Shown here piece by piece: positions 1-35,256 of a stretch of DNA of 35,256 bases. The notes under the pieces were generated by a model. The model saw only the letters and a list, made by a program, of their open reading frames with translations, had not been told where the DNA came from and did no database searches. Each line of letters opens with the position of its first letter. Positions within the stretch are counted from its first letter, which is position 1. The stretch spans positions 1-35,256 of the forward strand of contig JAJHRB010000008.1 of the NCBI GenBank assembly GCA_020833025.1, written 5' to 3'. The position numbers and the translations under genes were made by a program. Origin of the DNA: Thermoproteaceae archaeon. Lineage in GTDB: Archaea > Thermoproteota > Thermoprotei > Thermoproteales > Thermoproteaceae.

Positions 1-976
1 GCAGTGGCCGCCGCCACGCAATCCTGCCTTCCCTGATGGCCACCACCCCGTCCGCGGTGCCGACGAAGAGCCACCTGCCGTCCTGGCTCGCCGCGAACGC
101 CAGCCTCGGCGCGTCTGTGCTGTAGGCAACGAGGACGGGGTCTTGCAGCGTGATGCCGTGGGGGTAAACGCGGAGGTACGGCCTCTCTCGCTTCTCGAAG
201 CAGAGCGCGACCGGCATTTCGCCGGCGCTCACGTACAGCCCGTAGACGGCGCCGCCGCACTCGGCAATTTTTGTGGTTCCTGCCGCCGTCACTGCGTAAA
301 TCCCGCCGCCCTCGGTGCCGGCGTAAATCGCGCCCGCCCCGACCGCCACGGCCGTGACTGGCGAGCCGAGCCTGACGGCGGCCTCGACGGCGCCGCCGCG
401 GACTACGTACACGTCACCCGCCGCGGTGCCGGCGGCGACGAGCTCGCAGTCCGTCGCGAGCGCTGTCACGTTGGCGCGCGGGCCGAGGTTGAGGGCCCAC
501 AGCGGGTAGCCGCTGGGCGCGTGGAGCGACAGCACTGACGTCTTGTAAACCGACGCGAAGACGACGGGGGGAAGCGGCAGCGAGAGGTTCATTACTACCG
601 TCACGGTCTGCGGCAGCTGGACTCCGTACTGCCTCAGCGCGCTGACGAGCTCGTCGGAGAGCCTGAGCTGGACCGGCGCCGACACCTGCGCCTCGTGCCT
701 CCAGGCCCTCACGTCGTATACGTACGGCCTGTTGGCGACCGCGATGCACCTGCCCGCCCTGTCGGCTGCGATCAGCGGGTAGGCGGCGCCCTGCGACCAG
801 AGCTCCCTCCCGTCGGCGCCGATCGCGCCGACCGAGCCGGGAGCCGCCCTGTAGAATATATCGCCGGACTCCGCCGGGATTAGGTGGGCGCTGGCGAGGG
901 CCGCCAGTGCGGCCAGCAGGAGCGCGGCGAGCGCCACGGCGCGCGCGAGCCAGCGAGCCGCGGGACTCCTAGTCAT
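1..976 (-). CDS. Secreted/surface beta-propeller-like (WD40/PQQ-type) protein, C-terminus runs off the window
   Basis: Not in the ORF track (no stop in the window). Manual translation from ATG 976: MTRSPAARWLARAVALAALLLAALAALASAHL... (signal-peptide-like), open to position 1. Repeated blade-like motifs: VTALATDCELVAAGTAAGDVYVV, VTAVAVGAGAIYAGTEGGGIYAV, FAASQDGRWLFVGTADGVVAI. Confidence 0.75.
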   Translation of the reverse strand, partial: MTRSPAARWLARAVALAALLLAALAALASAHLIPAESGDIFYRAAPGSVGAIGADGRELWSQGAAYPLIAADRAGRCIAVANRPYVYDVRAWRHEAQVSAPVQLRLSDELVSALRQYGVQLPQTVTVVMNLSLPLPPVVFASVYKTSVLSLHAPSGYPLWALNLGPRANVTALATDCELVAAGTAAGDVYVVRGGAVEAAVRLGSPVTAVAVGAGAIYAGTEGGGIYAVTAAGTTKIAECGGAVYGLYVSAGEMPVALCFEKRERPYLRVYPHGITLQDPVLVAYSTDAPRLAFAASQDGRWLFVGTADGVVAIREGRIAWRRPL

Positions 977-990
977 TCCGGCCCCCGCGC

Positions 991-1218
991 TCAACGCCGC
1001 TCACGTCCGGCACGACTGCTGGCTGCAGCGCGCAGCCCCGGCCGCTCCCTGCCCGCCGGCGCGTGGGGCTGCACCTCAACGGCCCTCCCCGACGCCAGCG
1101 TGCCGTGGAAGTCTCCGGGCCTGGCGTTTAGCGCGCGGACGAGGAAGCCGCCGCCGGAGTCGATGTCATGCAGGTGCGCGCTGACGTTAGGCAGGAGGAG
1201 CCGGTCGGGGGAGAGCAT
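991..1218 (-). CDS. Small hypothetical protein (75 aa)
   Basis: Fills the gap between the pilin and the propeller gene in the same orientation. The N-terminal half looks protein-like; the C-terminal half is low-complexity. Confidence 0.35.
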   Translation of the reverse strand: MLSPDRLLLPNVSAHLHDIDSGGGFLVRALNARPGDFHGTLASGRAVEVQPHAPAGRERPGLRAAASSRAGRERR

Positions 1219-1245
1219 ATAAAAACAGGGGCTTTCCCGCCGCCC

Positions 1246-1683
1246 CTAGCCTTGCTGCTCGGTCTGCGTGCTGCCCGGCTTGACTATTGCAGTGAACGGG
1301 AAGCTCTGGCCGCCGGCGAGTATCACGCGGCCGCTCAGCGACGTGCCGGGCGCCGGCGTGAGGCCGCTGAAAGTCGCAGTGCACGTGGCATTCGCGCCGA
1401 CCTTTATGATGTTACTAGTTTGCTTACCGACTGTACACGATGGCGTCTGCGACACGCCGGCCAGCTCCACCGCGGCTATCTGCGCGTCGACGGGCCCGGG
1501 ATTGACCATCACCAGCGTGAGCATCTTGTCGTCGGCCGTGACCTCGGCGGTGACCACGTTGAGCCTCGGCTGGCCGGTCATGGCTGCGCCTGCCGTCGTG
1601 TAGAGCCACCAGCCCACCGCGACCGCTATCACCAGTATTATGCCGACGATTATCGCTATCTCCATGCTCGTCAGGCCGCGCAT
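1246..1683 (-). CDS. Archaeal type IV pilin (probable major pilin)
   Basis: Class III signal peptide MRG|LTSMEIAIIVGIILVIAVAVGWWLY with Glu at +5 and a hydrophobic helix, followed by a small beta-rich domain with a Cys pair. Confidence 0.85.
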   Translation of the reverse strand: MRGLTSMEIAIIVGIILVIAVAVGWWLYTTAGAAMTGQPRLNVVTAEVTADDKMLTLVMVNPGPVDAQIAAVELAGVSQTPSCTVGKQTSNIIKVGANATCTATFSGLTPAPGTSLSGRVILAGGQSFPFTAIVKPGSTQTEQQG

Positions 1684-1754
1684 GTGATGCAGGAGCTGGG
1701 AGAGTTCAAATATCTTGCGTTGCAGTGCGCGGGGGCTAACGCAAGGCAGGGCGG

Positions 1755-2204
1755 CTAGAGGAGGAGCTCAAGCAGAACCTCGGGCGGGTCCTTGAGCGCC
1801 GATATGTACTTCGTCGGGTACGGCAGCGACATGTTCTCCACCATGTACCCCAGCTCCTCGGCGAGGTCCCGCTTGTTCCCGACGACCACCACCTCCCTGG
1901 CCGGGCAGCCGCCGGAGCAGAAGAGCCCGGCGACCTCCTCCAGAGCATTTAGAGTCTCGGGGCGCGTCACGTCGTAGACCAGCAGCGCCCTGTCTATCGG
2001 CCCCGCCCTCCTGGCGGCCCACGCCACCTCGGCGGCGCGCTGCCCCGGCACGTCTATTACGTCAATTGCCTCCCCGCGCGCGTAAATCCTGTACACGCCG
2101 GGCCTCAGCGTGGCGCGCGGCTGCGCCGCGGCGCCCAGAATTCTGTATATCAGTGTCGTCTTCCCGACGCCGCCGACGCCGAGCAGCACGACCCTCCTTG
2201 CCAC
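1755..2204 (-). CDS. Ras/Rab-superfamily small GTPase
   Basis: G1 GVGGVGKT, G3 DVPGQ, G4 NKRD, G5 SAL. Start moved to GTG 2204, about 24 nt downstream of the TATA-like element at 2228-2238. Confidence 0.85.
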   Translation of the reverse strand: MARRVVLLGVGGVGKTTLIYRILGAAAQPRATLRPGVYRIYARGEAIDVIDVPGQRAAEVAWAARRAGPIDRALLVYDVTRPETLNALEEVAGLFCSGGCPAREVVVVGNKRDLAEELGYMVENMSLPYPTKYISALKDPPEVLLELLL

Positions 2205-2227
2205 CCGCGCCGCCCTCGGCGCCAAAC

Positions 2228-2238
2228 TATATTAATTA
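2228..2238. promoter_or_regulatory. Shared TATA-like element of a divergent gene pair
   Basis: TATATTAATTA is an isolated A/T patch in GC-rich DNA, about 17-24 nt from the GTG starts at 2204(-) and 2255(+). Confidence 0.65.
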
Positions 2239-2254
2239 CCCGCGCCGCAGGCGC

Positions 2255-2863
2255 GTGCTCTGCGAGTGGCTGACGCGCGGCGCGATGTGCTCGGCGGCCC
2301 ACAGATACCTCGGGCTCCCGCGCGGCACCAGCTGCACCGAGGAGGAGGCGCTCGTGGGCAGGGCGCTGGAGAGGGCCCTGGCGTCGCTGAGGGACGGCCG
2401 GGCGCTGAAGCCGGGCGACGTGCACTCGGCGCTTCTAGTCCTTCTGTCGAAGAGCGGGACTGAGGCGGCGCTGCAGGCCGCCGTGAGGGAGGAGGCGGTC
2501 GGCATTGACTGGGACTACTGCCCGCTCGGCTTCGCGCTCGGGAGGAGGGTGACTGTCTTCGCGGGCTCTCTCGTCGAGAGCGCGGAGGAGCTCTACGAGG
2601 GCTACAGCTGGCTGTTCGAGCGCTTCGGGATGGCCCACGTCTTCGCCAAGGCGGCAGACGATGCCGAGCGCGAGGAGGCGTACCGCAAGTACGGCGCGGA
2701 GGCGGTGATAACGTGCCTGAGGAGGCCCCCGTGGCGCCTGAAGACCTACGTCGTGTCCTGCGACTGGCCGGGCCCGGCGGCCAGGCTTCTCGCCAGGGCC
2801 ATGGGCCTCGAGCTCTACCGCGGGGGCCAGCGGCTGGCCCCCGGCATTTACGTCGTCTCGTAG
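2255..2863 (+). CDS. Hypothetical protein (202 aa)
   Basis: Protein-like 3' part of the 2066..2863 ORF; GTG 2255 sits just after the TATA-like element. Confidence 0.7.
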   Translation: MLCEWLTRGAMCSAAHRYLGLPRGTSCTEEEALVGRALERALASLRDGRALKPGDVHSALLVLLSKSGTEAALQAAVREEAVGIDWDYCPLGFALGRRVTVFAGSLVESAEELYEGYSWLFERFGMAHVFAKAADDAEREEAYRKYGAEAVITCLRRPPWRLKTYVVSCDWPGPAARLLARAMGLELYRGGQRLAPGIYVVS

Positions 2864-3030
2864 TCGCGCGAGAATAGCTCGCCGGGCGGCAGCTTCCCCT
2901 CCGCCACGAGCCTCCCCTTAACTATGTCGAGGGCCGCGCGCAGGCGCCAGTAGAAGTCCGCAAGGTCCTCCCTCCCCGTCTCCCTCCACTCTGCATATAT
3001 CAGCCTGGCTATGTGCTCCAGCTCCCTGAC
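2848..3030 (-). pseudogene. C-terminal piece of the gene interrupted by the IS element
   Basis: VRELEHIARLIYAEWRETGREDLADFYWRL... joins in frame to 4964..4587 when 3031-4586 is removed. Confidence 0.85.
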
Positions 3031-3038
3031 CAGCACGA

Positions 3039-3062
3039 CAAGCCTCGCCCTTCAGGGCGGGG
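3039..3062 (+). repeat. IS left-end guide CAAG plus hairpin CCTCGCCC-TTCA-GGGCGGGG
   Basis: Near copy of the right-end hairpin. Guide CAAG matches target TGAC under the IS608 pairing rule. Confidence 0.85.
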
Positions 3063-3229
3063 TCGCCCCATCTGCGGCGAAAAGCTTATGAGACCCGGCC
3101 TTGCCAGGGCGATCGGTGCCCGGGGCGGTGCCCCCTCCCTCCCCGGATGAGCCGGTGGGGCGATACCCCACTGTTCTCGCCGCCCCGGGCACTGAATCTC
3201 CCAAATCGAAGGGTAAGAGAAAGCGCGCT

Positions 3230-4567
3230 TTGGGGGACGAAAACAAGAGGACTGTTAGGCTTAGGTTGTTGCCCAACGGCTCTCAAGAGAGGAAATTGCG
3301 AAGAATAGCCGATACCGCTGCCAAGCTGTGGAACGAATTGAACCACGCCAGGCTGGTTCAGCATAGGGAGAGTAGTGCGATTGATTTCAAGGGTACAGAG
3401 CATGAGTTCTACCACAGGTATAAGAGTGTGTTGGGTGTGAATGCTGGCCAGGTGATTAACCTAAATAATTGGATGTGGAAATCGTTCTTTGAGTTGTCTA
3501 GGCTGTATAAACAAGGCGAGCTACCGAAATTCATGGGTAAGCCATCGCCACCAGGCTTCTGGAAGGACAGGTTACTGGGCAGGAGGGAGCTGAGAGTCCT
3601 CGTGAGGAATGACAGGTACTACATTGAGCCGATCAACAACGGCGAGGGCTACCTAGTCCTAAAGGACTGGGGTTTGAGGATTAGGTATGCTGGCAGAATC
3701 AAGTGGAGTGGAAAGCAGGGCACGCTAGTGATAAAGTACGAGGGTGGCAGGTGGTTCGCCTATGTGCCAATCACCGTTGGGGAGAAACCCGCCAGATCTA
3801 ACCCGAAAGGCTACGTGAGGGGCATCCACGAGAAAATACAAATTGAGAAGCCTAAAGGCAACAACAAGGCCTTTATCGACGTTGGCTTGAACAACTTGTT
3901 CGCGGTGGCGTTTAGTCATACCAATGCGGCTATCTTGATTAAGGGCTCAACAATTAAGGCCGAGTACTACTGGTGGAAGCGTGAAATCAGGACGTATCAG
4001 GCAATTAGGGATTGGCTCAAACACCGTGGTTTTGAGCTATGGAAGAAGTACCACGCACTCTACATGCACGCAGTTTACAAGAGGAGGGAAAGACTTAGGC
4101 ACTACTATAGGACGGCAGTTAGGTTCCTGACAGAGACACTCCACGAAATGGGCGTTGATGAGGTATTCGTTGGTTACCCATACCTGGTGAGCCAGGACAA
4201 CGGTAATGAGTACAACACGAACATTTGGTGGTACGCTAAGGTAATAAAATGGCTCGGCGAGGTGCTGCAAGAGTACGGAATCAAACTCAACGTGGTGAGC
4301 GAGCACGGAACAAGCAAGCAGTGCTCCATATGCAATGCGGAGCACGAGAACGGTAGGGTTAAGCGTGGACTATATGTATGCCCAGTAACGGGTATAAAAA
4401 TTAACGCCGACATAAACGCAGCAAGAAACATTGCAAGGAGGGTAGGTTACGAAGTACCAATACCAAGGAAGATACTGAGCTACATAGTAACAAGTAACGG
4501 AGTAAAACCAATAACCCCCAAAGAGGGGGTAACGGTCGAGACCCCCACGATGGAAACCCCGCCCTAA
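3230..4567 (+). CDS. tnpB: TnpB RNA-guided endonuclease (RuvC plus Zn ribbon)
   Basis: KRTVRLRLLP N-terminus, RuvC-I FIDVGLNNL, TSKQCSIC, RuvC-III INADINAARNI. The ORF is open from 3101; TTG 3230 is the likelier start but is uncertain. Confidence 0.92.
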   Translation: MGDENKRTVRLRLLPNGSQERKLRRIADTAAKLWNELNHARLVQHRESSAIDFKGTEHEFYHRYKSVLGVNAGQVINLNNWMWKSFFELSRLYKQGELPKFMGKPSPPGFWKDRLLGRRELRVLVRNDRYYIEPINNGEGYLVLKDWGLRIRYAGRIKWSGKQGTLVIKYEGGRWFAYVPITVGEKPARSNPKGYVRGIHEKIQIEKPKGNNKAFIDVGLNNLFAVAFSHTNAAILIKGSTIKAEYYWWKREIRTYQAIRDWLKHRGFELWKKYHALYMHAVYKRRERLRHYYRTAVRFLTETLHEMGVDEVFVGYPYLVSQDNGNEYNTNIWWYAKVIKWLGEVLQEYGIKLNVVSEHGTSKQCSICNAEHENGRVKRGLYVCPVTGIKINADINAARNIARRVGYEVPIPRKILSYIVTSNGVKPITPKEGVTVETPTMETPP

Positions 4568-4602
4568 AGGGCGGGGAGGGGGTCATCTCGGCCGGGCCAA
4601 GC
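4400..4602 (+). ncRNA. Predicted TnpB reRNA/omega RNA: right-end scaffold plus flank-derived guide CTCGGCCGGGCCAAGC (5' boundary approximate)
   Basis: Established TnpB biology: the scaffold overlaps the tnpB 3' end and right end, and the guide is the adjacent flank from 4587. Boundaries are not demonstrable from sequence alone. Confidence 0.55.
4553..4576 (+). repeat. IS right-end guide GAAA plus hairpin CCCCGCCC-TAAA-GGGCGGGG
   Basis: Perfect 8-bp stem. Guide GAAA matches terminal TCAT (4583-4586). Confidence 0.88.
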
Positions 4603-4964
4603 CTGCCCTCCGCGCCCATCCTGAGGAGCTCCACAAGCCTCCTCCTCGCCTCCTCGGTGTAGTACTTGGTCCTCGCGGGCGGCACTAGGTCCAGGAGGCC
4701 CGTGAGAATTACTGCCTCAGCGCCCGTCAGCACGCCCCTGCTCGAGAGGGCGTGCACGAGCGCGGTGCCGTAGGCGTGGAAGACTCTCGCGAGCTGCCTC
4801 ACGCTCTCGCCAACTTTCGCGACCTCTCCCCTCAGCCTGGCGACCTCCTCCCTCAGCTTGTGGAACTCGCGTCTGAACAGCGCGTAGAGCGCCGCCACCG
4901 CCACGGCCACCAGCGGCGTCTGCGCCAGCGCGTGCGCCGCGACGTCCCAGAGATTCAGGCCCAT
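4587..4964 (-). pseudogene. N-terminal piece of the IS-interrupted membrane-anchored coiled-coil protein
   Basis: N-terminal hydrophobic helix, heptad stretch EFHKLREEVARLRGEVAKVGESVRQL, then RTKYYTEEARRRLVELL. The frame runs into the IS right end. Confidence 0.85.
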
Positions 4965-4999
4965 GACGCTGCACGCCCGGCTGCAGAAAAATCTTAGCG

Positions 5000-5134
5000 C
5001 TAGCCCTCCTCGAGCTCGTCGGCAAGATCCCTGAGCTCGTCCAGCGCCTCCTCGACGAGATCCCAGTCTCTGCCCTCCAGGGCGCTCTCGAGGAGGTCTA
5101 TCACGTCCCTCAGCCTCCTGGCGACGGCCTCCAC
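5000..5134 (-). CDS. Small acidic helical protein (44 aa)
   Basis: GTG 5134 lies about 21-26 nt downstream of TTATAA (5155-5160). Amphipathic sequence EAVARRLRDVIDLLESALEGRDWDLVEEALDELRDLADELEEG. Confidence 0.55.
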   Translation of the reverse strand: MEAVARRLRDVIDLLESALEGRDWDLVEEALDELRDLADELEEG

Positions 5135-5302
5135 GCGTGCCTCCCGCGCGGCAGTTATAACTGCGGCGCCGTTAGCCGCGCGCCGGTGCAACGCAAAGTG
5201 TTAATACTCCCCGGCATGTAGGAGCGTGGGAGTGCGCGCGCCCGGCTGCGCGAGACGGCTACCGCGCATTGCGCTGTCTGCGTGCCCCCGCGCGTGTGAG
5301 CC

Positions 5303-6640
5303 ATGGCGTGGGAGGTAGTAGAGGCCGCCCTCGTCTCCTGCATTCTCGTCGGCTTCGTGGCGTTCGCGCTGATCTACGCGACACCCCTGCAAGGGCCTGC
5401 CGCGTACACCCCGCCCCAGCAGCCGCAGCTGATGAACCTGGCGCAGCAGGCGCTTGATCGCGTTGTGCTCGTCAACGGCAGGGTTTTCGCGAGGGATGGG
5501 GGCAGGTGGGCCGTCGCGGATCTCGCGCTCTCCGCGCCGCGCCCTCTCTACCAGCCGCAGATAGACGAGACGAAGCTCTCCCTCCTGCAGGCCCTCGCGG
5601 ACGCGGGGCCCGCCGGGCCCCTGTGCGCGATCAACCAGAAGGCGTTTGTCGACGAGACCGGGATAGAGAGGGCAATCCTTGTAGGCTTCGGCGTCTTGAG
5701 ACCGGCCAGCACGTCCGCGCATTTCGACTACGCCCGCATTCTCAGGAATTTCTTCGGCGGGGACTGGGATAAGTACGATATAGAGCTGGTAATAAAGCCG
5801 CTTGTTAACCTAACCATTTGTCCGAACGTGAGGGTTGCGGGCGTCGACATTACGCGGAGAGACCCCGTGTGCAGCAACGTGCCGCGGGGCAGGGTGTTTG
5901 TCAGGTCTACCGCCGGCGGCAGGGTGGTGGTTACCGGCATGCGTTGCGAAGTGAATGTTGGATGCGACGTCTTCTCGTACGACCTGAGCCTGACCTATGC
6001 AAACGGCGTGTGGCAAGCAGAGGTGCCGCTGCCTCCATCTGCGTACGCCGGGCTGGGCGACACGGCCGGTTTGGCGTTAATAGCGCAGAAGGTAGATTAC
6101 CCAAGGGCGTCTGATCTCTTTGTCTTCAACACGACTTCGCGGAGTTTAGCGTACGGCATGTACGGCCCGGACGGCAAGCTCTGGCTCCTCCACGACCACA
6201 CGGTGAGCTGCGGCACTGGCAGCACTCCGGCCCTGGGGATTAGGGAGCTCGATGTATACACTGGCGCCGGGTTCGTGACGCTTGTTAACGGTGCCGTGCT
6301 CGACCCCGGCGCCGGCGGAGGCAATGTTAAGGTAGATGCCTGCCAGTCGTGCACCAAAAACGCGAGGTGCGCTGCGTGCTGGGTCGAGCCGCCAGCTAAC
6401 GCTATTTTTGCTGTAGCGTGGGTCGAGCGCGAGAGCCAGGGCAAGAAAGACTCCGCCCCGCTCTCGGTCATGTTGCTGGTGCCGCTTGCGCCGGCGCAGC
6501 CCCGATCGGCCATCAGAATCGGCACGTGGCACCGCTGGACGCCGCGGGAGCCGGAGCTGCAGAGCGCGGTTGCCACGAGGATCGCGGACGGGCAGACGAC
6601 AACGTACCAGCTGCGGCTGGTCCTGTACAGGAGGCCGTGA
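5303..6640 (+). CDS. Pilin-like N-anchored surface protein (445 aa), gene 1 of pilus/adhesin operon
   Basis: N-terminal hydrophobic helix with early Glu (MAWEVVEAALVSCILVGFVAFAL), then a beta-rich, Cys-paired extracellular region. Confidence 0.75.
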   Translation: MAWEVVEAALVSCILVGFVAFALIYATPLQGPAAYTPPQQPQLMNLAQQALDRVVLVNGRVFARDGGRWAVADLALSAPRPLYQPQIDETKLSLLQALADAGPAGPLCAINQKAFVDETGIERAILVGFGVLRPASTSAHFDYARILRNFFGGDWDKYDIELVIKPLVNLTICPNVRVAGVDITRRDPVCSNVPRGRVFVRSTAGGRVVVTGMRCEVNVGCDVFSYDLSLTYANGVWQAEVPLPPSAYAGLGDTAGLALIAQKVDYPRASDLFVFNTTSRSLAYGMYGPDGKLWLLHDHTVSCGTGSTPALGIRELDVYTGAGFVTLVNGAVLDPGAGGGNVKVDACQSCTKNARCAACWVEPPANAIFAVAWVERESQGKKDSAPLSVMLLVPLAPAQPRSAIRIGTWHRWTPREPELQSAVATRIADGQTTTYQLRLVLYRRP

Positions 6641-7077
6641 GGTGGGTTATTGAGCTCGGCCTCTCCGCCATCGTGGTGGGCTGCATTTTCTACGCGCTGT
6701 CGGCCGCACTGCCGTCGCCCACGTACATAGCCTCAGAGCGTGAGGTCACCGCGAATGCGTACTTCGTGCTTCTGCGCCTCTCTTCAGACCCGAGCTTCAT
6801 GGCTGTGGTGGAGCGGGCCGTGTGCGGCGACCGAAGCGTGGACATAAGGGCGACGCTCGACGCGACAATCCCCGCGAGGTATTACTACAACTTTACCGTG
6901 TATCTAGACGACGTGCGGCCGCCTGCCTGCAGGGTGTGCGCCGACTGGAGCGCCAAGCTTGTGAGCGTGGCGAGGCCCAATGGCTACCGCGCCGGGAGCG
7001 TCAGCGCCGCAGCGGTCTCTGCATTACTGAGCGACGGCACTAGGGTGAGGATGGCGCTGTCTCTTGAAAGGCCGTGA
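6637..7077 (+). CDS. Minor pilin-like protein (146 aa), gene 2
   Basis: GTG 6637 overlaps the upstream TGA (GTGA). N-terminus MRWVIELGLSAIVVGCIFYAL. Confidence 0.75.
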   Translation: MRWVIELGLSAIVVGCIFYALSAALPSPTYIASEREVTANAYFVLLRLSSDPSFMAVVERAVCGDRSVDIRATLDATIPARYYYNFTVYLDDVRPPACRVCADWSAKLVSVARPNGYRAGSVSAAAVSALLSDGTRVRMALSLERP

Positions 7078-10000
7078 GGGGCCAGCTCATATTGCTGACC
7101 GCGTTGGTAGTGGCGGTGGCCGTTGCGGCCGTAATAGCCGCTCAGATGGCGCTTAACATGGGCCAGTTCTCGTCCAGCGTCAGGACGGGCTACGGCATAT
7201 ACGCCAAGGCATGGCCGGAGGCCGTCGACCTGGCGGACTCCCACGCGCTGCAGGCGGCGCTCAAGGCCGCCTCGCAGATATCGGCGGGCGCGCTCTCGTC
7301 CGGCCTCTACGCGAGCCCCGCCAAGGCCTCAAGGTGGCTGACCTACAACGCCACGTACCTCTACCTCAACAGGTCTCTGGCGGTGGTCAAGGAGAACTTC
7401 CTCCCTCTCGGCGCCCAGCTGGACTTCAGCGTCCGCGTGCGCTACTACGGCTTCAACGGCACGCTGGGCCCCTACCCGCTGGCCGCGCCGCTCGGTAGGT
7501 GGAACATCGAGCCGCTCAGAAACGGCTACATGAGCATCCAAGGCGCTGACCTATACCGGATCGTCGCGGTCTGGCAGGCCCCCGACTACGACGGCTACTA
7601 CGCGGTCACCTACGGGGCGCACGTCTCCGAGCCCGGCGCCGTGGGCGAGATCTACCACGTCGCGCTCGGCGAGTTGCTGCGGAAGCTGAGAAACGCGAAC
7701 CCAGAGCGGAGCCTCTTTGTATTCTTAGTAGACAGCCAGACGTGCAGAATGTGGCAGCTCCCCTGGTGGGCAGAGATGGCGAAATGCCCGCTTTGTCTCC
7801 TGCACGTGCGGATACCAAGCAGGTCTGAGATAGGCGCTAGCGAGCCTGTGCTGCAGGGCGGCAAGGCCCTGGAGTTGCTGGCGGTCCTCACGCCGAACTA
7901 CGTAGGCGACTCTCTACCCGTCATCAAGTCCGGTCCCTGCGCGGGCGGCAGCGTGGAAACAGAACAGGTACCGCTGAACTTTGACATAAATAACAACCCC
8001 AAGGCAGTTTTTGCGCAGACCGTCGAATACAGCGGCCCCCGCCCCAGCCAATATTCAGGTTGGCTTTTCTGGGATGCCAGCGATATAGTTCAGTGGGCTC
8101 AGTCGACGGTAAGCACGACCAGCTCTTGCTACCCGGATCACCCGGTGACAGGCGGCGTCTTGTCCGCGGGCAAGAGCGTTGTTTACGACGCGGGCTTCGG
8201 GAGGGTTGCGGAGGTGTACGCCACCTATGACGGCGGCACGAAGAACTGGGCTTTCAACTTATACACAGGACCTGTGGCTCTCCCATCTAACTGGGCGGGC
8301 TTCATGGTTGAGGCCCTAGTTAGGCCCGCAGCCACAAATACCGTGCGCCCGGCTAGGCTGGATCTTTATTTCTACTCCTCCGATCCCGCCTCGACGCATC
8401 CCATATGTGCGAACTTTCTAGGCGTCCAAGCCGTGTGGCCGGTCTTGGTGTGGTCGAGCTGGAGGGGCCACCCAAACGGCGTCTGGAACGGCCGGACTTG
8501 GGATGACTCGGGTACTGTTTATTTCCAGACGTCGTGGTACCTCTTCTCGCTTGCCGCGTCGACAAGCGTTGTGAGGTATCAGGTGTTTTCCTACAACACC
8601 ACGAGGCCTCTGAGGGTCTTAGGGACAAAGACCCTTCAGGGCAATCCGTGGGGCACCACTTGGCAGTTCTACGTAGTTCTAGGGAGTGCCATTGTGGACA
8701 GCCCAGCAAGCGATCAGCCCTGGACTGAGAGCGCGAGGTATGCCTACGTGAGGGTGAGGCCGTGGGTTGACCCTCCCCCGGCTGTCATGTTTGGCTTCAT
8801 CTCTGGCGCGCCCGCCGTTAGGCCCAGCCGTGTGGATGTCGTCGCGGAACGCTCGGCCTCAGCTATGTCTAGCATAAACCTGACCGGCAGCATAGGCCTG
8901 GCGGGCGTGAGGGACTTGGTAATACGGAGAAGCATCTCCCTCAACGTCAGCGTGTTGGAGGCAGAGGCGGTGAGGGACGGCGCCAACCAGATCGCCTACC
9001 GGTACAGGATTGTGGTGAATTCGTCAGTGCCGAGGGGCTCCCTCGCCGCCTCGCTCACTCTCTTCTACAGCTTGGGCAGTAGCTACGTGAACTCCACGTG
9101 CCCGTCGCCGCTGTGTGAGGCCAACTTAATCGAGTACCGGGGCTACTCCCGCGGCGTCGACACCGCCGTATACGACGTGACGTTTACGGTGCCGGCATGG
9201 GCGAGCCACGCGCTCATAGTGAATGTGTTCGGCACAAAGGCCGCCGTGTCTGCCGCGAGGCCCAGGCTGTACGTCTTGAGCGCGGGCACAAATGCCTACT
9301 ACTTGATAAACGAGGGCGACGGCACGGCGGCATTCGTCGTGCCGTGGCGCCAAGACGGACCTTTGATCACAGGCATAAGCCCCGACGACGCCAAGTTCGC
9401 CGGGCTCTTTCACGTCACCGACGGGAGGGATAGATGGACTGTCCTTCTGGTGCCGCCGGGCTCCGTCGTGAGGGTGGTCACCGCCTCAGCCGTTGATGAC
9501 TGGCGCCAGTACCTAGTCCCGTGGCAGGCGGAGATGCTTACCTATACAGACAGTCCGTGCCCGGATCCCAGATACGTCCGCGTGTACTTCCCGGGCAACG
9601 TGACGCTTAGACGTTACTACGTTTTACTGCCATATCAACCCTCCACGGTGCCTAACGGTCATGCATTTCTCGGCGGCAGGTGGGCTTCTCTAGCTGTCTA
9701 CAGGGATCCTGCGAATATGCTGTGGCTGAAGCTCTCAACGTCGCAGCAATTAACCAACAAGGCGGTTCTCGTGGCGCTGTGCGGGACTGGAACTAACTCA
9801 CCGCCTTCGTCGTTTTTCGACTGGTACAGCCCCACGCCGTCTGGCGGCGCCTTGGAGTTCGCGTCGCCTCCAAGCCTCTCGACCTACCCCGACGGCTACA
9901 CCGTGGCGGTGTGGCACTCCGGCCCTATGAGCGTTGCTCTCCAGAACGGCACTGACTATCCACCCTGGAACTGTTATGAAGGCAGAAGAATTGTGGGCAT

Positions 10001-10346
10001 ACAGTATACTGGAAGTGATCCCGCCTTTCTGTGGCACTTTAACGGCTTCTGTTTCGACATGCATATATGGGAGCGCGTGGGGTCCGGCACGCCGCAGATG
10101 TACGCGCTTTCTATCTCCCCGCAGCCGGTGCTGTACCAGATCTCTACGGGCACGGATGTTGGGAGCTGGTGGCTTAGGTCTTATCCAAACGTGGCGCCTG
10201 CGCTCGGCGGCAGGCCTCTGCAGTCTTTTACGCACGTTTACGGCTCCGCCGGTTTTAGCGCGGCCCTCATCCCGTTTACGTGGCCTAGGCCGTACATTTT
10301 CCTGGACTTTTCGGAGAACCCCGTCGGCCCCTACTCGACGACATGA
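7074..10346 (+). CDS. Large pilin-anchored adhesin-like protein (1090 aa), gene 3
   Basis: Class III signal MRG|QLILLTALVVAVAVAAVIAA; many N-x-S/T sequons; Trp/Tyr-rich beta modules; GTGA overlap. Confidence 0.85.
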   Translation: MRGQLILLTALVVAVAVAAVIAAQMALNMGQFSSSVRTGYGIYAKAWPEAVDLADSHALQAALKAASQISAGALSSGLYASPAKASRWLTYNATYLYLNRSLAVVKENFLPLGAQLDFSVRVRYYGFNGTLGPYPLAAPLGRWNIEPLRNGYMSIQGADLYRIVAVWQAPDYDGYYAVTYGAHVSEPGAVGEIYHVALGELLRKLRNANPERSLFVFLVDSQTCRMWQLPWWAEMAKCPLCLLHVRIPSRSEIGASEPVLQGGKALELLAVLTPNYVGDSLPVIKSGPCAGGSVETEQVPLNFDINNNPKAVFAQTVEYSGPRPSQYSGWLFWDASDIVQWAQSTVSTTSSCYPDHPVTGGVLSAGKSVVYDAGFGRVAEVYATYDGGTKNWAFNLYTGPVALPSNWAGFMVEALVRPAATNTVRPARLDLYFYSSDPASTHPICANFLGVQAVWPVLVWSSWRGHPNGVWNGRTWDDSGTVYFQTSWYLFSLAASTSVVRYQVFSYNTTRPLRVLGTKTLQGNPWGTTWQFYVVLGSAIVDSPASDQPWTESARYAYVRVRPWVDPPPAVMFGFISGAPAVRPSRVDVVAERSASAMSSINLTGSIGLAGVRDLVIRRSISLNVSVLEAEAVRDGANQIAYRYRIVVNSSVPRGSLAASLTLFYSLGSSYVNSTCPSPLCEANLIEYRGYSRGVDTAVYDVTFTVPAWASHALIVNVFGTKAAVSAARPRLYVLSAGTNAYYLINEGDGTAAFVVPWRQDGPLITGISPDDAKFAGLFHVTDGRDRWTVLLVPPGSVVRVVTASAVDDWRQYLVPWQAEMLTYTDSPCPDPRYVRVYFPGNVTLRRYYVLLPYQPSTVPNGHAFLGGRWASLAVYRDPANMLWLKLSTSQQLTNKAVLVALCGTGTNSPPSSFFDWYSPTPSGGALEFASPPSLSTYPDGYTVAVWHSGPMSVALQNGTDYPPWNCYEGRRIVGIQYTGSDPAFLWHFNGFCFDMHIWERVGSGTPQMYALSISPQPVLYQISTGTDVGSWWLRSYPNVAPALGGRPLQSFTHVYGSAGFSAALIPFTWPRPYIFLDFSENPVGPYSTT

Positions 10347-11014
10347 CGTCGCTTGAGGTTTTGATCCTCACCGCGTTCACTCTCCTGATAGTGTTCGCGG
10401 CTCTGCCGTATGTAATCGGCATGCTTCACTCCTCTCTGGCTCCGCTGGAGTACAGAACCGCGGCCGGGTACGTTTTGGCCTTTGCCGACAGCTTAGAGGC
10501 AGATTTCGGGATGGCCGGCGCGCGGAAGTACTTCAACCTGCCGAGGTTTGTCTACGGGAGCTTTGGCCCCGTCAACCGGACGTATACTCTCCAGCTGCTT
10601 GGTTGCGGGCCTCTGCAGACGTTCCGCTGGAATTCTGCGGAGCTGTGGTACAACGCGACCTATCTCGTCGGGGAGCGGAGGCTGCTGCGCGGTCTCAGCG
10701 CGGGCTTGACGGCACGGCCGCCGGACACGTTAATGGCGGTGGAGGCTCTCGAGAGCGGCATCAGGGCGTACCCGAGAGTCTTCATCGTGAGCGGCAAGGG
10801 CGAGGCCTATGTGTATATCATTAACGCCACGGTGCGCCTCTCCGGCGCTGGCACCCCGGCCTACGTGACCTACGAGATGTCCGGCTTAAGGCTGGTGGGG
10901 CCTTTCAGCTGCCGGGACCCCAAGCTCGTGGTGCCCGGCGCCCCGGCCATTCTCGGGAGCGGCGACACGAATGTATACATCGTGATCCAGAACGCTACTG
11001 TGTGGCTGAGGTGA
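10343..11014 (+). CDS. Minor pilin-like protein (223 aa), gene 4
   Basis: ATGA overlap. MTSLEVLILTAFTLLIVFAAL resembles the mature pilin N-terminus LTSMEIAII. Confidence 0.78.
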   Translation: MTSLEVLILTAFTLLIVFAALPYVIGMLHSSLAPLEYRTAAGYVLAFADSLEADFGMAGARKYFNLPRFVYGSFGPVNRTYTLQLLGCGPLQTFRWNSAELWYNATYLVGERRLLRGLSAGLTARPPDTLMAVEALESGIRAYPRVFIVSGKGEAYVYIINATVRLSGAGTPAYVTYEMSGLRLVGPFSCRDPKLVVPGAPAILGSGDTNVYIVIQNATVWLR

Positions 11015-11541
11015 GGGGGGCAGTCTCGCTCGCGTCGGCAGTTCTATTCATGGCTGTCGCGGCCGCGCTGGCGGTCATCGCTGCAGTCGTGAACATGATA
11101 GCGCAGGGCGTGCTCGAGGACGACGCCCAGGCGGCCGCGCAGTCCGCGGCAGACTTCGTGGCCTCGCAGATAAGGGATGCCGTGCTGTGCGCGTCAGTGC
11201 CCGGGGTCGTTAGCGTGAGGAAGGATCTGCTCGTCCCGGGCACTTTTTACGGGTTCGACAGCGCCGCGGCGGCCGTCTGCGTGGGCAACAGGGACGGGAA
11301 CATCTACGTTAACGTGACGCTGTCCGCGGCGAGGGGCTCTGGGGTGGCTCGCGCAGCGGCGACTGCCTGGGTCTTCAACATCACGGACGGCAGGGTAGTA
11401 CTCATTGAGGGCTCCTACGCCCCGTGTCCCGGCGCGGTGCTGCCGCGGGAGTGCGTGGCCGGCAGTGCGGTGAACTTAACGCGTCCAGGCTGCGCCGCCG
11501 CAATATTTAACGGCGCAACGATATACCTGGGCCCGCCCTAG
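11011..11541 (+). CDS. Minor pilin (176 aa), gene 5
   Basis: GTG 11011 overlaps the upstream TGA. Class III-like MRG|AVSLASAVLFMAVAAALAVIAAVV. Confidence 0.78.
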   Translation: MRGAVSLASAVLFMAVAAALAVIAAVVNMIAQGVLEDDAQAAAQSAADFVASQIRDAVLCASVPGVVSVRKDLLVPGTFYGFDSAAAAVCVGNRDGNIYVNVTLSAARGSGVARAAATAWVFNITDGRVVLIEGSYAPCPGAVLPRECVAGSAVNLTRPGCAAAIFNGATIYLGPP

Positions 11542-11641
11542 GCTGCTGGAGCGCGCCAGGATCGATCCTGCCCACTGCCTGCACGCCTGCCAAAGACTTG
11601 CAGCTCTCAGGGCCGCCCCGCCAGCGCAACCTGTCCCCTCC

Positions 11642-12058
11642 TTATTGCTTCTGCGCCGCTGCCTCCCTTACCAGCGCCTCGTACATCTTCCCCAGCAGGC
11701 TGTAGAGCGCGTCGATCCTACTGTTCGTCTCGTCGATCCTCCCGCTCAGCGCGTCTCGGATCTCGTCTATCCTCTTGCTTAGCGAATCGTTTAGCGAGTC
11801 AATCCTCTTGTTTATTTCATCTATCCTCCTATTTGTGTCGTTTCGTAGATCGGCGACTTCCTTTCTGACATCTGCAACTTCCCTCCTTACGTCTGCAATT
11901 TCCCTCCTAACTTCAGCTATCTCACTGCCCATCTCTCGAAATAACCCGAGCATTAACACGACAAGGTCCTCTGTGGACAGCCTCTTGCCCTCGCCAACCT
12001 TTTTCAAGACGGCCTCTAGTGCCTTGTTAACAACTGAGGCGACGGCTGACCCGACCAC
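11642..12058 (-). CDS. Coiled-coil repeat protein (resembles the Pyrobaculum paREP15-type family)
   Basis: GTG 12058 lies about 22-27 nt downstream of a TTATAG element. Heptad repeats and RIDE/RIDS repeats; lower GC than the neighbours. Confidence 0.75.
   Translation of the reverse strand: MVGSAVASVVNKALEAVLKKVGEGKRLSTEDLVVLMLGLFREMGSEIAEVRREIADVRREVADVRKEVADLRNDTNRRIDEINKRIDSLNDSLSKRIDEIRDALSGRIDETNSRIDALYSLLGKMYEALVREAAAQKQ
11840..11923 (-). repeat. Four imperfect 21-bp tandem repeats encoding EIAEVRR-EIADVRR-EVADVRK-EVADLRN
   Basis: Read directly from the sequence. Confidence 0.8.
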
Positions 12059-12296
12059 TAAACTGCACGGCCGGCACACTATAAGGCTTTGTGTCATGTT
12101 CGTGAGCGTCGGTTAGTTTGGCTTTGCATAGCACCATTGCCTGCAGGCCCCACGGCCGCGGGCAGATCGAGGGGCGCGCCGGCGGCGCGCGGCATAGTGC
12201 CGGCAGCGCGAGAGCTAGACGCGCAAAGGCGCTGGAGGGGCTGAGACGAGCCCCGGCGGGCTGGGGCGCGCCGGACGTCGCGGAGTATTGCGAATC

Positions 12297-13190
12297 TCAG
12301 TAGTACCAGGTCAAGAAGTGCGCGTGCTCCGGCGGGTACCTTGAGAGAGAGTGCGCCTTGCACGCCTGCCTGAAGGGACACGCGGCGCACCCCGGCGACG
12401 CACGCGTGCAGACCCTGCGCCCGAAGTTCCACAGGTAATCGTCGAGAGCGAAGGGGTGAGCTCCGGCGAGCTCCGCGACGAGCCTCCACGCCCTCTTGAC
12501 CAGCTCCCTCAGCCTCACGTCCTCCTCCAGCGAGACCTCGACGCCGCTCTCAAGAAAGTCGTAGTTTATGTCGACTATCCCAAGCCTGTAGGCAACTCTC
12601 GTCAGGTGGTTGTCGACCGGCACGTCGGCCTCGTCTGCGTCCTTGAATTCGGCCAGCCCCCTCCCGTCGAGAAACTTTGCGAGCAGCAGTGCCTTCTTGC
12701 CGACGGGATCCTCGTAGGCCCTCAGGCCCCTCAGCGCCTCCCTCAGCCTCTTGATGGAGTCGAGGGGGACCAGCCTCTCGAACCCGCCGGAGAGCAGCGC
12801 CTTCCTGCCCGCGTCGCGCAGTAGGAGGACTCTCGCATTAAAGTCCCACACTCTCCTCCCGCCAATTGACAGCAAGGCCTCGGCCTCGGCCGGCGTCATC
12901 CTGGCGAGCCTCTCTGCGGTGAAGAGCCCCTTGTCGTAAGCAATTCTCCCCAGCCTGTAAAGCGCGTCCGCTCCGTGGTAGAACTCGCCGTCTATCACCC
13001 CCTCGAACGGCTCCCAGAGGCCGGTCCTGTGGTCGATCGCGACCATCGCGACGAAGTACGCGAGCTGGCTCTCAAGCGGGTCGTCGGGCGGGGGGTAGAA
13101 GCGCTGGTCCGAGTAGCTCTCGCGCCTAATCTGCAGCCCCCTCACTGCGGCCGCGACCGCCTCGGCCCTGTCAACGTCTATTGCTGGCAT
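12297..13190 (-). CDS. HhH-GPD-fold glycosylase/hydrolase-like protein with a C-terminal [4Fe-4S] loop (queuosine-salvage DUF2419-like motifs)
   Basis: YEDPVGKKALL and VPVDNHLTRVAYRLG motifs; C-x6-C-x2-C-x5-C (CTRASPGCAACPFRQAC). Confidence 0.75.
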   Translation of the reverse strand: MPAIDVDRAEAVAAAVRGLQIRRESYSDQRFYPPPDDPLESQLAYFVAMVAIDHRTGLWEPFEGVIDGEFYHGADALYRLGRIAYDKGLFTAERLARMTPAEAEALLSIGGRRVWDFNARVLLLRDAGRKALLSGGFERLVPLDSIKRLREALRGLRAYEDPVGKKALLLAKFLDGRGLAEFKDADEADVPVDNHLTRVAYRLGIVDINYDFLESGVEVSLEEDVRLRELVKRAWRLVAELAGAHPFALDDYLWNFGRRVCTRASPGCAACPFRQACKAHSLSRYPPEHAHFLTWYY

Positions 13191-13270
13191 CGCGAGACTC
13201 GCTGAGACCCCAATTTATGGCCGGCAGCGCGGGGCCGCTAGGGGGCTGTCTCGGGACCCGCCGCGGCCCA

Positions 13271-13302
13271 CCGCCGCTCTGACCGGGCTGAGCTACGGCG
13301 GC
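13271..13302 (-). tRNA. tRNA 5' half only (positions 1-30), identity uncertain (Met-e/Thr-like acceptor); candidate split tRNA or tRNA fragment
   Basis: GCCGCCG-TA-GCTC-AGCCCGGTCA-GAGC-G-GCGG gives the acceptor 5' strand, U8 A9, a full D arm with GG18-19, G26 and 4 nt of anticodon stem. TTATAAAG lies 20 nt upstream. No T-arm motif (GGTTCRA) in tRNA context was found in the window. Confidence 0.8.
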
Positions 13303-13322
13303 CAGGCTCCCCGGGAGGGGAA

Positions 13323-13330
13323 CTTTATAA
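13323..13330 (-). promoter_or_regulatory. TATA box upstream of the tRNA 5' half
   Basis: TTATAAAG on the minus strand, 20-nt spacer to G1 at 13302. Confidence 0.7.
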
Positions 13331-13382
13331 GCTTTCCGCGCCTGCGGGCCAAGCGTTAAAAGGTGAGCGCGCGGCGCCGCGA

Positions 13383-14069
13383 GTGAACTGCACGCTCCTG
13401 GTAGTCGACCTGGACGGGACGCTGACTCTCAGCCGCAACACGTACGAGCTCTCCCTCGAGGCGCTCGCGGCACTGAGGCGCGCGAGAGATGCGGGCATCA
13501 GGATCGTGCTCGCCACGGCGAACGGCCTGGACTTCGCGCTCACGGTCGCGCGCTACCTTGGAATAAGGGACGTGATTGCAGAGAACGGCTGCTTCGTCTA
13601 CCTCGACGGCAAGGTCCACGAGCTGTGCTCGGGCGATATGAGCGGGGTCGACAGGGCCGTCCTCGCGACGGGCGCCGTGGCCCCGAGCCCGCAGAACAGG
13701 TGCAGGAGGTACGACCTGGCGTACATACCGCTGGCAAGCAACGCGCTGGAGAGGGTCAGGGCGGCCGTCGGGCCCGGCTACGTCGTTGAGTTCAGCGGCT
13801 ACGCAATTCACGTGAGGCCCGGGGGCGTTGACAAGGGCTACGCCGTGCTGTGGCTGTGCAAGAGGCTCGGGATTCCGTGCCACAAAGTCGCGGCGGTGGG
13901 CGACAGCGATGTTGACGCCGGCATGCTGAGAGTAGCGTGGGGCATAGCGGTGGGGAACGCCTCGCCGGCGGCCAAGAGCGCGGCGCGCGTCGTTGTCGAG
14001 GGGCCGAGCGGCATCGGATTCAGCGAGGCGGTCGACTTGATACTCTCAGGCGCCGCCTGCACTCCCTGA
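13383..14069 (+). CDS. pgp: Cof-type HAD phosphatase (archaeal phosphoglycolate phosphatase family)
   Basis: DLDGTLT motif I, LATAN, DKG, GDSDVD motifs. Confidence 0.85.
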   Translation: MNCTLLVVDLDGTLTLSRNTYELSLEALAALRRARDAGIRIVLATANGLDFALTVARYLGIRDVIAENGCFVYLDGKVHELCSGDMSGVDRAVLATGAVAPSPQNRCRRYDLAYIPLASNALERVRAAVGPGYVVEFSGYAIHVRPGGVDKGYAVLWLCKRLGIPCHKVAAVGDSDVDAGMLRVAWGIAVGNASPAAKSAARVVVEGPSGIGFSEAVDLILSGAACTP

Positions 14070-14285
14070 GCCCCTGCAGGAGCCCCTCAGCACGAGCCTG
14101 CCCGCGGCGTACACCAAAAGCCCGTACGCCAGCGTGAGCGCTATTATCGCGGCGTCTCCCACTGTCACGCGGCCCTGGAGGGCCGGGAGGGGGGCACGCA
14201 AGACCGGCAGCGCCGCCCCTCCCAGCGCGAACAGCGCCACGAGAGCTGCGTAGGAGAGCAGCAGCAGCGCCAGCGCCCGCCTCAT
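14046..14285 (-). CDS. Small two-TM membrane protein
   Basis: Two hydrophobic helices; ATGA overlap with the upstream GT4 gene. Confidence 0.65.
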   Translation of the reverse strand: MRRALALLLLSYAALVALFALGGAALPVLRAPLPALQGRVTVGDAAIIALTLAYGLLVYAAGRLVLRGSCRGSGSAGGA

Positions 14286-15256
14286 ACTGCCGCGCCCGCG
14301 AGCTTGAGGGCCGCCGCGAGGGCCACTGTCAGGCAGGAGGAGAGCGCCACGAGCGCCGTCAGCGACTTGAATATCTCGTACTCGCCCATCGGCCTGTCAG
14401 CCACGAGAACCCTCACGAGCGAGATCACGCCGGAGTTGCAGTTCTGCACCACGGCGCCGCCTGCCAGCAGGGTCGGCCTTTCAATTTTCTCTCTGCCGCG
14501 CACTCCCCGCGACGAGAAGACTATCAGCGCCCCGTTGATTACAAACGGGAGCGCGGCCAGCACCATGTAGGCGACGAGGTCGTAGAACACGGCCACAGCC
14601 GAGAGGCTGGCCCCGAGGAAGTAGCTCCCGGCGTTCCCGTTCAGGGCCCTCGCCGGGTAGCGGTTGAACGCGTACAGCGCCGCCGACGCCGCGACGTGCA
14701 CGAGGAGGAGGCACGCGGCGTCTGCCTGGCCCCGCAGCGCGGCGACGGCCGCCACGGCGCAGCCGGCTATCGCGCTGGCGGCGGGGAGGAAGCCGTTGAC
14801 GGGGTCGAGCATGTTGAACGCATTTGCCATAATGGGTATTGCGAGGACGGCGAACAACGCAGCCGTTCCGGAGAAGCACGCCGCCAGCGGAATTGTCAGC
14901 ATGAGGGCGCCCCCGGCCTTGACCGCAGACCTGGCAACGACGAGCGCCACGAGGGTCGGGACGAGCACCCTGACGTACTCGTTAACGCCCCTTATGTCGT
15001 CGATAAAGCCGAGAAGCCCGGCGCAGAGAGACGCGACGAGCACGGGAATCGCGCCCTCCACTCCCGCGCTCGCGACGCAGTATCCTGCCGTGGCGGCCAC
15101 CACGGCGACGAGCCCCCCGGAGCGCGGCACTGCATCAATTCCCTTGTGCACGTCGCGCGTTGTAATACCCCTGGCCCTCTGGTAGGGCACCCACCACATG
15201 CCGAATAAAATCCCGGCGGCAGCGGCAACGGCGGCGGCGAGCAGCCCGAGCGTCAT
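14282..15256 (-). CDS. Glycosyltransferase family 4, polyprenyl-phosphate GlcNAc-1-P transferase (AglH/MraY-like)
   Basis: Polytopic; DVHK, VPRSGG, GFIDD, NAFNMLDPVNG, GNAGSYFLG motifs. Confidence 0.85.
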   Translation of the reverse strand: MTLGLLAAAVAAAAGILFGMWWVPYQRARGITTRDVHKGIDAVPRSGGLVAVVAATAGYCVASAGVEGAIPVLVASLCAGLLGFIDDIRGVNEYVRVLVPTLVALVVARSAVKAGGALMLTIPLAACFSGTAALFAVLAIPIMANAFNMLDPVNGFLPAASAIAGCAVAAVAALRGQADAACLLLVHVAASAALYAFNRYPARALNGNAGSYFLGASLSAVAVFYDLVAYMVLAALPFVINGALIVFSSRGVRGREKIERPTLLAGGAVVQNCNSGVISLVRVLVADRPMGEYEIFKSLTALVALSSCLTVALAAALKLAGAAV

Positions 15257-16134
15257 AGCAGCGCGCGGAGCAGCACCGGCAGCACGAGCGTCGCGTCTGC
15301 GTAGACGTGAACGGATCTCGCGCCCGGCTTTATCTTGCCCCAGCTCACTGCCTCTCTCGGCCTCGCGCCGCTTAGAGAGCCGTCGTACTCAACTGCCGTC
15401 GTTATGTAAACGGCGTAGTCCAGGCCGCCCTTGAACTGCGCCCACCAGATGACGTGGTGCTTGCTTATGCCGCCGCCGACTATCAGCGCGGCCATTTTCC
15501 TGCTCTCGAAGACCATGTCCCTCAGCCTCTCCTCGTCCTTGAGCACGTTTATTGACACTCTGGAGCCCGCCGACTTGGCGCGCAGCACGTCGTTGCACGT
15601 CAGCAGCGCGGTTCCCACGGCGCCGTCGACTATGCCTGGCACGAAGACCCTCGCGCCGGCCCTCGCGGCAGCTCCCAGAATTGAGTCTCCCGGCATTTCC
15701 CTGCCCAGCTCCTCCGCCAGCTCGTACGTGGCCAAGTCCCTCCCCGCCAGCCTCTCGCACAGCCCCAGCACGAATCTCTCAACGAGCGGCCCGTAGTCCT
15801 CGCGCCTTATCAGGATGTTGCCCAGGCGGTGGTACCCGCGGCCGGCGAGCTCTGCGTCGTCCATGTCAAACGACGCGGGAATGTATCTGGCCCCCATTGC
15901 CCTGGCAATGTCGTGGTCGAGCGCGCCGGCTGTGGTGACCACGACGTTGAAGAGCCCCCGCCCCAGCGCCTCCGCTATTATTTCCCTGAGCCCCGTGGCG
16001 GCTAGGTTAGCGGTAAAGGAGAGGAAGCGGAGGTCGGCGCTGTCTATGGCCTCCCTGAGCGCGTCATACGCCTCGGCGACGTGCAGCGCCTGAAAGCCGC
16101 CCACTCTCCTGTACAGCTCTACTACCTCCCTCAT
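15253..16134 (-). CDS. dys: Deoxyhypusine synthase
   Basis: SFTANL, TTAGALDHD, GGGISKHH, DGSLSGARPREAVSWGKI motifs. Confidence 0.95.
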   Translation of the reverse strand: MREVVELYRRVGGFQALHVAEAYDALREAIDSADLRFLSFTANLAATGLREIIAEALGRGLFNVVVTTAGALDHDIARAMGARYIPASFDMDDAELAGRGYHRLGNILIRREDYGPLVERFVLGLCERLAGRDLATYELAEELGREMPGDSILGAAARAGARVFVPGIVDGAVGTALLTCNDVLRAKSAGSRVSINVLKDEERLRDMVFESRKMAALIVGGGISKHHVIWWAQFKGGLDYAVYITTAVEYDGSLSGARPREAVSWGKIKPGARSVHVYADATLVLPVLLRALL

Positions 16135-16142
16135 TCACGTCG

Positions 16143-16802
16143 CTATTTTATCACGCGGACTTCCTTGACCGCGCCGAGCTCCCTCAGGCGCTCGACGGCC
16201 TCCCTCACGGACCTGAGAGTCACGCCGAGCTTGACTGCTATTTCCTCCAGCGACGTGCTCCCGTCAATAAGCGACGCGACCTTTCTGAGCCGGTCGTCGT
16301 CGACCAGCACGGCCCTCCCCGGCACGGGCACCTCCCTGCCCGGCATCTTGTAGAGGTACACCTTATGACTGCGCCAGTCCTCGTACACCTCCTCGACGAC
16401 TATCGGGCGCCACCCAGGGACCTCGAAGTCGTGGCTCACGACCCTCACGCCTGGCTTCAACTCCCGCTCTAGCTTCGGCTTCAGCTTCTCGTTAACGCTG
16501 GTGAGGAGGTACATCGTCACCACGTCGGCGTTCGACACGTCGACGTTGAAGAAGTTCGCGTGGATTATCGCTGCTCTGTCCGCGAGGCCCAGGTCGCGTA
16601 CGCGGGCCACGGAGTGCTCGTAGAGATCCCTGCGTATCTCGATGCCGACGGCCCTCGCGCCGAACTCTCTCACTGCAATTATGACAATCCTCCCGTCGCC
16701 GGAGCCCAGATCGTAGACGACCTCGCCGGGTCTCACCCTGGCGAGCTGCAGCATTCTGCGCGCGACGACCTCAGGGGTTGCGACAAACGGCACGTCGTAC
16801 AT
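16143..16802 (-). CDS. Class I SAM methyltransferase, aKMT-like protein-lysine methyltransferase, with a C-terminal wHTH extension
   Basis: VPFVATPEVVARRML, YDLGSGDGRI, VTMYLLTSVNEKLKPKLERELKPGVRVVSHDF. ATG 16802 is about 22 nt downstream of TTATAT. Confidence 0.85.
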   Translation of the reverse strand: MYDVPFVATPEVVARRMLQLARVRPGEVVYDLGSGDGRIVIIAVREFGARAVGIEIRRDLYEHSVARVRDLGLADRAAIIHANFFNVDVSNADVVTMYLLTSVNEKLKPKLERELKPGVRVVSHDFEVPGWRPIVVEEVYEDWRSHKVYLYKMPGREVPVPGRAVLVDDDRLRKVASLIDGSTSLEEIAVKLGVTLRSVREAVERLRELGAVKEVRVIK

Positions 16803-16988
16803 AAGGCCCGTGACGCCCGCGCCATATAAGCTTACCAGCGGCAGGTCCCAGGGCCATGACGGCGGCCCGCCCACGCGCTCCCGCCCCTCCCCGTTTTTAC
16901 GCATTCCACAGCATTAAAGGCCGGCGCCTCCGCGCGTTCTACTCTCCCGCCGGCAGCACCATTTTTAAAAGCGGGCTCGCGGAGGGCC

Positions 16989-17444
16989 GTGCCTCACAGA
17001 TCGCGGCACAAGAAAGGCAGGTCCAGCTCGACGAGGCCGCCCCACCCGACGGCGCCTATGTGGATACAGTACACCCCGGAGGAGGTAGAGCAGCTAGTGG
17101 TCGAGCTCGCGCGGCGCGGCTTCACCCCGTCGCAGATAGGCATCATACTCAGGGACCAGTACGGAATTCCCCTCGTCAAGGCGGTGACCGGCAAGAGCAT
17201 AACACAGATACTCGACGAGCGCGGCATCAAGTACGAGGTCCCTGAGGACCTCCTCTACCTGATCAAGAGGGCGCTGAGAATAAGAAAGCACCTAGAGGAG
17301 CACCCGAAGGACGCGGCGTCGCGCAGGGGCCTGCAGCTCGTGGAGTCTAAGATTCACAGGCTGGTCAAGTACTACAAGAGGGCCGGCAGGCTGCCGGGCG
17401 ACTTTGTTTACAATCCCGAGGCGCTGTCGCATCTGGCCGGCTAG
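16989..17444 (+). CDS. rps15: 30S ribosomal protein uS15 (S15/S13e)
   Basis: [43 protein letters not shown]. Confidence 0.97.
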
Positions 17445-17459
17445 AGCCGGCCGCTCGCC

Positions 17460-18542
17460 GTGAGCCTCAAGAGCTTTGTAATAAACCACGTCGACAGAGT
17501 GCTGGAGTACCTCAAGCAGAACCCCCTCGTCATTTACGCCAGGAGGACTGTAGACGCCTACCTGGCGGCTTACGCGCTGCTCTCCGCTCTCGGCGAGACT
17601 GCGCAGGTGGCCGTCGTTGACTGGCCCCCCGAGGGCGGCGTCTGCGTCGGCTTTAAGTGCGAGGGCATGTACATAACCGAGCGCGAGGTCGGCATTGACG
17701 GCGACGCGCACGCATCAGAGCCCACGTCGCTGAGCCACCACGCTGCGTCCGTGATACACACGCTGGTGCCCGTGGACGAGGAGGTGCGCCGGGCCCTTCA
17801 CGTAGGCCACTACGCGTGGAGCGTTGACTACTGCGAGTACGGCTGCGCGCTCCCCCGGGAGCTAGCGCGCGGGGACGAGAGGCTCTCTGTAGTCTTTCCC
17901 TTCATGGACAGGCTCCCCGCCAGAAAGGCCCTGTCGCTCTCGACGCTGCCAGTACTGCCCGGCATCACAGGGCGGGAGGCTGAGGACTCCAAGCCCGCGG
18001 CCGAGATGACGAGGGAGGAGGCAATAGATCTGCTCGACTGGGCTCTCGGCGTCGTTGCAAGCGAGGGCTTCCACACGGCAATACTGGACAAGGCGGTCAG
18101 GCCCTACTCGCCGGCCTACAGGCCGGCGGACGTTGCAGTGAGAGTAGAGGCAGACCTCGCGGGATTTGTGGACAGGGACGTCGATGTGTACGTCTCGGGC
18201 CTCGCCGAGGCGCTCTACAGCACGCTTAGGAGGCTGAGAGATGGCGTCATAACAGTCCAGAATCCATTTTATTTACATAAAATACCGCCATACCTGTCCT
18301 ACTGCTTGAGGCTAGTAGACTGGGTGGCGGTGAAGTACGAGACGGCCAGAGGGTTTGCAATAGCCTTGGTGCCCCCGCCGGGGAGGAGGGGCTCGGCGGG
18401 AGCCGCGGCGCGGGCCCTCGCCGAGCTCGGGCAGGTTCTCGAGCTGCCGACGCACCTAGTGGTCTACGTCCCGACGAATAAATACACAGACTTCCTGAGA
18501 GTGTATGAAGAAATTAAAGAGCAGGATAGTGACGCGGCTTGA
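17460..18542 (+). CDS. Hypothetical protein, possibly a degenerate DHH/RecJ-like family member
   Basis: Long ORF at the position a DHH protein occupies in the conserved archaeal rps15-DHH-pcc1 order; canonical motifs are only vestigial. Confidence 0.6.
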   Translation: MSLKSFVINHVDRVLEYLKQNPLVIYARRTVDAYLAAYALLSALGETAQVAVVDWPPEGGVCVGFKCEGMYITEREVGIDGDAHASEPTSLSHHAASVIHTLVPVDEEVRRALHVGHYAWSVDYCEYGCALPRELARGDERLSVVFPFMDRLPARKALSLSTLPVLPGITGREAEDSKPAAEMTREEAIDLLDWALGVVASEGFHTAILDKAVRPYSPAYRPADVAVRVEADLAGFVDRDVDVYVSGLAEALYSTLRRLRDGVITVQNPFYLHKIPPYLSYCLRLVDWVAVKYETARGFAIALVPPPGRRGSAGAAARALAELGQVLELPTHLVVYVPTNKYTDFLRVYEEIKEQDSDAA

Positions 18543-18744
18543 CTGCAAGTTCATAAATGCCGTCAAGCCGGACGACGTTGACGTGCCCAGCGGCGTGTCA
18601 ATCCGGCACGAGTGCGTCGGGGGCAGGTGGGTCGTGGAGGTGGAGTGTCAGGTCGGCGAGCCGGAGGACATTCTGACCGTTAAGAACACGCTGGACGACA
18701 TAGTGAGGGCAATTCAAGTGATCGAAAGGGCCCTCAGTCTATGA
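18505..18744 (+). CDS. pcc1: KEOPS complex subunit Pcc1
   Basis: AVKPDD ... TVKNTLDDIVRAIQV pattern, 79 aa, conserved position after rps15. Confidence 0.7.
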   Translation: MKKLKSRIVTRLDCKFINAVKPDDVDVPSGVSIRHECVGGRWVVEVECQVGEPEDILTVKNTLDDIVRAIQVIERALSL

Positions 18745-19192
18745 CCTTCCCGCTGGGCGGCGCCACGTACTTGTGTATGTCCTCGGCGTACTTCTCAAGC
18801 GTGTCGGCTATGTAAATGGGCGCGTTTGTCCTGACCGCGAGCGCGACGGCATCGCTGGGCCTGGCGTCAAATGCGTGAACCTTGCCCTCCCTGTCCTTCA
18901 CGTAGACTGTCGCCGTGTAGGTGCTTGAAATCAAGGCGTCTATCGTGATCTTCTCTATCGCGCCGCCGAGGGCCTCTATAATCTCGACGAATAAGTCGTG
19001 ACTGAGCGGGCGCGGGAAGTCTATCTCGCCGAGTCCCTTCTTTATTGACAGGGTCTCCGCCGGCCCGATGATTATCGGCACCGCCCTGTCGCCCCACTCC
19101 TCTGCCCCTATGAGCATTATGCCGACGGCCTGGCCGTGGGCGTCCACGGTCTCAATCACGTCTATCAGCTCGGCTCTCAAGTACTTGGCCAT
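18734..19192 (-). CDS. DUF151 / bifunctional nuclease family protein
   Basis: VPIIIGPAETLSI, RPLSHDL, FDARPSDAVALA. ATG 19192 is downstream of TTTAAAA. Confidence 0.9.
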   Translation of the reverse strand: MAKYLRAELIDVIETVDAHGQAVGIMLIGAEEWGDRAVPIIIGPAETLSIKKGLGEIDFPRPLSHDLFVEIIEALGGAIEKITIDALISSTYTATVYVKDREGKVHAFDARPSDAVALAVRTNAPIYIADTLEKYAEDIHKYVAPPSGKVID

Positions 19193-19245
19193 TACAAGCC
19201 ACGCGCCGGGCTCTTTTAAACTTTCCACATCGGCCGCAATCTGGC

Positions 19246-19293
19246 GTGATGAAGACCGGCTGGCGAGCGGTGACAGAGCCTGGACCAGGCTGA
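19246..19293 (+). ncRNA. Probable C/D-box sRNA (2'-O-methylation guide)
   Basis: Box C GTGATGA 19246-52, guide AGACCGGCTG, D' GCGA, C' GTGACAG, guide AGCCTGGACCAGG, box D CTGA 19290-93. TTTTAAA lies 26 nt upstream. Confidence 0.65.
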
Positions 19294-19559
19294 CTATCTG
19301 CCCGGGGCGGTGAAAATTCGCGAGCGGGCGCAGAGATGGCGGGGCGCCGCCCACCGCGCGGGCTCGCGCGCGGAGGCAACGGGGTGGGGCACGCCTAAAC
19401 TCGCCAGGAAGTGTAGCCGAGCTTGCCGGCGTGACGCGCGTGTCCCGGAAAACTGCAGTCTTGTGGTGGCGGCGCGCGGCACAGAGCCGTCAACTCCTCG
19501 GGCAGCAGCGCCCGAGAGCCCTCGGCGAGCACCGCTCCGTTCGGGGCGGGGAGGAACCG

Positions 19560-19835
19560 CTACTCGCCCTCCCTATCGGTCTCCTGCAAGTTCTCCAGTA
19601 GCTGCCTCCTGAGCTCCTCCCGCTGCTCCTGGTCAATTTCAACCCTCTCCTCCTTGGCTATTATGACGCCCCGCCTCTTATCCTCAGACACTCCGGACTT
19701 CTGCCGGTAGCCTTCTCTCAGCCCCTCGGTAGATTTCACCTCGTAACCGCACCTGGGGCACCTCAGCAGGATTACATCACCCCTGCGCTGGGGTATCAGC
19801 AGCGCGCCGTCCCTCGGGCAGAACCGCACTGACAT
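19560..19835 (-). CDS. RpoM/TFS-like protein with the N-terminal Zn ribbon only
   Basis: MSVRFCPRDGALL...LRCPRCGY, followed by a charged tail without a second ribbon. Confidence 0.75.
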   Translation of the reverse strand: MSVRFCPRDGALLIPQRRGDVILLRCPRCGYEVKSTEGLREGYRQKSGVSEDKRRGVIIAKEERVEIDQEQREELRRQLLENLQETDREGE

Positions 19836-19927
19836 TTCTCGCGGAATATTTAAAAGCATTTCCCGGCAGGCAGCTCCCTCAGGGGCTCTAGCCCGGGCCG
19901 GGCAGCGCCTGCGCAGCTAGCAGCGGC

Positions 19928-20734
19928 CTAGTCATCGACAATCCTCCTCCCGCCTATTAAGAGCCAGCCCTCTTCGTCCACGTCAATGGGCCCGCGCCAC
20001 GATCCCCTCTCGACGAGCCTCTTGAGCAGCCTCTGCGGCTCTATCGAGCTGCCGAAGAACTCGAGAATTCTCTCGACGTCGCGCCTCAAGTAGTCCAGCT
20101 CCCTCGGGTGCCCCCGCCTCACGGCGGACCCCCAGTCAATTATCCACGGGCTCTCGCCGTCATAGAGGACGTTAAAGGGGCTCAGGTCGCCGTGCACGAG
20201 GCCTCCCAGAATGTAGACCCTCTCGACGCTCTTGACTATCTCATACAGCACGCTGTCGGGGTCGTCCAGTCCCTCGAGCCCCACGTCTGCCAGCAGCGGC
20301 GCCGGCGTGGTGCCGCTGCCCACGAACCTCATTGCCAGCACGTTCCTGTAGAATCCGTACGGCTCGGGCACGCGGGCTCCTGCCCTGAACGCCCGCGAGA
20401 GGTTTCCGAACTCCTTCCTGCACCAGACTTGAACTAGGTGGAGGTAGTTGCGTACCTTGAGGCCTCTAAATCTGGGATCGCCGAGTACGTAGCCGTAGCG
20501 GCTCTTGACGAACTTCACGGGAACCGGGTAGAATATCTTGAGCGCGGCGTGCGTCCCGTCGCGCCTTCTCGCCAGCACGAGCTTGGCCTCCTTGCCCTGC
20601 CCGACGGGCCCCAGCACGTCATCTATGATGCCGCGCTCCTGGAGCTTCACCACCGCCGCCCACGTGTACGAGTTTATCGCGTCGTCCACTACCCTGAAGT
20701 AGTCGCTGTCCTTCTCTGTCCTGCGGCCCGCCAC
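19928..20734 (-). CDS. rio1: RIO1-type Ser/Thr kinase
   Basis: GQGKEAKL, ALKIF, KEFGNL, VHGDLSPFNVL, IIDWGSAV. Confidence 0.9.
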   Translation of the reverse strand: MAGRRTEKDSDYFRVVDDAINSYTWAAVVKLQERGIIDDVLGPVGQGKEAKLVLARRRDGTHAALKIFYPVPVKFVKSRYGYVLGDPRFRGLKVRNYLHLVQVWCRKEFGNLSRAFRAGARVPEPYGFYRNVLAMRFVGSGTTPAPLLADVGLEGLDDPDSVLYEIVKSVERVYILGGLVHGDLSPFNVLYDGESPWIIDWGSAVRRGHPRELDYLRRDVERILEFFGSSIEPQRLLKRLVERGSWRGPIDVDEEGWLLIGGRRIVDD

Positions 20735-20813
20735 GGCAAGATCCCGCCCGCCGCTAAAAACTTGCGCGGCGGGCGCCCGCGCGAAGCTTTTTAGACAGCC
20801 CGCCGGAGGCGGC

Positions 20814-21347
20814 GTGCTGTCCGAGCATGCGCGCGGGACTATAATCCAGCCAGTAGACAAGAAGCGGGCGGAGGCCGCGGCGAGATTCGTGGAGCTGGTC
20901 AGCGGGCGCTACGGGGATGTCAGCGTGGAGTTCGACGCGAGGGACGTGAGCATAAGAATAACCCCCAGATCCGGTGCGACGGTCGACGCGGTGCTGAAAC
21001 TGCGGGAGATGGCAAGAGCGGTGGCGCTTGGCTTCGCGCCGGAGCAGGCACTGCTCCTTGAGGACGAGAACTACACGCTCGCCGTGATAGACCTGAAGGA
21101 GTACGTAAACAAGCCGAATCGCCTGAGAAGAATAAAGGGGAGGATAATTGGCGAGGAGGGGCGCGTGAAGCGCACTATAGAGCGCCTGGCGAGCGTGTCC
21201 GTAATTGTCGGCGACCGCCATGTAGCAATTCTCGGCAGGCTGGAGGACGTGGAGGTTGCGCGGAGAGCTATCGAGATGCTCATTGAGGGCAGAAAGCACG
21301 GCACGGCGTACCGGTACATACAAAGCATAAAGGGAGGGCGGCGGTAG
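20814..21347 (+). CDS. KH-domain rRNA-processing protein (Dim2/Pno1-like)
   Basis: AVALGFAPEQALLL, RIKGRIIGEEGR, IEMLIEGRKHGTAY. Confidence 0.9.
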   Translation: MLSEHARGTIIQPVDKKRAEAAARFVELVSGRYGDVSVEFDARDVSIRITPRSGATVDAVLKLREMARAVALGFAPEQALLLEDENYTLAVIDLKEYVNKPNRLRRIKGRIIGEEGRVKRTIERLASVSVIVGDRHVAILGRLEDVEVARRAIEMLIEGRKHGTAYRYIQSIKGGRR

Positions 21348-21353
21348 CTCCGG

Positions 21354-22034
21354 CTACTGCGTCTCCGCGCTGGCGCCTGCCTGGGCGACCGCCTCGCGGG
21401 CGGCCGGGCGCGCTCCCTCCTCGGGCGGGTGCATGAGCACCTTTATTTTCGCCACCTCGACCTTCCTGATCGGCGCTATTTTCTTGGCCGCGACGAAGGC
21501 GTCCGCAGCGAGCGTGCCATCTAGTACCTCCCGGAGGAACTGCCCGATGTCCGACTCCGCGGCGCGAGACGTAACGACGTGTATTATTCTCTTTCTTATA
21601 GCCGACTTCTGCGCGGCGCCCACTCCGTGGACGGTTATTGCCATGATGGTGACCCTCATGTGCCAGCCGTCCCTCGTCCTCACATCCATGATTGCAGCGA
21701 CCTTGCTTGTGCCGCGCCTGACGAGAGACTTGATGTAGTCACTGGTCAGCTCGAGCCCCTTGAACCTGGTCGAGGCCCTCACTCCGTCCACCTCCTTTAT
21801 CTGGAGGCGCAGCTTAACCGGCAGGTGGGATATGTCCTTGGTTATGTCGTAGAGAGACACCTCGAGCGTCCTCATGAGCAGCTTCTGCGGCTCGGACGCG
21901 GGAACCTCGGCGAGGAAGACGCCGCCGAGGTAGTGCGGGGCGTAAACGCTGAACCACTTCTTCAGCGCCCACGAGTCTCTCTTCGATATGGCTACCTTTT
22001 CCTGCGCCGCCGCGGCCTTCTGCCTCTCGGACAT
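21354..22034 (-). CDS. rps3ae: 30S ribosomal protein eS1 (S3Ae)
   Basis: KKWFSVYAP, RTLEVSLYDITKD, DYIKSLVRRGTSK, KKIAPIRKVEVAKIKV. ATG 22034 chosen from TATA spacing. Confidence 0.96.
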   Translation of the reverse strand: MSERQKAAAAQEKVAISKRDSWALKKWFSVYAPHYLGGVFLAEVPASEPQKLLMRTLEVSLYDITKDISHLPVKLRLQIKEVDGVRASTRFKGLELTSDYIKSLVRRGTSKVAAIMDVRTRDGWHMRVTIMAITVHGVGAAQKSAIRKRIIHVVTSRAAESDIGQFLREVLDGTLAADAFVAAKKIAPIRKVEVAKIKVLMHPPEEGARPAAREAVAQAGASAETQ

Positions 22035-22055
22035 CTTGACGCGAGGCACGCCGCG

Positions 22056-22063
22056 AATATAAA
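22056..22063. promoter_or_regulatory. Shared TATA-like element between rps3ae and the Lrp gene
   Basis: AATATAAA lies about 22-29 nt from both ATG 22034(-) and ATG 22085(+). Confidence 0.6.
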
Positions 22064-22084
22064 TTTTGGCTCTTGCTCTCCGCT

Positions 22085-22591
22085 ATGGACGAGCTAGACC
22101 GCAAGCTCGTACTTCTGCTGCAGATCCACGGCAGGAGGGCGCTGAGCGAGCTCGGCAGGAAGCTGAACAGACCAAAGACTACCATCGCGGCCAGAATAAA
22201 GAAACTGGAAGAGGGTGGTGTGATTCTCGGGTACAAGGCAGTTGTGAATCCGTCCGCGCTCGGGTACAGAGTGCTCGCCTTCGTGCTGGTCAGCGTGCGC
22301 AGAGGCCCCTCGGCGCGAGAGGCCAAGCCGCTGCAGCTCGAGGTCGCCGAGAGAGTACTCTCGGAGTGCAACGGCGAGAGGGGAATGCCGTTTGTTGAGG
22401 AGGCATATGTAATAACCGGGCCCTACGACTTGCTCTTCAAGGTCTGGGCGAGGGACATAAAGCAGCTCTCCGCCTTCCTCGTCACGTACCTCGCGTCAAA
22501 CCCTGACATACAGCGCACCGAGACCTTCATCGCCCTAGAGGTTGTCGACGACTGGCGCAGACGGGCGATGCCGCCGGCCGAGCCGGCGTGA
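22085..22591 (+). CDS. Lrp/AsnC family transcriptional regulator
   Basis: MDELDRKLVLLL, HTH, RIKKLEEGGVILGY, ITGPYDLL RAM domain. Confidence 0.92.
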   Translation: MDELDRKLVLLLQIHGRRALSELGRKLNRPKTTIAARIKKLEEGGVILGYKAVVNPSALGYRVLAFVLVSVRRGPSAREAKPLQLEVAERVLSECNGERGMPFVEEAYVITGPYDLLFKVWARDIKQLSAFLVTYLASNPDIQRTETFIALEVVDDWRRRAMPPAEPA

Positions 22592-22642
22592 GCGACGCTG
22601 CCCGACGCAGCACGGCTTAAATACTGCCGCCTGCTGTTACAC

Positions 22643-22942
22643 GTGAGCAGACGCAGGAAGATGTATTACTATGAAGAGGTCCCGGTAGGACCGCTCGTGA
22701 GGAGCCCCGCGGAGTCGATGGTGTTCAAGTACACTGACTGCTCTGTAGTCGAGAGGGGGCCCTCGTCGCTCACTGTAATATGCAAGCCGGACACCGTGAT
22801 AAAGATTTACAAGGGAGAGGAGGCAGAGTATGTTGTGGAGTTCACAAACACGAACACCGGCGCCTCGGAAAAGCACAAGGTCGACCTCTCCACGGCGGTG
22901 CTCGTGAAGAGATACCTAGAGTCGCGGAGCAGGGCCTCCTAG
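22643..22942 (+). CDS. Hypothetical protein (99 aa)
   Basis: CTTAAATA about 20-27 nt upstream of GTG; protein-like composition. Confidence 0.65.
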   Translation: MSRRRKMYYYEEVPVGPLVRSPAESMVFKYTDCSVVERGPSSLTVICKPDTVIKIYKGEEAEYVVEFTNTNTGASEKHKVDLSTAVLVKRYLESRSRAS

Positions 22943-22953
22943 CCGCGCCGTCC

Positions 22954-23196
22954 ATGGAGGCGATGGTCTTTCTTAACGTTGATGTAGGCCTCGAGGACAA
23001 GGTAATGGAGGAGGTTACTGCCATACCGGAGGTGAGGGCGGCTTACTTCACGTACGGCCCGTACGACATCGCGGTTAGAGTGGAGGTGCCAAGCCTTGAA
23101 GCACTGAAGAATGTCGTGAGCGGGAGGATAAGAAGGATCAAGGGAGTGCGGTCCACGGTCACCATGATCGTAATAAGGTCGTACAGGAGACAGTAA
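22954..23196 (+). CDS. Stand-alone Lrp/AsnC ligand-binding (RAM) domain protein
   Basis: AMVFLNVDVG, TYGPYDIAVRVE, IRRIKGVRSTVTMIV; no HTH. Confidence 0.85.
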   Translation: MEAMVFLNVDVGLEDKVMEEVTAIPEVRAAYFTYGPYDIAVRVEVPSLEALKNVVSGRIRRIKGVRSTVTMIVIRSYRRQ

Positions 23197-23200
23197 CCTC

Positions 23201-23878
23201 GTGTGCAGGCTCTACGCGTCCAGGGGCCCTGTTGACTTATGTCGTGCGCTCAAACTGGCAGCTAGGTACGACCCCTACAGTCCCGACCCGGAGAGGCGAC
23301 ACGGGGACGGCTGGGGTTTTGCTGTCGTGCAGGGGCCGCGCGTCTTTTACTACAGGTCCAGCATCCCGGCGTGGGAGGACCCGACGTGCATTCCCGCGGG
23401 CGACGTCGTGCTAGCCCACGCGAGAGACGCGTCCGAGGGAGAGCCGGTGGGAGTGCTTCACGCGCATCCCTACATGGTCCACGCCGATGACGGAAGGACC
23501 TTGTTTGTAGCGCACAACGGGTCCGTGGACAAGCGCGCGCTGGCCCCGCTGGCAGGCGTCAGCAGCCCAGAACTCCACACCGACAGCTTCGTGCTTACGC
23601 TGTTCCTTGCTAGGCGCTGGCACGCGCCGGAGAGAGCAATCGAGGAGGCGCTCAAGTACGTAAAGTCAGCCCTCAATCTCGTGGTGTTAGAGCTCCCGGG
23701 CGTCAGGGTGCACGTGCACGCGTACTACAAAGACAGTCAGAACAGGAAGTACTACGCGCTCTATCTCGCGAGGGGCGGCGGCGCGGTTGCAGTAATGTCA
23801 TCGACGCTGCTGAGGCACATAGACGCCGACAGATTCGAGATCCGCGAGCTGGAGAGCGGGACGTATCTCGTGCTGTAA
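23201..23878 (+). CDS. Class II glutamine amidotransferase-like (Ntn hydrolase) protein
   Basis: N-terminal MCR, HGDGWG, LAHARDAS, HPY, AHNG, TDS. Confidence 0.88.
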   Translation: MCRLYASRGPVDLCRALKLAARYDPYSPDPERRHGDGWGFAVVQGPRVFYYRSSIPAWEDPTCIPAGDVVLAHARDASEGEPVGVLHAHPYMVHADDGRTLFVAHNGSVDKRALAPLAGVSSPELHTDSFVLTLFLARRWHAPERAIEEALKYVKSALNLVVLELPGVRVHVHAYYKDSQNRKYYALYLARGGGAVAVMSSTLLRHIDADRFEIRELESGTYLVL

Positions 23879-23883
23879 CCGCG

Positions 23884-24879
23884 CTACTCAGCGACAGAGA
23901 ATCCGGCGCTGTAGAGCAGGTCAAGCACGTGATCGAATAGCTTCGAGGGCGCGGAGGGCCGCGCGATCTCAGCCTCCCCGCCCTCGATGAAAACCACGCC
24001 GCACTTCAGCCTGGGCGGCTCGCGGGGCCTCCTGCCCCTGACCACGATAACAAGGTTCCTGAGTCTCCACAGCTTGCGGGAGTAAGAAAGCCACGGGCAT
24101 ATTGCAATAACGCCGCTCCTCTCCGCGGAGCCGTCGACAGATAGGTAGTTCATCCCGCACCTGTAGTCCCTGCTGAACTCGTACTCGCCGTGGAGCGACA
24201 GCGCCCTGGCCAGCGCGCTCGCCCTCCTCTGCTTCAGCTGGAGCAGCGCGCTCAAGATCTCGCCGGCAGAGCGCGCCGGGTTTACCACGAGGCCCACGCC
24301 GCTCCGGTAAACCGCGAGGTTCCCGACTCTCACCTCGGCTGGAGCCCTGCCGTAGAATGCCTCGTGGAGGCTCTCGTTGAAATCCCTGGCCAGCATGCCC
24401 TCCAGAAATGCCAGCGTGCCGCCGTCGGAGCAGGACCTCAGCTCGCTCCACACGTCAATGTCGACCGCTCTGGCGCGCTGCGAGATCTCGAGCAGCAGCC
24501 TCGCCAGATAGGGCGGCGCGGCCACGACGTCGTCGCTGTAGTGAATTGCAAGGCCCCATCTCACCAGTCTCTCGACTGCACTGCGGCAGCCAAGCAGCTC
24601 CATGCCCAGCTCCAGCTCGCCCTCCACCGCGAGATTGCGGCCGTACGCCGCGTAGAGCGCGGCGACTTGCTCGTCGTCTATTCTGGACTCGACGAGCCTC
24701 GCTAGATCGCCGGAGTACTCCTCTGCGGCCTTCAGGTCGGCCTCCGAGGCCCCGTCGGAGGCCTTCCACAGCTCCCGCCACGACGCGCCGTACCTGAGCA
24801 TGAAGTCTCTCTGGAGGGTTGCCTCGCTGCCGCGAAACACGGCGCGCTGATAGCGCGCCTCGATAACGGCGGGATCCAC
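23884..24879 (-). CDS. Hypothetical protein (331 aa)
   Basis: Long ORF with host-like codon usage; TTAAATA upstream of GTG 24879. Confidence 0.75.
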   Translation of the reverse strand: MDPAVIEARYQRAVFRGSEATLQRDFMLRYGASWRELWKASDGASEADLKAAEEYSGDLARLVESRIDDEQVAALYAAYGRNLAVEGELELGMELLGCRSAVERLVRWGLAIHYSDDVVAAPPYLARLLLEISQRARAVDIDVWSELRSCSDGGTLAFLEGMLARDFNESLHEAFYGRAPAEVRVGNLAVYRSGVGLVVNPARSAGEILSALLQLKQRRASALARALSLHGEYEFSRDYRCGMNYLSVDGSAERSGVIAICPWLSYSRKLWRLRNLVIVVRGRRPREPPRLKCGVVFIEGGEAEIARPSAPSKLFDHVLDLLYSAGFSVAE

Positions 24880-24901
24880 GCGGGCTCTCGCGCGCCCGTA
24901 T

Positions 24902-25200
24902 TTAAGTGCAGGCGCGCTGCTCGCTCCGGGCTTGCGCCCCCTCGCAAGCTCTATTAAGAGCTTGCATACCTTTCAGGAGGGCGGTCTGCAGTACGTCTAT
25001 TCTCTCTGCCAGACCGTCAACTATCCTGCTGACCTCTTGAGGGCCGGGGGCATCAACCCTCCTGTTAGTCTAGTCGACCCCGTCGTCGAGCCCGCCCAGC
25101 CCTGCCCCATGCCCCCAAGCTCCTTGACCACAAGTTTCTGTCGCAAGCCAAGCCCTAGCCGCTCAGCAGTGTCGGAGGTGCGAATAGGCTGGCTCAAGCC
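24902..25200 (-). pseudogene. Decayed coiled-coil repeat gene, similar to 11642..12058
   Basis: Frame reads LDDGVD*TNRRVDA...EVSRIVDGLAERIDVLQTALLKGMQALNRA with an in-frame TAG at 25070-25072; the upstream part is in another frame. Confidence 0.5.
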
Positions 25201-25217
25201 GGCGGCAGCCGCACTGG

Positions 25218-25610
25218 TCAGTAAACGTAGGCCAGCAAAACTCCCCCTATCCTTCTCTCCTTGGCCTCTATGTGCGACATCACTCCCTGGCTTGTCGATA
25301 ATACCAGAATGCCGATGTTCCTGGCCGGCAGGAACTTCTGCTCCCACTCGACTATCTCCCTGTACTTGACAGGGAATCTTGGCTTTATCGGCCCCACCTC
25401 ATTTATCCTGCCGAGCAGCTGCACTATGTACTTGCCGCCCCTCCCGTCATCGACGTACTCTATCTCGCCGACGTAGCCGTAACGCTGCATAACTCTCAGC
25501 ACGTGATATACAAGCTTGTTGACGGGCCATATGGTCACCTGCCTCTTGCCGACCCTCTCTGCGTTTTTTATCATTATCAGCGCGTTTGACAGCAAGTCGA
25601 GCATTACCAC
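25218..25610 (-). CDS. rps8: 30S ribosomal protein uS8
   Basis: [37 protein letters not shown]. Confidence 0.97.
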
Positions 25611-25666
25611 GCCTGCCGGCGCCGCGGGACTTTAAAAGTGCTCCCGGGGTGCCGCGGCGCGCTCTC

Positions 25667-26962
25667 TCACGGCCTGACCCTCCTCACGTCGCGCGGGAAC
25701 GGCACGACGTCCCTTATGTGATCCGCGCCCACTATCCACATTACAAGCCTGTCAACGCCGAGGCCGAAGCCCGCGTGAGGCACCGAGCCGTACCTCCTCA
25801 AGTCGATGTACCACTGGTAGTCCTCGGGATTCATGCCGAACCTCACAATCTTCTCCACGAGCTCCCGCGCGTCGTATATCCTCTCGCCGCCGCCAACGAC
25901 CTCGCCGTAACCCTCGGGCATTAGGACGTCGAAGCTGAGGGTCGCCTCGGGCCTCCTCGGGTCGTTCCTGTGGTAGAACGCCTTGACCCTCTCGGGGAAT
26001 CCGTAGAGCACCACCGGCCTGTCGAACTCGAGCGTCAGCGCCCTCTCCTCGTCTGCCCCCAGGTCATCCCCCCACTTGATGGCGAGGCCCCTTCTCTGCA
26101 GTATCTCGACAGCCTCGTCATAGCTAATGCGGTAGAACGGCGGCCTGGCCCTCTCCAGGCTCTCCATTGCGCGGCCGAGCATCTTGAGCTCGTCCTGCCT
26201 CTCGCCCAGCACCCTCTCAATGACGTGGCCAACCAGCTCCTCGCTCACGCGCACCGCGTCCTCAACGCCGGCCCACGCCATCTCCGCCTCTGCGTGCCAG
26301 AACTCCGTCAGGTGCCTCCTCGTTCTGGAGGGCTCTGCCCTGAAGCTCGGCGCCATCGTGTACACTCTCTCGAGGCTGTAGATCAGAGCCTCTAGGTAGA
26401 ACTGCGAGCTCTGCGTTAGGTAGACGTGCCTGCCGAAGTAATCCACCCTGAAGAGCGTCGCGCCGCCCTCGACCGCAGCTGTGACGAACATCGGCGCCTG
26501 CACCTCGTAGAACCCGCGGCTCCTGAAGTACTCGTGAACTGCGCCGAACACGGTGTGCCTCACCTTGAGTATTGCCTGCATCTTCCTGCCCCTCACCCAC
26601 AGGTGCCTCATGTCAAGTAAATACTCGCTGTCGGCCTTAACAGCGTCCTCGTTTATCGGGTACGGCTCTCCGGCGCAGGCCCAGTCGACGCTCTCGACGT
26701 GAAGCTCGACGCTGCCGGGCGCTCTGGAATCCCTGACCAGGACCCCCGTGACGACAATGGACGACTCAATATTGAGATCCCCTGCAACTCTGAACTTATC
26801 GCGCGGGAGCACCAGCTGAATCACGCCTGTGGAGTCCCGCAGTAGGATGAAGACCTTCTCCCTGAGCGCCCGCTTGCGGTAAACCCACCCCCTCAGCGTT
26901 ACACGCCCCTCTCCAAGCTTGATCGCCTCGGCCACAGACGTGGCCCGTTTGAATAGCTCCAT
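25667..26962 (-). CDS. asnS: Asparaginyl-tRNA synthetase
   Basis: OB-fold N-terminus, YLTQSSQFYLE, FRAEPSRTRRHLTEFWHAEAE, GEVVGGGER, GFGLGVDR. Confidence 0.93.
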   Translation of the reverse strand: MELFKRATSVAEAIKLGEGRVTLRGWVYRKRALREKVFILLRDSTGVIQLVLPRDKFRVAGDLNIESSIVVTGVLVRDSRAPGSVELHVESVDWACAGEPYPINEDAVKADSEYLLDMRHLWVRGRKMQAILKVRHTVFGAVHEYFRSRGFYEVQAPMFVTAAVEGGATLFRVDYFGRHVYLTQSSQFYLEALIYSLERVYTMAPSFRAEPSRTRRHLTEFWHAEAEMAWAGVEDAVRVSEELVGHVIERVLGERQDELKMLGRAMESLERARPPFYRISYDEAVEILQRRGLAIKWGDDLGADEERALTLEFDRPVVLYGFPERVKAFYHRNDPRRPEATLSFDVLMPEGYGEVVGGGERIYDARELVEKIVRFGMNPEDYQWYIDLRRYGSVPHAGFGLGVDRLVMWIVGADHIRDVVPFPRDVRRVRP

Positions 26963-27006
26963 CGGGGCTGCGCCGGGAGCGCGTTAAAATGCCTAACCGC
27001 TGCCCC

Positions 27007-27258
27007 TCAGGGCTGCCGCGGCACCTCCTTGAATATTCCAACGATGAGGCCGCCAGCGCACTCCTGCGTCTGCTTCCCGACAAAATCGCCCTCCTGGTAC
27101 TTTCTCTTCCTTATGCCGTCGTCGCAGCGCACCACGGTATATAGCTCGGCAACTCTCTCCCTCGCTCCGATGGCCGCCCTTCTCCGCAGAACGTGCGTTA
27201 AAAAGGCCAGTATCAGGAGCGCCAGCAACATTAGCAGGAGGTAGTCCGCGGCGCCCAT
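27007..27258 (-). CDS. Small membrane-anchored hypothetical protein (83 aa)
   Basis: N-terminal TM helix, soluble tail with Cys pair (RC...YQEGDFVGK...C); ATAAAA upstream. Confidence 0.7.
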   Translation of the reverse strand: MGAADYLLLMLLALLILAFLTHVLRRRAAIGARERVAELYTVVRCDDGIRKRKYQEGDFVGKQTQECAGGLIVGIFKEVPRQP

Positions 27259-27380
27259 GAAAAAAGAATTCGCGCATGTCCCTTTTATGAATGCTCCCCA
27301 CCTCCCCGCCGCTCCCGGCGCCGGAGGGCCCTCTCGCGTGTCGCGGCGATCCCGCTACCGCCGGCGGCCCAGACGCTGTG

Positions 27381-27512
27381 GGCGTACTTCACAGCGGCGC
27401 TAAGTATAGGGGCCTCGACCCGTACAGGGGCGTTATTGAGAGGTTGAGGCGCGTTGGCTTCAGCGTGTACAGGGTCGACCGCGGGTACGGGGTCTATGCA
27501 GTGCGGCTATGA
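27381..27512 (+). pseudogene. C-terminal remnant of a predicted archaeal SAM methyltransferase (COG2521-like)
   Basis: GAKYRGLDPYRGVIERLRRVGF...GVYAVRL resembles, from recall, the C-terminus of that family; the upstream sequence is scrambled. Confidence 0.45.
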
Positions 27513-27629
27513 CCGCGAGATCGCGAGCCAGGGGCGCTTACGAGAGGGGGCTGGCCTCGCGGCAGATCAAGCAGCGTCAGATCTCTGCCCGCCGCGATCT
27601 AAGCTTTAAGCTGGCCCGGGTAGTGAGGC

Positions 27630-28748
27630 GTGGATGTCGACGAGAGAATGGAGCTAATATTGCGCTACCCCACAGAGGAAGTACTAACAGTCGACGAGCT
27701 TAGAGAGCTGCTCCTCACCGGCCACAAACTCAATCATTACATAGGCTTTGAGATCAGCGGCTTCATACACATAGGCACAGGCATTGTGAGCATGGCAAAG
27801 GTGGTTGACCTGCAGAAGGCGGGTATTAGAACTCAGGTATTCCTTGCAGACATACACTCCTGGCTTAATAACAAGCTGGGAGGGGACTTGGACACGATAA
27901 GACGCGTTGCGGTGACGTACTACATTGAAACATTTAAGAAAATAATCGAGATTTTAGGCGGCGACCCCGGCATGACAAGGTTCATTCTAGGCTCAGAGCT
28001 GTACAGCAAGAACGATGAGTACTGGCTCTTGCTGCTGGACATAACGAGATACCTGACCCTATCTCAAGTGAAACACAGCTTGACAATACTCGGCAGGAAA
28101 ATGGGCGAGTCAATACCGCTGGCGTACTTGGTCTACCCGCCGCTCCAGATTGCTGATATTTTCGCACTCGCTGCCCATCTACCTCACGGAGGCATTGACC
28201 AGCGGAGGGCGCATATACTGGCAAGGCACGTGGCGGGCAAAATCAAGCTCTTCCCGATGGAGGTCGGCGGCAAGAGGATAAAGCCCGTGGCAATTCACCA
28301 CAGGCTGATCCCGGCGCTGAACATAACATCCAAGCCGAGCGGAAGGGAGGAGCTAAGCGAGATTAAAATGTCAAAGAGCGTGCCGCAGAGCGCGATTTTC
28401 GTGCACGACGCACCCGAGGAGGTGAGACGCAAGATATACGGGGCGTACTGCCCGCCCCGGGAGACTGAGTACAACCCCGTGCTGGAGCTGTTGAGACTCT
28501 CAGCATTCAGAGAGAGAAGAAAGGCGCCGCTAGTAATTAAGCGCCCGCCGCAATACGGCGGCGATATCGACGTGTGGAGCTACGAGGAGCTGGAGGCTCT
28601 GTACAGGGACGGCAGAATACACCCGGCGGACTTGAAGGCGGCGGCGGCCGAGGAGCTCATAAAGCTCCTCGAGCCCGTCTACGAGTTCTTCCAGGGCCCT
28701 GGCGCCAGTCTGCTGCGCGAGATGAATAACATCGCGGTCACGCGCTAG
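27630..28748 (+). CDS. tyrS: Tyrosyl-tRNA synthetase
   Basis: [44 protein letters not shown]. Confidence 0.96.
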
Positions 28749-30072
28749 TAGAGGCGCCTGCCAGCGGGTGAGAGCTCAGCAGCCTCCTGAGAGTCTCTGG
28801 CGTTGGGGATCTAGCGAGCTCGCTGCAGACGCCCGGCTTCTCGAGCCACCGCTCCACGTCTTCTGCTGCCGCGCCGAGCGCGAGCGCGTGCCTCAGCAGC
28901 TCTTTTGCGAGCGCCGCCGCCCTCTCCGATATGCGGAACTCGTACCGCACAAACCTCCACCTAACGCCCCACTCTACGCGGTCGTGGGGGTACGCGAGCG
29001 TGAATGGCGCGAGCGCGGCCAGCACCACCTCCTCGGTCTCGAAATCGCTAGGGTCGGTGCAGATTGTCACGGAGAGAGTCCAGCCGAGCTCCATGTCCAC
29101 GATCTTGTCCCGCCCGATTCTCTCCCTAACCGCGTTGATCTGCTCAATAATGCACCTCCCAATGCACTCGCTCATCATCGCCGTGAGAGTCTCGGCCGTC
29201 AATTCGCGCGCGCGGCGTGCCGCGTCAGCGTACTCCTCGAGAAGCTCGGCGGAGGCTGCGCTCTCGGCAAGATAGATTAACGCTTTTAACTCTCTCGCGA
29301 CGCGCGTCACGCTGTCCGACACCTCAACGCTGAGAGTCAGGGGCACGCCCAGCTCCCTGGCCGTCTTGTAGTAAACATACGCCTGGGGGCGGAAGCCGAG
29401 TTCTGCCAGCGTGAGCAGAAGGTCCCTGATCACCTCGGCCGCACCCGGGGACCTCTCTCCGGACTTCCACTCCTCCAGCGCCTTTTTGAGCTGCGCCTCG
29501 ATCACTGCCGCGTAGGACGTAATGCCCGGCGCGAACAGTCTAGCTACGCGCTCGAGAGACTCGAAGAACTTGTCGCGAGAGGCGCAGTCCACCGTGCTAA
29601 AGATGTCGGCATCGATCAGTACTTCAGGGCTCGCGCCGAAGCTCGCAAGGCGCTCTGCGTAGCTCTTAACTCGCGCGCTCTCTATAGGCCCCGCATCGAG
29701 GCCGCAGTACTCCAGCGCGGCCTCCAGCATGTCGTAAATCCGCTGCGCGCGCCTCTGCACGTCCTCCTGGGCAAGTACGCTGGAGTAGTACCTCATAATG
29801 TAGAGAGTCCAGTAGAGGCCGAAGCTAGATAGCGGGTCGTCAGTCCGGGCGACGAGCCCGCCGGCATGCCTGTCTGGCACTATGAGATAAACCACGCGCC
29901 TCTCGTCGCCTCCTGTATGGTAAACCCTGTCGGCAATCTCTTTCAATTGCTCCAGCTCTTCAGTGTTGCCGAATTTTAACGCGTTTACGAGCTCCTCTAG
30001 TGTTATGCCGCGCTCCATTAACCGCGCGTACAGTGCTGCAATCGCGCTGCGGGGGGCCTGCCTACTCGTCAT
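28738..30072 (-). CDS. Large helical hypothetical protein
   Basis: Long ORF (open from 30141); start uncertain; no recognised motif. Confidence 0.65.
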
Positions 30073-30191
30073 GCGCGCCAACCGCGCCGGCCGCTCTTCC
30101 GGCGCCTGCAGGCTCGCTCGCTCGCAGCGCGACCGCAGCACGGCCGCCGAGGCTGACGCCTATTGCCATTTTACACGCGGCGAGTACTATT

Positions 30192-31280
30192 TTAAGTATT
30201 GCCCACCCTCTGCGCGCCTTCTGCCAGCGCGAGAAGGTACCTCACTAGAGCCTCCGTGCCCGCTGCGAGAGACCTTTTGCCCATTAGCGCCGCGGCGGCG
30301 AGAGTCTTCACGTGATCGTCATAGTCAACGGCGACAAAACTCTCCCCGTCCAGTCTGTGGAGCAGCACGTCAATGAGTCTCATGCCGTACAGAGCCCTGA
30401 AGGCCTCGAACGCCAGGCGCAGCTTCAATCTTAGCGGCGTGGTCGCGCGCTCGTAGAGACTCGGCGTGTCGCGCGCCAGCGCCTCTGCCGCCGCCCTGCC
30501 GCTCTGCGCCGCGAGCGCGACGCCGCCCCCGCTCAGCGGCTTGACGAGGCCGGCCGCGCTGCCGATCAAAATCACGCGCCCAAATACCAGGCGCCTCAGC
30601 GGAGGGCCGGCCAGAACCGTGCCTCCGAACGGCGCCCTGACGGCCTTCCCGCGGATTATTTTGACGAGCTTGCCGAGCCTCTCCACCACGCAGCACGTGT
30701 CGGCAAGGCCGACGCGGTAAAGCCCCCGGTCTAGTCCTACAATCCAGGAGAAGTAGGCCCGGGAGAGCTTTCTATTGTAGACTACCGCGATTCCCGGCAG
30801 CTCGAAGTCGCTCTTGACATCGACCTGCACTCCTGCCAGCCCGACGACATGCCCGTAAACGCTGGAGAGTCTCCTGGCCGAGCCCTCGGCTATCACTATG
30901 TAGTCGTAGGGCCCGTATCTGTCGCCGCCCGAGGTATAAACGTACCCCCTAGATATCATTGCGACTCTCTTGTTGAGGTATAGCCGGCGCGCCCTCTCAG
31001 CGAGCCGCCTGTCAAGGCCCGGCCTGTCTATGAGATACGCGCGCCTCCTCAATTTAAAGTGCACAGACCTGCCCTCGAGATCTGTAATCAACAGCTCGTC
31101 GTAGGAGTTTAGTACTACATCTCCCGGGGCCTCGACCAGTCTGAGCGCGGCCTCGCTGACGAGGCCCGTGCAGTGCGCCGGGAGGCCGACCTCGGCGTGT
31201 TCCTCAAAGACGTCAGTGTCGCCAAATCTCGCAGCAAATGAGAGCCCTGCAACTCCGGCGCCAACGACGGCCACTCTCAC
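30192..31280 (-). CDS. Geranylgeranyl reductase-family FAD oxidoreductase
   Basis: VVGAGVAG, HCTGLVS, IDRPGLD, YFSWI, GSAAGLVKPLSGGGV. Confidence 0.88.
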   Translation of the reverse strand: MRVAVVGAGVAGLSFAARFGDTDVFEEHAEVGLPAHCTGLVSEAALRLVEAPGDVVLNSYDELLITDLEGRSVHFKLRRRAYLIDRPGLDRRLAERARRLYLNKRVAMISRGYVYTSGGDRYGPYDYIVIAEGSARRLSSVYGHVVGLAGVQVDVKSDFELPGIAVVYNRKLSRAYFSWIVGLDRGLYRVGLADTCCVVERLGKLVKIIRGKAVRAPFGGTVLAGPPLRRLVFGRVILIGSAAGLVKPLSGGGVALAAQSGRAAAEALARDTPSLYERATTPLRLKLRLAFEAFRALYGMRLIDVLLHRLDGESFVAVDYDDHVKTLAAAALMGKRSLAAGTEALVRYLLALAEGAQRVGNT

Positions 31281-31388
31281 GCGCCCCGGCGCGTGGCTCT
31301 ATTTATCACTCGCGCGATAGCTCTCGCCGCGGCTGCGCGGGCCCTGAGGGCAGCTCCCACTATTATTAATGGCACGTTAAATGCTGCA

Positions 31389-32819
31389 ATGCTGCAGTAC
31401 AGAAAGGTCGTCCGAGATCCTGTGCACGGCTTCATCAAGCTCACCGATGAGGAGGTCGCGTTAATTGACGGCGAGCCGCTCGTGCAGAGACTTAGGTACG
31501 TGAAGCAGCTCGGCTTTGTGTATCTCGTCTACCCGACTGCGCTGCACACGCGCTTTGATCATAGCCTCGGCGTGATGCACGCCGCATCTCTAATAGGCGA
31601 GAGGGCGCTTCAGCAGCTCGGCGAGCGCGACGACGCAATACTGAGGCACTTGCGGGTCGCCGCGCTGCTCCACGACATAGGCCACCTCCCCTTCTCTCAC
31701 ACGTTTGAGGTGCTGGCCGAGGACGTGGTGCGCGCGGCCGTCAAGATGGGCTGTGTCAGTGCCAGTCCTGCGCGCTTAGACGCCAGCACGGGCAGGCTGC
31801 ACGAAGCTGTATCCAGGCTGGTAGTCGAGAGAATGTCTGACAGACTAACAAGGCTCGGCTACGATCCCGAGACTGTGAGAGACCTGCTGCTCGGGCGGGG
31901 CCGCAGGTATCGGCTTCTCGGCAGTATTCTCTCGGGCAGCTTTGATGCCGACAAGCTCGACTACATAATGCGCGACATGTACTTCACCGGCGCGACTGTG
32001 GGCTCCAGTTTCACGCACATAGACCTCGAGAGGATAGTAGAGAACTTGGAGATCGAGGACGGCAGGTTTCAGTTTAATGAGAAGGCAAGAGTGAATATCG
32101 AGGGCTACTTAATCACGAGATACAATCTGTACAGGCACGTGTATCTGCATCACAAGACCGTGCTATTTACAGAGATCGCGCGGAGCGTGGTAATGGACAA
32201 CGCAACAAAGTGCGCCGGCGGTCTCGGCGAGGGGGCGATCTGCCAGTACCTCTGCGATCTGGCGCGCTTCATTACGGGCAACATCGATAGTGATGAGGCC
32301 TGGAAGATCACAGACCATTACTTCATCTCGGTGTTCATGCGGGACCCTAGGTTCAGAGATCTGCTGGCGAGAAAGCCGCCGGACTACGTGGCGTTATGGA
32401 AACGTGAGAAGGACTTCATGGAGGCAGTCGGGAATCCCGCGAAGTTCAATGAAGTAGTGGGCGCGTTAAGGTGGCCCAGACTGGAGGCGCTCAAGAGGAG
32501 CTTAATAGAGAGCCTCAACAAGGCGCTTGTGGGCTGCGAGCTCTCGCCGGGCGATCTCTTGATATCGCACGCGTGGTTCGAGCCGTACACTGAAGATCTC
32601 TACATCACAACGGCAACGGGCCCCGCCCCTCTGTCGAGTATCTCGCCGTTTGTCAATGCCATATACGAGGCTTGGAAGCGAGCGCCTCACGTGTTCATGT
32701 ATGTGAGCAGGAGGGCCCTCAAACGCTGCGGCGACAGATTACTCGATCGCGTGAGGTCAGAGCTGAGACTTCTCGTCGAGGAGATCGGCAGAGGTCTAGA
32801 GCTCGCGGGGAGGAGCTGA
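31389..32819 (+). CDS. HD-domain dNTP triphosphohydrolase-like protein (SAMHD1/dGTPase-like)
   Basis: RDPVHG, QRLRYVKQLG, HTRFDHSLG, LLHDIGHLPFSH, DADKLDY, YRHVYLHHK. ATG 31389 follows TATTATTAAT. Confidence 0.9.
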   Translation: MLQYRKVVRDPVHGFIKLTDEEVALIDGEPLVQRLRYVKQLGFVYLVYPTALHTRFDHSLGVMHAASLIGERALQQLGERDDAILRHLRVAALLHDIGHLPFSHTFEVLAEDVVRAAVKMGCVSASPARLDASTGRLHEAVSRLVVERMSDRLTRLGYDPETVRDLLLGRGRRYRLLGSILSGSFDADKLDYIMRDMYFTGATVGSSFTHIDLERIVENLEIEDGRFQFNEKARVNIEGYLITRYNLYRHVYLHHKTVLFTEIARSVVMDNATKCAGGLGEGAICQYLCDLARFITGNIDSDEAWKITDHYFISVFMRDPRFRDLLARKPPDYVALWKREKDFMEAVGNPAKFNEVVGALRWPRLEALKRSLIESLNKALVGCELSPGDLLISHAWFEPYTEDLYITTATGPAPLSSISPFVNAIYEAWKRAPHVFMYVSRRALKRCGDRLLDRVRSELRLLVEEIGRGLELAGRS

Positions 32820-33119
32820 CGCGTTTTCCCGCTAGCTTTACTTATGTAGATATTTCCGCTAGCGGATCTGGGCCTGGCGCTGGATCGCCCGCGCCGCACG
32901 GGCCCCGCCGAGACGCGACGAGGAATCCCGTCTGGGCGCGCGGCCGGCGCCCCCGCCCCGTCTGCAGCTCCCGCCGGCCTTGCTGCCTCTTCCTGCACGC
33001 CTCCTTGCTGCGTTGTGCCGGTCTCGCGGCGCGGGGCCCTGAGAGCGGCAGGGCTGGGGGCACGAACGCCGCCTTGCGCTCGGGTTACGAGATTAAAGGC
33101 AGTGCAGCGGCGCCGCCTC

Positions 33120-33869
33120 GTGAAAATCATAGTGACGAACGACGACGGTCCCCACTCGCCGCTACTGAGCGCGCTCACCAGTGCATTGAGAGAGGCTGGA
33201 CACCAAGTCGTAGTGGTAGTGCCCGAAAAGCCGAGATCGGCGGCGGGTCTCGCGAGGACTTACCACAAGCCGCTCAGGGTGAGAAGGCTTGGGGACTACT
33301 ACCTCGTTAACGGGTTTCCCGCAGACGCCGTGTTTGCGGCCCTCAGAGTGATAGCGCCTGACGCAGACCTCTTGATATCGGGTATTAATATTGGCGAGAA
33401 CTTAGGCGTGGAGGCGACCTACGGCAGCGGCACAGTCGGCGCGGCAATACAGGGCGGCATCCTGGGAGTGCGGTCTCTCGCAGTGTCCATGGAGGGCAAC
33501 GGCAGCGTAGAGCTTGCAATGCGCGTTGCCGTGGAGGCAGCTGCCGTCGCTGACAGGCTGCACGATGACGTACTCGCGGTAAGCATAAACATCCCGAGCG
33601 ACTGGAAGGGAGGGCTTTACTGCGTGAGAAAGCTCGCAAGAGCCGTGTCCCGAGAGCGAGTCTACGAGGGGGTTGACCCGCGCGGCGAGAAGTTCTACTG
33701 GCGCTGGGGGCCGCGCGCCAGCGCCTTTGAGCCGGGGACCGATGCGTACTACTTTTACGTGAATCGCGGTATTACAATTCTCGGGCTCTCTGGATCGGGC
33801 ATTATCAACATAGCGGCATTCGCGACCGGGCTCGGGACTAGACTAGATGCCAGGCACGTGCACTGCTGA
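33120..33869 (+). CDS. surE: 5'/3'-nucleotidase SurE
   Basis: IIVTNDDG, NGFPAD, SGINIGEN, SGTVGAA, SAFEPGTD. Confidence 0.93.
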   Translation: MKIIVTNDDGPHSPLLSALTSALREAGHQVVVVVPEKPRSAAGLARTYHKPLRVRRLGDYYLVNGFPADAVFAALRVIAPDADLLISGINIGENLGVEATYGSGTVGAAIQGGILGVRSLAVSMEGNGSVELAMRVAVEAAAVADRLHDDVLAVSINIPSDWKGGLYCVRKLARAVSRERVYEGVDPRGEKFYWRWGPRASAFEPGTDAYYFYVNRGITILGLSGSGIINIAAFATGLGTRLDARHVHC

Positions 33870-34052
33870 GCTCGCCCCGCTCCCGGCCGCCTTATGGAGG
33901 CCAGAGCCCCGGAGCCTCTCGCGCGCCTGTCAGTTGCCGCGCCCAAGCGTAACATAACGAGGCCGCTGTCAGTAGTGCGGCGGTAGTCCGGGCGTGGTGC
34001 ATGCCTGTCGGCTGGCGCTGCAAATAAATGCTGCACTGAGATATCCCGCCCC

Positions 34053-34397
34053 ATGGAGTCTGACGTGGTTAGGGCCATGCGCTATAAATTCGTGCGCTAC
34101 TGCATTAACAAAGCCTACGCAGAAATGGACTTCGGAGGGGTGCCGGCCGAGGTTATCAATGTATTTGACGACGTGGTCGACCAAATTAGACGTCTCGAAA
34201 AGTATTTCACGTCCATAGAGTCTATTAAAACTGCACTGCAGACAGACATAGCAGAAAAATTGAGAGCGCTCAAGGAGAGAGATCCGAACTTCACAAAAGC
34301 ATTTGTGGATAAAGTTGTGAAGCACTGCCTAGAAATTGAGGAAATAGCCGGCTCCGAAATCCGGCAGTACATTGAGATGTTGCGCGAGGTCGTGTAG
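34053..34397 (+). CDS. Helical hypothetical protein (114 aa)
   Basis: Clean ORF, amphipathic helices, lower GC. Confidence 0.7.
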   Translation: MESDVVRAMRYKFVRYCINKAYAEMDFGGVPAEVINVFDDVVDQIRRLEKYFTSIESIKTALQTDIAEKLRALKERDPNFTKAFVDKVVKHCLEIEEIAGSEIRQYIEMLREVV

Positions 34398-34474
34398 CGG
34401 GCGTGCCAACCGCGCCGGCCGTTACAGAAGTTTTTATACGAAAAAATAAAAAACTACGCCACAAAGAAGGCTTT

Positions 34475-34843
34475 ATGGATGGCGCGCGCACGATTTCGCG
34501 CAGCTACAGCGAGAGACTTGACGCGCTCAGGATAAAGCTCGCGATAATTAAATTCCTCAAGGAGCTTGTGCAGAGTGCAAAGGGCAACCTAGTAACTTTC
34601 AGACCGTCCAAGGTAGTGCAAGAGCTGCACATATACGACTCACACGATATGCGAACCAAGACCGTAATGATTAGAGCCTTCCTCGACGAGCTAGTACAGC
34701 GTGGCTACATCACGGTAATAAAGAGAAGCGCGCGGGGCAAGGTTTACGGGCTGTACAGAAACAACAGGTTCTGGAGTGTGCTGCTCAGCCGCGAGCCGGA
34801 GGGTGTGCTTGAGACTCTGAACATGGAGGAGGCGCGCCGCTGA
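34475..34843 (+). CDS. Winged-helix-like DNA-binding protein (122 aa)
   Basis: FRPSKVVQEL ... RAFLDELVQRGYITVIKRSARGKVYGL has the wHTH recognition-helix and wing pattern. Confidence 0.65.
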   Translation: MDGARTISRSYSERLDALRIKLAIIKFLKELVQSAKGNLVTFRPSKVVQELHIYDSHDMRTKTVMIRAFLDELVQRGYITVIKRSARGKVYGLYRNNRFWSVLLSREPEGVLETLNMEEARR

Positions 34844-34895
34844 CAGCAGTAAATTCTCACTGCTGCGCTTATATTAGCAAGGTATCACACTTTAG

Positions 34896-35256
34896 GTGGA
34901 CGCTGCTGCCATCCTGCGCGCGCTGCACGAGAAGTACAGAGGGGGGCGGGCATTCAGAGTTGCAATTATCGGGGCTTACAGCGGCGGCAGGTACGTAGAA
35001 CCGCCCCGTCTGAGACCCGGCAACTACATACTCATGCTCCCGTTCGTACCATCAGCAGTACTGACAGTCCTAAATACTGGTATTATCACCCAGCTAACTG
35101 CCGGCGTGTGCGCCATACTTGCATCTTATATAATAATTTATTACTACATGAGGAGGGCGTGTTTCACGCCCGACGAGATTAAAGTCGTGCGGACAAATTA
35201 CAGAGACACAAGCTACTTATCGTCGAGCAAGCTCAAGATTCTGGAGGAGCCGCAAC
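34896..35256 (+). CDS. Membrane protein, truncated by the window end
   Basis: Not in the ORF track. GTG 34896 follows TTATATT (34869-75); open to the end: MDAAAILRALHEKYRGG...LPFVPSAVLTVLNTGIITQLTAGVCAILASYIIIYYYM. Confidence 0.65.
   Translation, partial: MDAAAILRALHEKYRGGRAFRVAIIGAYSGGRYVEPPRLRPGNYILMLPFVPSAVLTVLNTGIITQLTAGVCAILASYIIIYYYMRRACFTPDEIKVVRTNYRDTSYLSSSKLKILEEPQ

Follow-up and report, generated by a model that had tools for sequence, protein, structure and literature searches.

The window, 35,256 nucleotides of contig JAJHRB010000008.1 from a Thermoproteaceae archaeon, carries at positions 3031-4586 what is very probably a non-autonomous element of the IS200/IS605 family, IS1341 group, with the ends and the mechanism proposed in the original prediction. 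This 1556-bp insertion sequence is of the tnpB-only (IS1341) type and lacks a target duplication. It is ordinary for its kind, the familiar archaeal jumping genes that carry the RNA-guided nuclease TnpB, and its limits are clear-cut. In the mechanism proposed here, transposition would run by peel-and-paste, with a Y1 TnpA acting in trans and cleaving the top strand directly after TGAC and directly after TCAT.

Element ends and the interrupted host gene

Direct reading of the sequence confirmed every motif of the original prediction, TGAC, CAAG, GAAA and TCAT, at its coordinates, and the ends of the element are base-exact (Table 1). Positions 3031 and 4587 are both C, so that excising 3031-4586 or 3032-4587 leaves an identical product. 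No boundary other than this +1 shift yields the same product, and comparison with family copies opposes the shift; therefore, 3031-4586 was chosen. The GC content of the element is 51.9%, compared with 62.6% for the genome. On metagenome contigs with other copies, matching begins at 3027 and ends at 4585 or 4586, and both junctions of the present insertion occur in a hot-spring metagenome from another study.

Table 1. Coordinates of the element's features and of the host gene (window positions)
Feature	Position	Strand	Remark
Host gene, C-terminal part	2848..3030	-	60 codons + stop; interrupted by element
Left flanking tetranucleotide TGAC	3027..3030	+	host DNA, outside element
Left guide tetranucleotide CAAG	3039..3042	+	directly 5' of left hairpin
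Left subterminal hairpin	3043..3062	+	stem 3043-3050, loop TTCA 3051-3054, stem 3055-3062
Conserved structured 5' leader	3116..3192	+	15-bp closing stem, 3116-3130 with 3178-3192
Leader motif GGATGAGCC	3145-3153	+	within 5' leader
Leader inner hairpin	3154-3171	+	within 5' leader
tnpB ORF	3230..4567	+	445 codons from TTG 3230; open frame back to 3101
TnpB RuvC-I Asp codon	3878-3880
TnpB Gly codon	4172-4174		at canonical RuvC-II Glu position
TnpB alternative Glu codon	4301-4303
TnpB RuvC-III Asp codon	4409-4411
Predicted guide-RNA (omega/reRNA) scaffold	4477..4586	+	overlaps tnpB 3' end and right end
Right guide tetranucleotide GAAA	4553..4556	+	directly 5' of right hairpin
Right subterminal hairpin	4557..4576	+	perfect 8-bp stem, TAAA loop
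Hairpin foot to right end	4577..4586	+	ten nt; terminal TCAT = 4583-4586
Predicted 16-nt guide (host flank)	4587..4602	+	inferred from TnpB literature
Host gene, N-terminal part	4587..4964	-	126 codons; interrupted by element

Subterminal hairpins lie at both ends on the same strand and are conserved in more than 40 relatives. The left one, an 8-bp stem with one T.G pair, is kept in all related copies compared; over 25 nt it shares 96% identity with the left end of an autonomous element that has both tnpA and tnpB. The tnpB stop codon, TAA 4565-4567, falls within the loop of the right hairpin.

By homology, the element sits in a minus-strand gene of a paralogous family of about 190 aa. Excision had been predicted to restore a reading frame, and it does: the minus-strand frame 4964 to 4587 runs on in frame into 3030 to 2848. 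The rejoined 186-aa protein is colinear with eight homologues of 183-198 aa, one of which is a paralogue on contig C50 of the same genome, and no indel occurs at residue 126/127. The joint 3030/4587, which would mark the empty allele at this locus, was found in none of four metagenome runs, whose contigs drop rare variants, and no second copy of the insertion's flanks is present in the assembly. An empty allele of the expected form, TGAC followed directly by the flank, was found in the same assembly for the sister copy C11 (C27:7724, ...CATGAC/CCGCGC). C27 matches the flank of C11 at 98.6% over 840 bp, and the match starts exactly after TCAT. The left junction of the C11 copy was found on no contig.

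The guide/cleavage-site rule in related copies

IS608 (ISHp608 of Helicobacter pylori) is the mechanistic model of the IS200/IS605 family. Like IS608, the element has subterminal hairpins at both ends, inserts 3' of a specific tetranucleotide without target-site duplication, and carries, 5' of each hairpin foot, four guide nucleotides that recognize the cleavage tetranucleotide by base pairing: the first, second and fourth guide bases pair with site bases 2, 1 and 4, respectively. Both ends fit this pairing rule, as had been claimed. In both elements position 1 of the site is T and position 3 is A, and 10 nt separate the hairpin foot from the right cleavage site; positions -10 and -9 (here 4577-4578) are A and G, like the triplet-forming purines of IS608 (PMC3201880). 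He et al. (2011) reported pairing of the first guide base with C-3 and of the second with T-4 (PMC3201880). The element differs from IS608 in that tnpA is missing, the sites are TGAC/TCAT instead of TTAC/TCAA, the left site is 12 nt rather than 19 nt from the hairpin, and the host is archaeal.

A match to the rule at a single end would arise by chance at a rate of about 1/64, and covariation across related copies is the stronger evidence. We tabulated, for about 40 related copies, the four nucleotides before the left hairpin and the flanking tetranucleotide. Of 17 copies with the guide CAAG, 14 have TGAC; of 15 with AAAG, 12 have TTAC; and of six with CAAA, five have TGAT. CAAT/TGAA forms a further class, and zero cases pair a guide of one class with the site of another. 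The covariation upholds the rule at guide positions 1 and 4. All six further copies in genome G039 likewise have TGAC before their left end, and the base 5' of TGAC, read by eye, varies across copies. At the right end, GAAA goes with TCAT in 43 distinct related copies, and GAAC with TCAG in TnpA-bearing elements. Other copies were expected to follow TGAC, and those on contigs C19 and C32 of the same genome do, as do copies in Caldivirga, in Desulfurococcales MAGs and on metagenome contigs.

Some copies depart from this pattern. Two relatives (L029 and L063) have CGAC in place of TGAC. In several copies from Caldivirga the right hairpin is preceded by TAAA, AAAA or TTAA, indicating that guide position 1 is not always Watson-Crick paired. 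For the TCAG-type copies of the same genome, right-end pairing is ambiguous and the hairpin foot uncertain; clean GAAC/TCAG pairing was seen only in the TnpA-bearing elements.

TnpB, the predicted guide RNA and the 5' leader

The identification of the encoded protein as TnpB was borne out by Pfam matches above cut-off to PF01385 (OrfB_IS605, 56.8 bits), PF07282 (Cas12f1-like TNB domain, 56.3 bits) and PF12323 (HTH_OrfB, 22.7 bits), and by a predicted fold that matches Cas12f, TnpB and Fanzor2 with a Foldseek probability of 1.00. Structure-based identity to the solved TnpBs of ISDra2 and ISFba1 is about 15-18%. Judged by its residues, the protein is a TnpB of the RuvC-II-rearranged type. Instead of the canonical RuvC Asp-Glu-Asp triad, it has an invariant Gly at the canonical Glu position and an alternative invariant Glu 43 residues downstream, at the end of the strand after the canonical one; the Asp, Gly-Tyr-Pro, Glu and Asp of the active site are invariant in 16 homologues. 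The same arrangement, Gly for the canonical Glu with an invariant Glu on the next beta strand, characterizes the RuvC-II-rearranged (RIIr) clades of Altae-Tran et al. (2023). Several RIIr clades are almost exclusively archaeal, and up to the time of the 2023 survey the activity of TnpBs of this type had been modelled rather than measured (PMC10691335). The second zinc-binding pair is Cys-x-x-Thr, and an invariant His follows the first pair. A dN/dS of 0.04-0.15 against other copies shows that tnpB, which is intact, was under strong purifying selection in the past. Its start at 3230 is uncertain because a 96%-identical variant has C for T at 3231, which turns TTG into TCG.

The right end resembles HgcC/sot RNAs. 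The predicted scaffold gives a full-length match to Rfam HgcC (RF00062) whose score, 25.9 bits (E 0.002), falls short of the gathering threshold of 50 bits, and we therefore do not call it an HgcC member. It folds with a z-score of -5.1. The 3' guide-RNA region is strongly conserved in sequence and shows almost no covariation because it is nearly invariant and partly coding. A link between HgcC RNA and the right ends of IS1341-type elements has been described (PMC4615843). The archaeal IS1341-group elements with sotRNAs/HgcC RNAs share with the present element tnpB as sole gene (PMC4615843), a structured RNA-like region over the tnpB 3' end and the right end, and miniature derivatives with fused left and right ends. 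In contrast to them, the HgcC match here is sub-threshold and the RNA predicted only, and this element family adds a conserved structured 5' leader.

In the characterized systems of ISDra2 TnpB and of TnpB7 from Sulfolobus islandicus, TAM and TnpA target have the same sequence, and right-flank DNA serves as the guide (PMC11043419). Both belong to the fold family of the TnpB described here, and a thermophilic archaeal TnpB is already in use as an editor from 30 to 75 °C. Unlike the present element, TnpB7 resides in IS605-group elements that carry tnpA and tnpB together, and the TAM TGAC is predicted here. TGAC at the left flank would be both the left cleavage and target site of TnpA and the TAM of TnpB. 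The region from about 4477 to 4586, together with about 16 nt of flank, would become the guide RNA, and TnpB would use its two aspartates and the relocated glutamate (Table 1) to cut guide-matching DNA flanked by TGAC. The 16-nt guide together with TGAC is the sequence of the empty allele, and no other TGAC-flanked match to it was found in the genome. The cleavage target would be the empty allele, and cutting it would favour retention of the element. These points are inference: the activity of a TnpB with a rearranged RuvC-II, the identity of TAM and TnpA target, the production of guide RNA, and any homing without a resident TnpA.

The leader, with a TATA-like box on one side and the tnpB start on the other, folds with a z-score of -2.9. 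Covariation was analysed for each subfamily separately and comprises 24 pairs, 8 of them compensatory, in 11 copies, and 22 pairs, 12 of them compensatory, in 19 Desulfurococcales copies. A joint alignment of both subfamilies (MAFFT) gave the inner hairpin only, with the outer stem misaligned. In the miniature copy on C19 the leader is kept and runs straight into the guide-RNA scaffold. A second leader hairpin, present in the C19 and Caldivirga copies, has been lost here, and the TATA-like box upstream of tnpB has degenerated relative to those of the C19 and L030 copies. The leader matched no Rfam family, and our literature search found no description of such a leader. A reading of its GGAUGAG motif as a K-turn or C/D box was dropped, as the opposite strand lacks GA.

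In both the leader and the guide-proximal module of the guide RNA, an outer stem surrounds a GAUG-purine motif and a GC-rich hairpin. It is conceivable, though improbable, that the conserved, covarying leader is a new regulatory RNA such as a TnpB-binding decoy; one possibility is that such a decoy would mimic the guide-proximal module. If true, the leader could regulate how TnpB is translated or how guide RNA is made in the TnpB-only elements of hyperthermophilic archaea.

Mobility and the missing TnpA

The Y1 HUH transposase (TnpA, PF01797), a mark of the IS200/IS605 family, gave no match in the element, in the genome (93.9% complete) or in 24 genomes of the same family. Its absence is the defining mark of the non-autonomous IS1341 group, and the element is therefore filed there. 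No TnpA was found in a Caldivirga genome with many copies either. The expectation that TnpA must act in trans accords with these results, and a sister-family genome (G030) contains a possible source, an autonomous element that has tnpA beside tnpB and shares the TGAC/CAAG left end. As no TnpA is encoded in the genome as assembled, the copy is probably immobile at present; with none in the genome, the family or the Caldivirga genome, excision and homing are impossible now from resident genes. The element was probably acquired horizontally from a Caldivirga-like lineage, because the closest TnpBs are in Caldivirga and the leader, absent from the 24 same-family genomes, occurs 39 times in G039.

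With TnpA missing from genome and family, the copy might be an inert fossil, that is, a correctly delimited insertion sequence whose TnpB and guide RNA have ceased to be expressed or active, with nothing taking place at this locus. We consider this unlikely, although it has appreciable weight. The degenerate TATA-like box, the lost leader hairpin and the uncertain tnpB start would fit such a copy, as would the state of its relatives in the genome, the C32 copy being decayed and the C19 copy miniature; furthermore, the 2023 survey found archaea rich in tnpB genes with little recent mobility (PMC10691335). However, the 445-codon frame is fully open with every family-invariant residue intact, and several hot-spring metagenomes contain the 96%-identical variant as well as this same insertion. 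Moreover, the filled and empty states of the sister copy, at such high flank identity, point to fairly recent movement in this lineage.

Domestication of TnpB for a host function, for instance as an RNA-guided regulator or toxin, rather than for transposon service is very unlikely. Exapted TnpBs are known, among them catalytically rearranged archaeal ones (PMC10691335), and the non-canonical active site and the strong purifying selection in carrier lineages without any TnpA could be read in this way. Yet tnpB lies inside intact transposon ends in an element that interrupts a host gene and is multicopy with miniature derivatives, a conserved gene neighbour is absent, and the Asp, alternative Glu and Asp are all kept. 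Least likely of all is movement of the family without Y1 TnpA, by TnpB itself or an unrecognised enzyme: G039 with its many leader-bearing copies lacks any Y1 transposase match and the four genomes checked hold no TnpA apart from one fragment, but guide/site covariation together with a right end built like that of IS608 marks Y1 HUH chemistry, autonomous tnpA-tnpB elements with the same end types exist in the same taxonomic order, the assemblies are incomplete, and the 74-82% identity among Caldivirga copies indicates a spread that is old, not recent.

Taken together, the non-autonomous IS1341-group element is a textbook-clean case in which transposon ends, target motif and guide can be read straight from the sequence. 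It provides a candidate hot-spring archaeal TnpB whose RuvC-II site is rearranged and whose predicted TAM is the four nucleotides TGAC, and thus a handy test case for whether a relocated glutamate supports RNA-guided cleavage at high temperature. The element also adds to an old puzzle, namely that TnpB-only elements persist, and occasionally move, in lineages without a findable TnpA. More broadly, the covariation table carries the IS608 guide/cleavage rule over to a large set of archaeal TnpB-only elements.

Ends of the element and the interrupted host gene

The insertion is a non-autonomous IS200/IS605 element of the IS1341 group that encodes a RuvC-II-rearranged TnpB; this kind of element is itself well known. 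Reading of positions 2700-4900 confirmed the coordinates originally claimed for TGAC, CAAG, GAAA and TCAT. Excision had also been stated to restore a reading frame, and the rejoined host gene indeed encodes 186 aa and aligns to 8 homologues (183-198 aa; one of them is a paralogue encoded on C50 of the own genome) without a gap at the junction (...PAE/VRELEH... versus ...PGDVRELQR...). Because C is found at both 3031 and 4587, the protein evidence alone is compatible with a 1-nt slide; family comparison removes this slide, and the ends were therefore set at 3031 and 4586. The GC content is 51.9% for the element versus 62.6% for the genome.

The host gene is a member of a multi-copy family whose products, ~190 aa long, have a hydrophobic N-terminus and share two conserved motifs, YYTEE and TGREDL. 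Pfam has no match for this family, of which related archaea carry several copies in each genome.

Features of the element and related sequences (C20 is the window; other C numbers are further contigs of the same genome unless stated)
Feature	Location	Strand	Remarks
Left flank TGAC	3027-3030	+	sequence reading
Left guide CAAG	3039-3042	+	adjoins left hairpin on 5' side
Left hairpin	stems 3043-3050 / 3055-3062	+	loop TTCA; sequence reading
Leader	3116-3192	+	15-bp closing stem, motif GGATGAGCC, inner hairpin
tnpB frame	3101/3230-4567	+	
Zinc ribbon	4322-4411	+	
Right guide GAAA	4553-4556	+	adjoins right hairpin on 5' side
Right hairpin	4557-4576	+	perfect 8-bp stem; sequence reading
Terminal TCAT	4583-4586	+	last bases of element
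Host gene, 5' part	4964->4587	-	exactly 126 codons
Host gene, 3' part	3030->2848	-	in frame with 5' part
Host-gene paralogues	C50:27123-27485; C47:12124-12993		
Filled/empty pair	C27:7720-7724 vs C11:1899	-	flank alignment
Partial copy	C11		sister copy of element
Miniature copy, 243 bp	C19:39223-39465	-	TGAC flank, left hairpin, good TATA-like box GTTTATAAAA, leader, last 91 nt of element
Decayed copy, 721 bp	C32:22886-23606		TGAC flank
Leader, other copies	C19:39304-39405	-	
	C32:22955-23042	+	
Second IS200/IS605-type family	e.g. C19:3925-4268	-	TTAC flank, AAAG left guide, GGTCAG right end
	C47:8899; C89:25207; C114:1401; C120:3539		
Autonomous tnpA-tnpB element	L110:300-2080 (G030:C1)		sister-family genome

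The partial copy on C11, which shares 80% nucleotide identity with the element, ends ...GGGGGTCAT directly before CCGCGC, and C27 reads ...CTTCATGAC directly before CCGCGC without the insertion. Flank identity is 98.6% over an 840-bp match that starts at the first base past TCAT. The two contigs are a filled/empty allele pair, which fixes the right boundary and shows that TGAC is the target. A guide derived from the C11 flank would match an empty allele that is flanked by TGAC and belongs to the same population, and the pair points to strain heterogeneity in the bin and a fairly recent insertion or excision.

Contigs of 4 metagenome runs were aligned to the locus. The same insertion, with both junctions, was found in a run of a different study, and matches of a 96%-identical element variant in other contexts start at 3027 and stop at 4585/4586. 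Many miniature derivatives join ~3063-3190 to ~4496-4512. No empty allele of the 3031-4586 insertion was seen among the contigs of these runs.

Guide and cleavage-site pairing and the predicted guide RNA

At the right end of IS608, the first two guide bases pair with C-3 and T-4, respectively; A-10 and G-9, the purines directly 3' of the hairpin, make base triplets with these pairs, and T-4 bonds A-2 (He et al. 2011, PMC3201880). The right end of our element has the same geometry, with A/G at 4577-4578 directly after the hairpin and exactly 10 nt from the hairpin to 4586, ending in TCAT. For the left ends of ~40 distinct related copies, we compared the four bases that precede the hairpin with the tetranucleotides 4-17 nt upstream. 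Guide CAAG (17 copies) occurred with TGAC in 14 and never with TTAC or TGAT; AAAG (15 copies) with TTAC in 12 and never with TGAC; CAAA (6 copies) with TGAT in 5 and never with TGAC or TTAC. The single CAAT copy had TGAA and none of the other classes' sites. Guide positions 1 and 4 thus covary with the flank, as the IS608 rule predicts. The right-end geometry and the left-end covariation bear out the pairing rule that had been proposed for both ends. The expectation that other copies follow TGAC held for most CAAG copies and for 6/6 further copies in the sister-family genome G039, but not for two copies (L029 and L063), which have CGAC instead. By eye, the base 5' of TGAC is freely variable among related copies.

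At the right end, GAAA accompanies TCAT in 43 distinct copies and GAAC accompanies TCAG in TnpA-bearing elements; several Caldivirga copies have TAAA, AAAA or TTAA before the hairpin. TCAG-type right ends of the own genome were left out of the scoring because the hairpin foot is ambiguous.

Positions 4477-4598 matched the Rfam family HgcC over its full length but below threshold (25.9 bits, E 0.002; gathering score 50), with the hairpin and the GAGG-GGUCA tail almost identical to the model. IS1341-type tnpB genes have been reported to carry sense-overlapping RNAs at their 3' end, and HgcC to contain a right-end-like tetraloop (Gomes-Filho et al. 2015, PMC4615843). The fold of this region is stable (z -5.1), and its conservation is too high for covariation to show. 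Characterised TnpBs use as TAM the same sequence that TnpA targets (PMC11043419). By analogy with them, a scaffold with the guide CTCGGCCGGGCCAAGC is predicted for the element; near-matches to the guide elsewhere in the genome all lack TGAC. The tnpB stop TAA (4565-4567, +) sits within the right-end hairpin loop, so that coding sequence, transposon end and predicted scaffold overlap.

TnpB active site and 5' leader

OrfB_IS605, the Cas12f1-like TNB domain and HTH_OrfB each exceed the Pfam cut-off in the tnpB frame, and an AlphaFold model (mean pLDDT 79.6) matched Cas12f, ISDra2 TnpB, ISFba1 TnpB and Fanzor2 with probability 1.00. When aligned to solved Cas12f chains, TnpB has an invariant Gly (VGYP) at the canonical RuvC-II Glu position. 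In 16 intact homologues, the RuvC-I Asp, the RuvC-III Asp and this Gly-Tyr-Pro are invariant, as is a Glu 43 residues downstream of the Gly, just before Thr-Ser...Cys-x-x-Cys. In the model, strand 309-317 ends with the Gly and the next strand, 352-358, with the Glu. This is the arrangement of RuvC-II-rearranged clades, in which an alternative Glu in beta-5 substitutes for the beta-4 Glu, as described from structural models alone (Altae-Tran et al. 2023, PMC10691335). The zinc ribbon is non-standard: all 16 homologues have Cys-x-x-Cys, an invariant His 3 residues later, and Cys-x-x-Thr in place of the second Cys-x-x-Cys. dN/dS is 0.04-0.06 versus Caldivirga copies and 0.15 versus C11, low values which show that TnpB has been maintained as a functional protein. 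The putative start TTG (3230-3232) is TCG (3231 T>C) in the 96%-identical variant in 3 metagenome runs, so this annotated-looking start is not conserved.

The leader lies after a TATA-like box and before the tnpB start. Compensatory changes occur in 8 of 24 predicted pairs among 11 Thermoproteales-type copies and in 12 of 22 among 19 Desulfurococcales copies. In both pair tables G.U is far commoner than A.C, so this is a sense-strand structure, either RNA or top-strand DNA. Some miniature derivatives in metagenome contigs keep the leader and others lack it; it is therefore dispensable for end recognition. The leader is most likely a 5' UTR regulatory element. It matched no Rfam family, and a literature search found no published description.

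Distribution, origin and mobilisation

The search for further copies that the original prediction called for covered the own assembly (1.56 Mb, 126 contigs, 93.9% complete) and recovered TGAC-flanked copies on C19 and C32 and the partial copy on C11. The C19 miniature could function as a guide-RNA gene on its own. Metagenome contigs contain several further deletion derivatives, which are independent of it. Most own-genome copies of the second family (TTAC/AAAG, TCAG right ends) are short and have no ORF.

The sequencing runs that contain the sequence are labelled hot-spring metagenomes, and no RNA run among them covers the locus. The closest TnpBs are in Caldivirga assemblies (74-82% identity), followed by those of Desulfurococcales MAGs (about 50-55%). 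Covariance-model searches found the leader in none of 24 same-family genomes and 39 times in G039; this distribution and the Caldivirga affinity of TnpB make horizontal acquisition the likely origin of the element.

Y1 transposase (PF01797) was not found in the own genome, in the 24 same-family genomes, in G039 or in the genomes of L028 (Caldivirga MU80), L033 and L047; the genome of L043 has a single fragment. TnpA is present in 5/14 sister-family genomes. The autonomous G030 element has a left end of TGAC, 11 nt, CAAG and hairpin, with 96% identity over 25 nt to that of our element, and a TCAG-type right end, so left- and right-end types can be combined. Its matching left end indicates that a compatible TnpA exists in the order and makes mobilisation in trans plausible. 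The original claim that a TnpA acts in trans holds to this extent; the element cannot be mobilised by genes resident in its own assembly, which has no TnpA.

Taken together, we judge the original prediction sound in observation and interpretation. TnpBs of thermophilic archaea have been characterised before (PMC11043419). The element is of moderate interest for its rearranged, putative active site, now with fully predicted TAM and guide, for a leader structure hitherto undescribed in our literature search, for covariation that cleanly supports the guide/cleavage rule among archaeal elements, and for its persistence without TnpA.

Follow-up and report, generated by a model that had tools for sequence, protein, structure and literature searches.

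Can a tRNA gene that breaks off after position 30 still give rise to a tRNA and, if so, to which one and with what partner? The locus that raises this question lies on contig C20 of a metagenome-assembled genome (G000; 1.56 Mb in 126 contigs, 62.6% GC, 93.9% complete, estimated contamination 0), within the 35,256 nucleotides that were analysed here and are called the window; all features of the half gene are read from its minus strand. The 32-nt 5′ exon (13271–13302, with G1 at 13302 and position 30 at 13271) comprises the acceptor 5′ strand GCCGCCG, U8 and A9, a D arm of the form GCUC/10-nt loop/GAGC, G26, and G27–G30; it has 32 rather than 30 nt because of two additional D-loop bases, and in four relatives the tRNA-Asn genes begin with an identical sequence (100%). 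The box AAAGCTTATAAAG (13323–13335), 20 nt upstream of G1, is a predicted BRE/TATA-type promoter element, and a AAAGCTTAWAAA-type box stands at equal spacing before other tRNA genes and tRNA pieces of the genome. After G30 the tRNA pattern is lost and the sequence turns into GC-rich UGGGCCGCGGCGGG... An earlier note on this DNA had described the box, the spacer, the tRNA geometry and the switch as we find them and had read the element as half of a split tRNA. Our analysis leads to the same reading: the element is very probably the independently transcribed 5′ half (positions 1–30) of a trans-spliced tRNA in a population of Pyrobaculum, a hot-spring archaeon, although judging from the joined sequence its product would be tRNA-Asn(GUU) and not the Met-e/Thr-like tRNA that had been suggested.

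Neither ARAGORN nor Rfam (at gathering and permissive thresholds) reported anything tRNA-like in the window, as is expected of a half gene, and the window holds no 3′ half, as had already been stated; a second copy of the 5′ exon is absent from the G000 assembly. The exon is followed by a trailer (13244–13269, minus strand) that pairs with the leader of the 3′ half in cofolding, and no oligo-T terminator was found after it. GGGCCGC (13269–13263) can pair with GCGGCCC (13238–13232), as the earlier note had pointed out, but the 5′-half transcript folded alone gains no stability over shuffled sequences (z = 0.09), so this local hairpin carries no weight.

The partner was sought in a genome-wide scan for T arms with an acceptor 3′ strand behind them, using a loose T-arm pattern; a stricter T-loop pattern misses it. 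Only two T-arm matches in the genome end in CGGCGGC, one belonging to a complete tRNA-His and the other to an orphan 3′ half on another contig, at G000:C74 5727–5845. Read from the sequence, this half has a TATA box at C74 5728–5737 and a leader at about 5751–5781, which pairs with the trailer of the 5′ half and contains GCCG (5776–5779), then AU, then G31 at 5782. Its exons, which cover positions 31–76 in all, occupy 5782–5796 and 5815–5845 and are separated by an ordinary 18-nt bulge-helix-bulge (BHB) intron at 45/46 (5797–5814) that also occurs in relatives; they encode the anticodon loop CUGUUAA, the T arm, the acceptor strand CGGCGGC, the discriminator G, and a CCA that runs to 5845. The forecast of an orphan 3′ half in which G-Y-Y-G plus 2 nt precede positions 31–73 ending in CGGCGGC was thus borne out, with GCCG plus AU in the predicted place. 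TATA-type boxes lie 20–25 nt upstream of the transcript start of each half, and promoter activity is predicted for both. The composition of C20 matches that of C74, and because both halves sit inside their contigs, they must be at least 19 kb apart.

Cofolding of the trailer (13269–13248) with the C74 leader gives 21 base pairs with one bulged C and two G-U pairs, and three further pairs form beyond an A/A mismatch (trailer to 13244). The partner leader does therefore complement the trailer as anticipated, but mainly in its distal part and not through GGGCCGC alone. The duplex is worth −44.5 kcal/mol, compared with −22.2 ± 3.4 kcal/mol for shuffled leaders, and C74 is the only site in the genome that complements the 18-nt trailer core with at most one mismatch. 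Over all pairs of 5′ and 3′ tRNA pieces the Asn trailer and leader show the longest complementary run (18), and the next best run for the C74 leader among the pieces is 10.

In a hand-built BHB, C25 G26 G27 C28 of the exon (CGGC, 13273–13276, minus strand) pairs with GCCG of the leader (C74 5776–5779) to form the central 4-bp helix between the 3-nt bulges GG|U and AU|G, with the trailer/leader helix directly after it; the 5′ splice-site bulge, G29 G30 | U (13270–13272, minus strand), would be cut between 13271 and 13270. The junction at 30/31 is unambiguous, because the stem needs G29, G30, and G31, of which the 5′ piece provides two and the 3′ piece one. Unconstrained cofolding settles in a shifted register that pairs the bases of the 5′ bulge (−103.9 kcal/mol); keeping the bulges unpaired by constraint gives −94.6 kcal/mol. 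On the exon side the outer helix is limited to about 2 bp, and the central helix draws on C25, the partner of G10 in the mature D stem, for which reasons we class the 30/31 motif as a relaxed BHB. This assignment is based on homology to cis introns and not on energy: throughout the family, the cis introns of tRNA-Asn at 30/31 all have the same arrangement of CGGC and G-Y-Y-G plus 2 nt followed by G31, and the same layout is also found in 30/31 introns of other tRNAs in the genus.

When the 32-nt exon is joined in silico to C74 5782–5796 and 5815–5842, the resulting 75 nt fold into a canonical cloverleaf with all stems intact, which ARAGORN assigns as tRNA-Asn(gtt) and which is identical at 74 of 75 positions to the intronless tRNA-Asn gene of the congener G005. 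No other GUU anticodon arm or Asn tRNA gene was found in the 94%-complete assembly, and standard tRNA finders would report this genome as being without tRNA-Asn. The catalytic subunit of the splicing endonuclease is encoded on C61 (Pfam) and the RtcB ligase on C60; a structural (second) endonuclease subunit was not found in G000 with Pfam models. RtcB is one 961-aa open frame (G000:C60 4614–7331) whose Pfam match is divided by an insert of about 1.36 kb, probably an intein.

A route to the mature tRNA is proposed in which transcription, annealing, cleavage, and ligation of the halves are inferred from the established archaeal BHB splicing pathway. Two RNAs would be made, one from 13302 downwards and the other from the 3′ half on C74. 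Trailer and leader would anneal over 21–24 bp, while the acceptor strands (7 bp) and the anticodon-stem strands would pair as well, which would create the BHB at 30/31 with CGGC/GCCG between its two bulges. The splicing endonuclease would then cut both bulges and RtcB would join G30 to G31; the 45/46 intron within the 3′ half would be removed likewise, and the CCA end is gene-encoded.

A protein-based scan named the relatives of this organism as Pyrobaculum, in agreement with the Thermoproteus/Pyrobaculum-like genome envisaged earlier, and identified one of them (G015) as Pyrobaculum sp. WP30 (CP012158.1). Across the family, tRNA-Asn is intronless in G005 and G002, has introns elsewhere only in G017 and in two genomes of genus g2, carries a cis intron at 30/31 in G007, G016, and seven genomes of the sister genus g3, and is split at 30/31 in G000 and WP30. 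G017 is probably P. calidifontis, G005 P. arsenaticum, G007 P. islandicum, and G016 P. neutrophilum. The WP30 halves lie on one strand, 3.7 kb apart (G015:C1 862944–866745); a T6 run closes the 5′ half, and the 3′ half comes with a separate box and a matching leader that is unrelated to that of G000. A 1043-aa open frame with no Pfam family lies between them. In metagenome contigs that carry a split of the WP30 type, only about 1 kb separates the halves. A metagenome scan for the G000 5′ exon together with the start of its trailer gave no match, and a second metagenome scan returned the WP30-type split only. Because the trailers differ, as does the orientation of the tRNA to the neighbouring HAD block, the splits in G000 and WP30 look independent, and tRNA-Asn was apparently split twice.

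The genes around the two halves offer a view of how the split in G000 could have come about. Divergent from the 5′ half is a HAD-family hydrolase gene (13383–14069, plus strand; Pfam), the first of a block that extends to about 19.5 kb and marks the ancestral tRNA-Asn locus: the block adjoins the whole tRNA-Asn gene in five congeners, and its arrangement in G017 is that of G000. Downstream of the 5′ half lies a gene of 297 aa with a weak AGOG-like match (12297–13190, minus strand; Pfam) and an ATAAAT box of its own at 13218–13213, the orthologue of which is found about 1.2 kb after fumA in four of the five congeners. In G000, fumA is instead directly followed by the tRNA-Asn 3′ half. It extends 7 codons beyond the stop point of the P. 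calidifontis-like gene, and its TAA stop falls inside the TATA box of the 3′ half (G000:C74 5712–5737), thus placing the rearrangement junction at the very end of fumA. About 87 kb separate fumA from tRNA-Asn in G017, where they occupy opposite strands.

We infer from this synteny that an ordinary 30/31 intron, still in cis in congeners, was broken by one chromosomal inversion. Breaks inside the 30/31 intron and between fumA and the AGOG-like gene, which now marks one of the inversion junctions, would give exactly the two junctions seen. The inversion is supported at two of three testable adjacencies only, since the rpiA side is without synteny: the DNA after the 3′ half has no match in the 20-kb tRNA-Asn loci of five congeners, including the region downstream of the tRNA. 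G017 has three small genes between fumA and the AGOG-like gene; one of them maps to C26 of G000 and the other two were not found in the G000 assembly, and for this reason more than one rearrangement may have occurred.

Scans of G000 for orphan 5′ and 3′ pieces suggest that Asn is one of about 15 split tRNAs. The other candidates are Trp, Lys(UUU), Arg(UCU), and Met(CAU); Thr(UGU) and Thr(CGU), with one 5′ half in common; Leu(UAG, CAG, GAG, CAA), built on two 5′ pieces; Gln(UUG, CUG), for both of which no 5′ piece was found in the G000 scan; and Lys(CUU) and Thr(GGU), the halves of which are about 290 nt apart. These roughly 14 further tRNAs are distributed over C13, C19, C28, C31, C34, C46, C74, C81, C88, C89, C91, C100, and C102. 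For 11 of the 13 other orphan 3′ pieces, the 5′ piece that fits best by trailer and leader also has the matching acceptor strand, an agreement that does not depend on the pairing criterion; for Lys(CUU) and Thr(GGU), simple pairing by the longest run did not select the adjacent 5′ half. Splicing in silico was carried out for Asn, and the other split tRNAs are predictions from their pieces.

The class II tRNA-Leu seems to be split in the D region, with the 6-nt AGGGGC on both sides of the junction; its 5′ pieces lie on C89 at about 44350 (+) and about 55050 (−), and its 3′ pieces on C89 at about 48540 (+) and about 53520 (−), on C102 at about 3206 (+), and on C34 at about 22760 (+). We consider it reasonably probable that no tRNA gene set seen so far is as fragmented as that of this Pyrobaculum population, in which some 15 of roughly 46 tRNAs would come from separately transcribed pieces, including the first split class II tRNAs (four tRNA-Leu on two shared 5′ pieces) and Thr isoacceptors with one shared 5′ half, and in which both inversion junctions of tRNA-Asn can still be read. 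If this genome-wide pattern holds, standard finders miss about a third of the tRNAs of G000.

Two arrangements were noted beside these candidates. The orphan 3′ halves of Arg(UCU) and Met(CAU) diverge from one short intergenic region with back-to-back TATA boxes (C13, about 7250–7330). Two intact tRNA-Ser genes each have a partial 3′ copy about 10.5 kb away on their own strand, tRNA-Ser(GCU) at G000:C12 559 and 11379 (+) and tRNA-Ser(CGA) at G000:C17 107 and 10532 (minus-strand positions), a layout that is the pattern of att sites around integrated elements.

Could the two Asn pieces be something other than halves of a working gene? The earlier note had itself allowed for a relic or an integration scar, and neither gains support from an exon that is unique, pieces that are undamaged, and a partner that is present. 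With the assembly 93.9% complete, both pieces might be decaying relics and a working, intact Asn copy might reside in the unassembled 6%; this is quite unlikely, given that the pieces have stayed within one position in 75 of the congener's working gene with their stems intact, that each has kept a promoter box at tRNA spacing, that the 21-bp complement of trailer and leader has been preserved with G-U changes only, and that about 14 other tRNAs of the genome are laid out likewise. A partial tRNA copy that an integrated virus or plasmid left at its attachment site would have a precedent in the att-like tRNA-Ser copies. Those scars, however, repeat the 3′ part of an intact gene that lies on their own contig, whereas the 5′ exon studied here is without a duplicate, retains the ancestral promoter side and the synteny of the HAD block, and is flanked by housekeeping genes; its trailer also matches a leader elsewhere, for which a scar would have no need, and we regard such an origin as extremely improbable.

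The halves might instead be the two ends of a single transcription unit that an extremely long cis intron interrupts, an idea with some backing in WP30, where they share a strand at a distance of 3.7 kb; C20 and C74 may lie in any relative order and orientation. This reading is very unlikely: such a unit would have to span at least 19 kb of DNA that carries genes, a correctly spaced TATA box precedes the 3′ half, and opposite strands are expected for the two halves under the inversion model. Even in WP30, a T6 terminator closes the 5′ half, and the 3′ half is preceded by a box of its own. We also give hardly any credence to a mixed-strain bin, in which the halves would belong to distinct members of the population and no single cell would contain both. 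The genome was assembled from a metagenome into 126 contigs, and disrupted tRNA genes that are heterogeneous within a natural population have been described previously (PMC3293823), but the estimated contamination is 0, C20 and C74 are alike in composition, within the bin trailer and leader fit only one another, and the missing half occurs on neither contig.

The reading that we favour is accordingly a tRNA-Asn that would be assembled in trans from C20 and C74, and it can be set beside the split tRNAs described so far. These enter into the debate on tRNA origins, in which an initial state of two half-genes is set against later fragmentation. All five Pyrobaculum genomes sequenced by 2011 lacked trans-spliced tRNAs, and the largest number of split tRNAs per genome was six (Chan, Cozen and Lowe 2011, PMC3218864); the known split tRNAs as listed in 2015 include none for Asn, and no class II tRNA is split among them (Kanai 2015). 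In the literature searched, which left most subscription journals outside, we found neither a later report of a split tRNA in Pyrobaculum or of a split tRNA-Asn nor a report of the one in WP30.

Caldivirga maquilingensis, with its split and tri-split tRNAs (Fujishima et al. 2009, summarised in PMC4390854), resembles G000 as a free-living crenarchaeon of the Thermoproteales with halves at separate loci, with leaders and trailers that pair and form a BHB, a predicted one in G000, where relatives carry a cis intron, and with pieces common to isoacceptors, as seems to be the case in G000 too. Its six split tRNAs are of the isotypes Gly, Glu, and Ala, whereas G000 is a Pyrobaculum with a tRNA-Asn divided at 30/31 and apparently about 15 split tRNAs. 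Nanoarchaeum equitans (Randau et al. 2005, also summarised in PMC4390854) likewise has separate half genes with GC-rich complementary trailers and leaders, joined by splicing endonuclease and ligase as is proposed for G000, but it has the reduced genome of a symbiont from an unrelated lineage, its split tRNAs are iMet, His, Lys, Gln, and Glu, and only G000 can be compared with relatives in which a cis intron occupies the split site.

The split tRNA-Asp and tRNA-Lys of the Desulfurococcales (PMC3218864) are similarly sporadic and lineage-specific, were judged to be recent and derived from introns, and include halves that lie close together, as in WP30; G000 differs from them in genus, in the Asn isotype, and in that both rearrangement junctions are still readable from synteny. 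The cis BHB introns of Pyrobaculum and Thermoproteus (Sugahara et al. 2008; Fujishima et al. 2010, both cited in PMC3218864) share with the proposed G000 motif the non-canonical site 30/31, the CGGC/G-Y-Y-G helix, and the spacing of 2 nt, and their intervening sequence begins in a similarly GC-rich manner, but they are hairpins of 17–35 nt within one gene, whereas the arms in G000 would be on different transcripts and form a helix of 21–24 bp.

One genus thus shows a single tRNA site in three states, without an intron, with a cis intron, and split, the last apparently reached twice independently. In G000 the neighbouring genes suggest that one inversion ran through the intron, and they so support a late, rearrangement-driven origin of the split; if this is true, tRNA-Asn would be a direct example of an intron turning into a split gene. 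Since no trans-spliced tRNA was present in the five earlier Pyrobaculum genomes (Chan et al. 2011), the organism could serve as a natural model, and it may offer a natural system in which to study trans-splicing, the sharing of tRNA halves, and the protection against integrating elements that has been proposed for split tRNA genes.
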